Under the pieces are notes generated by a model. It was given only the letters and a program-made list of their open reading frames with translations, was not told the DNA's origin and made no database searches. The position numbers were made by a program, and so were the translations under genes. A stretch of DNA of 52,563 bases, filler included, from Catajapyx aquilonaris (taxonomy: Eukaryota), in assembly GCA_000934665.2 (NCBI GenBank). It is 2 parts of 2 records of this genome, joined end to end, with 100 filler letters (N's around TTAATTAATTAA, not from the genome) between each part and the next. Parts side by side here need not be neighbours in the genome. Positions count along the whole stretch, not along the records: positions 26,343 to 52,563 come from JYFJ02005235.1; 1 more part is not named here. One strand, written 5' to 3'. Positions 1 through 52,563 of the stretch are shown here, piece by piece. The stretch's first letter is position 1, and every line of letters starts with the position of its first letter.

Positions 1-131
1 GGGGTCAAGGAGGCCATGTCCGCGCAATTTTTAGGGGGGGAGGTAAGAAATTGTCCGCTTCTGTCCGCAAAGGGTAGGGGGGGGAGGTAAAAAAGTGAAA
101 AAATCTGTCCGCGCGGATTATGGACGGCCCC
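1..131. mobile_element. Probable right end of a non-autonomous DNA transposon (PIF/Harbinger-like MITE), truncated by the window edge
   Basis: Reverse strand begins GGGGCCGTCCATAATCCGCGCGGAC, with repeated subterminal TGTCCGC motifs. The end is followed by TCA, a possible 3-bp TSD. The other end is not in the window. Confidence 0.35.
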
Positions 132-230
132 TCACGCGACCTTACCTTTTTTCATTTAAATGTAAGGTGTTACCATGTAATTTAATTTAAATTTACGGTT
201 CTTTTAGGTGTAGCAGGGAATGGCCTAGAC

Positions 231-1067
231 CAGTGGTTTTCAAACTGGGGTACGCATACCCCTGGGGGTACGCGAACACAATTTAGGGGGTGCCCAAAAG
301 ATATCGTGCAATGGCGTCCAGTCTCTACATTTGTGGGAACCATATTCTTATTCAACAAGAATGAACCAGAATCTGAGAAAAACACAAAAAATTGTCATAC
401 TCACACATTCCCATAAGTTTTGGGAATGTTGTGTACAAGATAGGAACTTTGCTTGCTTTCCAACAATTTCCAAGAATATGAAAGCGACAGTGGAGGCCCA
501 GTTGAGGTCAGCGTCCCAGCCAACATATTGGACCACATAAATCAATTGGCACAACAGCGTAGAAATATTATTTCTTCGAGATGGACATGTATCAGCTGCA
601 TCATAAGTTTGAGATTTCTTGACCCCTCCAGAACATGTCAGTGCAGAATCAGGAAAAGATCGTCAAAATTTCTACGAATGGAAGTTTGAAATTTGAAAAA
701 AAAAAAACCTTATGAACTTTTGGGCTGAAAATATGGAAGACTATCCGGGCCTGGCAACCAGTGCTCTGAAGTAGGCCTACTTAATGCCATTTTCTAACTG
801 CCTAATATTATGTGAATCTGTTTTTTTTGCATCAACGTCCATGAAAACTAACGTCATCGACTCTGTTGAGAAAGACCTCAGGCTTAAATTGACGCCACTT
901 GTCCCCAGTATTAACCATCAGTGTGAATGAAAGAAAGCGCACACATCACACTAACGATTGATAAGTGCCCACAATTACTATTTTCTGGTGGCAGTCGGAG
1001 TGGGGGTACAAACTGTCTTGACATATTTGAAAATGGGTACGCGACAAAAAAAAATTGGAAATCACTG
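231..1067 (+). mobile_element. Decayed hAT transposon, Buster/Charlie type (internal deletion derivative)
   Basis: TIRs CAGTGGTTTTCAAA (231) and TTGGAAATCACTG (1067), with 8-bp TSD GCCTAGAC at 223-230 and 1068-1075. Interrupted transposase C-terminal remnants: KFWECCVQDRNFACFPT, FWAENMEDYPGLATSALK*, EKDLRLKLTPLVPSI, KAHTSH*. Confidence 0.9.
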
Positions 1068-1934
1068 GCCTAGACGATGGAAGTATCGTAAGCAGTATCC
1101 GAAACCTATAAGCTGGGGTAATTGACTTTTTATTTAATGCTAATTATCTCTGTAACTATACGTCGGAGACCCATGTTGCATATATACTCAAAGTGATCGC
1201 CTAGAACCCCACTATCATTTCCCCCAAAGCGACGGTAAGGTTAAATTTCCGAACCCTGTAGAGGCCTGGGACATGCTTCACCTCCAATAATGTGACTATA
1301 GTAGGCCTACATATACAGCAACAATAACTGTTATTTTGGAAGACATAAACCGGCTGAAAACGTGATATCCGTCCATTTATTGTAGTGGGATATGCTCAAG
1401 TTTTGCACTTTAGAATGCATGGCGTTCTGCCGAAGAGCGGTACAGGGTGTGTTCTGAATTCACTTGTCAGTTGTAGAAATAGGGTAGGCCTATATCTTCA
1501 ATATATGGGCCACCTACTTGCTAAGTTTGGTGGAGGAAAGAGCTGTCCACCTATACACTAACCTGGAAAAATGAGCCTATGTCGCATGGTACCTTGCATG
1601 GTACGTATATGTTATAATCAGAATTTTCAAGTTGTAATCTGTCACAATCAATCCTATAATAATTTTGCCTCGCGAAAACTTCTTCCAGTCCCCAAAAGTT
1701 ACGAACACTTCAAAAGATGTCGCAATATTATAAAACTCCGCAAAGGTCCTCGCGAGCTATGGAACAAGTTATAAGTTATGATTTTGTGACTATTTTAAAA
1801 GGCCATTAAGTGTGATGTCAATTAAGGTCATGCTGCATCAACTACAAATATCGACGGAATTAGTTTATAAATAAACAATAATTAATTGTGAAATGAGCAA
1901 GTGTGTGTTGTACTGTACAGTACATGCTTGAGGA

Positions 1935-2017
1935 AACAAAATTAATGAAAATATGCATATCCACTATACGCCAATAATTGGCGTATAGTGGATATGCATA
2001 TTTTCATTAATTTTGTT
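1935..2017. repeat. Perfect palindrome, 41-bp arms with 1-nt spacer
   Basis: AACAAAATTAATGAAAATATGCATATCCACTATACGCCAAT, then A, then its exact reverse complement. Short direct repeats of the right arm end follow. Confidence 0.95.
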
Positions 2018-5000
2018 GTATTCATTAATTTTGTTGTATAAATTTGTTGTATCAATTATTTATAATCATAAAACCCAAGAGAAAATGTCTGAATAAGGGG
2101 CGCAAGTCATTTCTCCCTCCAAAATGGGCAAATATTATTTTATTTGCCTGAAGCATCTTTTCAATCGACCCAGTGACGTCAGGAGATATCTAATTGGGCA
2201 TAACCTAGGACTATTATGAATTTTACATTCCACTGCCTAAATTGTCTACGTTTTCGTGTTCCACGGGCCATCGCCGATTTCATTCCCACACCCTTATATC
2301 TCAATCTCTCTAAATGGGAATTCTGTAGCCCTTTAACACACAGCGGTCCTAACTTATTCATGAACCTCCCACCCCTCACCCCCACCTCCAAAAATGAAGC
2401 ACGCACTCACATATGAAATTACTGATCGGCCTCTATTGCCCTGCATTCGAAAAGAGTTAATTCCGTAGGCCCATAACTCAACTGACGGAGTAAACAAGGA
2501 GCATTTGTGCGCTGATTTATCCTTGTGGATGTGGAAACAGTTTGTCAAATTACCAAGTCACTACAATACTGGATGATTAGGGAGTCCCGCGGGAAATTGA
2601 AAGAGATGAAGCCAGAGCAATGCTAACTCTGCTCTTGTTTTATTCCAGCTACTATGAATTTGTGCAAAGCTCTATACATTCTAATGATTGTATTATGCGC
2701 AGTGCAGGTCTGCAGCATATACTGTATGTAGTTCACATAATGGAATTTAATCTCAGTTTTCGAATGCCCAAATTAGGACAAAGTACTGTATTCTATAACA
2801 AGGCGATTATTGGTAATTAAGTTACTAATATTTAAGTCTAATTGCAGATTTTCGAACAGTGACGCCATTATATAAATATGTTTATGCAAAATTATTCAAC
2901 TACTGATTTAAATGTTATAGTGATCATCATAAATAATATTTCTTCTCATGAGCATCACATGAAACAGTGGCTTAAAACTATGCATGCACGTAACTGGCAG
3001 GCTCTGCTGGTTTATATAATATATTTATGAGCCATATAGAATTATTAAAACCCGCAAAGGTCATTTACGGGAAAAATTGTTGGCAAAATAATTATTAAAG
3101 ATAACAGTACATACCGTTACTTACATCGTAGAATACACGAAGACCTGACTTGTAGAAGGATCAGGGTCACATTTGACTGATTTCGAAATGTGACGGTTTG
3201 ATGTACTCCATTATGGGACTTTTTTCCAAAAATTCGTCTAGCTTGGAGCTGTAAGAATATGTCCCAATGCTACGTTGGGACAGTCAAATCTTTTGTAAAA
3301 TTTGTTCCTTATAATGTATGATCAAAAGTGAAACTCGGTTTTGTCTTGTCTATTCCGACATTGAAATTACAATTCCGCATTAGAAATAGGAAATTTTTGA
3401 CGTTTTCCCCATTTAAAATTGCCGAAGGGAGTTCTTGGAACCTTTGATAATTTCTATTTAAGTTTTCTTGTTGTTGTGTAACGCCCAATTTTTAGCGTTG
3501 CATACGTACTGCTAAACAAAAGTGATACCATATTAATGAAATAAATGGGTTTGCAACAGTGGTTCACACTGTGATTGGTCCCTTCAAATGGAGTAATACA
3601 ATCATGGTGAACAATATTATTTTGGACACATTGATTTCATTATTAATACTAGTACTGTTATAATGTTATAATAGTTGAATTCATGGTCTTCCATTGTCAT
3701 AAAACTTTTAAATTACGGTACCTCAGATTCTAGGTTGGCAATTCCTAATTTGAAAATTTCAAACTTGTGAATTTCAAATTCGAATTTTTGTATACCAGGA
3801 ACAATAAATAGGGAAAATCTTACACTTTCATTCTAGAGCACACGATATGTTTTCTCTACAGGAAATCGGGATTAATCATCACCTGGAGAGTAGGCTACCC
3901 TCCGAGAAGACGAGTGCCGTACTACACACAGCTGAAAACCATGATTAAAGGTCTAACTCAATTATTAGGACCAAAAATGATTGTTCTGCATATCGAATTA
4001 TTCCCCAGTAAAAATCGGCTTACAATAAAATAATGTTTTGACCTCACATAGTCGAGGAATGTTTTGATAGGGGATATAGTATGAAAATAGTGTCAAATAT
4101 AGTGTGTGTTACAAAATTCAGCTCACATCCATGTCGGTAAAAATCTCGCGGCTCACATCCACTCTCTCATCATTCCAAGTGTAGCTGTGAGTTACATCCA
4201 TTGCTGCCAAGCCCATTTCATGGATATTCAGGGGCACCCGATTCTACGCCAAACTTGAAAGCGAAGTCACAAGAACAGACGTAACAAATCTACCGATAAA
4301 AATGTGAGCTTCATTCTGAAACATTCGGTTTATACATTTTTTAAACATTTCAGTATTTAGTGCAGTAGTGCATTCAAAAAATATTCTGATGCTGGAATTA
4401 AAATTACGCCATATACGCTGAAATAATTGCATTGCGCAGCTGTCACCAACAATTCCGGATCAATAATTACACAAAATATAGTTGCATACTGTCACGCAAT
4501 TAAACACAAAATTATAAACGATTATCAAGTGCGGCCCTCAACACATATGGGTTTCAAGCGGTTACTAATCAAACTCCCCGATATGTTGACCAGCTCAAGC
4601 TCCTCAAACAAATTCATAGTTATCAAATAAACCACAACCGAGTTTAAACCCCATTTTTAAAACTGACACCTCCCTTTAAACCCCGAGGTCTCAATTGACT
4701 TTGTTGACAACTCCCCACAAAAGAGAAGGTTGGTGGCATATATAGAAAAGGCAAAGGAAATTAGAAAGGAAACTTTTAATCAAGACCTCCCGCGTTCTAG
4801 AAACCATATGAAAAGACTTGAACCCCACCACCTTTCCTTCCTTTTCATTCACGCTTGGGATACACCTCCTATTGGTAGGTTCCTGTGATCACTGGTCTGA
4901 GAAAAAGCAAGCTCCAGATCTTTCAGAGCCAATCCTTCGGATTTTGGGAATCATCTCCGGAAGTTATATATACCCACGGTGTTATCCTGGACGTGATTAC

Positions 5001-5593
5001 GGGGTCTTCTCGTCCACAAGTGTGGGGGATATTGTGTGTGCAGGGGGGTGATATTGGAAATTCTGCTCCCCCCCCCCCCCCCCCCCCCCNCCCCTTTATC
5101 CGAACCTTCCTTCCTTCCTCCCACCCTCCCCTATACCTACGTTTTAGTGTTGTGATATACCGAGCCAATATCCTCTATTCCTATCAGAACAGCGGCCATA
5201 ACCTGTACAGATTGGAGAGCCCCAGCTACCAGCAACTTTATAACTTCCTATACCTGCAGCTAAACCGGTTTGTGCCATTTGGTCCGGATAAAAGCCCGGG
5301 GATTCTAATTATTTACGTCCCTAAGGTTGACCTCGCCTGCAATATTACCGCATAAATATCCTCCGGAGGCTTAAGATACTTGGGGCTAATCTGGTTCTCA
5401 GTTTGGAGGAGAAGACTCTACATGGGTTAGGGTATTGTACTTATCAAAATGTAAGTAATGTTGCTCATAATTTCTGGGAATTATGAGAAATGAGGGGGCT
5501 GTATTTCATGCTAAGCAGTGGAACCTGTGGAAAACTTAGCCCTAATCTCACCCATGAACATATTGTTGACCACTAACATCTGGTGGTTCCAGT

Positions 5594-5755
5594 TAGTCAA
5601 CCCCCGGTTATCCGCGGTTTGAAAATATTAAATATTGATCAAAATATTAAAACTCGTTGTGGCTATTGTGTTTAAAAACCTATAGTGTATTATGTACGAT
5701 TCGATTTATCTGCGGGTGTATGGAACCAATACCGCGGATAACCGGGGGCCGACTG
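5594..5755. mobile_element. Small pogo/Tigger-like MITE
   Basis: Imperfect TIRs TAGTCAACCCCCGGTTATCCGCGGT and ACCGCGGATAACCGGGGGCCGACTG, the right end followed by TA. Confidence 0.65.
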
Positions 5756-5793
5756 TACGTTCATTTTCTATCTTCATCAATCACTTAAAAGTG

Positions 5794-5794
<1 letters not shown>

Positions 5795-5851
<57 letters not shown>

Positions 5852-6081
5852 CTTATTACTGTATTATTATTATCTTATTATACTGTATTATTATTATCTT
5901 ATTATACTGTATTATTATTATCTTATTATACTGTATTATTATTATTATCTTATTATACTGTATTATTATTATCTTATTACTGTATTATTATTATTATCCT
6001 ATTACTGTATTATTATTATTATCTTATTACTGTATTATTATTATTATCTTATTACTGTATTATTATTATTATTATCTTATT
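5795..6081. repeat. (TTA)n microsatellite grading into a degenerate ~21-24 bp higher-order repeat (TTATTATCTTATTA[TA]CTGTA)
   Basis: Direct reading. It explains the spurious poly-Ile/Tyr ORF 5692-6126. Confidence 0.95.
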
Positions 6082-6085
6082 AACC

Positions 6086-6380
6086 GAAGCAGTGGTAGCG
6101 GAGAGGATACGGTATCCGACTGCTAATCGGGAGGTCCTGGGTTCGAACCCCGGGCGCCGCCGACCCTGACCGTGGTTTGCTGTGGTTTTCCATGGTCCCA
6201 CCAGGACAATTCCGGGGTCGTGTCCGTAATTATAGGCCACAGCCGCTTCCTTCCTTACCTATCCTTGCCTCAATTCCGATGGAAAGTATAGTAAAAATGG
6301 AAAGAGTTCCAGCCAAAAAATGGGAGAAATCCCCCCCCCCCCCGTAATAAAGCCTAATGGGCTGATAATGGGGTATCAAT
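6086..6380 (+). mobile_element. tRNA-derived SINE, family A
   Basis: A-box-like TGGTAGCGGAGAGG and B box GGTTCGAACCC (6140-6150). Body GGTTTGCTGTGGTTTTCC...AGGCCACAGCCGCTTCCTTCC resembles arthropod SINE bodies. Ends ...GATAATGGGGTATC plus a TTA-rich tail. Confidence 0.8.
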
Positions 6381-6461
6381 TATTATTATATTATTATTAT
6401 ATTATTATTATATTATTAGTATTATATTATTAGTATTATTATTTATTTATTTATTTATTTA

Positions 6462-6716
6462 CTAGCTGCGGCACCCGGCGTTGCCCGGGAAGAAATGAAT
6501 GAAGGGAAAACACCTGCCAGTAGCCCCGTCAACTGTCTGTCTTTCTGTGTGTCCGCCCACCAATGCCATCTGTGGTCCTGCTACTCCAACACCTTCAACC
6601 TCTCCCGCCTGTATAACGACAACCGTCATTTGCCTGCCATCTGTAGTCAACCCCCAACACCGGTTGGCAGGCGGACAGACAGACAGACTCACAAACGGCT
6701 TTATTTATATAGAAGA
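6462..6716 (-). mobile_element. Non-autonomous Helitron, copy 1
   Basis: On the minus strand: A|TC start, (TCTG)n tract, 3' hairpin CCCGG-GCAACG-CCGGG, CTAG|T end. No TSD. A second copy lies at 20460-20678. Confidence 0.85.
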
Positions 6717-6720
6717 TTTA

Positions 6721-6990
6721 TTTTATTTTTTGTTACCCCGTGATAGGGCTCGAGGCCCTCTTAGGGGGGAAGGGGAAGTTCCCAAGGGAGGGCGTCGTAC
6801 GATAGCCATTTCTGACATTCTTTAACACCAGGCCTTTTCTCCAGGCCCCGAGCAGAGAAGGGAGTGCAATTCTGCTCCGGAATGTCGAGAGAAAAGCGGA
6901 AAAAGACCCGGCCAAGCAGAGGTGACGGGGACGGGATTTGAACCCCGGCCTCCCGTTTGGCTGGCCAGTGGCGTAACCACTAGACCACCC
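6721..6990 (-). mobile_element. tRNA-derived SINE, family B, copy 1 (slightly 5'-truncated)
   Basis: Minus strand A box TGGTCTAGTGG, B box GGTTCAAATCC, 3' end ...CTATCACGGGGTAAC plus A-rich tail. Closely similar to 11083-11362. Confidence 0.9.
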
Positions 6991-7051
<61 letters not shown>

Positions 7052-7064
7052 CATCATCATCATC
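6991..7064. repeat. (TTA)n/(TCA)n microsatellite
   Basis: Direct reading. Confidence 0.9.
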
Positions 7065-7843
7065 TTGAAGAAACTGTGTGGTAGAGTTCCATAAAGGGTG
7101 GCGCTGAGGCGGTAAAAGCACAGACGGCGTGGGAGGGTTGGCGGTATGAAATCACTTTCGCTTTATGGCATATAATAAACTCATTCCCATGATTTAGAAC
7201 GATCGTGCAATTACTAAAGAAACATTACCGAAGCAGTAAAATCCTTCCATCTCCATTTCAAGTTTTCCTCTTACCATAACACGACGCAGAGACGCGACTA
7301 ATGGTTGTTCTTAATCAAACTGGGTGCACGTACTCCGTTCCGGAAATACCGTCCAAAATAACCCGTCTTGCATTACGATATCGTTCCCCTCCCTCTTGGT
7401 TATTGCTCAGAAGCGTTGCCTTTTCACTTGCTTTCCACACCAGAAAATAAATCATTGGAATATTCCTATGCGGGTACCAGCATTGCACTTGTGGTTGGAG
7501 CTGTTCAACTTCTTCATTGTCCCCCCTCCTCCCCCCACTTTTCTCACAGAGTTATCTTCATTCAGGAGTACAAAAGGCGCGTTTCCGATTCCTAATGAGT
7601 GCTTTTAATCTGAATTCAAAGTTTTCCAGAGTTGCGTATAATCCCATATTTGCTCAACTCCCGCTTCGTTAATCACTCATACATCCATTCAGCGACAAAA
7701 TTACTGATGCATATCGCTGCCACTTTTCAAGGAAAATTTCGGGGCTCTGAAAATCTGGGACATTTTTTCTATATCAAAAGACATAAACGATGCTGTGGTT
7801 TGGGTGCAGCACTGGTCCATCCTAAAGGATAACGTCCCATTAG

Positions 7844-8653
7844 TAGGGCTGTGCGATATTTCGATACATCGACTGTCGATACGATATTTTCCTAATATCG
7901 AAGTTGCGATTTCCGACTCTTGGCATGTTCGATGTATCGAATATCGCGATTTTTCGATGTCGGTTCGATGTCGGTTCGATGTCGGTTTTCGATATTTTTC
8001 AATGTCGGTTTGATGTCGGTTTTCGATTTTTTTCGATGTCGGTTCGAAGTCGGTCTTCGATATTTTTCGATGTCGGTTTTTCGATTTTCGATAAGTTATA
8101 TCGACTACTATTCGATATTTTTTAAAGGAAGGGTTCAGTGATTTTGCATGTTGAGCTCCAAAAATCAAACACGACTCCCTGATTTGAAATATCCGATCCG
8201 TTTTGTTGGCAAATGCACCATAAGAGTAAAATTTCAAGTCAAAGTTGATTTTTTTGAAAATCAGCGCCGAAGACGGCTTCCCTCTAGCCACAAGAGTGGA
8301 AGCTTCGATGCAGCGGTCGAAGCTTCCACTCTTGTGGCTAGAGGGAACCCGTGTCCCGTGAAAAGATGAAAAAATGGGCTCCGAGACTAAGCCAATCTCA
8401 TTGGCCACGGTGGTGGCAGGTTACCGGAATTTCCGCGGGAGGCGCTGGCTGTACGCTTACCGTATCGAATACAGTAGCGGATATGGACTTTCACCTAACG
8501 GCATTTGTTTACGCGGCATCAGATTCCAAAACTAATCACACTTTTGGAATCATGGAGTCTTCCTTGATCTCTGAAGCCCAACATGCAAAATCACTGAACC
8601 CTTCCTTTAAGTATCGAAAGTAGATATGTAATTTCGGATATCGCACAGCCTTA
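7844..8653. mobile_element. Non-autonomous hAT element (Ac-type TAGGG terminus) with subterminal TCGATGTCGGT repeats
   Basis: TIRs TAGGGCTGTGCGATAT and ATATCGCACAGCCTTA, with 8-bp TSD CCCATTAG at 7836-7843 and 8654-8661. Confidence 0.9.
8126..8606. mobile_element. TTAA-targeting MITE (Kolobok-like) nested in the hAT element
   Basis: 28-bp TIR AGGAAGGGTTCAGTGATTTTGCATGTTG and its reverse complement, with TTAA at 8122-8125 and 8607-8610. A purine-purine terminus with TTAA TSD fits Kolobok. Internal 31-bp-arm hairpin at 8278-8347. Confidence 0.8.
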
Positions 8654-9729
8654 CCCATTAGTACAGTACCCACGTGGCTCAGCATTATACTTGGAAACAT
8701 GTGAGTGCATACGATACCCTATACAAGAAGGCCAATAGTGTTGACTCCGTTACCTCCCCCCAAATTTAGCCTCCGTGATATCATGATCGATAGGTGCTCT
8801 CCGCCCTTCCCATGTCCCTGCAAGTATTCCTCAACCTTTGGGCTCAGAAGGGTGGAAAATCCGGAAGCCGAGAGTGTCCGGAAGTGGCATCTGAAGCTTC
8901 TTTCCGTCAATCAGTGCAAGTTGGTCTGCATTTGGTAAGGAAGGCAGCAAAGAGGGGTGGAGAAGGAAGCACGACTCTCAAGGAAAAAAAAGGGGGGGGG
9001 GGGGGAAGAAGGTAAGGCATTTTTTTCCTTCATCCTTCCTCTCCCTGTGAGATGCCTTCGGAATTCGAAACTAATCCAATAAGCCGCGCCTACCCAGTTT
9101 CGGCTCGAATGCACAGGGAAGCTTCTCCCTTGGCTGCAAGTCAGATCTGAGATGGCATGGCATGTCATCCCGAGACGAGTGGGGATACCTCCAGTAAAAG
9201 AGAGATGTGCCTTCAATGGTCTCCAATCGTACGGAAAGGCATGCCACTCCTCCTAGTATCTGCTGAAAACAGACAGAACTACTGTACTTCATTTGACAGA
9301 TTTGACTCAGATTGAAACGCGATCAAAGTGCTCTTGTGTGGCAACCAATGCGTCCTGACTGCAATGAGCTTCTGGGTGATTGCAACCTGCTGTACAGTAC
9401 ATGCCTCCCATCCCAGCTGAATCGATCGGTGGATGTCATCAAATTATTTTCCAACACCACTCTTTAAAAAAAAAAAATGAGTTTTTTTCAGATTTGTCTA
9501 TCTGCTCCCAACCCACGGCCCCCAAAAATGCAATTATATGTGCAAATAGTTTGGCACTATTTTGCATAATTATGGCTAATAAAGGTTGCATGCAGTAATC
9601 AGGTGGTGCAGGGAGTCCCCAAAAATATTTGAAATTTTCTACCAAACTTTGTTGGCCTATTCTTATACGATTTAGTTCAATTTGGTCCTATTCTAGTATC
9701 CGGATTAACCCAAATTAGCGTCCTATATA

Positions 9730-10559
9730 CAGGGTGTTCCAATGTTCGTGGGTAGTTTTTAGTTATCACTAATATCGACTGAAGTACAGCAGTTATTTTT
9801 GTGTAGCTACTCGTAGTTGTGCCCCATAGGTGGTCGAATATAGCAGTTTCTATAGAATAAGGCACCTGGATCGGGCGAAAATAGCTACAAAATACTTTTA
9901 ATAAAGCTGTTATTAAAAGTACTTTGTAGCTATTTTCGCCCATCCTTTTCGTCATTTTAGTTATAGGAAATTTCTATCGAAGCTCTTAGAGTGAAATTTC
10001 CTATAACTAAAAGGACTGGATCACTTTTCTTATCACTAATATTGCCGGAAGTGGGTATTTGTTTGTAGCTTGTTGTGCCCATATCAGTTGTCCCATTACT
10101 CTCAGGTGGTCGAATATACAGGTGTTTCAACTTTTTTGTCCGAACAGTTATCGGAAAATTGCGCGTAGCTGCTACTTTGTAAGCAGTGACTTGCAAACGG
10201 TGATTTTTCGGAGGAACGGGTTCCCTGCGAATCGTAGGTTGAAGTGGCATACGTGCTGCCCGCTGAAAATTGAGGGTCAAGCCTGGAAAAAAGAGGGTCA
10301 CACATGCCATGGGATGTGTGACCCTCTTTTTCCTAATTCCCAATTCCTCCGACAAATCACCGGTTGCAAGTCACTGCTACAAAGTAGCAGCTACGTGCAA
10401 TTTTCCGATAACTGTTCGGACAAAAAAGTTGAAACACCCTGTATAGCAGTTGCTACAAATAGGGCAACTTGATTAGAGGGGCACAACAAGCAACAAAAAA
10501 TAACCACTTCGGGCAATATTAGTGATAAGAAAAGTGACTCACGAACTTGGAACACCCTG
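9730..10559. mobile_element. Tc1/mariner-type MITE (host of a nested MITE)
   Basis: TA|CAGGGTGTTCCAATGTTCGTG ... CACGAACTTGGAACACCCTG|TA, with internal duplicated and inverted subrepeats. Confidence 0.8.
10119..10441. mobile_element. Tc1/mariner-type MITE, family C, copy 1 (nested)
   Basis: Long TIRs CAGG[G]TGTTTCAACTTTTTTGTCCGAACAGTTATCGGAAAATTGC with TA flanks. The empty-site motif GGTGGTCGAATATAGCAGTT is present uninterrupted at about 9829-9848. Confidence 0.9.
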
Positions 10560-10563
10560 TATA

Positions 10564-10883
10564 CAGGGTGTCTCATCTTTTTTGTCCTAACAGTTATCGG
10601 AAAATTGCGCATAGCTGCTACTTTTTAAGCAGTGACTTGCAACCGGTGATTTGTCGGAGGAATGGGGAATGTGGAAAAAGAGGGTCACACATGCCATGGG
10701 ATGTATGACCCTCTTTTTTCCAGACTTGACCCTCAATTTTCAGCGGGCCACTTCAACCTACGATGCGCAGGGAATATTCCCCGTTCCTCCGAAAAATCAC
10801 CGTTTGCAAGTCACTGCTTACAAAGTAGCAGCTACGCGCAATTTTCCGATAACTGTTAGGACAAAAAAAGATGAGACACCGTG
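10564..10883. mobile_element. Tc1/mariner-type MITE, family C, copy 2 (opposite orientation)
   Basis: TIRs CAGGGTGTCTCATCTTTTTTGTCCTAACAGTTATCGG ... GATGAGACACCGTG|TA. The internal sequence is the reverse-complement homologue of 10119-10441. Confidence 0.9.
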
Positions 10884-11082
10884 TATTTGTAACACCTCGT
10901 AGCAGTTGACATCAGGTCATCCCTCCTGAACCCGCAAGGTCACGGTCGTGGTCCAATAATACAAGTTCGGGACAACCCATTTATTGCGACCAGACTGCAG
11001 CCAGTCCGTCTCACGACTGACTCAGACAGGTCCACAACCAGCAAACGCCCCTGTCCTCTATGGAGGATCATTATATCAGTTT

Positions 11083-11362
11083 TTTTTAAAAAATACCCCG
11101 TGATAGGACCCGAGGCCCTCTTAGGGGGGAGGGGGAAGTTCCCAATGGAGGGCGCTGTGCGGTAGTCATTCCTGACATTCTTTAAACACCAGGCCTTTTC
11201 TCCTGTCCCTGGGCAGAGTAGGGAGTGCAATTCTGCCCCGGCATGTCGGGTGAAAAGCGGAAAAAGATGACCCGGCCAAGCAGAGGTGACGGGGACGGGA
11301 TTTGAACCCCGGCCTCCCGGTTGGCTTGCCAGTGGCGTAACCACTAGACCACAATGCCTCCC
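11083..11362 (-). mobile_element. tRNA-derived SINE, family B, copy 2 (full length)
   Basis: 5' GGGAGGCATTGTGGTCTAGTGG, B box GGTTCAAATCC, 15-bp TSD TCATTATATCAGTTT at 11068-11082 and 11363-11377. Confidence 0.92.
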
Positions 11363-13999
11363 TCATTATATCAGTTTATTTTCTCATTGAAGTATTTAAA
11401 TAGGACCCTAACATGATTTATTTGTCGCATGCTTTCCACTAGTCTGATTATGTGACTAACAAGTCAAGTAACAAGCTTCCACTCTACTGCAACGATTTTT
11501 GAGCCAATCCTTATTGAAACCACTACACCTAAGAGATCCTCCACGTATACGCCCTCATCTTTTTCTATCGCCCCCCTCCCAGTTTCCGGATCCGTTTCCC
11601 ACTCGGTCCTGTCTATTTTCTCTAGAGACGGAGGACATCCCGAATGGACCTCCCACCCACCCTCCCCCCACAGCACAGGGGTCCTTGTCACAGGCAGGTG
11701 ACAGGCAGCAGTGGTCTGTCAGCCGCACCAGTCCACTTTGGACTCGGGGACTTTAACTCTGGCAGTTGTGTCCGTGCCAGCAACTGCCAGCAGCCACTTT
11801 TCAGGGGATGGCGGGGAGGGAGTAGGGGAATGGAGGGGTCGATTCTGGAAGTCAGGCAATTCTACACCCTCCACCAGGACCCACCCCCTACCGCCATCCC
11901 TCACTTCCACCGTCACATTCGCTCGGTTGCATCCATGTGAGTGTATATTGTCCTAATTTGATTTCACATCCTGCTAACTACACTGTATAGTCCTATTCGA
12001 GCTTTCTGGCACTATTTTGCACCGGGGAAATAAAGTTGTACGTCCCCAAATGGATATAAATATTTCATTCTTTTGTTGTTGAAGTGCGCACGTTAAATTG
12101 GACAAAGGGACAGAGGCAACTGCACCGGATAATGTCATTGTATCCATAGGGTGTGTAAATGTTTAATTGGTGTTAGCAACCGTCATTTGTTTGAGAGGGT
12201 TGACACTTGGCACCTCCAGGTGCGGTGCTGTGTGCTATCAAATTCCTCGGCTATAAAACTCAATCAATTGCCTGAATGTTTGCGCGTTAGGTGTTTCATC
12301 ATAAATTATTCTCATTTACTGGAGGCTACTGCTGCCATTAATGAGCTATCATCAGGAAGAACGTTGTATCATACGTTCGTGAAACTGATCAATCACCGTC
12401 GTAAAATGTTACCAAACGACCTTTCCTGTACGTGCAATAAAATGCTGCTTTTCATGCAATGCAATATGCATGACAAAAAGATAATCAACCCATTTTGAAT
12501 ACATAAGCCTACGTTTGTTACCATCCACGTTACAACCTGGAATTAATCAAGATGCTGCCTTTCGCAAAGGTATAGGAGGAGGGGGAGCAGAAATCCGTAC
12601 GTAATAGACCCAATATTTTATCACTTTAAGGAAAATCCTAGTCGGATTACAGTAGATGGACCTCATTAATCTTGGCATGTCTCGGTAGATTTCCATTGAA
12701 AATTACTATCCCTGCCATCCACAGGGGCACCAGGAAATTTCTTACAGTTAGAAACAATGGCGAGTGATTTTTCCCACAAAATGCGCTATTTTTAAAACCC
12801 ATCACTAGGTCTGCATAATCTGCATGTTACGTATTACCTTAACTGTGGAAACAATTAAAGACAGAAACTATTTTGCCGCATTGTAGCAATTTTTTTGCAC
12901 TTAGCTGCTTCGTTCAGTATGAAACATATGAGGTTCAATTTTACAGCCAAGCAGTGGTACAGACCTACACTTATAAGTAATCAATCATTAATTTCTTCTC
13001 GAGAACTTCCAATAACAACCTCCACTCTGAAAGTAGTTCTGTAATATCTTGCCTTCTGGCTATATTTTGCCCCCCCCCCCCCACCCCCTCCCCACAAGAA
13101 GCCCTGCAGCAGCCGTTCTGGTTTCCCTGAAGCATATCCTGAGGCCAATTTAGCCCTTATTTCCCGAACCCCCACAAAATCCCGAAACCAATTCCAAGCT
13201 CGCTCAATCACACCTTCCACTTTGTAGCCTTAATCCAGCTCGACCGGACTTGACCCGACCTTAATTTCAATACAAACCCTTATTCCTTTTTCTCTACTCA
13301 CTGCAGGCAGCCTGGGGGGCGTGGAAGAAGGGAGGTCGACCACCCCCTAGAAACACATGGGCCTTGACACGCACATAAATCTTCCTCCCCCAGTGATCTT
13401 CTTTAGGTCTGCTTTCGGGCCGACCAGGGACAACTTGATGTGACGTCCTGAAAATGGGGTCTCCCTACTTGATAGATAGCCTGGATCCTGGAGGTAGTGC
13501 ACAAATTGACCACTTGGCTCAAAATTACACTGCACCGGAGGAGAATTAACACGGACTGAAAATCGGGCCAAGACTGGGTCAGCTTAACCCAACTCACACT
13601 CTCACAGCCAGGTAGTCTAATGACCCCCATTGTTGATAAAGGAAGGTGGAATGCGACTATACATTTTTTTAAATCATGATGGTCATAATATGAAGAGGTT
13701 ATTATTTGGTCTTAGAAATGCTCTACCTTGTCGTGGTGCTCCCCGTTGGTGCTCCCGTAACCTCAATAGATTTGCCGGCGGTAGCTTCGACTACTGGCAG
13801 GGCCACCCAAGTCGGATAGGTCTTTGGGATATGAGACAGACGAGCGCAGTGGCGCGAATAACCAAAATTCGCTCGCGTCTTGAGGGGATTCGCCGATACG
13901 TGAATGCCTGTCAGAAGCGAATTCGCTGAAAGCTGAAATTCGCTCGTTTTTGTATTTTAGTCGCGTACAGGTATATATTTATTTTATTTAATTATATAT

Positions 14000-14230
14000 A
14001 TTTTACCCCGTGATACAGCTGTAAGCCGTTATAGGGGGGGGGGGGGTATACCACCATCAGTTTTCTAGTGTTTTGCAACTTTTTCTTCATTCTCTGGTGC
14101 AAGGAAACAGGGACATTGGGAAATGATAGGGATTGTTGGGGAGGGGACACTTGTGCAGGTGCAATGTCTTAAACCTTTGGGCCATGTGCAGTCCCCCATG
14201 AGGTTAGGTTGCCAGACACCTCCACCGGTA
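14000..14230 (-). mobile_element. 5'-truncated SINE-like remnant related to family D
   Basis: Minus strand AGACATTGCACCTGCAC...TCCCCTCC resembles the family D body. It ends TATCACGGGGTAAAA like family B. Confidence 0.5.
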
Positions 14231-15992
14231 TATATGACCGGTATACGCGTATATGAACGCTACCAGCCTTTTTTTCTCTTCGTTTCTGTCTCCAGCTGTC
14301 CCACCTTTGCATCTTCTACTGCCAGATATCAATAGTTGCTTTGGCTTCTACTAAATAAACCAAACCAAACCTTCGAAATGGTCAGTGGCCCTCCTGCTGT
14401 AAATCCTGCTGTTACCGCTGTAAATACCATCCTAGGAATAGAACTACCACTCGAATTATTGTAACTCGTAACAAATTGGCCTTACCTATGGCATACGAAA
14501 TATATAGTAGTGAGAGTGGTCACCCCCAACTCTCCCACTGTAAATCCGGGTTGAGACTGGTTACCGCTGCATCATGGCTTGGGCCTAACTCCCCGAATAA
14601 TTTTAATCCCCCATGATTGCTGTGCTGTGTGTAAAGCTCCCCCACAGTTCCTCCCACCCACCCCCCAGCTTCTGAGGTACACGTACTTTTGGATAATTGT
14701 TTACTCCGGGCAGACAGGCAGTTTCCACCCCAAAGTAGGTGCACTCGCTTGGATGCAATTGGTTTACGCGGGAATTTATAATGCGGGTAGGTAGAGACCA
14801 AGTGGAATTCCTCAAAGTGTGTTATTCTCGTGGGATTACCTTTCATGTCGCGAAATCAGTTCGGAGCAATTGCGTATTCAAGGTGGCATTAGAATGATGT
14901 GCAGGTAGAGCTGGAATTATGTGCGGGTCATTCCACTTCAGGTGAGGTTTGCGCATCCGATTTGAAAGTTGGTATGCCCTGGAGGTTTATACGACCATGT
15001 AGATTGTGTTTTGTCAAATATGTGGAGGTTATTGAGTTTCCAGAGTGCAGTCATTGGCTGGAGACTATTCCTGTCTGCTAAACATGATGTGGGTGTTTCC
15101 AGTTCAAGAGAATGGGCTGTTGACACTAGCAACCAGTTTTTTAAACAACTAGTTGCTAGAATAAAATTACCTTGAACTAGGGAATAGAGCAGTGCACAAC
15201 CGGGTATTAAAAATTATTTTGAGCGAATGTTGTAATGGGACATTTCTAATTCCTTCTAAGCTGCACACTGCACAGTCTAATATTACTTTCCAGTTCGGCT
15301 CATTCGCTGCTCCTATCACTCAAAATAAAAGATCATTATTTTATGACCTTAATATTTACAGACTTTATCCAATAATGATGGACTCTTGATTGATTTGGAG
15401 GCGGAGTTCATTGTCTGAGAACAGAGATGGTTTATATGCATGTTACAATTTTATTGCCTTATATACCTATGCACAATCTGAAGTCAATGGAGATACCATT
15501 TTTCAGGCCTATATAACTGAAATTCTCCATATCAAAATAAACATTCTTTGTGTGTTCGTAAATGTTGTTTTGGCAGAAGAGTAATCATGAATCCTACGAT
15601 ATTGAGCATTTAGTGTGTTCCAATTGAATATGAATTTTTCGTACCACTCTACGGAATATGAGTAGCAATAACTTTATGAAATATGTACATAGAGAGAGAG
15701 AGTACAACACGTCAATTCGGAGACATTAATGAAAGCATTTTTTAAACAACGCGAACGGTTTGACCAGTTGTCAGCACCTGTGACGTCATTCTGTCACAAC
15801 AAACAATGCAAAAACCACTCAAATTACATGTTGTCAATTACATGTTGAGTGGTTTTTGCAGTTTAAGTTGCATAGTAAGTATCAAAATCGCGATGGACAT
15901 TTCAACACTGGAACACACTTTATACTCACATACACACTGGAAGTGATTAGCAAGGATTCACATGTGCGTTATCGTTGGAGTATTGCTTACGT

Positions 15993-18300
15993 TCACAGTT
16001 TTACTTCCTGAAAATGACTTCCTGGCGACTCCTGAGCATTGTATTGTGACGTGTCACCTGCCCTGGCAACAGGCACTTGAGTAGGTTGATGCTTGAATGT
16101 TGATGCCAATCCACTTCCCCCTGCTTCTTGCTGCTCTTTATCTTTATCTTGGGTTTCAAGTAGAGATGACTCGCTACTAGCGCCTCCAAGATGAAGCTGT
16201 AAAAGGTCACAATATGCAGTATTTTGGTGTAATGACTACATGGCAAAGGATGTGGTTTTCACCAATATTTGAAACAACTGAAATAATTATGTTGTTTTTA
16301 CCTATACGGCTGGCCTACATACGAGACTAGGAGTGTTGTTAGTCTATAGGAGTTCACGTGAATAAGTCACGACTAGAGACGCAGATTATACTTTGTCACA
16401 AGCTTCCGGAAGCCTTTGCAATAACATATGATAATTTATACCCGCAAAATTAACGGGACTCTTATGTGCACCGACGACATGAATATTTATCAATGTGTTT
16501 CCTTGAAATATATGTTCAAACGTGAGTACAATATAACTTGGAGCTTTTATATGTTATGGCCAGCCCAAATTTTAAAATGAGGTCAAAAAATATCGAAAGG
16601 ACTGTACACAGGGACAAGTTGCAGGTTTTTTGTGCAGGACGAAAGTTTAGTGTCTGCGATCAAGGCACCAATAAAACTATACTTGGTTTCAAATGCCATG
16701 TTTCCGCCTGGAATGTGACAGTATTTTGACTTTTACGCTCATCTACAGGGTAAGGTGCAACTAACGGAAAAATATTTTGTTAGTACAGTACAGTAGTTGT
16801 AAAAAGTTCGTTTCTTGTCTCGTCCTTTTTGTTGCAGCCTATAGGCCCAATTTATTTGAAGAGAAATTGAACAGCCCTACATTTCTCCTTCAAAATGTAA
16901 TATTGCACTAATTTTATCACTCGACTCATATTCAACAAGGCGGTGATTAATTTGGAACATCGTTTGCTACACATAAGTAAGACCTCTTGTTCTTAGGTAC
17001 TTCAACATATATACAAGATAAGTCGTAAACAATGCAGCCCACATATTTGGCTGAAGATCACGAACGACGGCGGAGATTAGTTTGAAAACTATGTCAAACT
17101 ACTTGAGAGAACTACAGGGTCGTACCATGAGGCATTTGACCCGTCCACTTTACGTGCCAGGTAGCGGAAACTTTCGCTTCAAAAAAAAACACGCAACGCA
17201 ATTGTGTTAAAGTAGTTTTGCAAAACACGGATCATATGAATACCCTTTTTTTAAAAAATAAGAGCTTGCTTTACCTACCCAAGGTAGAACAAATCATGCG
17301 ACAACATTGTTAGGCCTACCTTAAAGTCAATCTTGTAGGCGCAAAGTGCTGTTTCGATGAGGTATAAAAAGCCGTTAACAGCAGAAATGGATGACATGGC
17401 AATTGCACGTTTTTTGTAGATATCATCAGGCTCATTATTCCAGTTATTAAGGATGATGGCTGCAGATGCCCAGTGCAGAATTACCCCCAAAAAGTTGCCA
17501 AATAAGTCCTGTGGGGAAAAGCATAATATTGACCTTAGTTTGTGTATCCAAACTCACTGCAGGTGTCTCTCGAAACGTGGTGACTTCAAGTATGCATTTA
17601 AAACAATTTAAATAAATTAATCATAAATATAAAATAAATTAAAATAAATAATGTAAGTGATACAGGGGAAAATCTACCATCCATATCCCATATGACTATG
17701 ACTATCTGAGCAACAAATGCACACCTACACCTCATCTTTTAAAACTTGATGGTTTTCAAGTGCAACAGTACGTACCTGCCCAAAAACATATTTATCATTT
17801 GATTAAATAACTTATACCAACAGATTGTGTGTTAACAGATTTCCTTCAATCTTGATACACAATCACAGGATTGTGCATTGTTGAATCCGTACTACATGCA
17901 GCACTTGGCAAACACAAACTTTAAACATCTAATCAGTATCGTAATGTCATGTTACTTACGGTGGCAGTGTGGTGGAACTTTTTTTCCCCCATAAAGTAAG
18001 AAATGCATAGTCCTCCACTGAATATGATGAAAGCTCCAAATGTAACAAGGCAGAGAACGTATCCATCGTTAATTTTAAGTTCTTTAGTGATATGAAGAAA
18101 ATCCTCCGATCCTCCTAGTCTGTAGATTAAAATGCAGGCTAAGCCAAGTATCTGTAACAAAAATATTTGCAGTACTACATTACCCTCAAGCTTGAATATT
18201 ACAGTGTTTGGAACGCTAAACTTACGGTTTGCAGCAGTTTCAAAACACTTTTTGCGTGACTTAAGAATACATCTTCTGAGTAGTTAGGGTAGCACTTCAT
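15993..18300 (-). CDS. Snakeskin-like four-transmembrane protein (smooth septate junction family), about 219 aa. Exons 18300-18226, 18151-17960, 17508-17320, 16196-15993
   Basis: All introns are GT-AG, phase 0. Translation ...VLKLLQTILGLACILIYRLGGSEDFL...DGYVLCLVTFGAFIIFSG...DLFGNFLGVILHW...AIAMSSISAVNGFLYLIETAL parallels Drosophila Ssk motifs as remembered. The last exon is less certain. Confidence 0.8.
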
Positions 18301-20459
18301 CTTGAACACTGTTCAGCAGTGAGACCAAGATTATATGTTTCGTAATGGTGTTGAACCGGTGCTGTTATCGGCTGGCCCCCACGCAGATGCCGATTTCATC
18401 CTATCGGGATAGACGCACATATTTTGTCACTGTCAAGGATTCTTATCATATTATCATCCTCTAAGTAACTACCTTCGGAATGATATCACCGGAGGTGATC
18501 TTAAGTGGATTTCAAATCTGTCATAACACCGGACACAATTTCGAAAAACTAACTCGATTTTTTGGAATAAAATTACAGGTAGATGAAAATTCTAGGCGGA
18601 CTGTATGTCTTTCAAACTATTGTTACGGGAGGGAAATGGGGCAAGGTCATGAAATCCACTAGATAGATGCAGGCTCTCACGTATCCGTCAAGCTTATACG
18701 ATAATTCTTCAGATTGGAAAGTCGGTCTTGGCCATCTTCATACCTTGACACCTCAAAATCTTCCTGAATTTGATCTAATGTGAGCAGTTGACAAAATATT
18801 GCAGTTCCGAACGACACGACGTCATACTGTACTGTATGGAACACTTTGTGACTGCATCTCCCCCACAATTTTGTAATACATTTTGACAAATCATCTAGCG
18901 AGGACAAGCTTGAATCCAAAAACGTAGAAAAGAGTGTGGAAAGTTGCCAAAGAACGAGTGGTCCGTATATTTGTTTTTTAAAAATACGCTTCCGGTGGCC
19001 TCTGGGGAGCGATTTCCNCCCCCCCCCCCCTCAGTCCTCTACCGTACAAAAGGCTCGTAACCATATTCTATGTCAGTATGAGTGAAATACGATACGGACT
19101 CTGCTATCAATTCAAACAGATGCAATTTCCCGGATGGGATAGTCTGCCATGTTTTTTGTTGTTTTTTTTGCTTTAGACCAAATGAAGTTCCAGGGGATGG
19201 GTGGTAGAGAGCAATTAAAGTAACAAGTACAATTGGGTGGGGGTAAATGAGTAAGATCGGCATCTAGGCTTTTCCACTTTCCCTCACTGCAAAGTTTAAA
19301 GGGAGTTAGTAATGATTTGCCCAAAGACTGTCCTCTAACGCATGGAGATCTAATTAAAACTTTTGTTCCAAAGCTGATTACGTTCCACTAAAGTCAGTTT
19401 CAGAGTTCATTTAACGGACGAAAACAGCCGTTTATAATAAAATTAACACGAGTTCGCCCCCTACTACCCACACCCCCCTCTTTCCGACGCATTCCTTGAG
19501 GAATTGGCCAAAATGGCGGCCGGAAAGGACTACAGGAGGGGGGGGGGGGGTGGAGAAGAAATGGTATACGATTCTCTCCTTAATTGCCACATAGAAAAAA
19601 AGGGGTCCGTCTTCCTTCTCTACACATCTTCAGAGCAGAATCCATTAGCTTGATTTAGAGCAACATCTGACGTTTTTCATGTCTCGACTCCCACTTTTTC
19701 CAGCTTGTTCCTGCTTTATTTCTCCAGGGCCTAATGCACTGGAATAAAACCTCTTTTTTTCCCCTTTCCTCCCACCCAAGCCCCCCCATTCCCCCTAGTT
19801 GGTCCCCCCTTCCCTTTTCTCACTGGGGACTCACATTTCGGATCTACAGAGCCCCGTGTTATGTCAAAAAACCGCACGAATCTCTAAGGACGTCATGTCT
19901 CTAGACTGGTAATGAAGCTACCTGAGAAAGTTCAGGGGGTCCATTATGGACCCAAAGTTGTCTCTCTAACATCGAACTGTCAGCAAGTTTCAACTCTCAA
20001 ACCCTCAGACTTGAGCACACACACACACACACACGCTGGAGCTAGAAACCTTCCCCAGCCCCACTCTCTCCAAAAGAGAGAAAAACTTTATCTTCAGCTA
20101 TAACGATGATTGGGAGTCACCTCGGGGAAACTGGGGGTTCTCGAAATTGCTACCATTGATCGCTCCCTTGTTTTATGGGAATTGAATCGGCGTGAAAAAA
20201 TAAAATCCGGTATTAACCAACGACAATGTCGTCTCTTGTCACCAGATGTGATGCGGCATCAATAGGAAAGATTGTGAGACCTTGCAATTAGAGTATGAGA
20301 ATGGGCCCCATCATTGCATAAGTTGGTGGAAGCTTTGAAACTATGTAAGCATCAAGAAGTCCAAATATTGTTTCTTGCAGGAGTTTCATCGAGGAGAATA
20401 TTACACTGGTTATAACGTAGGCAGCCAGCAGGAGTAACGTAATCAAAGTTATGTCATAA

Positions 20460-20678
20460 CTAGCTGCGGCACACGGCGTGCCATCTGTGGTCCTCCTACT
20501 CAAACACCTTCAACCTCTCCCGCCTGTATAACGGCAACCATCATTGGCCTGCCATCTGTAGTGAACCCCCAACACCGCCATCCTCTCCCGGCCTGGGGGT
20601 GGAGCACAGATGGCAGGCAAATTACGGTTGGCAGGTGGGACAGACAGACAGACTCACAAACGGCTTTATTTATATAGA
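20460..20678 (-). mobile_element. Non-autonomous Helitron, copy 2
   Basis: Same A|TC...CTAG|T termini and shared internal sequence with 6462-6716, but different internal deletions. Confidence 0.85.
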
Positions 20679-21072
20679 TATATGCACTATGTGACGCATC
20701 GGTTGTCATTAGCAATATTTGCAATAAGCTTCTTATTAGTAAACAATTACTTCACCCAATTACTTCCTAATATTGGTTAATAATATTATATCGAATCAAG
20801 GAGTAAGTGTACTGTACACCTGAATAAGAACACTATTTATGATTACACGTAATTGCTCATTTTTCGCAGCCTACCGTATTGTAGATTCTACTTGCAAAAA
20901 GTAACGGTGGAATTTCCGTCCCACTGCTTGTTGCTGCTAACTTAGCAGTACCAGTGTTGGCAATGGTAGACTTACTGCCAAGTTAGCAGTAATTAGCAGT
21001 GGGACGCAAATTCCATCCAGTGTCTATTCCATTAAAATAGCAGCACCTAATATTCATCAGCTCCACTAGCTT

Positions 21073-21403
21073 TTTTTTTTTGCATTACCCCACGGGGGGA
21101 GCTACCTACTCCTTAGCGGGGTGGATTACCACCATTGGGATTTATTGGAGCGAATTAAGAAGATCTTATTTGTTACTCCAAGGGTATGTAGGAGGGGATG
21201 TGCAAAGTGCATGTGCAATGTCTGTAACGGTCATTTTGTGTGCTCCCCCGGGTGACTTAGTCTGTCGGAAATTGCCACCCGAAATGAAGCCAGAGATGGC
21301 CCAACTCTGCACGGATAAAGGTGGGAACCCCGGGTGGGGATCGAACCCGGGACCTTAATATCCGTGGGCGCGAGCGTTACCGCTGCGCCACTTCCCCTCC
21401 CCA
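21073..21403 (-). mobile_element. tRNA-derived SINE, family D
   Basis: Minus strand A box TGGCGCAGCGG, B box GGTTCGATCCC, ending CCCCGTGGGGTAATGC plus poly(A). TSD ACTAGCTT at 21065-21072 and 21404-21411. Confidence 0.88.
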
Positions 21404-22840
21404 ACTAGCTTAAAAATAGTAAATTCAGTTGAAAAAATTCCTTACATTATAAACATCTTCATAACATCAATTCTAACTCTTACTTCTTTACAAAAAAAAT
21501 TCCTATCAGAGAAACTATTGGTATATTCTCACTGGAATCACAATACTGAGAAATTGGCAACAGTACAAGAATACCTATATTTTCAATGAAGCCTTTTGAG
21601 TCGATACAAATTACAGTAGATGCTATAGACTGCATTCTTCCACTCAGCTTTTTCTATTTCATTTTTTTCACATTTTTTTTTATATTCCTTTTTCTTCAGT
21701 CTAGACATATTGCCGAAGAAGCGAGATATCAAATATTTGCTCCCTCGCTGATCTTAGAGAGCGTAGACGTAGAAAAAGAACAAAGCGTCACAGAAATCAT
21801 CCAGTCGGGCAATAACAGGTCCCAAAGGGGCCAGGAAGCAACGCAATTTCAATTAATAGAGTGCCATTGCTGCCTGTATCCAATCTAGCGTCACTAGGTT
21901 ATGACCCCACCAAACAGCAATTTGGCTCGCATTTGCAGCTGGGAACTCTTTGAAGCGAAGGAGTTATTAAATGGGCAGGTGCGTTGAAAGTCATATCCGA
22001 TGTTAAGTTCATACGTCCACACAGAAGCAGTATTAAAAGCCATACCTCGCTACTCTTCATTACGATCATAAATAGCTTTACAACCCCTTTTAATTATCTG
22101 AAGGGGCTATTGACCTCTGGGTCCTTTTTTGACCCAGGAGGTTTTCCAAGAATGGCTAGTGAATGACACAGGCCCGCCCACACGCCATTTCATCTGGTGG
22201 AAGACTAACGTCAATGCTGCACGAGATGGCAGTTTTTTTCCCCGGGACATCTCCACACGCATTAAGGTGACTGTCACTCCTGATTAAGAGTATGTTAATT
22301 GGCATTTTTGCCAGAGAGAGAAAAGCAGACTCGAGCCAATTAAACGGAGGCAAAACAGCTCTTATTCGCAATAACATCATTAATAGGCCTACGCATAATC
22401 TAGTTTTAAACCCTCATGGATTACACTGTACTGTAATAATCCCGAACCTCTTTAAAAATAGCACAAAAATAATTGACAATCCGTCGTTTTATATAAGTAG
22501 CATATATTGTTGCTATAATTGGATTAGCAAGTTTATTGAGTTAGATGGTAACATGATCCTTCATGTATAAAAGATAAATCGGCTGAAACACATTAGTATG
22601 GAAACGTGTCGAAAATATATGTCACATCGATAATCAATATGCCAAATGAAGTGGATAACGAAGCGAGTTTTTCCTCACGGCAAGCACTCTGATCCCCAAA
22701 TCGTAAAATTTAATACTTTACTGGAATCAACTGTGGCTTCTCTAGGTGCTTCATCTACTGCTCAAATAAAATTACTGGCCGCACTTCCAGCAATTTTTAA
22801 TCAAATATTATGTATTATGCCTATGTCACAGGAACATATA

Positions 22841-23202
22841 TAGGGTGTTTGTTACTAGTCCATAAGCCAACGGCCGTCCGTGTATTCCTTGAGCCAAAAG
22901 AAGTCGAAAATGTAGGGGGAAGAAATGTCCAGAGAGCAACCGTTAACATGACCTTGACCTGAAACTGCCAAAGGAGCAGGATATGAGGGTGAAAATTGCG
23001 ACTGTAGGGATTCGCAAGGTCACCTCTTTCACAGAAGTGATTATCACCGCTCATATCCTGCCAACACTTCGGCAACCACCAATGTTTCTGGTCTTCTACC
23101 TCGTTAACGGTTAGTCCCTCGACATTTCTCCCCCCTATATTTTCGACTTGTTTTTGGCCCATACGTTGACGGCCGTTGGCTGGACTAGTTAGAAACACCC
23201 TA
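22841..23202. mobile_element. Tc1/mariner-type MITE
   Basis: TA|TAGGGTGTTTGTTACTAGTCC...AGCCAACGGCCGTC versus GACGGCCGTTGGCTGGACTAGTTAGAAACACCCTA|TA. Confidence 0.8.
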
Positions 23203-24310
23203 TAGAACCAGTCAAAGTGACATGCAGTACTTACTCCGTATAGGGAGGATCGCCTGTGTGTCGTTGCAGTACAGTACCAACTAACATGGGAACCTTTGTG
23301 TACCTCGTTTAATATTTCACCAGTGGCATTTTATTTACACCGCCAGACTCGTATACAATAAGCAGGAAAAGTTACTTTACAATCCTCTCTAGTGTAACGT
23401 ACAGTACTATTAAAGGAGTCATATTTTTGTGGATTTCATCTTTCATGACGTATCCAGAAAGCCTCGCCACAATGAACTGCAATAAATGAATAACCTAAGC
23501 GACTGGCAAAACAAACCATGCTGTATTCCCAAGCTTACGTTTTTATTTCCATGCTTAACGCTACAACAAGTTTTGGTTATAAATTCTTCATTTAGAAAAC
23601 ATCCATAAGCCAGGCTTGTTAGTTCACAAGTTTTTGGCATAAATTTAATAACTAATTGGAGCAGACTATCATAATCGAGTTTTCTACTCTTTATGAGAAG
23701 CCAATAACTGGAGTTAACGCAGGCGGTAGATTTAATGCCGTTATAAAGCTTTGAGCACATGAACATTCGGGAGCCCGTTGTCGTCAAAAGACTAGCTCAG
23801 TACTATACTTATAGCGTTACACAGTAATTTGAAATACAGCACAAAATATATCGCTAGTTACAAGCACAATCTACCATCACGTTGATTGGATTAACACAGC
23901 ACGTTTAAATTGTTAAATAAAATATTAATTTATATTACATTAGTTTTTACAAAACCCAACTCCAGTGTATTTATTGAATGGTACTTGTCAAAAAAAGTAA
24001 GAAGGAACTTCCCCCTAAAAAGCGAAATTACAATATCGTTATTTACTGAATTTCGTTGTAAGCATAACTGTACGTTGTAGCGCCTGAGGCACATGCCCAC
24101 ATTTCCCCTTTGTCAGCTCAGAAAAATAATTGAAAAACCTTCAAGTGCGAATGCGGGTGTGTTATTTTTTTCGCTTTTAAGGGAACAAGAGATAATTCCA
24201 GGTATGTTTACAGAAAGCCCTTTGTTCCTCCTTGACTCATGTCTGTTGTGCGCACAGTATATACAGTGTAAATAAGTGTAGCTTTTTCATTACAAATATT
24301 GTGCTACATG

Positions 24311-25495
24311 TTATATATTTGCAAATATGTTCCTCTCGCGAGCTTCATACAACAGCGGTATAAGTCTTCCGACAAACTTCGGATTAGTGTAGATCTTCTT
24401 GAACTCTTCTTTGCGTTTCAAAGACTCGACGTTGTCCTCCGTCAACGTTGACAAGTCCGGTATATTGGCAGCGTCCATAGTAATCATCGGCAGCACAAGG
24501 CATCCAAATATAAAACCAAAGAGGTAATGTTCATTATATTCTTTCAGCAGGCACTGCAGAGTAAATTTAGACGAATCCACATCAGCGTCGTTCAGGTACG
24601 ACACAAACGCATCATGGTACGCTTCGAACAGGTCATCCAAGTGCTCTCTCCGCACCTCAGCAGTGGTGCTGGTGCAGAACAGATACGCTAGGTCAAGGGT
24701 ACGTGACCCCGCACGTGATATCTGATAATCCACCATCTTAACCTCCTGTGCTTTTCCTTCCTGATCGCACTTGAACAACATGTTGTTCACCCAGCAGTCA
24801 CCGTGGCAAACGACAGCGAACCCGTCATTGACCTTTTCGACCTGTTCGCGACATGCCTGCACAACGCCATAAGGTTTCTTGAGCAGTTTCTTCATCCCCT
24901 CAGCCACGTCGCCAAAATAACCCATCGCCTTCACCACCTCCATAGTGGCCGCAAAATGCTGGTTCATATACATCACCTCCTTGTTCTTATCCGGATCGGT
25001 CATCCTCTCCTTCAAGAACGGAAACTTATCCAACAGCATCGACTTATTCCCTTTTGCAAACAAATAAGACATGGCGTGGAATCGGGCCAATTCGACCACC
25101 ACCAGTTTGCAATGGTCGTAATCCAAACCCTGTATCCGGTCCGCCATTTTGAATCCAGATCGCTTCAGATTCTCCATCAATATGAAATCATTCTTTCCAT
25201 CTGACATTCCATAATAGAACTTGGGATAAGCGGAAAAGGCGCCCATTTTGACTCCACGGTCCGCCTGAAACTTGGCTAAAGAGGGCAGCACATCTTGATA
25301 AATATTTAGCTCCTTGACAAAGGCTTGCAAATGATCCAGCATTGCCTGACGAAACGGATTGTTGGGGATGCACTTGGCCATGATGGAGTAAGAGGTGGAT
25401 TTGCCGGATTTACGGGCTTCTATCTCTACAGCATACAGGAAGGCCAGGTAGTTGTCGCCGACGTTGGAGCCTGGTGTTACTTCAACCTTGGTTAT
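24311..25495 (-). CDS. Ecdysteroid kinase-like (EcKL / CHK kinase domain) protein. Large terminal exon of 394 codons plus stop; first exon not located
   Basis: Acceptor CGCCAG at 25496 leads into ITKVEVTPGSNVGDNYL. Family motifs FILMENLKRSGFKM, LARFHAMS, VCHGDCWVNNMLF, MVDYQIS and DLAYLF are present. Confidence 0.92.
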   Translation of the reverse strand: MTKVEVTPGSNVGDNYLAFLYAVEIEARKSGKSTSYSIMAKCIPNNPFRQAMLDHLQAFVKELNIYQDVLPSLAKFQADRGVKMGAFSAYPKFYYGMSDGKNDFILMENLKRSGFKMADRIQGLDYDHCKLVVVELARFHAMSYLFAKGNKSMLLDKFPFLKERMTDPDKNKEVMYMNQHFAATMEVVKAMGYFGDVAEGMKKLLKKPYGVVQACREQVEKVNDGFAVVCHGDCWVNNMLFKCDQEGKAQEVKMVDYQISRAGSRTLDLAYLFCTSTTAEVRREHLDDLFEAYHDAFVSYLNDADVDSSKFTLQCLLKEYNEHYLFGFIFGCLVLPMITMDAANIPDLSTLTEDNVESLKRKEEFKKIYTNPKFVGRLIPLLYEARERNIFANI

Positions 25496-26242
25496 CTGGC
25501 GACAGAAAATGTTGCATTATAAAAGAAGCTGGTGCATATTTTAAATTTGCGAAATTATACCCTGGGTAGTTCAACTTGAGTCGCTTTAATGTAAAGAAAG
25601 GTATGCAACAATCAAATGGCATGTAACATGTAGTTGAAGCCCGCACCCAATTATTGCTCAGAACATGTGGCTGAGATGCGCCTAAATTGCTAATTGTGCC
25701 TCTAATCTAAGCAGTGACCAAAGGATGACTTTCCTGCACCCCAACCTATCTATTATGAAAGTGATGTTTAAAAGAATAACTTCAATATTTATGCCTTAAT
25801 CCCAATGAAGCCGCCAAAAAACACAATTGGGCCAGGAAACCGATGCATATTTTAATCATCGTGGCACCAGGTTATTAGTTAATGCGTTTAATTGCTGATG
25901 CCTAAATCCCATAGGAAAAAGTAAAATATTAACGATCCTACTACACTACATAGTACGGGTCATTAAAAATACAAGTGTTACATCACTCCCAGCACGCGAC
26001 TTCCTCACGAAAAGCAAGGTCATTGCACACTATACATGGTTGCCAAATAAGTAATTACCAGTGACAGCTGGAACCCCATGTTCTTCTAAATATTCTCGCC
26101 TAAGAAAAGTTTCCATGCACACTATTACACTTCACAAAGCGATGCTCCTAATAATAATCATAATCATAATCATAATAGTAATAATATGGACACTTTGTAT
26201 AGTTTTTTTTTTAAATTATGGAATTGTTAGCTGAAGACACTA

Positions 26243-26342
26243 NNNNNNNNNNNNNNNNNNNNNNNNNNNNNNNNNNNNNNNNNNNNTTAATTAATTAANN
26301 NNNNNNNNNNNNNNNNNNNNNNNNNNNNNNNNNNNNNNNNNN
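26243..26342. other. Assembly gap with artificial six-frame-stop linker (N44-TTAATTAATTAA-N44)
   Basis: Exactly 100 nt and symmetric, with TTAATTAATTAA at 26287-26298. Confidence 0.95.
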
Positions 26343-27983
26343 AGAGCGCGTCCAACACCCGCATGTGACGTCACGGCGGGAGAGCGGTGATGCGCATTCG
26401 GACGCGCCAGTTGAGCCCAGGTAGGGTTAAGGAATACGCCGGTTGGGAGGCTTCAACGTGGCGGCCGATCGAGCGGCACAAATTATTAGAGCAAATATTT
26501 TAGCACTAAAATATGGGGAGAGTAATGGAAAACTTTTATAATATGAGTGCCTGTTGTAAGTTCGGTGAATGGCTAGATTTTTCAAATTGATCGGGTGTGC
26601 ATGCCTGGTTTCTGACGTAATCGTAATGCTGCCATCTGTTGATCGAGTACTGTAACGTTCGATTTACAATTACAGTAGCAATTACTTTTTTTTCTTCTTC
26701 ATTATTTATTAAAGAATGTTATAGCGTACTTATAGCAGTAATTACACTGTCAAAAACTTACTTGTTGTCCAATGATGAGGAAGCAAGTTACAATATTGCC
26801 ATTATATTGAAAGCTTCCTTATTATTTACTGGGACGACAGTGGGTACAGTGTACTTGTCTCTTGTTTAGGGAGCGGATAAATTGGGCTGTAATATCAGGA
26901 GTAAATGACATTTATTACACAGCTTTAGAAGAAAGTCGAGCAGCATTGCTGCTGACAGTAAATATGCGAGTGTTTGAGAAATGCTCTAATTATTGCTGGG
27001 TCGTTTAAAAAAAAAAAAAAAGTTTGGAGCTAAAAATAATAAAAAAATTAACCACATCCGACACGTGTGCCCTTCATTGCACGATAACCTACATTTTAAT
27101 GTGGCGATAAGTGTTGCTCCTTGTTATTGCAGCATATCGCAAGGGAATGAAAATGGGCATGACGAGTTGCGGACCAGCATATTATTATTCCCAGGAATCA
27201 TCTGAAACTCTTAACAGTGCTCTGCTTGGTCCTTAACAGTGCTTGGCTTAACATGCCACAAAGAGAAGCAACGTAGTACCATATCCGTCACGCAGATAGC
27301 TATCGGACAGACAGAGGCACAGACTCGAGCCAATTATATCAAAATTTTCATCACCACAGTATGAATCATCCTTTTGTGCAATTTTTGTCTTTTCATTTGG
27401 GGTGTCGCACACGTCATTCAATTTTCCCATTATGTCCCCTCGTCTTTGTGACTCACAATAAAAATCACAGCATGATGCAAAATCGCGTCCCCTTTTTGCA
27501 CACCATTACGAATCAATATCGGTCAGCAACAAGCTGGGCAGCTGCTGCCTCCAATATAAATGTTAACGTCTCTATCTGAACCGTTAGTCCTTACCTGTCA
27601 GTCATATAGATACAGTGTGTGTCATATTGATAAGAGTTTACCGGTACCTACAGGGACTTTGGCCGTCACAAGTGGGCGTGGGTGATGCTGGTGTTGGTTT
27701 GGTGTGGTGGTCGGTGGGGGGGTTGACTTTAAAAACAGGCGTTAAAGGCCATGACAACATCACAACATCCGCGAGTTGGCTTCAGGCCACCAACAAGTGT
27801 GTGTGTAGTACGTGTGAAGAAGCAATGAGACACGAGGGGAACATATCGATCTCATCACGTTAGAGATTTATCCTGTGGGAAGAAGAAGAAAAAAAAAGAG
27901 CCGGCATATTTATTTCGTTCCGTTTTCCCTCCAGAATTTCGTTGGACCAATAGGAAGACAGGGTGAGTCTCACGCATGTATAG

Positions 27984-27991
27984 TATAAAAG
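27984..27991 (+). promoter_or_regulatory. Candidate TATA box of the SLC22 gene
   Basis: TATAAAAG about 34 bp before an Inr-like CAGT and 97 bp before the ATG at 28081. Confidence 0.55.
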
Positions 27992-28080
27992 GAGCTATTG
28001 TGTGCCTGAGTCGCTCCCAGTCTGCAGACTGGTTTCAGTGGCGTTTGTTTTGGTTTGGGGAGAGTCCCAGGAAAAAAAAC

Positions 28081-31000
28081 ATGAACGCCGAACAGAAGGT
28101 AAATAGTTAGATTAACCCAGGATTAAACCCAGGAACATATAATCATGATCATGGTTGCAAATTTTACGCAATTTTAGCATCTGTATAGGCTACTCAACAG
28201 GAAAAAAAAGTAGTGTGTACGCATTTTTTGGGGGGTGTAATTCAGTGCAAAATAAAATTATGTGCCAAATATATGTACAGGGTGACCCCAAAAGTCTGGA
28301 CACATGCGGTTTACCAATATTGTCAACCAGAAATAAAATAGTATATACCTCCTTTGTGTCCAGACTTTTGGGTCACTTACTCTGTTGCTCCCTTTTTTGT
28401 GTGTGAATCTCACTGAATGAAAGTTTTGACGGAATAGTGACCAGAAAGTAGTGCGATAAAAATTGGCGAGGAACGGAATTTCTGGAACCAAGGCTCAAAA
28501 TGGCATAAAAATTCGATGCAATTGCAGCAGATTTTTGAGGAGTAATTAGTCATTTTGGGTTGGTGTTGTCAGCTTTAATGGCTAACGTGATTGGTCGATG
28601 TGGATCGTGTGATGGACAGTGTTGCCGAAGTTTGCATGGTCTCAAGTAACAGGCCCTCCAGCTATATATTTTAGCCCAGCATTTTTTTTTTTCAACGTCC
28701 AGTTGATAGCTCAATAGTGTGGGCTAATTATATTTGCACAACGGGGCCTGCTAATTACGGGATTAATTGAAGTGCGTGTGGAATCGATCAGCCACGTGGA
28801 CTCTTATCGATTCAGGATGACTCGTCGTACTCCATGAAATAAAAGCACGTTTTACGCACAGCACGTGTTGCGCTTGCGTAACCCATTTTCAGTCCATTAA
28901 AAAAAAAAATTTGTTGGTGCCATTTTTGAGGTGGGCCATTGCCTAAATTCTGAACCTTGGAAGGTCACTGACATTCCCCAGCAGTCTTGGCCAAGTCTAA
29001 GCTCTGGAAACTATTCTTAGAGTGTGTTTCCACATGTGGCGTACGTAAAGGCGAGAAGACGATGAGGAATAAATTATTATTACTTTCCCAACTTCGACAA
29101 AACACGAACTGGTTGAAAGTGGATTTCATTAATTACAGTGTTTTTCGTGTCTGACAATGTAAATCATGATCAGTAGGGAACGTCTTGATAAGTTTCGGTT
29201 GAAGGAACGAACTCCTTTTTGACCTCTTCGTTTTATACGTTTAAAAAAAAAAGTACTTGTGGCAGTAAATTTTACACTTTACTTACACCCATGGCAAAAT
29301 TAGGTCAATGAATTGGAGCAAAAGCAAGGTCGGATATTTATGGAGATTCGTGAGGAGGTTAACAACTTCTCTCGGGCTTTGGTGCAGGCTACACTGTTAG
29401 CCAATAATTCAGAATCGTGCAATGCGACGGACCGTGCCTGGCAGGGACACGACTGGTGCGGTCACTCCAAGTCCACACAACCTGGCCTAACAAAAGTTAA
29501 CTACCTTTTACTGTAAATGGTGTTTATGGATCGACAACCTGCCTCGTGCATTTTATACAATGTACCAATTTGTCCTTCATTCGTTATCTACACATCTATA
29601 TGATATGCATGTGCACTTGCGCCACCTTTTATTCTATTTTAAAAAGGCAATAACAAGCGCATGTGCGCATCACCTGGCTGGCTTGCTGCTTTAATATTAA
29701 TGTGAGTTGAGCAGGTGATTGGATTGCTTCGTCACTGCCTGGATATGTATGTGTGAATACATGTAGGGTTATTTTGTTTTGCATTGCTTTGTTGGCTCTT
29801 TTGCAGAAGACAGCTCTCGGGATGAAGTTCGACACGGTCCTCTCCCATCTTGGGGAGTTTGGCAGGTACCAGAAGAGGGTGTATTTCCTCCTGTGTCTTC
29901 CTGCCATCTCCTGTGCGATGCACAAGTTGGCATGGGTCTTCCTGGGAGCAAGGGTTGACCACAGGTGAGTGGAAAAAAAAATTGTTTGAAAAAAAGTAAG
30001 CATAAGTGGGTCGAATCCCCAGAATAAATAGTTGGCATTAGACACGAATTCCACAGAGGATATATAGAAATTTCTTCGTAGAAACAGCACAATCAATTAT
30101 GTATAGGTCGAAATATACACAATGTGACAATGGCATTGTTGGCTTTGAGCACCAAGGTTAAGGCGGCCGATTCTCTCATTAATGGTCGATTCTCTCATTA
30201 ATGGCCGATTACACGGTAATGGAATTCCTGCTGCTTTCTTGCAATGAAGCGCGCAAAATATAATAATATATCTGTGCACATGCCAGCGACATGCAGTCGC
30301 GATTACTGCTGTAACAGCTGCGCACAATCTGATCATATCTGCTTGAAGCGAAGGTCAATATTTATTTTTCAAAAAAAAAAAGTGCTTGCAAACTGGGGCT
30401 CAAAAGGACGCACTATATTGCAAGTATAGAAGCTATTTTTACATACGCCGTGAAATTATTAGAAATATGTAGTTTACTGGTGGAAATAGGGTATTGTTCA
30501 CTCCAGCAATTGCTTCGGGTAAATAGTCTTTAGTGCACTACCCCGTACGCAAATAAATGAGCTGAGGCCAAATTCTTGCGCAATGGTCTCTTTGCAAGCT
30601 TTAAAAAAAAATATGGCACGACCTGCTCAGATGGTAATGTCGCAAAAATCTTATGTAATAAGAGAGGAGGCACGAATCATGCAAAAATTTCAGTCTTTTG
30701 TGCGAACTCTAATGATCTGATATGTGCACTTCCTCTTACGTGATGCCCTTACAATGCAGTCTGAAAGTGACCTTCTGTGCCAATGCAAAACCGTACTTCT
30801 TTTCAGTTTGAATCAAAAGTTTAAAATGCCATTCATACAATGTTACAGCCTCCCCCCCCCCCCCCCCTNCCCCCCCCTTTTTGCCTTGATATATCAAAGA
30901 CGGGCAGCTGTACTCTTTTCAAACCTCAATTGAAGCATTGCTGTGTGCTGCACCAGCACAATGCCGAATTTACAATTCAAAACTTCATGCATCTGCCATT

Positions 31001-34000
31001 GATACATCCGCTTCCACAATTGGTGTCAATCGTGGCCACTCATGTGCCATCACGTGGTATGGACGTGTATGTGTAATGAGGAAGCTTCCTTTTCTTGGTT
31101 GTAATCTCAGAACAAGCAAACGGACACGGGTTCACGGATCGATCACACGTACTTGAAATAGAGTAATAGATATGTTTATCTCAGGAGGTGCTCGATGGGA
31201 GGGATAAAATGGAAGGGGGGGAAAAAAAAGTTCAACTCGTGTCGAACAGGAGTGTATAAACCTTGAGACGGATATTGCAATGTTGTGTGTGTGTGTTTTT
31301 TTAAAGACCGGTTTTGCAGGATTTGCAAATTTTTTTGGAGCACATACAAGGTGGTTTGTCACCATTGTGAACGTCAAAGGTGGAGCAGAAAAAACAGAGA
31401 TAATAATTATCACTGATCATGCTAAGGATTTTTGTTTGCTTTTGAACCGTTTTGAAAGCCTATGTTTGGTAACGATGTTTCTGAAACTAAATCACATCTG
31501 TACAGCACAAAATTATCCAGGTGTTTACTGCATAAGTTTGAACTCGTTAATGATACACCCTGTATGTCCTTCGAGTGAATGGGACTAGTTAAGTAAGTTA
31601 CAGGTTCGTTGCCAATCAGGTTTTCTGGCCCTTTATTTATTAGCCAAAGAAATGTAAACAACTGAGAGCTGTCATTTATATTGCGACGGTCCTGTAATTT
31701 TTTATTCACAAAAATGTCAATTACATGGGAGCGTTCACTTCACATAAAAAAAGGTTGCCAGATTAATTTCCGGGATTGTTTGTGCCATCAATCGTGATGG
31801 TTGGGTTCCAAGTCCTTCCAATCCAAAGTCTCTGCTTGTGCCCGTATCAAAGGTCAACGATTTAGCAGGATCAAAGTGTATACAGGGGGGCTTTCTTGGC
31901 AAGTAATTTTGCTGATTATGTCCGGATTACTTCTTTATATATATAAAAAAAGATAAAATTGGACAGCGGCCTCGTGTGACGAAAAATTCGGATCTGATAT
32001 TTTTTTTGTTATTGAATGTGTAAAACACAAATTTTACGATCGCGTCCATATATATATATGGCTATGGTAATCATATAATCTTTACAACTGATGGTTACTC
32101 TATTATGCAGCACCTTGTCCTGATATAGTCTGCCTGGCATGGTGCACACACGTCAATGAATAGCAAATTAGCTGCATTGACATGCTGATTCCCAAAAAAA
32201 ATATTTCGCAATGTATTAATTTTATTTCCAGATGTTTGCTTCCGAACGAGTTTCCCAATAACGCGACTTACGAGCTGACACCAGAGCAGCTGAACTCCAG
32301 CTACCCTTGGGATTCTCTGGCCCAAAAATGGTCGCAATGCAGCTACCTGGACCAGAACGGTACCGCAAGATCCTGCGAGGAAATGGTGTACGACACCTCC
32401 AAGTACAAGAGCAGCGCAGTCATAGACGTAAGGACAACCTCTGTCAATTATAATTATTATATGTAATACATATAACATTTGTTGTCAGTGGGGAATGACG
32501 TGCGAGAGGTCGGTGATTCACGCGACTGCCCAAGCATTGTTCATGGTCGGTGTCCTCCTGGGGTCAATCGTCTTTGGAGACCTTTCCGATCGGTAATAAT
32601 CAATCGAATTGCGCAGACAAGAAAGACTTAATTGTTTGACCTCTTTCTGTGTGAAAATATGTAAGGTATGGACGTCGACCGGTGTTCTTCGGGTCGCTGG
32701 TACTGCAGGTGGTGAGCGGGATATTGGCAGGGTTGGCTCCGGAGTACATCTCGTTCGTGGCGGTACGTATTCTGGTCGGAGCAAGCACCTCGGGAGTCTT
32801 CCTGGTGGCGTACGTCATTGGTAAGGAAGCTGTACACGGAACACGATGACACTCTACCCAGAATGTGCCGAACACAGGTGTGGAGCTGGTGGGTCCGAAC
32901 CATCGCCTGTTCACCGGTACAGTGTGCCAGATATTCTTCAGCTGCGGGTACATGGTGACGGCCCTGTTTGCGTACCTGATCGACGACTGGAAGATGCTGC
33001 AGATCGCCTTGTCGCTTCCGGGTCTTCTCTTCCTCTGCTACTGGTGGTGAGTCCGAGCTCTTCAGCATGTTTTAATTGCCCCACCACAATTGATGTTTCC
33101 ATCACAATAAGGTTTGTGCCGGAGTCCATACGATGGCTGATGTCCCAGGGAAGAAACGAGGAGGCGGTGTCGCTCATCCGGAAGGCAGCGGCTGAGAACA
33201 AGGTGTCCATGCCGGACGAGGTGTACGACAGCATCCTGAAGGCCGAGGCGGACGTCGAGGTCAAGCCGGCCGCAGTGGTCAAGAAGGCCAGTCTGCTGGA
33301 CCTCCTCAGGACGCCCAACATGAGGAAGAAGTCTATCAACATCTTCTTCAACTGGTTAGCAATTAAGATCCATATATGTATACAGAATGGAGGACAACTG
33401 GACAAGTGTGTCTCCGTTTCAGGTTCGTGAACAGCGGTGTGTACTACGGCCTGTCTCTGAACACGTCCAACCTGGGCGGAAACGACTACCTGAACTTCCT
33501 GATATCAGGTGCTGTGGAGATACCGGCGTACCTCTCTGTACTATTCACTCTGAACATTTGGGGCAGGAAGTACATGCTCTGCGGGAACATGATCGTCGGA
33601 GGCGTCGCTCTGCTCTTGACATTAGCAGTACCTGATGGTATGTTCAAAAAAAAAGGTACAAAAAAATATGTCCCAATTGTCTCATCCGCATTATTATTTT
33701 TTTGTTCGCAGATCTTCCAGTGCTGACCATAACCTTAGCCATGCTGGGCAAGATGGCCATCACAGCTTCGTACGGCATCATCTACATATTTTCGGCCGAG
33801 CATTTTCCGACCGTGGTCAGAAACGTCGGTATTGGAGCCAGTTCGACAAGTGCTCGAGTTGGAGGTATCCTGGCTCCGTACATCATCCTGCTGGTATGTA
33901 TTACAATATGGCACACCAAAAAAAAATTTAGAAGCAAAAAAAAACTGCAAAAATTCGCAAAAACCTGTTTGCATTTTATTTCCACAGGCCGATTTCTGGA

Positions 34001-34383
34001 GACCGTTTCCTCTCCTGATATTCGGCGGATTGGCCTTCGTGGCAGGGATATTCGCACTTTTGCTGCCCGAGACGTTGAACCGCAAACTTCCAGAGACCAT
34101 AGAGGACGGAGAGAGGTTTGGACCGTAAGCATTGTTGTGCTGAACATTCAGGACGACTTGTCTGATTTTCTGGTTTTTCTTGATATTGTCTGATCTTCTG
34201 GATTTTCTTGAATTGTCTGATCTTCTGATTTTTCTTGAATTGTATGATCTTCTGAATTTTCTTGAATTGTATGATTTTTGCAGGAGAGGGATTGAGGAAG
34301 CTGACAGCAGCGAGAAGACTATAATCAACGGGCTACTGGGTGGGCCAAATGAGAAGGAGAAAGAGGCATCCTTGCCCAGCTAA
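28081..34383 (+). CDS. SLC22 organic cation transporter (Orct-like, MFS), about 558 aa. Exons 28081-28098, 29807-29964, 32232-32427, 32489-32592, 32666-32820, 32878-33046, 33112-33354, 33423-33637, 33712-33893, 33988-34124, 34284-34383
   Basis: Phase-consistent GT-AG model totalling 1677 nt. Motifs MKFDTVLSHLGEFGRYQ, LSDRYGRRP, VPESIRWL, AEHFPTVVRN and LLPETLNRKLPETIED. The 18-nt first exon is less certain; M in MKFD is an alternative start. Confidence 0.93.
28278..28384. mobile_element. Very short Tc1/mariner-type MITE in SLC22 intron 1
   Basis: TA|CAGGGTGACCCCAAAAGTCTGGACACA ... TGTGTCCAGACTTTTGGGTCAC, with a degenerate right tip. Confidence 0.65.
34175..34280. repeat. About 4 copies of a 27-bp tandem repeat in the last SLC22 intron
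   Basis: Unit TTTTCTTGAATTGT[C/A]TGATCTTCTG[G/A/T]A, running up to the acceptor at 34283. Confidence 0.85.
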
Positions 34384-35744
34384 TGGAAAACAATGGGGCC
34401 GCGCAGAGACCGTTGATGTTGGGCTTCCAAAAGTAGCGTTTATTAATATTAACATATTGCTTCCATTCCACTTTAGAGAGACTATACATGAAAATTATTG
34501 AGAGCCACATCCACTGCCACTCTGCCAATTTAAAAGCCTCTGCTCAAGTAACAGATATTTTAGACGTCTGAATTAATATTGCGACGTATATGAATACTAT
34601 TTTTCATCTAGTCAAAGTCCTTTTTTTTTGTGCCACGAATGTTAATTACACCACCGTGTAAAAAGTTGCCCACAGTTCATTAGGGAGGAATTGGATTGTT
34701 CTCTCCGGCAATGTGTTAGAAGCAACAAGCTGGTTGCTAGAGTAAACAATATTTGTTCAGTTCACCACCGCTGAATATTTTCAAAGTAAAAAATAGAATA
34801 AATAGAAAATTGTCACCAAAGATGCCTTTTTAAAGAGTCGAATGAAGGGTGTTCTAGAGGCACATGGTTAATTAAATCCCAAGGTCATCTGGATAATGAT
34901 GCATCCTGTTTTGTTACGAAGTTTTTTCCAATCTTGAGGTCGTTACACTGCTGGTTCATAACAGATTGTGGCGTATGCGTGTCACCAAAAGTTTCAGGAG
35001 GTGACAGTGTGAATGACTGCCTTTGGTTGTAAGATTAAAATATATTTAAACCAACAATATGGTGATAACGTTGTGGGCCAATTGTGCAACTATTAAGTTA
35101 CGTATATAATATCATATACCTATAATGTAATGTGCGAAGGTTTTGTTCTCGCATATTTTCCAGTACAGTATCTGTACTTTGTCAGATTTTGACTGGCATG
35201 GTGAGGTGTTGTTCACAAACTGATGAAATTATGTACTCTCATAAATTGTTAAATAAACATTTTGTATTACATCATCACCAGTGTTCAAGTTTTATACACA
35301 ACCTCTTGAACACCTGTATATGGCTTTAACCACTTTGACAGGTATTGCACACAATAGGTGGGCCATAAGAAAATGTCGAAGTAACTGTCACAAAAATACA
35401 TGTTTATTTGTTCAGTAAATTTATATCCATAACATGTCAAATATGTATAATATTATGCAAATATGCTCTCCAAAAAAATAGTATTTTTTTACCCTGCGTT
35501 TTTCATAGCTTAGGAATCCACGTCCAAGGTCACTTTTTATTTTGGCTTAAATGTCTGGCTCACAACAATGTTATATTTCACAGCATCACTGCCAATGACA
35601 TATACGTACAGTAGTTACACGGAAGACATCAAAGTTTTAACCATATATTTTTCTCTCCTTTTTTCCTCAGCACAACAACAGTAGAAAAATAAACATGTTC
35701 AGCCTTACCTGCGGAATGAACCCTAATCTTAATTATAAACCCAG

Positions 35745-38700
35745 TTAATTCCGAGCTTTTAATTTTTTGGCAATTGCAGCCACCAATCCAGCTCCTTTAC
35801 CACTTCCATCCTCAGCTAAAAATAGCTGAAACTATTCAAAAAAAATAAAAAGTGGATTGAAAAAATAGGATCACGCCTGAAAAAAATGATTTTTCGCTTA
35901 CCTTCTTTCCCGGAGCCATTCTGCTAATGAACTGAGTCATTAATTGCTTCAGACGTGGATGATACTTAAAAAGGGAGCCATCGACTGCGATCGTGATCTC
36001 CTGGCGATCTATGCGGTTCAAAACGCTGGACAAACCTGTTAAGCATAATTCGCACATTTTTTTTTTTTACAAGAGATGCTTCGATTAATTAAGATTTAAA
36101 TTATCTCACAAATGGAAACGAGAAGAGCGGCTCTGGTTGACACGACGCTGGAAATGTGCTTGACAATGGTCATGTCATCCTCTCCGAAGGTCAGGCTCAT
36201 GTCTTGCAGGATTTGGGTAATGTGCTCTGATGAGTTGTTCAGGGTGTCTCTATGGAAGAAAGATTTTTTTAAATGTGAATCACACTCAATAAAGTTCCTG
36301 AGTAAAGTTAGAAAGTGTAAGAAATTTCATATTGAACTAATTAATAAAGCAAGTTATTACAACAGTAACAAAATAGGAGTAGTGACCATTCATTACATGT
36401 CAAACTTACTCTTCAATTTGTGAGATGTAACTGGAATGGAAGCTTCCGTGAGTTAGAAGCTGCTCGGTGGCGATGCCGCTGAAGATGGCCTTGTCCTGGG
36501 TCAGTTTGACCAGAATGACCCTGACAATTTCGCCCAGGTAAGTTCCGGCCACGTATTTTTCAAACCTGCATAGAACATATAAGTCACAGTCTAAATTCGA
36601 GAACTATAGAGTCATACGTACGTAAATGAATTGACTAGCAATGAGCTGTTGTCCACGTCTCTATCAAAATCCGTCTTGATAAAGTCCAGAACTCCGTTGT
36701 CACCAAAAGCACCCCATTCAATATCTATGATCACCTGTATTAAATCATTAGTTACAAGTGGATAAAAATATTCTAAAAGCAAGAATGACCTCTTTGGCTC
36801 CGCGGTTGTCCTTCCACTGCCTGATCCTGTCTGCTCTCTCGATATAACATGCGTTGCATCCACTTCCGAGGATGAGTCCCACTGCGCATCTGTGGTCCAG
36901 GAAGGCTCCCTGGACTAATGTTCCAGTGGTGTCGTTCAGGACGGCCACCACTTCCACCTGGAGGTCGCCTCGACGCTTCAGGGCGTCGCTCAGCATCTGA
37001 GACGCGTTCTCTCCGACCACGTCTGGGCAGTTGAACGTCTTCGTCCAGGACAGGAGGATGCCCACGTCGATCCCTCTGTGCTCCATAGGGAAAGAGAAGG
37101 TGAATCCTGAGAGAAGATAAAATAAATATTAGCACTAAAAAGTGTTGGCCATTGCAATTCATCATTAATACATGTAACACTTGTTCATGTACTGAGAAAA
37201 CATTTTATTAAACTTATTGTGACCAAAACAATAATTTTTTTTCAGGTGCTATGAAATTATGGGCTAGGTCAACATTCAATGACATGCATTGTAATGTCAC
37301 ATTTTACTCCGAAGAATCTTATCCAGCACTTAGTACATTATTCACTTATCAAGAAGGCTATACTTCCGCACTTATTCGTGTCTCGAATGCTGGCTGAAGC
37401 AATAATTCTTTGTCTCAGACAATTGCAAAAACTAGCCACAGAATGTGGCCTTGCACACATTATCCAATTTCATGTGACATATACTGCTGTATCATAAACA
37501 ACAGTTAATATTCGAGGCAGTTCTTGTTAAAATATATTATTATGATGGAGGAATGATGGTCTGACCTAAAGGCAAGGTTCGATGAAGCATGTTCTTTTCC
37601 TTCAGAAAGTCGTGTATACATTCGGCCAGGAAATCAAACAGAGGCTTTCCAGGTCCTTTACGAAGATGGTCCGCCACATGATAGTACTTTAGCTCCTCTC
37701 GAGCTATAGCACCACTCTCAAGGACCAAAAGACACACTCGGAAGTTGGTTCCTCCAAGGTCTAGCGCCAGGTATTCGCCTTCCTCTGTAAACAATATCAT
37801 TTAAATGTATTTTGATGAGTAAAGCGTGCAATGATGAATGTACCTGATCCGTCTGGAAGTTCAGGTATGTATGTATTTTCCATCTGGAGCGACGAAGGTT
37901 CTCCAGCGAGACCTCTCTCCATCTCTGATTCAAAGACATCTCGGATTCTCCTTTGAGTATCAGCATTCAGTTTCAGTCCTGCCAGCAGCTGTTCAACCTG
38001 CAGAGATGGTTCAAAAAATAATAATATAGTTCAAGTGAGACAGAACATGTAATTTAGTTATCGCGACACTACCAATAAAGCTAGATGTCAACCGACAAAC
38101 AAACGTGAGGCTGTAATTTTACCGAGTTATAATTAGAAAGCAGATCAGTTTACATACAGATTGAATCAGATCTCGTCAAGTTTCGCGCGCCCAATTCGTT
38201 ACAAAAAAAAAAACGTCTTTCTGACCACTAACGACTTCCTTTTCATCTATTGAAACGTATCTAGATTAAAAGGAGTGTAGCAGAAAAAAAAAGTTTTCTC
38301 TCTTCAGTCAAGATGTATAAACATTGTAGCGCAACACGACCTCCAAATGCAATCGATCGAATCAGAATAGTCTATTGATTCTGCTGCGCGTAGTTTTAGA
38401 ACCTGAGATTCACCCCGTTACAATTTACTGTGCTTTTACATTTGTTGGTAATTTATATCTAATTTCTATATCAAATTTTACAAGTTTGATTAAGACGATT
38501 GTTGCGCCAGGTTCAAATCCATGCTGGGAAAACAATCCGTTGCTGTCACATCCTATACAGTAATGAGGAAGTGTTGACATTTTCTGTGCAGTATTACATA
38601 ACACGTCTATGACTCTTAAAGAGGAAAACATATGTAAAAAAAAATTCGCACGGACTTCCATATAATTTGTGAGGCGTGACCTCGAATGCGGCAATGTGCC

Positions 38701-38950
38701 AACACGATGCTTAAAATTCAAGCACGATACGTGGAGTGTATGACGTCAACCTGTAACATGTGCACTTTTATCTGACCCAAGTGTAATGTATTCTACACAC
38801 CCGGTGGGGGAAAAAAAAGTCATGCAACGACATTAATTTACATACCTGTTGCACCTTCTTGTTGTCTGCAAGCTTCAGCTCCGGAAAATCTAATCCGGAA
38901 CACATTTCTGCGTCTGGTTTGTGTGATGTTACGGACTCGACTGCTGCCAT
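35745..38950 (-). CDS. Hexokinase, canonical 50-kDa type (HK-A), about 474 aa. Exons 38950-38846, 37997-37844, 37784-37566, 37106-36790, 36734-36622, 36565-36410, 36249-36110, 36035-35902, 35831-35745
   Basis: Phase-consistent, 1425 nt. Motifs LALDLGGTNFRV, LGFTFSFP, WTK, VLNDTTGTL, GSGCNACY, EWGAFGD, FEK, AVDGSLF and EDGSGKGA are all intact. Confidence 0.95.
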
Positions 38951-39031
38951 CGGATTACGCACTCTTTTTCCACATGACTATATAGAAGTGAAAGCTTCCT
39001 GCAATTGGCGCTAGAGAGGCGCTCCCTCTCG

Positions 39032-39038
39032 TTTTATA
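39032..39038 (-). promoter_or_regulatory. Candidate TATA box of HK-A
   Basis: Minus-strand TATAAAA about 80 bp upstream of the ATG at 38950. Confidence 0.45.
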
Positions 39039-39421
39039 AAAGGGGTTTTATTATGTAACTGACCAGTGGTCCTGTTTTTGTGACCTATGGGACAGTAATG
39101 AAGGGTTGAGTTGGTTGCGGGATGTTTTTATTGGAGTCGACGCATGCGGATCATGAATCTGAGACGTCTTTGCAATCTGGATGTCTTTATAGAATGGATC
39201 ATTTCCTGTGAAGCTTTGATTGGTTACGAGGACATTTCTGCACTTGTAAGGGCTTCGACTGGAGGACACTTTTTTTTCTATACGGGGTTGGTGTTGCGTA
39301 AGGTGCCAAAAGATAGAGAGGAAACTGCCCATCAGAATGGACAGTCCTGAACAATCATCAAAACTTTGAAAAATATCATGTAACCCATTTATTATTCAGC
39401 CAAAAAAATTAGCAAAAACAT

Positions 39422-41440
39422 TCAAGCTTTGGCAGCTGCAGCCACAAGAGCAGCTCCTTTTCCGCTTCCTTCTTCCGCCAGTATCAATTCAAACTGCGGA
39501 AAAAAAACATAAGGTGCAAATTTCTGCACACTTTCGCACACCATGAGAGCACTTACCTGTCTTCCAGGACACATGTCGCTTATGAACTTGTACATGTATG
39601 ACCTGAGTCGTGGATGGTACTTGAAGAGTGAGCCGTCGATCGCGATTGTCGTTTCAGGTCGAGCCATTCTCTCCAGCAAGTGTGAGAGATGAATCGATGC
39701 AACAATGGCCGTCCTTACAGATATGAGTTGACATATGTGCTTCACGATTGCGATGTCATCTTCAGTCGGACTCAATTCCAGATCTGTCAGAAACTTCCTG
39801 GTGTTTTCAGTCTTGTTGTTCAAGTTGTCCCTTGAAAATAATTCGGATTATGACACAAGCATCAACATAAAAATTGACTAATTGTAAATATTTATCTAAT
39901 AAATAATAGCCATGTACTTACTCTTCAGCTTTGGATATATCTGGTGCCCCAAAACTCTCAGCAGCTGTCAATTTGTCAGATACTTTCCCATTAAAAAGTA
40001 GCCCTTCTTTGGCCAGTTTTATCGTCGCAAGGCGTAATAATTCGCCATAATATGCTCCACCAATAATCTTCTCAAGTCTGCAGAAAGAATATTGGTAAAC
40101 CACTAAAAATGAGTGCACATAAATGCTAATCAGAGTAACATTTAGTTAAAAGTACTTGCTACAGTCTCTGACTGTTCTGAATATTTTATAGTAAGCTGCT
40201 TCACTATGTACACATAGTACAAGCAATCACGTACGTGAACATATTAGGCTCGATTGATTTCTCGTCAATTTCCAGATCAAATTCAGTCTTGAAACTATCC
40301 AGCTTCCCATCCTCTCCTAAAGAGCTGCTCTCTGTGTTCACCACCACCTGAAGACCAAAAATCGTATTAAGAAACAATTCGCCCAAAGTATTAGTTAAAT
40401 GATAGCCGACAATGACCTTTCCTGTTCGACCTTTCCCTGCATGACCTCCCTTCTTAATCTTGTCTGCATCTTCCAGATAGCAAACGTTGTATCCACTCCC
40501 CAAGATAACTCCCATGGCGCTTCTCTTGTCCTGAAACGCTCCTTGCATCAGGGTTCCTGTGGTGTCGTTCAGGATGGCCACCACCTCCACATTGACCATC
40601 CCTTGTCTTTTGATGGCCTCCTTCAACAAAAGGGCAGCGTCTTTCCCAACAACATCTGGACAGTCGAATGAATTAGCCCAGGAGATAAGAATACCAGAGT
40701 CGATCGCCATTTGGTGGAATGGAAATGAGTATGTGAAACCTACGGGGAAATAAACGTGTACAAAAAAAAAAGGTAACGTGCTGAGACAATATTAAACTCG
40801 GTGGACATACCAAGTGGCAGCTTTTTCTCCAGAAGGTTCCGTTTCTTCAAGAAGTCGTGGATTGATTCGGCCAGAAAATCAAACATTAGAACTCCAGGCC
40901 CCTTTCGCAGCTTGGAAGGAACCTCGTAGTATTCCAGCTGAACATCCTGTTCTTTTCCAGCACCTCTAAGCGTCAGGAGGCATACTCGGAAGTTGGTTGC
41001 ACCCAAGTCTAATGCCAGGTATTCTCCAACCTCTATACAAAAGGAGTCGATTTTTGTGACAGCATATACACTTTAATAACGAACACAACTGACCAGATCC
41101 GTTTGGAAGCTCCGAAATGTGTGTGTTTTCCATCAGCATTCTTGTGGGCTCCCCTCGCAATCCTTTTTCCAGCTCATCATTAAAGATGGTCCTGAATTGT
41201 GTCCTCCTCTTCTGATCCCATTTGAATCCCTTCAATTCATTCTCCACCTACATAAAAAAACATAGTCAGACACTAACCTTGAACTGATAGTCATGCGAAC
41301 TCGGCCTGATCGAAAGTGAAACCGCACAGGATTTTGATCTATACCGTACTGCTACATGTATATAATATTAATATATGACAAACCTTATCCGCTTTGGACT
41401 TGTCCTTCAAAACAAGGGACGGGCAGTATTCTGGTTCCAT
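39422..41440 (-). CDS. Divergent hexokinase paralogue (HK-B), about 456 aa. Exons 41440-41384, 41247-41094, 41032-40811, 40739-40417, 40347-40235, 40077-39922, 39830-39557, 39493-39422
   Basis: Phase-consistent, 1371 nt. Motifs LALDLGATNFRV, GFTYSFP, WAN (for WTK), ILNDTTGTL, NTESS, LEK, IDGSLF and EEGSGKGA. Confidence 0.93.
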
Positions 41441-42172
41441 TGCTTCAAAATATATGTCCGTGCAGCTCAATGAATCAAGCTCGACTGACGTGTTAGCCCT
41501 GAATTGTGAACAGAGGGCGTCACTTTAGTTGGTTGACTGACCTACAAACCTTGTCCTCTATTTGCTTTTATTGAAGCCGCGACCACTATAAGTCACGAAT
41601 ACGCTCCAAGTGCGATTATGGTATATCAATAGGCCTACTTACCTGGCAGCATAATTCAAAACCGTTATGTAACTACAAGTTGGCAGACCTGCTATGCTTA
41701 GTAAAGTTGCGTGTGGTTGCGTGCAACCCACTCTTTTTGTTTCAAAAGTCTGCAGCATTATCAGAGGTGATTAATTACTGCGTTTCTGAGCTTGGTTGCT
41801 AGCACAGTCTATTGTTTGCAAATTAGGGCACGGTATATTTACACCGTACCAAGCACAGCAAATTGGTGCCTTTTCATTCAGATCAAGCCCTATAGTTATG
41901 ATACATTATTACAATAATGTTATTGGTACTTCTCCAACGATTGTACCGGAAACCGTCAATTTAGGGAACATAACATGGAGATTAAACGAATTCTTGAAGT
42001 ACTGTACATCATTTATTCGTGTATAACTGAAATCCTGAATAATATCCATCCGAACTTGTAGGTTGTAATTTTCTTACACACGACACTACGACGCTGTTTA
42101 ATTAAGACAATCAAACAATCAAGCTGGTGATATATTGCCCAAAACTGAAGAAAGTGCCACAATATATAGTTC

Positions 42173-44259
42173 TCACGCCTTCTTTTTCTTCTTAATAATG
42201 GCAGCAGTCAACGCAGCACCTTTAATCGTGCCATCCTCAGCAAGTATGATCTCAAACTGGAAACGACATTATCATTTCGACTTGAACACTGCAATAGAAC
42301 TCACATCGCTTTACCTTCTTTCTGGGGACCAGTTCGTGCAGGAAAGTGTGCAGATACGAGTTCATTCGCGGATTCTTCCTGTACAAGGCGCCATCGACTG
42401 CAATTGTCGCTTCATTGCATCCCATCCTCTTCATCAAGCATGCGACGCAGATCGAGGCGATCATCGCTGTCCTTAGGCACATGAGTGCACTCACGTGCTT
42501 CACGATCGCAACTTCTTCGGCTATCTTCGCCGCGAGACCAAAGCCTCCCGTCAGATTGGCCTTCGTCCTGCCAGCGTCGTCCAGGTTGTCTCTTTTTTAT
42601 TTTATTTGGGAGAACACTCTGAGAGTTTATACATTCGTGAGACAGCTCCAAAGGACATACAAACATCAAGGGCAGCTCAAAATTCAGCCCTAAAAGCTTG
42701 TCATTCGACAACCTGGACATACTCACTCTTCAGCTTCCAGGACGAACCGCATGTCTAAACTGCCTGGAGTCTCCAGATTGAGCTTGCATCCAGAAAATCC
42801 TAACTCGTTGAACAGCTTCAACAAGACGAGACGCATCAACTCGCCCAAGTGAGCGCCTCCAGCAATTTTATCCATCCTGCCCACCCAAAAAAAATAAATG
42901 GATGTTACTATATACGACCCTGAACTCTGACCCGAAACAGTAGCTTACGTGAAAGAGCTGGGCTCATCCGACTTCTCGTCCAGCTCGGTGTCGAACTCAG
43001 TCTTCAGATAATCCATGTTGCCTTCGTCCCCTACAAGGCCACACTCTGTGTTCACAATCACCTGCAGGCACACGAATAGTATGTGTTATAGCTAGGTCAT
43101 TAGGTCAGATTGCCCACTTTAATTATTGTGACCTTATCGCCTTCACATGTGTACTCTTTGTACAGACTGGATTTGTCCAAGTAGCAGATGTTGTAACCTG
43201 TCCCCAAAACGAGTCCTATGGCGCATTTGGGGTTTTGAAAGGCTCCTTGTACCAGTGTGCTTGTGGCGTTGCTTAGGATGGCCACCAACTCCACTTTGGA
43301 CAGATTCTTTCGGGACAGGGCCTCGCTCAGGACGAGGGACACGTCCTTTCCGATAGAGGCGGAGTCCTTGTACCGGCTGCCCCAGGTAATCAAGATGCCC
43401 GAATTTATCTCCTTTTGGTAGTACGGAAACCCTAAAGTGAAACCTATACGAGAAAGAGAGCCAACCCGTTGTCAAAATTTGGCAACACTGTCCCCTGGAC
43501 TTAGTGCGTTATGCCACAACAATATGGCGCGCATCATCTCTCTCTGCACACTACTGCCACTCTCAGTTACTAATGCACGTTGGTGATGAGTCAACGTATA
43601 AAGGGACAGAGTGACACCTAAGATAATTTTTGTACATGATGATTAATATTGCCTACCCAGAGGTAGCTGCTTCTCCAAAAGGTTTCTCTTGCTCAAAAAT
43701 TCGTGGAGGGAATTAGCTATAAAGTCGAACAAGCTGCTGTCCGTGGCCTGTCTCACATCTGGAGGCACCAAGTAGCTCTCAATATCCACATCGGGCTCGG
43801 AATCTCGTCCTTTGAGAACCATGAGGCAAACGCGGATTCGACTCGAATCCAGCTCTAGTCCCAGGTACTCTCCGACCTCTGAAAAACATGACTCTTATAT
43901 AGTTACATATCCTTGTGTCGGAATAAAAAGTACGGGCCCTCACCAGACCGATCTGGAAATTGCGACACGTGTGTGTTGATCATCAGCATCGTTGTCTCTT
44001 CCTCCGGATTAAAACCTTTAGCCAACTCGAGCTTGAAGTCCAAAAAGAACCTCATCATCGTATCCTTACTTAAGCTGAATCCTTTAACAATATCCTCAAT
44101 CTGCATTGGAAAACATGTCCCGTTCATGTAATTGTTATACGGGTAGGTACAATTACTCACTTTTTCCTTCCGCTGTACGTCGTCCAAGACAAGTTCCGGA
44201 TGACGCAGAGCTTGATTAGTCGGCGGTTTGCTCGACGAACACCCGCATTCGTCCGCCAT
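42173..44259 (-). CDS. Hexokinase-like protein, predicted catalytically inactive (HK-C), about 470 aa. Exons 44259-44161, 44100-43944, 43878-43657, 43443-43133, 43061-42949, 42876-42727, 42591-42315, 42256-42173
   Basis: Phase-consistent, 1413 nt, no stops or frameshifts, same intron positions as HK-B. Motifs altered to LGLELDSSRIRV, GFTLGFP, WGS, ILSNATSTL, MDK, VDGAL and EDGTIKGA. Ends KKKKKA. Confidence 0.88.
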
Positions 44260-44286
44260 ACTGTACCGTTTTTCCGTGTCACAATC

Positions 44287-44328
44287 ATTACCGATGGCAA
44301 CAATCGGAATTTGCGTTTCTGTCGCAAC
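44287..44328. promoter_or_regulatory. Two X-box-like (RFX) motifs in the HK-C/IFT88 divergent promoter
   Basis: ATTACC-GAT-GGCAAC (44287-44301) and GTTTCT-GT-CGCAAC (44315-44328) are imperfect matches to GTNRCC(N0-3)RGYAAC. Confidence 0.55.
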
Positions 44329-44631
44329 CGTTCATTTAGTTAACAGACATTCGAACATTTTTTTTATTCCTTTTTTTTAAAAAAACCAAGGTTCAAAAAC
44401 GCCCGCGCTTTCAAATTCATCAGAATATCGAACACTCCCGGCAACTTCGCCCATCAAGAGGAAATAGCGAATCGTGAATATGCGGCTGCCGAAAATTCAC
44501 TCCGGCTACCAGGCCAAGGTTCGTGTTCGAATTATCGATCTTCTGAAGTTCAATCAATATTATTTTCTTGTTTCGTTCTGGAACGGCCATTTGTGGTGTG
44601 TTTGCAGTCGACGGAGGTCAGCATGGTGGCC

Positions 44632-47600
44632 ATGATGGAGCAGATGCGGCTTGGAGCCACGGGCCCTCCTCCTGGTGGTGTAGCGGCACTGGCCAAGAAT
44701 AAGGAGGAAGAGGACGACCTGTACTCCGGCTACAACGAGTATCCAGAGGCACTCAACACCAAGGACCTGCATCAGGACGAGGGGTTCCAACAGGCCATCA
44801 AAACCAGCCATGGAAGGAGGCCCACGGTATTATAAAGGACAAACAAACAAACAAACAGACGGACAGACAGACAGACAGATGGACAGACAAACAAACAAAG
44901 TGTGGTAGCCATGGTAACAAACAAACAGACGGATAGACAGACAGACAAACAGACGGACAAACAAAAAGTATAGTAGCCATGGTAACAAACAGACAGACAG
45001 ACAGACAAACAGACGGACAGACAAAAAGTATAGTATCCATGGTAACAAACAGACGGACGGACAGACAAACAGACGGACAGACAAAATGTATAGTAGCCAT
45101 GGTAACAAACAAACAAATGGACAGACAGGCAAACAGACGGACAGACAAAAAGTATAGTAGCCATGGTAACAAACAAACGGACGGACAAACAGAGGGACAG
45201 ACAAAAAGTAGTAGCCATGGTAACGAGCAAAATCCAGCCATGGAAGGAAGCTTACGGTAAGAACAAACAAACAAACACGCAAGCCATGGAAGGAGGCCAT
45301 GGGGTCACAGTAAGTACAAACAAACAGACAGACAGACAAACAAACAAACAAACAAAAGTGTAGTAGCCATGGTAACAAACAAACAAATGAACAAGCCATG
45401 AAAGGAGACCTACGGAAAGAACAAACAAACTAACACACAAATCCAGCCATAGAAGGAAGCCGACAGTACGAACAAACAAGCCATGGAAAGAGACCGATGG
45501 TAAGAACACAGAACAAACAAACAACCAGACAAAACTAGCCTTGGAAGGAGACCCACAGCGAGAACAAACAAACAAACAAACAAACAAACAAACGAATGTA
45601 TGTATGAATAAACAGGCTAATAGTTGTCTGATTTTGTCTAACGTTGCAGGCCACACCGAGGGTACCGAGTACTGCGATGCGGCTTGGGACTGCGTCTGGC
45701 GTAAGTACTGTTCGGTACGGTTGCATCGCAGTTATTGTGATATGAACTTTTTGTAGTACCGAGCTGGTGCGACTGGGACGGGTTTGCGGACTGCAATGGC
45801 GTCACGTGCGGGCATGCAGACCGGGGATATGGATGTTGCCAGGCCGATTACAGCGGTGCGTGGAGCTGGGTACACGTCCAGTCAGAACAGGACGCCCGGA
45901 CAGAAGCTGTTCGATCCGTTGAACCTGGCAGCGAAGGGGACGGGGCCTGCGCCGCCCTTGGAGCTGAAGCTGGATGAGAGTCCGGAGGGGAAGATACGGC
46001 AGCTGGAGCGGAAGGTGAACGACTTGATTGAGGAGTCAATTTTGTTTGCCAAGAAGGGCGATGCGCGGACGGCGTTGGAGAGGGCCAAGGAGGCGTCCGC
46101 TAAGGAGAAGTCGCTGATCCGCATGCGGGACCAGATTGGGCTGAAGGACGGACATAATATGGATATGACGTTCAACGTTGCGTTTAATCTAGCCTCTGCG
46201 TACACGGTCAACGAGATGTACGTAGAAGCGCTTAGCACCTACCAGGCAATCACAAAGAACAGGATGTTCAGCAACGCCGGACGTCTGAAGCTGAACATGG
46301 GGAATATTTATTTCAAGCAGGGGCAGTACGCAAAAGCCATCAAATTGTATCGGATGGCATTAGATCAGGTACGCTCTTCATCCGTCAAGTGTACTTATTT
46401 TGTAATAACATGTCGTTCCTCCAGGTTCCGAACACGCACAAGGAGCTTCGTCTGAAGATAATGCACAACATCGGCTCCTTGTTTGTGAAGATGGGCCAGT
46501 ATGGCGATGCAGCCACGTCCTTCGAGTACATAATGCAGGAAAAGCCGGACCACAAGACCGGCCTGAATTTGATCCTCTGTTACTACTCGCTTGGTGATCG
46601 TGAGAAGATGAAAAAGGGATTTCAGGTCTGTTGCGTAGTTAATCGAGAGAGAGAGAGAGCTTCATGTATTGTAATTGCGTTTCTACAACGTAGGCCATGT
46701 TGGAGGTGCCTCAGTGCTTGGGACGCGACGACGAAGACAAGTACCATCTGGTGGGTGGCGAGGACCCTCTCCAACGTGCAATTATAGAGACAGTGAAAAA
46801 CGACAGCTACAGCCAGTTCCAGCGCAGGCGGAAGGAATCGACAGTGTACTCCGTGCTCACTTCGGCCAAGTTGATATCCCCTGTGCTGGGCTCGCCTGCG
46901 GTGGAAGGCAACGAGAACGGAGAGGGGCACGACTGGTGCGTGGAGGCCGTGAAGGCCAGCGGGGGGCCATTCAGCAACCTGGCTGGTGACCTGGAGATCA
47001 ATCGTGCTGTCAGCTTGATGAAAAAGCGAGACTTCGTTTCGGCGGCCGAGACGCTAAGGGCATTCGAGAAGAGGAAGGAGGCGAAAGTGGCCGGAGCCGC
47101 GGCTACCAACCTGACCTTCCTTCACTTTTTGCAGGTGATTATGGGACATGCCGGTACACAATCGAACCTGAACTGACCGCCAAATTAATATCGCAGGGTG
47201 ACTACGAGCAAGCGGAGAAGTACGGCGAACAAGCCCGACAAGCCGACCCGTACAGTGCCGGCGCATTTGTGAACCTGGGTAACTGCGCTTTCATCCACGG
47301 CGATGTCGAAAAGGCGCGTGAAATGTACGTGGTGGCCCTCGAGAACGACTCCTCCTGCGTGGAGGCTCTCTTCAACCTGGGGCTCTCGGACAAGCGGATG
47401 GCCATGTACGAGGAGGCCCTGCAGAGCTTCGAGAAGCTGCGTCACATTGTGCACAACCACCCCCAGGTCTTGTACCAGGTGGCGCACCTCCACGAGCTTA
47501 TGGGCGAGAGAGAGCAGGCCGTCGAGTGGTACCTGCAGGTCCTGGGAGTGGTGGCGTCCGACCCAAGCATACTTCACAGGCTCGGACAGCTGTACGATAA

Positions 47601-48539
47601 GGATGGGGACAAGCAGCAGTCGTACCACTATCACTTTGATGTGAGTACTTTGCATCATAAATTACAGTCACTTACAGTTAGGCCGCGTTTACATATGAGC
47701 AATTTGATCAGTGATACCGGAAAGTAACAATGTAAACGTGGCCTGCAGCAGTGCTGATCCGTAAAATTGCGTAAAGTGGTCAATCATTCATTTAAAAATC
47801 ATGTGCTAATTACTGCTTGTTTCACCCTAGTCGTACCGTTACTACCCGTCAAACCTCGAGGTGATTGAGTGGCTGGGATCCTACTTCGTGGAGATGCAAG
47901 TGGCCGAGAAGGCCATTGCTTACTTTGAGCGTGCAGCACTCATGCAACCGGATGATCCTCGTTGGCCTTTGACTGTCGCCAGCTGTCACAGACGAAGTGG
48001 AAGCTACCACCGTGCACTTGAAACGTACAGGTGAGCACATATGACGTACACTTGGGCATACAAATGATTCATATAAATGCAATTTGTGTCACAGGCGAGT
48101 GCATCGGAGGTTCCCCGAGAATTTGGAGTGCCTTCGATTCCTAATCCGCATCTGCAACGATATGGGCCTGAAAGAAGCGGCGGACTACGCAAACGAGTTG
48201 AAGCAAGCGGAAAAGGCAAAGGCGGCCAGAGAAAGGGCTGCCAGCTCCAGGCCTGGGTCACGTCGAGTAGGGTCAAGGTCAGGGTCGGCAGCCAGCGTGG
48301 CCAACAGCGCAGGATTGGTGAGAAGCACGCCAGGTTCGGCCCTGAGCTTGGGACGCGAGACCAGCCTGAGTCTAGACGACGACGAAGATTTCCTGGCGGC
48401 TAAGACGAAGGAAGTGGACGCCAGTTACAGCGACCCAATCGGGCCACTGGTGGAGAGGCCCAAGACCAGCATGGGTCGGGGGGTCAAGCCGGAAGAGGAG
48501 TTTGCTGAGGGAGAGGGACAGGATTTGCTGCCCGAGTAA
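44632..48539 (+). CDS. IFT88: Intraflagellar transport protein 88 (polaris/OSM-5/NompB), about 862 aa. Exons 44632-44826, 45650-45700, 45757-46368, 46425-46625, 46694-47134, 47197-47640, 47831-48030, 48095-48539
   Basis: Phase-consistent, 2589 nt. Motifs EDDLYSGYNEY, FQQAIKTSHGRRP, RPITAVRGAGY, TPRs with AIKLYRMALDQVP, FPENLECLRFLIRIC, DASYSDPIGPLVERPKTS and C-terminal LLPE. An in-frame ATG at 44623 is an alternative start. Confidence 0.97.
44836..45595 (+). repeat. Compound minisatellite in the first IFT88 coding intron: (ACAA/ACAG)n spacers with ~60-bp X-box units and degenerate copies of the exon end
   Basis: GTAGCCATGGTAAC at 44905, 44973, 45093, 45157, 45211 and 45363, and GTATCCATGGTAAC at 45033. 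About six AGCCATGGAAGGAG...ACGGTA-like copies lie between 45234 and 45560. Confidence 0.95.
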
Positions 48540-49089
48540 CTTACGAAGAGTACAATTATTTCCGTCCATTATTATAAGCACCTGCATTTGCCTTATTGCG
48601 CACCCTGTGATAATGTATGTTTTAAAATAAAGGATCTGTTGAATCGTTGCGATTTGAACTATCCTTCACATGCATTTACCTTGGACATACTTAATGAGCA
48701 TAAACAGGTTGTTTTGAACCTTGGTTGCTCGCAGCAGATGGCAACGCAATAAAATGCCTTCCCTTTTGTTTTTCATCCTCGTCGCAACAATTGTGCAAAT
48801 ATGATTCACGGAGGACAAATGGCAGTCATAAGGATACTTGCTGAGGACAAGGGCTCAAATTGTATCGCAATCAATGCATACTGATCTGGTTGAGTGGTAG
48901 CGAACAATGATGTCCTCAGGAATGTGCAGTGTTCCCATTATCTGCTCTGCACGTTATGTTGTTATTGTATAGTGAATAGTGAGGGACAAAAGGATTTTGA
49001 GCTCATTGCAGTTGAGGGAACGGCTAGGGTAAGTTCACCCCATCGATACGGCCGAAACTGATATGTAACGACAGTTATTTTCTCACCAG

Positions 49090-50063
49090 ATGAAGTGCCT
49101 GTACGCGATTGTGTGTTTGGCCGCTCTTTTCATCGGAGTACTTGCACAGTCATCAGAAGAACCATCCGGACCATCAAGTCAGCTACAAAATGTCATGGCC
49201 AGATTGTTCGACTTAATTGAGGAAGCGGCTAAAACGATCCAGATTGTCCCTAAGGTAATTTCATTCACTTTATAAGCGCACACTCTCTAGTTAAATCTAA
49301 TATTGTTAATTTATTAAGTGGGCAGTACAGTCATAATGTAATGAACAATTGTAATGCAGGACTTTAAAAATCTACAGCCGTACTTCAAAACCATCAACAA
49401 ATCACTTGAAACCATAAGTAAGAAGGTGAGAAGCGCAGAGATTACTCCCGAATAATTTAACCTGAAGAGTAACACTATTTTTGTTTCAGGTCATGAATCG
49501 CCTGATGGAGTCTCGTGATTCAATAGCCGCTCTGGGTAAACGAATTAATGAAGGCTCAGGTGATGATATACTAAGGCTGTACCGCATGATTATAAACGCA
49601 ACACTTGAAGCCCTGAACCGGTAAGCTATCGTACAGCAGAACCTTACAGATACAATAAATCATAATGTTTTCAGAGATTCGGAGGGGGCTGAAGAAACCT
49701 TCAGACGTGCTGGAAAAATACTTCCGCCATTGATCAACAGCATCTCCAGTGATGTAAAGGATGAACTGCCGAAGATAATTGAACCGTTTCAGAACGCTAG
49801 GGACGAGTTTGCACCCATGTTGCAAGATATGCGAGAAGCATTGAAAGCCATCTCTCATAAGGTTAGTCACAACATTTGGAGATGTAACTTGCAAAAATTA
49901 ATTATGATATTATTCACAGCTGGTGATGCAGATCATAACGAGGTCCAACCCGAGTTTAAGAAGTATCGTGAGCTTTATGAAACTACACGCACATGAGATT
50001 CAACAGTTGTCTGTAGATTTGAGCACGATTCTTGGGAGTATATACGGTTCACGCTCGCAATGA
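49090..50063 (+). CDS. Secreted alpha-helical protein of unknown family (paralogue 1), about 230 aa. Exons 49090-49254, 49360-49425, 49490-49620, 49675-49861, 49920-50063
   Basis: Signal-peptide-like MKCLYAIVCLAALFIGVLA and a phase-consistent GT-AG chain of 693 nt. The mature region is Cys-free and amphipathic. An upstream UTR donor lies near 49029. Confidence 0.75.
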
Positions 50064-51824
50064 TAAGCATGTGCTACCATCTCTAAGTTGGGTGTGCAAT
50101 GTTTAATAGCTGGCAAGTACACGGCAGGTGTCACTTCTTGTCACTTTTTATTCAGCAAATGTACTGCGCAATCAGGTGCATTGTCTACATAGGAGAAGCT
50201 AATATTAGACAATAGTGCCATAGACATTATATCGAACAAACCAGTGCTCTTATCTTGACAAAGTATGTACTCTTTTAGTCTTTGTACTTAATACATAAAG
50301 GATGATCAACTGGCTCGTTGTGCATCCTTTTCCCAGTTCGTTTTCAGAAATTTTTATAGACATGCTTCTTGTAATAAAAAAGGGGCGCTAAGGAATTTCA
50401 CAAGTCTTCCACGGCTCAAAAGGTGAATGGCAATGTAAAATAATACGGTCTCTTTGGTTTCATCATTTTACAGCTGTTACACCTACGTCATAACTACAGG
50501 CCTATTGCATACTAAAGTTTGCAGGTGAGAAGTGTTTACACAGTGCATAAGTTTCAAACCCAGCGGGTGGGTGAACAGCATAAGCTCTCTTTAGGTAGGT
50601 TAATAACAGCAATCAAAGTGTATTCGCCAAAAAGAGTTGCTGGTCAACATTACTATTATCAATCGCTGCTGCCGTTTAATCTGATTTGCAGCAGTCGATA
50701 AAACAGATACGACAGGAACTTTCTTGCCATCTCTTTCGCTTCAAAATAATCCTGCCATGTCTTGTGTGTAAGTCTTTTATACAAGTAGTACTGACAGAAG
50801 ATTTTGTACAATAACTCGTACAATGTCTTGTGAAGTAATACGGGTATTATCAATCTATGGTAGGGATTAAACGTGGCAAAAAATATTGAGCATTATTGTG
50901 CTGTACTGTAGAAAGTGTGCAGCTGCAGTGTACAGGACATAATTGAACTACATCAATATGTTTACATTATTCTGGAGTTAATAACATGTCATATGCAAAT
51001 ACTGAATGCAAACGAACCGAAATCATGCAGACATACTGTACATCACACATATGGTAGCAGCATATTTATCATCTCCTTATTGCCTTCAATGATATCAATA
51101 ATAATGTATATTCAATGCATATCACACTGATAACAGGATCAGTTTTGTGCACACAATAAATATACATTTAAAAAAAGTGATGCATAAATCCAATGTGCAC
51201 ATGCATATACAATAATTGCAAAAAAATCCGGATTGTTATCCGCACAAATCCTTCAGAAATCTTCTATAAATCTTGCAAATCCAATGGACTTAATCACTGA
51301 ATATAATTCTCTAAATTCATGATCACCTAACGTACAAGTTAGAGAAGTCTCTGCTATACAGAGAGGTTATCTCTTATTATCGTGATGACAATAAAGAATA
51401 AGTAGACCTAGATCACACATTTTCAAACGGTGTCAGTCACAAAATTATCAGTGCTGATTGTACGGCCTAATTATGACGTCAAAAATTATTGAATGCGGAC
51501 ATTTTTTTTTTTTCATTCTCATATCGACATAAGGTGTCACAAGTCTTTTCAAAAAAAAATGTCCACACCCTATCTTGCTATTGCAGAAAAAAAACACCTT
51601 CCTTTTTTTATTTATCATCCTCACATATCAGAACTTAATCACACTTATTGCAACGCACGTTTTCATATCCACTTGATCCCCCTGCAGTGTCAATCACTTA
51701 TTCTTATTCTGTCATTGAGTAATCCTAGAGCCGACGAAGGAAGATAAACGACTTTTAATCCCAAGGCCAGTCTGAAAATCGTCATCAAATCAAAGGTACA
51801 TCTTGATAGTGACACTTTGGCGAG

Positions 51825-51831
51825 TATAAAG
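51825..51831 (+). promoter_or_regulatory. Candidate TATA box of secreted paralogue 2
   Basis: TATAAAG followed by a short non-coding exon (donor AAG|GTATG near 51888) and an acceptor directly before the ATG at 51957. Confidence 0.55.
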
Positions 51832-51956
51832 GGGGATAAGTCGCCATTCCTCAGCCGCTACGGTAGATACAATCCGCAGTCAGGCAAGGTATGACTCGCT
51901 GTTCTGTCCACGCAATTAGCAAAAAAAAAGTTAACAAATTAATTTTTTTTTAACAG

Positions 51957-52558
51957 ATGAAGTACCTCCTGGTTTTCTTGGCCGTTTTTGGGCTCGCCAA
52001 TGCATCCCTAACCCTGCCTCAAAGTGGTACGTACGTTACATAACTCTATGTACACAACAATTTAACAATTGTTGTCCATTTTTCAGGATTCAGGACAGCT
52101 CAGCTTATACACAGGGGAGGTAAGTTTATGGACATTTTTTTAAAAGACGATTTGGGTGTTAACTTGGTTCTTTTTTTTAACAGTTGCATTGAAGGATGGA
52201 GAACTCGCAGATATCATCAAGATCCTCTCAAACCTTCTGAAGGAGGCTGTTGAAGCTGTTGGAGCTGACATGGCCGAAATTATTAGTTGGGTGAAAACAG
52301 AATGGCAGGCACTACAGCCTTACATTCATGACCTCAACGCAGCCATTCAGGACCTTGCTAAGCAGGTAAATTTTCAAGCTCATTAAATGTTTCATCGAGA
52401 ATATATGGATGATTGCATGTTCTGCAGCTCAACACTGATCTGCGTGGCTTGGGAGAAGCGGTGGCCAAGAAGGTCCTCCAGTTCATCGCCGATCATTCCG
52501 ACACTTTCAATCAACTCCAACAGCTGGTTGAAGATGCAGCTGACAAGTTGCAGAAGGG
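51957..52558 (+). CDS. Secreted alpha-helical protein (paralogue 2), 3'-truncated by the window. Exons 51957-52026, 52087-52119, 52184-52365, 52428-52558
   Basis: Signal-peptide-like MKYLLVFLAVFGLANA and phase-consistent exons. EWQALQPYIHDLNAAIQDLAKQ| aligns with paralogue 1 DFKNLQPYFKTINKSLETISKK|. Confidence 0.78.
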
Positions 52559-52563
52559 GTTAG

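Follow-up and report, generated by a model that had tools for sequence, protein, structure and literature searches.

HK-C, the last of three tandem arthropod-type hexokinase paralogs (HK-A, HK-B, and HK-C) in the 52,563-nucleotide stretch of Catajapyx aquilonaris DNA analyzed here (the window), is on balance best read as a protein-coding, selectively maintained, and catalytically dead pseudoenzyme of the hexokinase family. It is a homolog that lacks conserved sugar- and ATP-binding residues, the property by which hexokinase-like pseudoenzymes are recognized. Dead paralogs of glycolytic enzymes are increasingly seen as regulators, and we know of few characterized animal examples. Within 9 kb, the window holds a canonical copy (HK-A), an intermediate copy whose losses are confined to the catalytic Lys and a small number of other conserved positions (HK-B), and the strongly degenerate HK-C, apparently under ORF-preserving selection. 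These three grades therefore provide a natural series for studying the order of catalytic-residue loss and the role of a hexokinase fold that does not catalyze.

HK-C occupies positions 42173 to 44259 on the minus strand and consists of eight exons with an open frame of 470 codons (1413 nt, encoding 470 amino acids followed by TGA). The frame contains no stops and no frameshifts, and all seven introns are GT-AG, with all 14 splice dinucleotides intact; the complete eight-exon ORF reported in a preliminary description of this DNA therefore holds. The ATG at 44259 has A at −3 and G at +4, and no in-frame ATG lies upstream of it before a stop is reached. Exon 1 (44161 to 44259; this and all following exons on the minus strand) contributes 33 codons from the ATG and is the homolog of HK-B exon 1, with which it shares a P-x-LVL-x-D...K pattern. 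The peptides of exons 2 to 8 were submitted to a Pfam search, and six of the seven matched Hexokinase_1 or Hexokinase_2 at collinear profile positions. Hexokinase_1 was matched by exon 2 (43944 to 44100; profile positions 2 to 52, E 5e-4), exon 3 (43657 to 43878; positions 57 to 122, E 1.9e-11), and exon 4 (43133 to 43443; positions 135 to 200, E 6.9e-13), and Hexokinase_2 was matched by exon 5 (42949 to 43061; positions 35 to 69, E 2.5e-7), exon 6 (42727 to 42876; positions 74 to 122), and exon 7 (42315 to 42591; positions 132 to 216, E 8.5e-12). The 27-residue peptide of exon 8 (42173 to 42256) had no Pfam match. HK-C is a full-length member of the hexokinase family with both domains (Pfam PF00349 and PF03727), in the order Hexokinase_1 (positions 2 to 200) and then Hexokinase_2 (positions 2 to 216). 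That the ORF is a product of chance or of annotation, with no real gene behind it, is exceedingly improbable, given its 470 codons distributed over eight exons with boundaries that match the ones in HK-B and HK-A, the collinear Pfam matches, and 45% identity to HK-B over 446 residues.

Exon 8 carries the adenosine motif as EDGTIKGAA and ends in KKKKKA before the TGA stop, as had been read previously. The tail is encoded by AAG AAG AAA AAG AAG GCG and is therefore not a homopolymer run. The suggestion that this basic tail confers a nuclear role is unsupported, and the C terminus of HK-A is also basic (KKLKARN). On the minus strand 3′ of HK-C, signals of the AATAAA/ATTAAA type are present at 42102 and 42017.

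Every motif change listed in the preliminary description is present in the alignment of HK-C with HK-A: LDLGGTNFR>LELDSSRIR, FTFSFP>FTLGFP, WTK>WGS, LNDTTGT>LSNATST, FEK>MDK, DGS>DGA, and GSGKG>GTIKG. The loss of the catalytic Asp is likewise confirmed: HK-C has Asn at this column, whereas D is found there in 91 of 91 full-length hexokinase matches and in 154 of the 155 segments aligned from the best 150 of 907 library matches. A regular-expression hint that a few matches lack NDT was overturned by the alignment of the full-length matches. The column of the catalytic or bridging Lys (HK1 K621, glucokinase K169) is K in 89/91 matches, Asn in HK-B, and Ser in HK-C. Exon 4, which encodes the sugar-binding core (FTLGFP, WGS, LSNATS, and an intact GTGYN), aligns without gaps to human HK1 600-690 and shows S603>G, T620>G, K621>S, N656>S, D657>N, and T658>A, whereas T680 and N683 are unchanged. 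The ungapped alignment of exon 3 to human HK1 526-597 shows a degenerate phosphate-1 loop (D532>E, G534>D, G535>S, T536>S, and N537>R, but R539 conserved), so that the pattern D-x-G-G-T/S-N-x-R reads E-L-D-S-S-R-I-R, in which nothing except the Leu and the last Arg is unchanged. In exon 6, where MDK replaces FEK, an Asp lies opposite the Glu of the E-K motif in glucokinase chains. The adenosine motif G-S-G-x-G and the DGS motif are both altered, the former reading GTIKG and the latter DGA within AVDGALYR of exon 7, which was aligned to HK1. In all, HK-C has lost most of its phosphate-1 loop. The phosphate-2 motif G-T-G-x-N and the Glu of NTEWG are retained as GTGYN and, in exon 5, NTECG, in which the Glu is equivalent to glucokinase E256 and HK1 E708.

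In human glucokinase, Asp205 is the proposed base and Lys169 the proposed acid, and K169A is reported to abolish activity in a protein that still folds, while K169N is reported to lose part of its glucose binding (PMC2706991). A second source cites Lys621 and Asp657 as crucial catalytic residues (PMC7403626). These mutants show the effect of losing the Lys, although each is, unlike HK-C, a canonical enzyme apart from one mutation made in the laboratory or found in disease. HK-C lacks residues needed for glucose phosphorylation and, judged by these losses, would most likely be inactive. It is improbable that HK-C is still an enzyme, whether a very weak hexokinase or a divergent kinase that has acquired a new substrate or works through an unusual catalytic arrangement. 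The GTGYN (equivalents of T680 and N683), the Glu of NTEWG, the DG of DGS, and the phosphate-1 Arg are all kept, the D>N and E>D replacements are conservative in shape, and purifying selection implies that some function persists. Against this, neither the proposed Asp base nor the proposed Lys acid is present, when replacement of the Lys by Ala suffices to inactivate glucokinase; two glycines of the phosphate-1 turn have become Asp and Ser, and a Gly of the adenosine motif has become Ile; and a residue other than Asp at the catalytic column is tolerated in none of the 91 full-length hexokinases.

The motif changes had been described as selective, a description that goes too far. Key catalytic and ligand residues are indeed lost, and 10 of the 11 differences that HK-C shows across 29 near-invariant columns fall in known ligand motifs. 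However, the equivalents of T680, N683, E708, and R539 are kept, many other sites have changed, and the branch leading to HK-C is about four times as long as that of HK-B. At sites where HK-A and HK-B agree, HK-C has changed 9/25 in the near-invariant class versus 20/76 in the next two classes, which is a trend and not a significant excess. The partly kept hexose pocket bears on a narrower form of the pseudoenzyme reading: a noncatalytic hexose sensor that would bind sugar without turnover, with the sugar and not a partner protein as the ligand. We consider this version improbable. The equivalents of N683, E708, and T680 and the main-chain Phe of FSFP are present (roles as given in PMC2706991), Asn in place of Asp and Asp in place of Glu could both still form hydrogen bonds, and AtHKL1 is predicted to bind glucose with reduced affinity (PMC2755033). 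Yet four listed glucose contacts are changed (the K169, N204, D205, and E290 equivalents), and the reported glucokinase K169N defect shows that glucose binding already suffers from one such change (PMC2706991).

Within the trio, HK-A (35745 to 37997, minus strand) is the canonical paralog, with all motifs intact and one extra intron; its first coding exon was not found. HK-B (39425 to 41440, minus strand) has eight exons and 455 amino acids, and is partly altered: the catalytic Lys has become Asn (K>N), and the phosphate-1 loop carries a G>A change. HK-C is 37 to 45% identical to the two paralogs over 430 to 446 residues. In the tree, HK-B and HK-C are sisters (support 100/99), and their common ancestor had probably already changed at the catalytic Lys and at four other conserved positions. 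The pair branches beside HK-A of the same genome and one other sequence, with weak support (76/91) and in a tree that contains no Drosophila Hex-t sequence. The HK-C branch is the longest of the trio (1.07, versus 0.27 for HK-B), and amino acid changes unique to one copy number 88 in HK-C versus 29 in HK-B (chi-square 29.8).

This rapid divergence is what a relic would also show, that is, a copy long under selection that is now unexpressed or recently released and has become an early unprocessed pseudogene without a stop so far. The weak acceptor of HK-C intron 6, which has the AG and no pyrimidine tract, fits such a relic, as does a neutral simulation in which the ORF stayed open in approximately 30% of runs at 0.02 substitutions per site. 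Survival fell to 6 to 7% at 0.05 substitutions per site, to at most 0.5% of 2,000 runs at 0.1, and to 0/2,000 at 0.2 and above. Between HK-B and HK-C, pS is 0.67 (saturated), dN is 0.457, and the NG86 omega is 0.27. A custom three-taxon codon model gave an omega of 0.23 on the HK-C branch and rejected omega = 1 over the whole of that branch (2dlnL 13.7); the model does not tell whether omega or the overall rate is raised on this branch, and equal omega for HK-B and HK-C was not rejected (2dlnL 0.06). These selection tests are computed from the three paralogs, with saturated synonymous sites. GC3 of HK-C is 0.63, versus 0.41 in its own introns, and has not relaxed toward the 0.41 to 0.43 of introns and window. 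Structural columns are also still protected: at sites where HK-A and HK-B agree, 26 to 27% of well-conserved columns have changed in HK-C versus 47 to 57% of variable columns. None of the marks of an unprocessed pseudogene (stops, frameshifts, lost splice sites, or an omega near 1) was found in HK-C. We therefore regard the relic as unlikely. Synonymous divergence from HK-B that has reached saturation without a stop or frameshift, the rejection of omega = 1, and the GC3 contrast with the introns argue together that HK-C is, as far as its sequence can tell, an intact copy under ORF-preserving purifying selection and not a decaying pseudogene. Because the copy appears to be kept by selection, and in view of the residue losses, the retained nonenzymatic protein proposed in the preliminary description is the best reading.

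No HK-C ortholog was found in any protein or metagenome library searched, and the case for selection is therefore limited to the three paralogs. When longer proteins were searched by word index for HK-C exon 4, 167 candidates were returned, none of them significant; the same type of search with HK-B exon 4 returned five matches, headed by a bee hexokinase at 58% identity. An exhaustive HMMER search with HK-C exon 4 against 1.84 billion representatives gave 907 matches, of which the best 150 were only 30 to 50% identical and included none that grouped with HK-C in the tree. In metagenome contigs, an exact 40-mer taken from exon 4 had no matches, and a search for related loci produced 229 pattern matches, no relative among them.

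Since residues needed for glucose phosphorylation have been lost while the copy appears to have been maintained, HK-C most likely works by binding and not by catalysis. We propose that it arose by tandem DNA duplication inside the arthropod-type hexokinase cluster. After the split from HK-B, it would have lost the adenosine motif and most of the phosphate-1 loop, together with the catalytic Asp, the Asn and Ser that bind glucose, and the Glu of FEK (now Asp), and the remaining two-lobe fold would have stayed under purifying selection. The product, presumably expressed, would be unable to transfer phosphate to glucose and would act through binding, most likely by using its hexokinase clamp in a regulatory or scaffolding role. 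A candidate partner is a protein such as the canonical HK-A; alternatively, the ligand could be a hexose, bound weakly through the retained pocket Asn, Glu, and Thr.

A broader and distinctly speculative view treats the trio as a graded module composed of a canonical HK-A, a slowly evolving HK-B without the catalytic Lys, and a dead HK-C, in which the noncatalytic copies might either sense hexose or hetero-associate with the active enzyme, thereby adjusting entry into glycolysis in a specialized cell type. HK-C lies head-to-head with an IFT88-like cilium gene, with a common promoter region of approximately 360 bp; from this shared promoter, the specialized cells could be ciliated sensory cells or sperm. 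A site in the shared promoter, ATTACCGATGGCAAC at 44287-44301, fits the RFX X-box consensus. The pattern occurs 33 times in the window versus 26.5 expected, a count reached in 17 of 100 shuffles, so the site is no evidence for RFX control. A graded module would parallel, with an independent origin, the testis-restricted metabolic pseudoenzymes of Drosophila.

Hexokinase-like proteins presumed to work by binding have been described in plants, fungi, and Drosophila, and HK-C would add one more case. The precedents named in the preliminary description come from Aspergillus and plants. Aspergillus nidulans HxkC and HxkD are reported to lack some conserved sugar- and ATP-binding residues and, on genetic evidence, to regulate XprG and extracellular proteases negatively; one protein is nuclear and the other mitochondrial (PMC3821154). 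HK-C resembles them in being similar to catalytic hexokinases without some of these residues, although they belong to a different kingdom and are of independent origin. An extra stretch in the adenosine-binding domain, described for HxkC/HxkD and several plant HKLs (PMC3821154), is not a universal criterion and is absent from HK-C, whose alignment has no insertion in that domain relative to HK-A or HK-B. Arabidopsis AtHKL1-3 are reported to have no catalytic activity and to share approximately 50% identity with AtHXK1, an active sensor; for HKL1, a regulatory role in growth is reported (PMC2755033). By description, this is comparable to HK-C at 45% identity to its nearest paralog, but AtHKL1-3 are plant proteins and not tandem products of the same cluster. 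The N-terminal halves of vertebrate HK1, HK3, and HKDC1 are described as inactive, regulatory hexokinase-fold units that arose by tandem duplication (PMC13012417). HK-C would likewise be a tandem-duplicated unit with catalysis lost; unlike these halves, which are fused to an active half, it is a separate gene, and the HK1 N-terminal half (residues 152-241 aligned) keeps the Asp, Lys, Asn, and Ser that are lost in HK-C.

The statement that no described arthropod equivalent is known does not survive, because a 2025 micropublication lists the tandem Drosophila pair Hex-T/Hexl, in which the "like" suffix marks a predicted pseudoenzyme (PMC11836677). According to the same source, almost all noncanonical Drosophila paralogs of this kind are testis-restricted and may be noncatalytic modulators. 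HK-C is like Drosophila melanogaster Hexl (formerly Hex-t1, CG33102), which adjoins Hex-T (Hex-t2), in being an arthropod hexokinase paralog directly beside another hexokinase gene. The Drosophila pair arose within the dipteran Hex-C cluster and has 1:1 orthologs only as far as D. virilis (PMC7560327), from which we infer that HK-C and Hexl originated independently. The tandem hexokinase and hexokinase-like arrangement named in Drosophila would thus have arisen independently at least once more, in another arthropod-type genome, where, unlike Hexl, the HK-B/HK-C branch lies next to the HK-A of its own genome.

The hexokinase-like gene HK-C is encoded on the minus strand at 42173-44259. Its eight exons (44259-44161, 44100-43944, 43878-43657, 43443-43133, 43061-42949, 42876-42727, 42591-42315, and 42256-42173) splice to 1413 nt, encoding 470 residues and a TGA stop, and all seven introns (58 to 213 nt) begin with GT and end with AG; the complete eight-exon ORF of the preliminary description is thus present. 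The intron 4 donor (GTCACA) is weak, and the intron 6 acceptor is preceded by an A-rich stretch rather than a pyrimidine tract. At the start codon (ATG at 44259), position −3 is A and position +4 is G; reading upstream in frame, a stop is reached before any other ATG. When seven exon peptides (exons 2 to 8) were searched against Pfam, six were matched, by Hexokinase_1 (profile positions 2-52, 57-122, and 135-200) and then, collinearly, by Hexokinase_2 (2-23, 35-69, 74-122, and 132-216), with no Pfam match for the 27 residues of the last exon. The C-terminal KKKKKA is encoded by mixed AAG and AAA codons and is therefore not a homopolymer artefact; the probability that HK-C as a whole is an artefact is negligible.

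The exon peptides of HK-C were also compared to the window with tblastn, which located two more hexokinase loci on the same strand. HK-B (41440-39425, minus strand) has eight exons and an intact ORF of 455 aa, and its first exon has recognisable homology to HK-C exon 1. HK-A (37997-35745, minus strand) comprises 439 aa, beginning with exon 2. No first coding exon could be located upstream of this, as far as about 39400, and in that interval a 43-nt candidate internal exon at ∼38178-38220 (ending KEVVSGQKD before a GT) contains no ATG. Where HK-B and HK-C have a single exon 7, HK-A has an additional intron; the other intron positions are common to all three genes, as expected of tandem duplicates made at the DNA level. 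Pairwise identities are 52% (HK-A and HK-B), 45% (HK-B and HK-C), and 37% (HK-A and HK-C).

All of the motif changes previously listed for HK-C were found in the alignment. Compared to residues 526-597 of human hexokinase 1 (HK1), exon 3 carries D532>E, G534>D, G535>S, T536>S, and N537>R and keeps R539. Exon 4 aligns without gaps to HK1 600-690 and carries S603>G, T620>G, K621>S, N656>S, D657>N, and T658>A, while G679, T680, G681, and N683 are kept. In exon 6, an Asp faces the Glu of the E-K motif of glucokinase chains, and in exon 7, DGA stands opposite DGS/DGT. Glucokinase and HK1 residue numbers are related here by what we take to be their correspondence. Glucokinase hydrogen bonds glucose through Asn204, Asp205, Glu256, Glu290, Lys169, and the Phe152 main chain and contacts ATP through Thr82, Asn83, Thr228, Ser411, and Lys169; the proposed base and acid are Asp205 and Lys169, respectively (PMC2706991). 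According to the same source, K169A abolishes activity in a protein that still folds, and the natural variant K169N partly loses glucose binding. Lys621 and Asp657 are likewise cited as crucial to catalysis (PMC7403626). On this basis, HK-C has neither catalytic residue, and three more of the glucose contacts are gone, as are the phosphate-1 and adenosine motifs for the most part. Its phosphate-2 motif is retained, and some of the sugar pocket remains.

Exon 4 was searched exhaustively with HMMER against 1.84 billion cluster representatives, giving 907 matches at E ≤ 0.001; the best 150 are 30 to 50% identical across the exon. Among these 150, 91 are full-length hexokinases (380 to 600 aa), in which the catalytic Asp and the Ser and middle Phe of FSFP are each invariant (91/91), the catalytic Lys is present in 89, and the Asn in 88. 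Asp is present in 154 of the 155 aligned segments of the 150 best matches; the exception is one of two hexokinase segments in a 708-residue protein. At the 29 columns that are ≥95% conserved, HK-C is off consensus at 11, ten of them in ligand motifs and the eleventh an I>V change, compared to 5 for HK-B and 1 for HK-A. Given these residues, glucose phosphorylation by HK-C is very unlikely, and the reading of HK-C as a divergent kinase that would still be active is correspondingly improbable. HK-A possesses all of the canonical motifs. The HK-B changes affect the catalytic Lys (WTK>WAN), the phosphate-1 loop (GG>GA), FSFP (to YSFP), and NTEWG (to NTESS), the Lys-to-Asn change being the same substitution as in glucokinase K169N (PMC2706991). 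HK-B may be an enzyme of low activity or altered specificity or a further non-catalytic copy.

The descent of the cluster was analyzed in a maximum likelihood tree of 31 rows, consisting of HK-A, HK-B, HK-C, and the 28 best-scoring matches (380 to 600 residues, at least 330 aligned), with 122 of the 150 left out. The three genes fall in a 10-row clade (support, 99/98) that holds arthropod-named sequences, and the nemertean, annelid, and mollusc sequences lie outside it, which supports an arthropod-type origin. Among ten named matches, those nearest to HK-A are a JGI/IMG protein (63%) and thrips hexokinase-2 (55%), followed by sand-fly (50%), isopod (48%), and copepod (45%) sequences. No sequence grouping with HK-B or HK-C was present among the best 150 of the 907 matches, word-index protein searches found no orthologue of either, and scans of metagenome contigs with an exact 40-mer or a degenerate pattern found none of HK-C; these results may reflect poor sampling of the lineage rather than true absence.

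HK-B and HK-C are sisters (ultrafast bootstrap, 100; SH-aLRT, 99) on a stem of 0.44, with an end branch of 1.07 for HK-C. The end branches of HK-B and HK-A are equal (0.27 each), indicating that HK-B is strongly constrained despite the missing Lys. With HK-A as the reference, 88 residues are unique to HK-C and 29 to HK-B (chi-square, 29.8). Both sisters are off consensus at the catalytic Lys, the preceding Thr, one loop Gly, the Phe of FSFP, and the Trp after Glu, with different residues in each gene. These common deviations suggest that their ancestor had already relaxed the five positions, after which HK-C would have lost the remaining conserved residues.

The duplications are old, since synonymous sites are saturated among all three paralogues (NG86 pS, 0.67 to 0.75) and four-fold sites differ by 0.55 to 0.56. 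About 4.1% of single-base changes in HK-C create a stop. In simulations of random substitution, 2000 runs each starting from the coding sequence of HK-B or HK-C, the ORF stayed open in about 28 to 32% of runs at 0.02 substitutions per site, 6 to 7% at 0.05, at most 0.5% at 0.1, and none at ≥0.2; counting indels and splice sites, which the simulation ignores, would lower survival further. Between HK-B and HK-C, the NG86 estimates (dN, 0.457; omega, 0.27) are rough because dS is saturated. In our own three-taxon codon model (GY-type, F3x4, one omega per branch), omega is 0.23 on the HK-C branch, omega = 1 is rejected (2dlnL, 13.7; 1 df), the omegas of HK-B and HK-C are indistinguishable (2dlnL, 0.06), and the estimate for the HK-A branch reaches its bound. 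The usable result is the rejection of neutrality, not the individual estimates. Third positions of HK-C have not drifted to background composition, as its GC3 is 0.63, versus 0.41 in its own introns and 0.425 in the window. Where HK-A and HK-B share a residue, 26 to 27% of the well-conserved columns are altered in HK-C, versus 47 to 57% of the variable ones, and the near-invariant class (9/25 changed) is no better protected than the next classes; as a trend rather than a significant excess, this would be expected from relaxed catalytic sites in a kept fold. The selection evidence indicates that HK-C has kept a function. That HK-C is a relic, silenced only recently, is unlikely.

On balance, and with some reservation, we favor the reading that HK-C is a non-catalytic protein that acts by binding. 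One candidate partner would be the canonical hexokinase, whose activity HK-C would modulate; a comparable role in hetero-oligomers has been ascribed to an inactive hexokinase of trypanosomes. Modulation of canonical enzymes has also been suggested, in general terms, for Drosophila paralogues (PMC11836677). Alternatively, what is left of the pocket could hold a hexose or its phosphate, or HK-C could bind some unrelated partner. A special case of non-catalytic binding, in which HK-C would serve as a sugar sensor, is rather doubtful.

Hexokinase-like pseudoenzymes are already known from Arabidopsis (HKL1-3; PMC2755033) and Aspergillus (HxkC/HxkD; PMC3821154), and the N-halves of the vertebrate 100-kDa hexokinases are inactive (PMC13012417). 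Unlike the fungal and plant proteins, HK-C has no insertion in the adenosine domain, and unlike the HK1 N-half, it has lost the catalytic residues themselves. An arthropod case is also known, the Drosophila tandem pair Hex-T/Hexl, in which Hexl is a predicted pseudoenzyme (PMC11836677); expression of the pair is germline specific (PMC7560327). Hexl, compared here by description rather than residue by residue, probably differs from HK-C in origin. The preliminary interpretation, that HK-C is an intact pseudoenzyme, is largely borne out by the lost residues and the rejection of omega = 1 relative to the paralogues; its statement that no arthropod equivalent was known must be withdrawn in view of the Drosophila pair. 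Beyond that pair, no arthropod hexokinase pseudoenzyme was found in the open-access literature searched, and in a 2026 survey of metazoan hexokinases, arthropods are mentioned once and pseudoenzymes nowhere (PMC13012417). HK-C is an addition to a known class, probably of independent origin and made instructive by its place in a three-step tandem series.

Upstream of HK-C and head to head with it lies an IFT88-like TPR gene (44623-47724, plus strand) whose start codon is near 44623. The TPR exons (45757-47724) match both Pfam TPR families and the solved IFT88 chain 8bd7_A (E = 2.5e-36), and its N-terminal exon was assigned through what we take to be a DDLYSGYNEY-type IFT88 motif. The two start codons are about 364 bp apart, and a bidirectional promoter region probably serves both genes. 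Between them, ATTACCGATGGCAAC (44287-44301, plus strand) fits what is presumably the RFX X-box consensus; it was not taken as evidence of an X-box, because the window contains such sites about as often as chance would give (33 found versus 26.5 expected). Just past the first coding exon of the IFT88-like gene, the region 44838-45593 contains a minisatellite (∼60-bp units, 5 to 6 copies, 80 to 87% matches) and GACA/AACA microsatellites, repeats that give long spurious ORFs on both strands.

Two runs of 44 N's (26243-26286 and 26299-26342), in the filler between the records, lie outside the hexokinase cluster, as do single N's at 5090, 19018, and 30869 (assembly gaps or masked bases). A single-exon ORF of 401 codons (24314-25516, minus strand) encodes an ecdysteroid-kinase-like protein (EcKL, E = 4.8e-72), of a family typical of arthropods. 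A sugar-transporter fragment (32825-33427, plus strand; weak Sugar_tr match, E = 5.4e-5) is separated from the hexokinase cluster by ∼2.3 kb, and a sugar transporter beside three hexokinase genes might merit a look.

Follow-up and report, generated by a model that had tools for sequence, protein, structure and literature searches.

Introduction

Several described systems bear on the arrangement analysed here. In Drosophila, IFT88/nompB is listed as a dRFX target (PMC2375033, Table 1), and RTNRCC N1-3 RGYAAC is the strictest X-box consensus of that study, which also cautions that an X-box before an ATG does not predict RFX control without cross-species conservation. According to a survey of divergent genes, 28% of Drosophila genes lie head-to-head within 1 kb, and close fly pairs of this kind are more co-expressed on average, with a second peak formed by uncorrelated pairs (PMC3483549). 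Most non-canonical carbohydrate-enzyme paralogues of Drosophila are described as testis-restricted, including the tandem pair Hex-T/Hexl, with 'like' names denoting predicted pseudoenzymes (PMC11836677); Hex-T and Hexl are the same genes as Hex-t2 and Hex-t1, which are reported to have arisen from the Hex-C cluster in drosophilids (PMC7560327). In trypanosomes, GAPDH-like and PGK-like dead homologues of glycolytic enzymes are described as flagellar components (PMC4106842). Our literature search found no relevant paper on RFX with divergent or bidirectional promoters. Here we analyse a window of 52,563 nucleotides from the 285.6-Mb assembly of the eukaryote Catajapyx aquilonaris, in which a hexokinase paralogue and IFT88 diverge from a short interval.

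Results

Three tandem hexokinase genes adjoin IFT88

The minus strand of the window carries three hexokinase genes in tandem: HK-A (35743-38950; ATG 38950), a canonical hexokinase and a member of the pancrustacean clade that apparently adjoins IFT88 in insects; HK-B (39422-41440; ATG 41440); and HK-C (42173-44259; ATG 44259). Intron positions match among the three genes, except for one additional intron in HK-A, and the first exon of HK-C aligns with the first exons of HK-A and HK-B. IFT88 lies on the plus strand (44623-48539) in 8 coding exons that encode about 865 amino acids with TPR repeats. Its identity is supported by 255 homology matches, the named ones being IFT88/nompB, and the cockroach Periplaneta protein is 61% identical to it over 804 columns, with full-length orthology and the TPR array present. 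The initial annotation had placed HK-C and IFT88 head-to-head, and this layout held: the HK-C ATG at 44259 and the IFT88 ATG at 44623 or 44632 are separated by 363 or 372 bp, respectively, and orthologue starts agree with 44632. The 363-bp interval between the divergent start codons (44260-44622) is a putative shared promoter; measured by ATG, its span falls within the 1-kb spacing used for bidirectional promoters.

RNA evidence came from a single run (X1) at the contig level, and these contigs carry no start-site or expression-level information. Among the joints listed, at least four HK-A and at least four HK-B introns were spliced, and spliced IFT88 pieces extended over 46692-48499. Among the pieces listed, 44035-45741 was uncovered and HK-C nearly so, a pattern that is uninformative on expression. 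Two spliced plus-strand genes with signal-peptide-like or helical segments lie downstream of IFT88 (49069-49800 and 51500-52563); the two pieces compared with Pfam gave no clear match. Two further genes precede the hexokinase cluster on its upstream side (24311-25516 and 32825-34150), one ecdysteroid kinase-like and the other encoding a sugar/organic cation transporter.

HK-C is a predicted dead hexokinase under constraint

The HK-C frame comprises 470 open codons over 8 exons (exons 1-4, 44259-44161, 44100-43944, 43878-43657, and 43443-43133; exons 5-8, 43061-42949, 42876-42727, 42591-42315, and 42256-42173). In Pfam it matched Hexokinase_1 and Hexokinase_2, with three exons above the cut-offs. 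Compared to human HK1, HK-C carries S603G, T620G, K621S, N656S, D657N, and T658A, so that the catalytic Asp (D657) and the glucose-binding residues S603, T620, K621, and N656 are all changed, and the phosphate-1 loop reads ELDSSR in place of DLGGTN. By comparison, D657 is retained in all 268 of the other hexokinases compared (120/120 clade matches and 148/148 representatives). From these residues, HK-C is predicted to have lost both glucose binding and phosphoryl transfer. HK-B retains the catalytic Asp and has A at T620 and N at K621, both glucose-binding positions, as well as A at G535; it possibly has altered substrate preference or weak activity. Elsewhere in the assembly, L011:3460-4617 carries another hexokinase-like gene that has diverged much further; it is 23% identical to HK-A (Hexokinase_1 E 1.8e-7) and likewise has neither the NDT catalytic motif nor the FTFSFP motif.

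In trees, HK-C was sister to HK-B (SH-aLRT 99-100) on a branch 4-5 times as long as that of HK-B, and monophyly of HK-A, HK-B, and HK-C was weakly supported (74). The window sequences were placed outside the insects and copepods sampled and, with weak support, outside the branchiopods and malacostracans. A HMMER search of 1.84 billion representatives with one 103-aa exon as query returned no close relative of HK-C, and a word search with one exon returned no orthologue. An AlphaFold model of a single exon had a pLDDT of 51, too poor for use.

Does HK-C still encode a working protein? It may have been constrained once and now be decaying or rarely spliced correctly, with the promoter serving IFT88 alone. 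The long HK-C branch fits this possibility, as does intron 6 (42592-42726, minus strand), whose homologous AAG acceptor scored -4.4, whereas the lowest of the 35 training acceptors scored 1.0; upstream AGs with better scores would lead to a stop near residue 357. However, our splice-site matrix was trained on just 35 introns from the window, and an in-frame alternative with the exon start at 42567 scored 0.4 and would give a protein of 462 aa. Moreover, comparison with HK-B gave dN 0.46 and dS 1.69, a dN/dS of about 0.27 (0.25-0.34 by three methods) that averages over both branches, and identity between the two genes was 72% at second but 43% at third codon positions. The open 470-codon frame together with the dN and dS values argues that, through most of its history, HK-C evolved under protein-level constraint. 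We consider decay improbable, and the features of HK-C are best described as the signature of a constrained pseudoenzyme, with an open frame apparently under purifying selection.

One strict X-box lies beside the HK-C start

Two X-box-like sites had been proposed in the interval, and one of them survived scrutiny. The site at 44287-44301 is an exact match to the strict consensus, at -28 to -42 from the HK-C ATG and -322 to -336 from the IFT88 ATG at 44623. Of 2000 dinucleotide-shuffled versions of the interval, 5 contained a match of this quality, and of 330 background chunks of 500 bp, 4 did, which puts the site above chance. The window has seven such matches, this one and six in IFT88 intron 1. 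By contrast, the second site (44315-44328) fits none of the five consensus patterns tried and is one mismatch from the loosest, RYYNYY N1-3 RRNRAC; the interval contains five sites of that grade, compared to an average of 5.8 in shuffles, which is chance level. We also inspected 11 other ciliary promoters of the same genome. None had an exact strict X-box. Four had a site at most one mismatch away, a share that does not exceed the background (86 of 330 chunks), so no species-specific X-box matrix was built.

The position of the strict site allows a reading, advanced in the initial annotation, in which RFX has captured HK-C: the X-box would act in both directions, HK-C and IFT88 would be co-transcribed in spermatids or in neurons that bear cilia, where the dead enzyme would serve as a scaffold or regulator. 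The placement of the X-box at -28 to -42 favours this reading, and no strict X-box occurs within 500 bp upstream of HK-A or of HK-B. An upstream ATG on the minus strand (44286-44288) points the same way. It is out of frame, and its 43-codon frame overlaps the HK-C start, which suggests that the HK-C leader is either very short, beginning right beside the X-box, or spliced. RSPH3 is present in the genome, so motile-type axonemes are possible; a search for CATSPERG, run without a positive control, found nothing. The chance-level second site tells against capture, and so does the Drosophila finding that an X-box does not by itself predict RFX control (PMC2375033).

The 5' region of IFT88 bears on how far the X-box lies from the gene it would be expected to serve. 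An intron in the IFT88 5'UTR had been suggested on the basis of the acceptor at 44607. That acceptor scored 7.3, which ranks it in the 97th percentile among 2373 AGs, and the donor paired with it, at 44519, scored 6.2. Both values are typical and predict an 89-nt intron (44519-44607, plus strand); its placement in the 5'UTR is not required, because an ATG at 44480 in a candidate upstream exon (44480-44518, plus strand) is in frame with IFT88 once this intron is spliced. The intron could thus be coding, in which case the two starts may be separated by 220 bp. A weak Initiator-like hexamer on the plus strand (44332-44337) marks a candidate IFT88 start region.

An X-box array in IFT88 intron 1 is possibly repeat-derived

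The first intron of IFT88 contains a tandem array (44850-45400, plus strand) with a unit of ~60 bp and an ACAA/GACA microsatellite. The array noted initially is real: six strict X-boxes and one variant lie at 44905-45376, 0.65-1.1 kb from the HK-C ATG. RFX could bind there. However, the perfect X-box palindrome occurs 157 times in the genome, compared to 2 for a control, and the X-box core followed by the ACAA microsatellite gave 37 matches, compared to 0. We considered the 157 palindromes as RFX promoters and rejected the idea, as 12 of 21 sampled loci matched a dispersed-repeat profile, in a comparison that is partly circular. The intronic array itself matched the profile weakly (E 0.02-0.07), and the match was confined to the core and microsatellite that had been used for selecting the family. 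Because perfect palindromes are often repeat-borne, the array is weakened as support for control of HK-C; it may be repeat-derived and not independent evidence, which also counts against capture.

The dispersed repeat (L117-L136, L022, L026, L030, and L031) combines a perfect X-box palindrome, an ACAA microsatellite, and a T-rich end. It may resemble Helentron-associated elements, and it could seed RFX sites genome-wide. Within intron 1, several decayed copies of the end of exon 1 with donor-like sites occur at 45230-45545 and have the core of the X-box units in common.

The array also enters a different proposal, in which HK-C is the main user of the X-box at 44287 and IFT88 relies on the array or some other element. 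Distance favours HK-C, and the exact array 14-mer, which occurs 14 times genome-wide, has 6 of these copies in IFT88 intron 1. Nevertheless, the established RFX control belongs to IFT88, and if this gene begins at ATG 44480 and has the 89-nt intron, its start would lie ~180 bp from the X-box, similar to the IFT81 site at -157. We regard this division of labour as very unlikely.

Short divergent spacing also joins cilia and housekeeping genes

Close divergence is not peculiar to the HK-C/IFT88 pair. At 11 other ciliary loci of the same genome, we found BBS5 head-to-head with MED14 at 411 bp (L110:3838-4888), BBS2 head-to-head with an MTG1-like GTPase gene at about 445 bp (L112:1391-2806), and one B9D2 copy with a divergent zinc-finger gene whose start is uncertain. 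Short divergent spacing therefore also joins cilia and housekeeping genes in the Catajapyx genome, a further point against reading the present pair as a captured module. B9D2 is present three times, the copies being near-identical, and B9D1 twice, its copies having diverged; they lie on different contigs (L012, L013, L014, L017, and L018).

Hexokinase and IFT88 appear linked across insects

Synteny in relatives had been proposed as a check. In all eight insect species with both accessions, hexokinase and IFT88 were close in accession order: the numbers were consecutive in Cephus, Periplaneta, Eufriesea (GenBank set), and Odynerus, with gaps of 2 in Timema, 3 in Schistocerca, 5 in Polistes, and 31 in Leptopilina. 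Both genes were assigned to the same scaffold length in seven of the seven insect species with scaffold data, and the same pattern was found in four ants and one further bee. The RefSeq numbers of Eufriesea are 363 apart, yet the genes share one scaffold. Taking accession order to track gene order, we infer that the two genes are adjacent in these insects. Two candidate cases were set aside: the two matches in Antedon are on different scaffolds, and the hexokinase and IFT88 records of Apis cerana come from different assemblies. IFT88 was present in none of 77 metagenome hexokinase loci, most of which are transcripts, short contigs, or members of other clades.

No crustacean species supplied both proteins among the accessions compared. 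The linkage check covered insects, and orientation of the pair comes from Megachile. There, IFT88 is joined in one gene model to a hexokinase of the HK-A clade that lies downstream of it and on the same strand; the 'nompB isoforms' of Megachile rotundata (P0217 and P0219) are such fused IFT88-hexokinase models, probably the product of an annotation merge or of read-through. A single inversion of IFT88 would turn the bee order into the Catajapyx order.

These results suggest that the hexokinase-IFT88 neighbourhood is probably older than HK-C and inherited, and that HK-C arose within it by tandem duplication. The synteny check supports linkage but not proximity as a sign of capture, because a neighbourhood that appears older than HK-C would account for the proximity. 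The capture reading draws support from a strict X-box near HK-C, the status of nompB as a dRFX target, and a constrained pseudoenzyme, but not from the second site, the intronic array, or proximity. We judge capture somewhat unlikely; what sustains it is that the one good X-box is very close to the HK-C start and that the genome has RSPH3. A full-text search, outside subscription journals and some supplements, found no paper on a hexokinase-IFT88 link. This microsynteny, which extends over Catajapyx and four or more orders of insects, is apparently undescribed.

Discussion

The explanation we favour, tentatively and at slightly under an even chance, is that an ordinary RFX-type IFT88 promoter lies beside an inherited hexokinase cluster whose nearest copy is non-catalytic and probably a tissue-restricted paralogue. 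An arthropod ancestor would already have had a hexokinase adjoining IFT88. Tandem duplication in the Catajapyx lineage would have produced HK-A first and HK-B and HK-C later. The head-to-head order seen here and the same-strand order of the bee would differ by an inversion that took place in either of the two lineages. The compact IFT88 promoter, with its single good X-box, would give IFT88 its usual RFX control. HK-C, the copy nearest IFT88, would have lost glucose binding and phosphoryl transfer while keeping constraint at the protein level, and would most likely be a non-catalytic, tissue-restricted paralogue, like those that insects express in testis, regulated independently of IFT88. Its closeness to the X-box would be inherited, and any effect of RFX on it would be that on a bystander and no evidence of a ciliary module.

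Several observations run against this explanation. First, the distance from the only strict X-box in the interval to the HK-C ATG is about a tenth of that to the IFT88 ATG at 44623. Second, none of the sites in the 11 other ciliary promoters matches as well as 44287-44301. Third, co-expression is reported to be commoner, on average, in close head-to-head pairs (PMC3483549). The weak support for monophyly of HK-A, HK-B, and HK-C and the gap of 363 between the Eufriesea RefSeq numbers also count against it. A more elaborate history can also be imagined, in which a regulatory reason kept the linkage across insects and Catajapyx, a non-insect arthropod, an inversion set the hexokinases on the IFT88 promoter, and the nearest copy came under X-box control, ceased to be catalytic, and became a pseudo-hexokinase of the cilium or sperm tail. 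We give this history little credence; if true, a metabolic duplicate would have entered the RFX programme by position.

Irrespective of regulation, HK-C offers a clean example of a predicted lineage-specific dead hexokinase. Were RFX capture true, position alone could recruit a metabolic duplicate into ciliogenesis, and the locus would provide a compact 363-bp element for asking whether X-boxes act both ways.

Comparison with known systems

In the dRFX-dependent promoters described in Drosophila, including that of nompB/IFT88, a near-palindromic X-box precedes the gene by a few hundred bases (PMC2375033), as 44287-44301 precedes IFT88 here. In Catajapyx a pseudo-hexokinase diverges on the other side of the interval. 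Close head-to-head pairs of arthropods, as described, share with this locus opposite strands, start codons less than 1 kb apart, and a compact setting (PMC3483549; PMC2670823); the fly pairs are mostly housekeeping genes, and the HK-C/IFT88 spacing is measured between start codons.

Two systems provide models for HK-C itself. Drosophila Hex-T/Hexl, as reported, resemble HK-B/HK-C in being tandem hexokinase duplicates with one strongly diverged copy. They are probably not orthologous to HK-C, as they are reported to stem from the drosophilid Hex-C cluster and HK-C has the local HK-B as its sister. Grouping of HK-C with HK-B, in trees without fly sequences, argues for an origin independent of Hex-T/Hexl, and HK-C, though like the testis pseudoenzymes of Drosophila, probably arose independently. 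The trypanosome flagellar pseudoenzymes are likewise dead glycolytic homologues and would be the model for HK-C, and a point in favour of capture, if RFX had recruited it; they are different enzymes in a different lineage, and their flagellar localisation is reported from experiment (PMC4106842).

The closest counterpart is the insect neighbourhood of bees, wasps, ants, cockroach, locust, and stick insect, in which a hexokinase of the same clade apparently lies beside IFT88, as here. It differs in two respects. In Megachile the hexokinase is downstream of IFT88 on the same strand, whereas the Catajapyx genes are head-to-head, and the IFT88-neighbour hexokinases of insects keep the catalytic Asp that HK-C has replaced.

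Follow-up and report, generated by a model that had tools for sequence, protein, structure and literature searches.

When a gene of a class known to be governed by RFX factors carries seven X-boxes in tandem inside an intron, is the cluster to be read as a regulatory element or as a by-product of the repeat that contains it? The question is raised by the IFT88 gene of Catajapyx aquilonaris, which lies in a stretch of 52,563 nucleotides of assembly GCA_000934665.2 (in what follows, the window is the whole of that stretch). A first-pass annotation had answered it in favour of a repeat-amplified RFX enhancer (or an RFX sink). The features on which the argument turns are collected in Table 1.

Table 1. 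Features at the IFT88 locus, in window positions
Feature	Position	Strand	Remarks
Candidate upstream X-box	44287..44301	+	15 bp; 336 bp before the IFT88 ATG, 28 bp before the hexokinase ATG
IFT88/nompB coding region	44623..48539	+	8 exons, 865 aa; placed by homology, frame and spliced contigs
IFT88 exons	44623-44826, 45650-45700, 45757-46368, 46425-46625, 46694-47134, 47197-47640, 47831-48030, 48095-48539	+	
J0	44806..44829	+	End of exon 1 (Ser-His-Gly-Arg-Arg-Pro-Thr codons) and donor; likely source of AGCCATGG
IFT88 first coding intron	44827..45649	+	823 bp, mostly repeats
~60-bp minisatellite	44850..45224	+	Six X-box units (44905, 44973, 45033, 45093, 45157, 45211); ACAA/ACAG/ACGG spacers
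J1-J6	45236, 45282, 45394, 45445, 45479, 45537 (45236..45560)	+	Decayed copies of the exon-1 end and donor
Seventh X-box	45363..45376	+	Closes block 45282-45393

The gene and its repeat-filled first intron

The gene is identified by its largest early exon, whose best named matches are the IFT88/nompB proteins of insects and crustaceans (best 120 of 255 hits; 2,368 candidates) and thereby mark the host as an arthropod. The eight-exon model has no internal stops and its identity to homologues is at most 58%. Introns 3-7, five of the seven, are supported by GT..AG joins in spliced contigs of run X5; introns 1 and 2 are placed by homology and frame alone, the X5 pieces listed beginning at 45842. 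The other six introns measure 56-190 bp, against 823 bp for the first. A candidate exon may lie further upstream (44480-44622): from an ATG at 44480 it would run for 13 codons to a donor at 44519, with the acceptor at 44607. It would add 18 in-frame residues or else be a 5' UTR exon, and the array intron would then be the second of the transcript. The gene does belong, as the first-pass annotation had proposed, to a known class of RFX targets: regulation of the orthologue is reported for fly and worm, and expression of nompB is down 12.7-fold in dRfx mutants (PMC2375033).

The array is found exactly as it was first described, in position and in spacing (68, 60, 60, 64, 54 and 152 bp). The 14-mer GTAGCCATGGTAAC occurs six times on the + strand, at every X-box start in Table 1 other than 45033, which is occupied by the single GTATCCATGGTAAC (copy 3). 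These seven copies are the only matches to the worm-type pattern GTHNYYATRRNAAC on either strand of the whole window. The human RFX1 consensus GTNRCC-N0-3-RGYAAC (as cited in the available part of PMC3414849) has no match in the window outside the array and fits six of the seven copies, copy 3 excepted, so that the consensus fit claimed for the six-copy motif holds. TRF reports a 60-bp unit in 5.7 copies at 44850-45205, and this, with the intact 865-aa model, puts the minisatellite inside the first coding intron, where it had been placed. Mean pairwise identity of all seven X units is 87%. The block that ends in the seventh X-box (45282-45393) mirrors the exon end, spacer and first X-box (44806-44935). 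The seven copies are a single origin amplified; they are neither seven events nor seven pieces of evidence. They sit at +282 to +753 from the IFT88 ATG, not in the upstream proximal promoter.

Upstream of IFT88 there are three tandem hexokinase genes on the minus strand (36700-44259; Pfam hits at 36751, 40207 and 43103), the nearest of which is head-to-head with IFT88 and starts 364 bp upstream of it. Plus-strand exons of a Sugar_tr-family transporter (32800-34200) are followed by a 27-bp tandem repeat (34158-34275), and in a minus-strand EcKL (ecdysteroid kinase-like) frame of 401 aa (24314-25516) an X-box-like sequence occurs by chance, scoring 14.3 bits on the fly matrix referred to below. 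Just downstream of IFT88, on the plus strand, are two short multi-exon genes, apparently for secreted helical proteins (49050-52563); Pfam has no match for the one exon searched. Simple repeats are common in the window, among them TTA microsatellites and a 34-bp tandem repeat at 5795-6075, 6994-7051 and 7953-8115.

Quality and conservation of the X-box match

The motif was scored with two matrices built from the tables of papers; published binding matrices could shift these scores. The worm matrix is a hand tally of 30 validated 14-bp sites among the 31 in Table 1 of PMC3245922, the one 15-bp site being omitted, as was the A-initial osm-5 site of Table 2 in that paper, a duplicate, in sequence and position, of the tub-1 entry in Table 1. 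The fly matrix comes from the half-sites of 15 target genes in two species (PMC2375033, Table 2). On the worm matrix nothing else in the window comes near the seven array copies, which reach 17.9-18.3 of 23 bits where the next other place has 11.4, and the chance of such a site is 5e-5 per 60-bp unit; copy 3 is a single base away from the X-boxes of bbs-2 and xbx-1, both validated, in that same worm table (PMC3245922, Table 1). The fly matrix gives the major form 13.6 of 22 bits (the seven training pairs that were checked span 11.4-19.8), a score of which ~1.3 instances are expected per window, or 1.5e-3 per 60-bp unit, and the copy-3 change costs 3.9 bits. The motif fails the fly consensus forms RYYNYY-N1-3-RRNRAC and GYTRYY-N1-3-RRHRAC on both strands; it passes only RTNRCC, in its major form, and the looser RYNNYY. 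One X-box of this quality exceeds chance.

All 31 of the validated worm X-boxes tabulated in PMC3245922 are upstream of the ATG. A 'permissive' window of -2300 to +1400 is given for human X-boxes (PMC5838959), and the array positions probably fall inside it, measured as they are from the ATG rather than the TSS. There is also an ordinary candidate in the usual place: the upstream site of Table 1 scores 13.7 bits on the fly matrix, second in the window, and ranks first as the best half-site pair in the window on the worm matrix. With an equally good site at that position, IFT88 has a plausible RFX promoter without the array.

The near-invariance of the 14-mer among varying spacers, another observation of the first pass, is borne out: no other stretch of the unit varies so little, with one of 14 columns varying across the seven copies, the minimum of 46 sliding windows (p 0.004 assuming uniform rates), and both columns that adjoin it vary. 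When indels are counted, this 1/14 compares with 5/9 variable flank columns (p 0.018); on substitutions only, it compares with 3/9 (p 0.26), which is no excess conservation. Because flank and spacers are slippage-prone, tests that assume uniform rates overstate constraint. Only four of the 42 possible substitutions leave the worm score undiminished, and the change observed in copy 3 is among them.

Copies of the exon end and the origin of the X unit

The first-pass annotation overlooked a second set of repeats in the intron, the six decayed copies of the exon-1 end (J1-J6). Compared with the last 21 bases of exon 1 plus the first three intronic bases, each has 19-21 matches in 24; the highest value in the background, taken over 103,080 positions, is 15/24. 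The copies align with the real junction on through the microsatellite that follows it. Four of the six retain a donor-like GT (at 45257, 45310, 45466 and 45500). Judged on its sequence, the intron is a junction-spanning minisatellite of the human F7/CBS type: as in F7 IVS7, the first monomer straddles the exon-intron boundary and recurs further along the intron. The RFX reading of the first pass thus stands in part: the human and worm models both rate the motif as a good X-box, but the exon-end copies open a non-regulatory route to a look-alike in this very gene.

X-box and J units have in common an identical 8-base core, AGCCATGG, which belongs to the Ser-His-Gly codons of the exon; among the matches listed, 60 of 120 homologues have Ser-His-Gly at the corresponding place. 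In J units without an X-box the core has 3/48 mismatches, compared with 22/96 in the rest. A donor-like site is present in each of the seven X units, J2 bears the marks of slippage about the common core, and one deletion in J0, J1, J2 or J5 (four of the seven units) yields 11 of the 14 X-box bases. The excess of the J copies over background, the common core and the 11 bases from one deletion all support a junction origin, and we consider it quite probable, on these alignments, that the X-box unit derives from the exon-1 junction repeat. X units, at 87%, are less diverged than J units, which are 76% alike, and their amplification is accordingly the younger.

A one-step origin of the X-box by single deletion was tried and rejected: among 1,580 deletions per unit in seven J units, none reaches 8 bits, so that at least three changes are required in all. 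No source for the left flank of the X unit was found within 43500-49000 outside the array. With the core taken as fixed, the chance of a full site of such score is about 3e-4 to 2e-3; the chance that an independent X-box should have this exact core is 0.009 on the worm matrix and 3e-4 to 2e-3 on the fly matrix. Since the by-product and the independent site are both improbable coincidences, there is room for selection.

Readings of the array and comparison with known systems

The best explanation of the whole, to which we attach a probability of about 0.4, is that a junction-derived X-box has been amplified and serves as an auxiliary RFX enhancer. The intron has grown as the exon-1 end and donor were duplicated again and again, together with ACAA microsatellite. 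One duplicate would then have had its middle deleted, so that the Ser-His-Gly core came to abut the donor T and a microsatellite AAC, and would have gained a GT on its left to become a near-palindromic X-box, which slippage or unequal crossing-over could have amplified to seven copies. In ciliated cells, RFX would bind this array 280-750 bp into the gene, and the array, under weak purifying selection, would add to the drive from the upstream X-box. The top seven worm scores, the low column variation, the improbability of the site as a by-product and the fall of nompB expression in dRfx mutants are counted for the enhancer; the substitution-only test, the conservation of the core in J units, the middling fly score, the intronic position and the upstream site are counted against it. 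A real RFX role for the array we would put at about even odds. A fuller version, in which an RFX enhancer has arisen de novo from the gene's own codons, donor and microsatellite, with seven sites, possibly Fox-flanked and length-polymorphic, its copy number tuning IFT88 dose and its precursors lying alongside, is rather unlikely.

It may be, with a likelihood somewhat short of even, that the same origin has produced only a neutral minisatellite, its X-box likeness due to the Ser-His-Gly codons and the gene run from the upstream site, and RFX may nevertheless bind the array in vitro. The recurrence of Ser-His-Gly among the homologues listed points to the protein as the source of the seed, and the A at position 3, which is furthest from the fly consensus (1/60 half-sites), is the exon's own base. 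Conservation of the core in J units as well and the existence of an upstream site of equal score fit with neutrality, and with 1,094 windows of this genome covered, coincidences at the 1e-3 level are to be expected. What neutrality accommodates less readily is the need for at least three changes, none of the single deletions of the seven J units sufficing, and the coincidence of the least variable window with the 14-mer, just where the adjoining columns vary.

It is improbable that an older, functional, single intronic X-box was later swept into unstable repeats and matches the exon core by coincidence. CCATGG is present in nine of the 31 worm sites tabulated in PMC3245922, the exact-core chance on the worm matrix is no smaller than that of the neutral route, the region searched offers no source for that flank of the X unit which lies to the left, and one conserved fly site does lie just downstream of the ATG (PMC2375033, Table 2). 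Against this are the smaller exact-core chance on the fly matrix and the ties between the two types of unit: J2, spacer and X7 mirror J0, spacer and X1, and the slippage in J2 is around the core.

The units might instead act in RNA as pseudo-donors, whose use would add intron with an early stop (read-through of intron 1 meets one at the third codon) and lower the yield of productive IFT88 mRNA. The authentic donor of intron 1 agrees with the consensus at three of seven non-GT positions and is the weakest of the gene's seven; the seven X units score 4/7 and three J donors 5/7. In all, 11 repeat-borne donor-like sites follow the authentic donor, and ten of them score higher in this simple count, which uses the standard donor consensus. 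Pseudo-donors are indeed used in human 6-16 and CBS, but in F7, LMNB2 and PDGF the most upstream donor alone is used, even in competition with stronger pseudo-sites (PMC1557585, in the part available). The F7 precedent ranks an RNA-level role low, and donor function would leave the conservation of the left half of the 14-mer unexplained; we regard this reading as very improbable.

Contig depth served as a proxy for a genome-wide copy search of the X unit. The contigs are from three DNA runs (X1, X2 and X4) of one sample, possibly the source of the window itself, so they are not independent; matching was at 90% identity over pieces of ~40 bases, passed over those portions of the array that were treated as repeats, and would not register short cores scattered elsewhere. 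At that resolution the X unit does not look like a high-copy dispersed repeat: the X-box positions have the same depth as their local contigs (28-48 in X1), with no excess, and it is the spacer microsatellite that draws outside contigs (depth 146 at 45074). Contigs built from raw reads contain the array, none of those listed spanning all of it. They match 45088-45174 and 45149-45554 with 0 differences, and the upstream contig of X1 and X4 extends into copies 1-2 (as reconstructed from the listed differences); the units of the array differ by point changes. The first unit of one X2 contig departs from the window, with which X1 and X4, from the same sample, agree; this X2 contig continues with a 78-base piece that has two differences from 45033-45110, the window's own continuation differing at 28. 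This variant unit is a weak hint of a second allele, or else a contig chimera. It is hardly credible that the array should be due to faulty assembly or to a mobile repeat dispersed in the genome, for although no listed contig spans it, copy 3 is exact in no listed piece and one X2 contig differs in its first unit, the two stretches matched without difference, the point changes that distinguish the copies and the purely local depth of the X-boxes (to be compared with 349 for an element in intron 6) all speak against it.

That element, of 65 bp (47680-47744), has 15-bp terminal inverted repeats (14/15 match). Its left 40 bases have ~10-fold depth from many other contigs (349 vs ~30), which marks it as a dispersed MITE-like repeat; it may be related to PIF/Harbinger. 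Also in the contigs, a joint between 45396 and 47679 in one X4 contig, with 21 letters on its short side, was discounted as a product of the repeats, and in each of X1, X2 and X4 a contig aligns to 46272 and goes on into hexokinase-like sequence, possibly a chimera or a shared short repeat. A metagenome scan with an 18-base core gave 40 loci, all single copies without the microsatellite context and in alignments of at most 26 bases, which were rejected as chance matches.

If the sites work, they are a case of a binding site born from coding sequence, in which the source, the intermediate steps and the final product can all be seen at one locus, and they offer a natural 0-7 copy series for relating RFX site number to the output of a ciliary gene. 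If they do not, the lesson is clearly a cautionary one: a persuasive cluster of motifs in the 'right' gene can stem from that gene's own codons. A literature search, outside of which lay most subscription papers and supplements, turned up no repeat-amplified X-box array and 0 papers with the exact motif together with RFX; the portions of PMC1794439 and PMC10556659 that are accessible have nothing on an intronic IFT88 X-box.

In the literature drawn on here, RFX targets are described with one to three promoter X-boxes, the multi-site cases having two or three, and in one case the second site represses (PMC3245922). The array resembles the X-boxes of worm osm-5, xbx-1 and bbs-2 (PMC3245922, as tabulated) and of fly nompB (PMC2375033) in its 14-bp near-palindrome, AT spacer, perfect RGYAAC half and presence in an IFT88 orthologue, and its 14-mers are only 1-2 bases from validated worm sites; unlike the worm and fly sites, which number one to three, its seven copies are intronic and tandem-made, and they are known from sequence alone. 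There is some likeness to the paired Rfx/Fd3F module, as far as PMC3414849 is available, in that RYMAAYA lies within 40 bp of all seven X-boxes. Here, however, it comes from the ACAA microsatellite (49.8 per kb vs 4.4 in the window), and the motifs are at least 280 bp into the gene, whereas the Fox motif of that module is within ~50 bp of the start site; fly nompB, moreover, is given there as not being an Fd3F target. Binding of FOXP3 to TTTG repeats (PMC10719092, in part) is a lead for the spacers. In hTERT MNS16A, too, a binding site next to a gene is multiplied by a tandem unit; alleles of different length and effects in reporters have been shown there, and more copies lower activity (PMC5438627, in the part available), so the direction of any effect of the array on IFT88 could be either. 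The closest likeness in structure is to the human minisatellites of F7 IVS7 (the 37-bp VNTR), CBS intron 13, 6-16 intron 2, LMNB2 and PDGF intron 4, which share the boundary-spanning first monomer and the donor reiterated as pseudo-sites. Compared with those, as they appear in the accessible part of PMC1557585, the IFT88 copies are decayed (~76% identical) and interleaved with microsatellite, and a younger, rearranged subfamily of them forms a candidate transcription-factor site.
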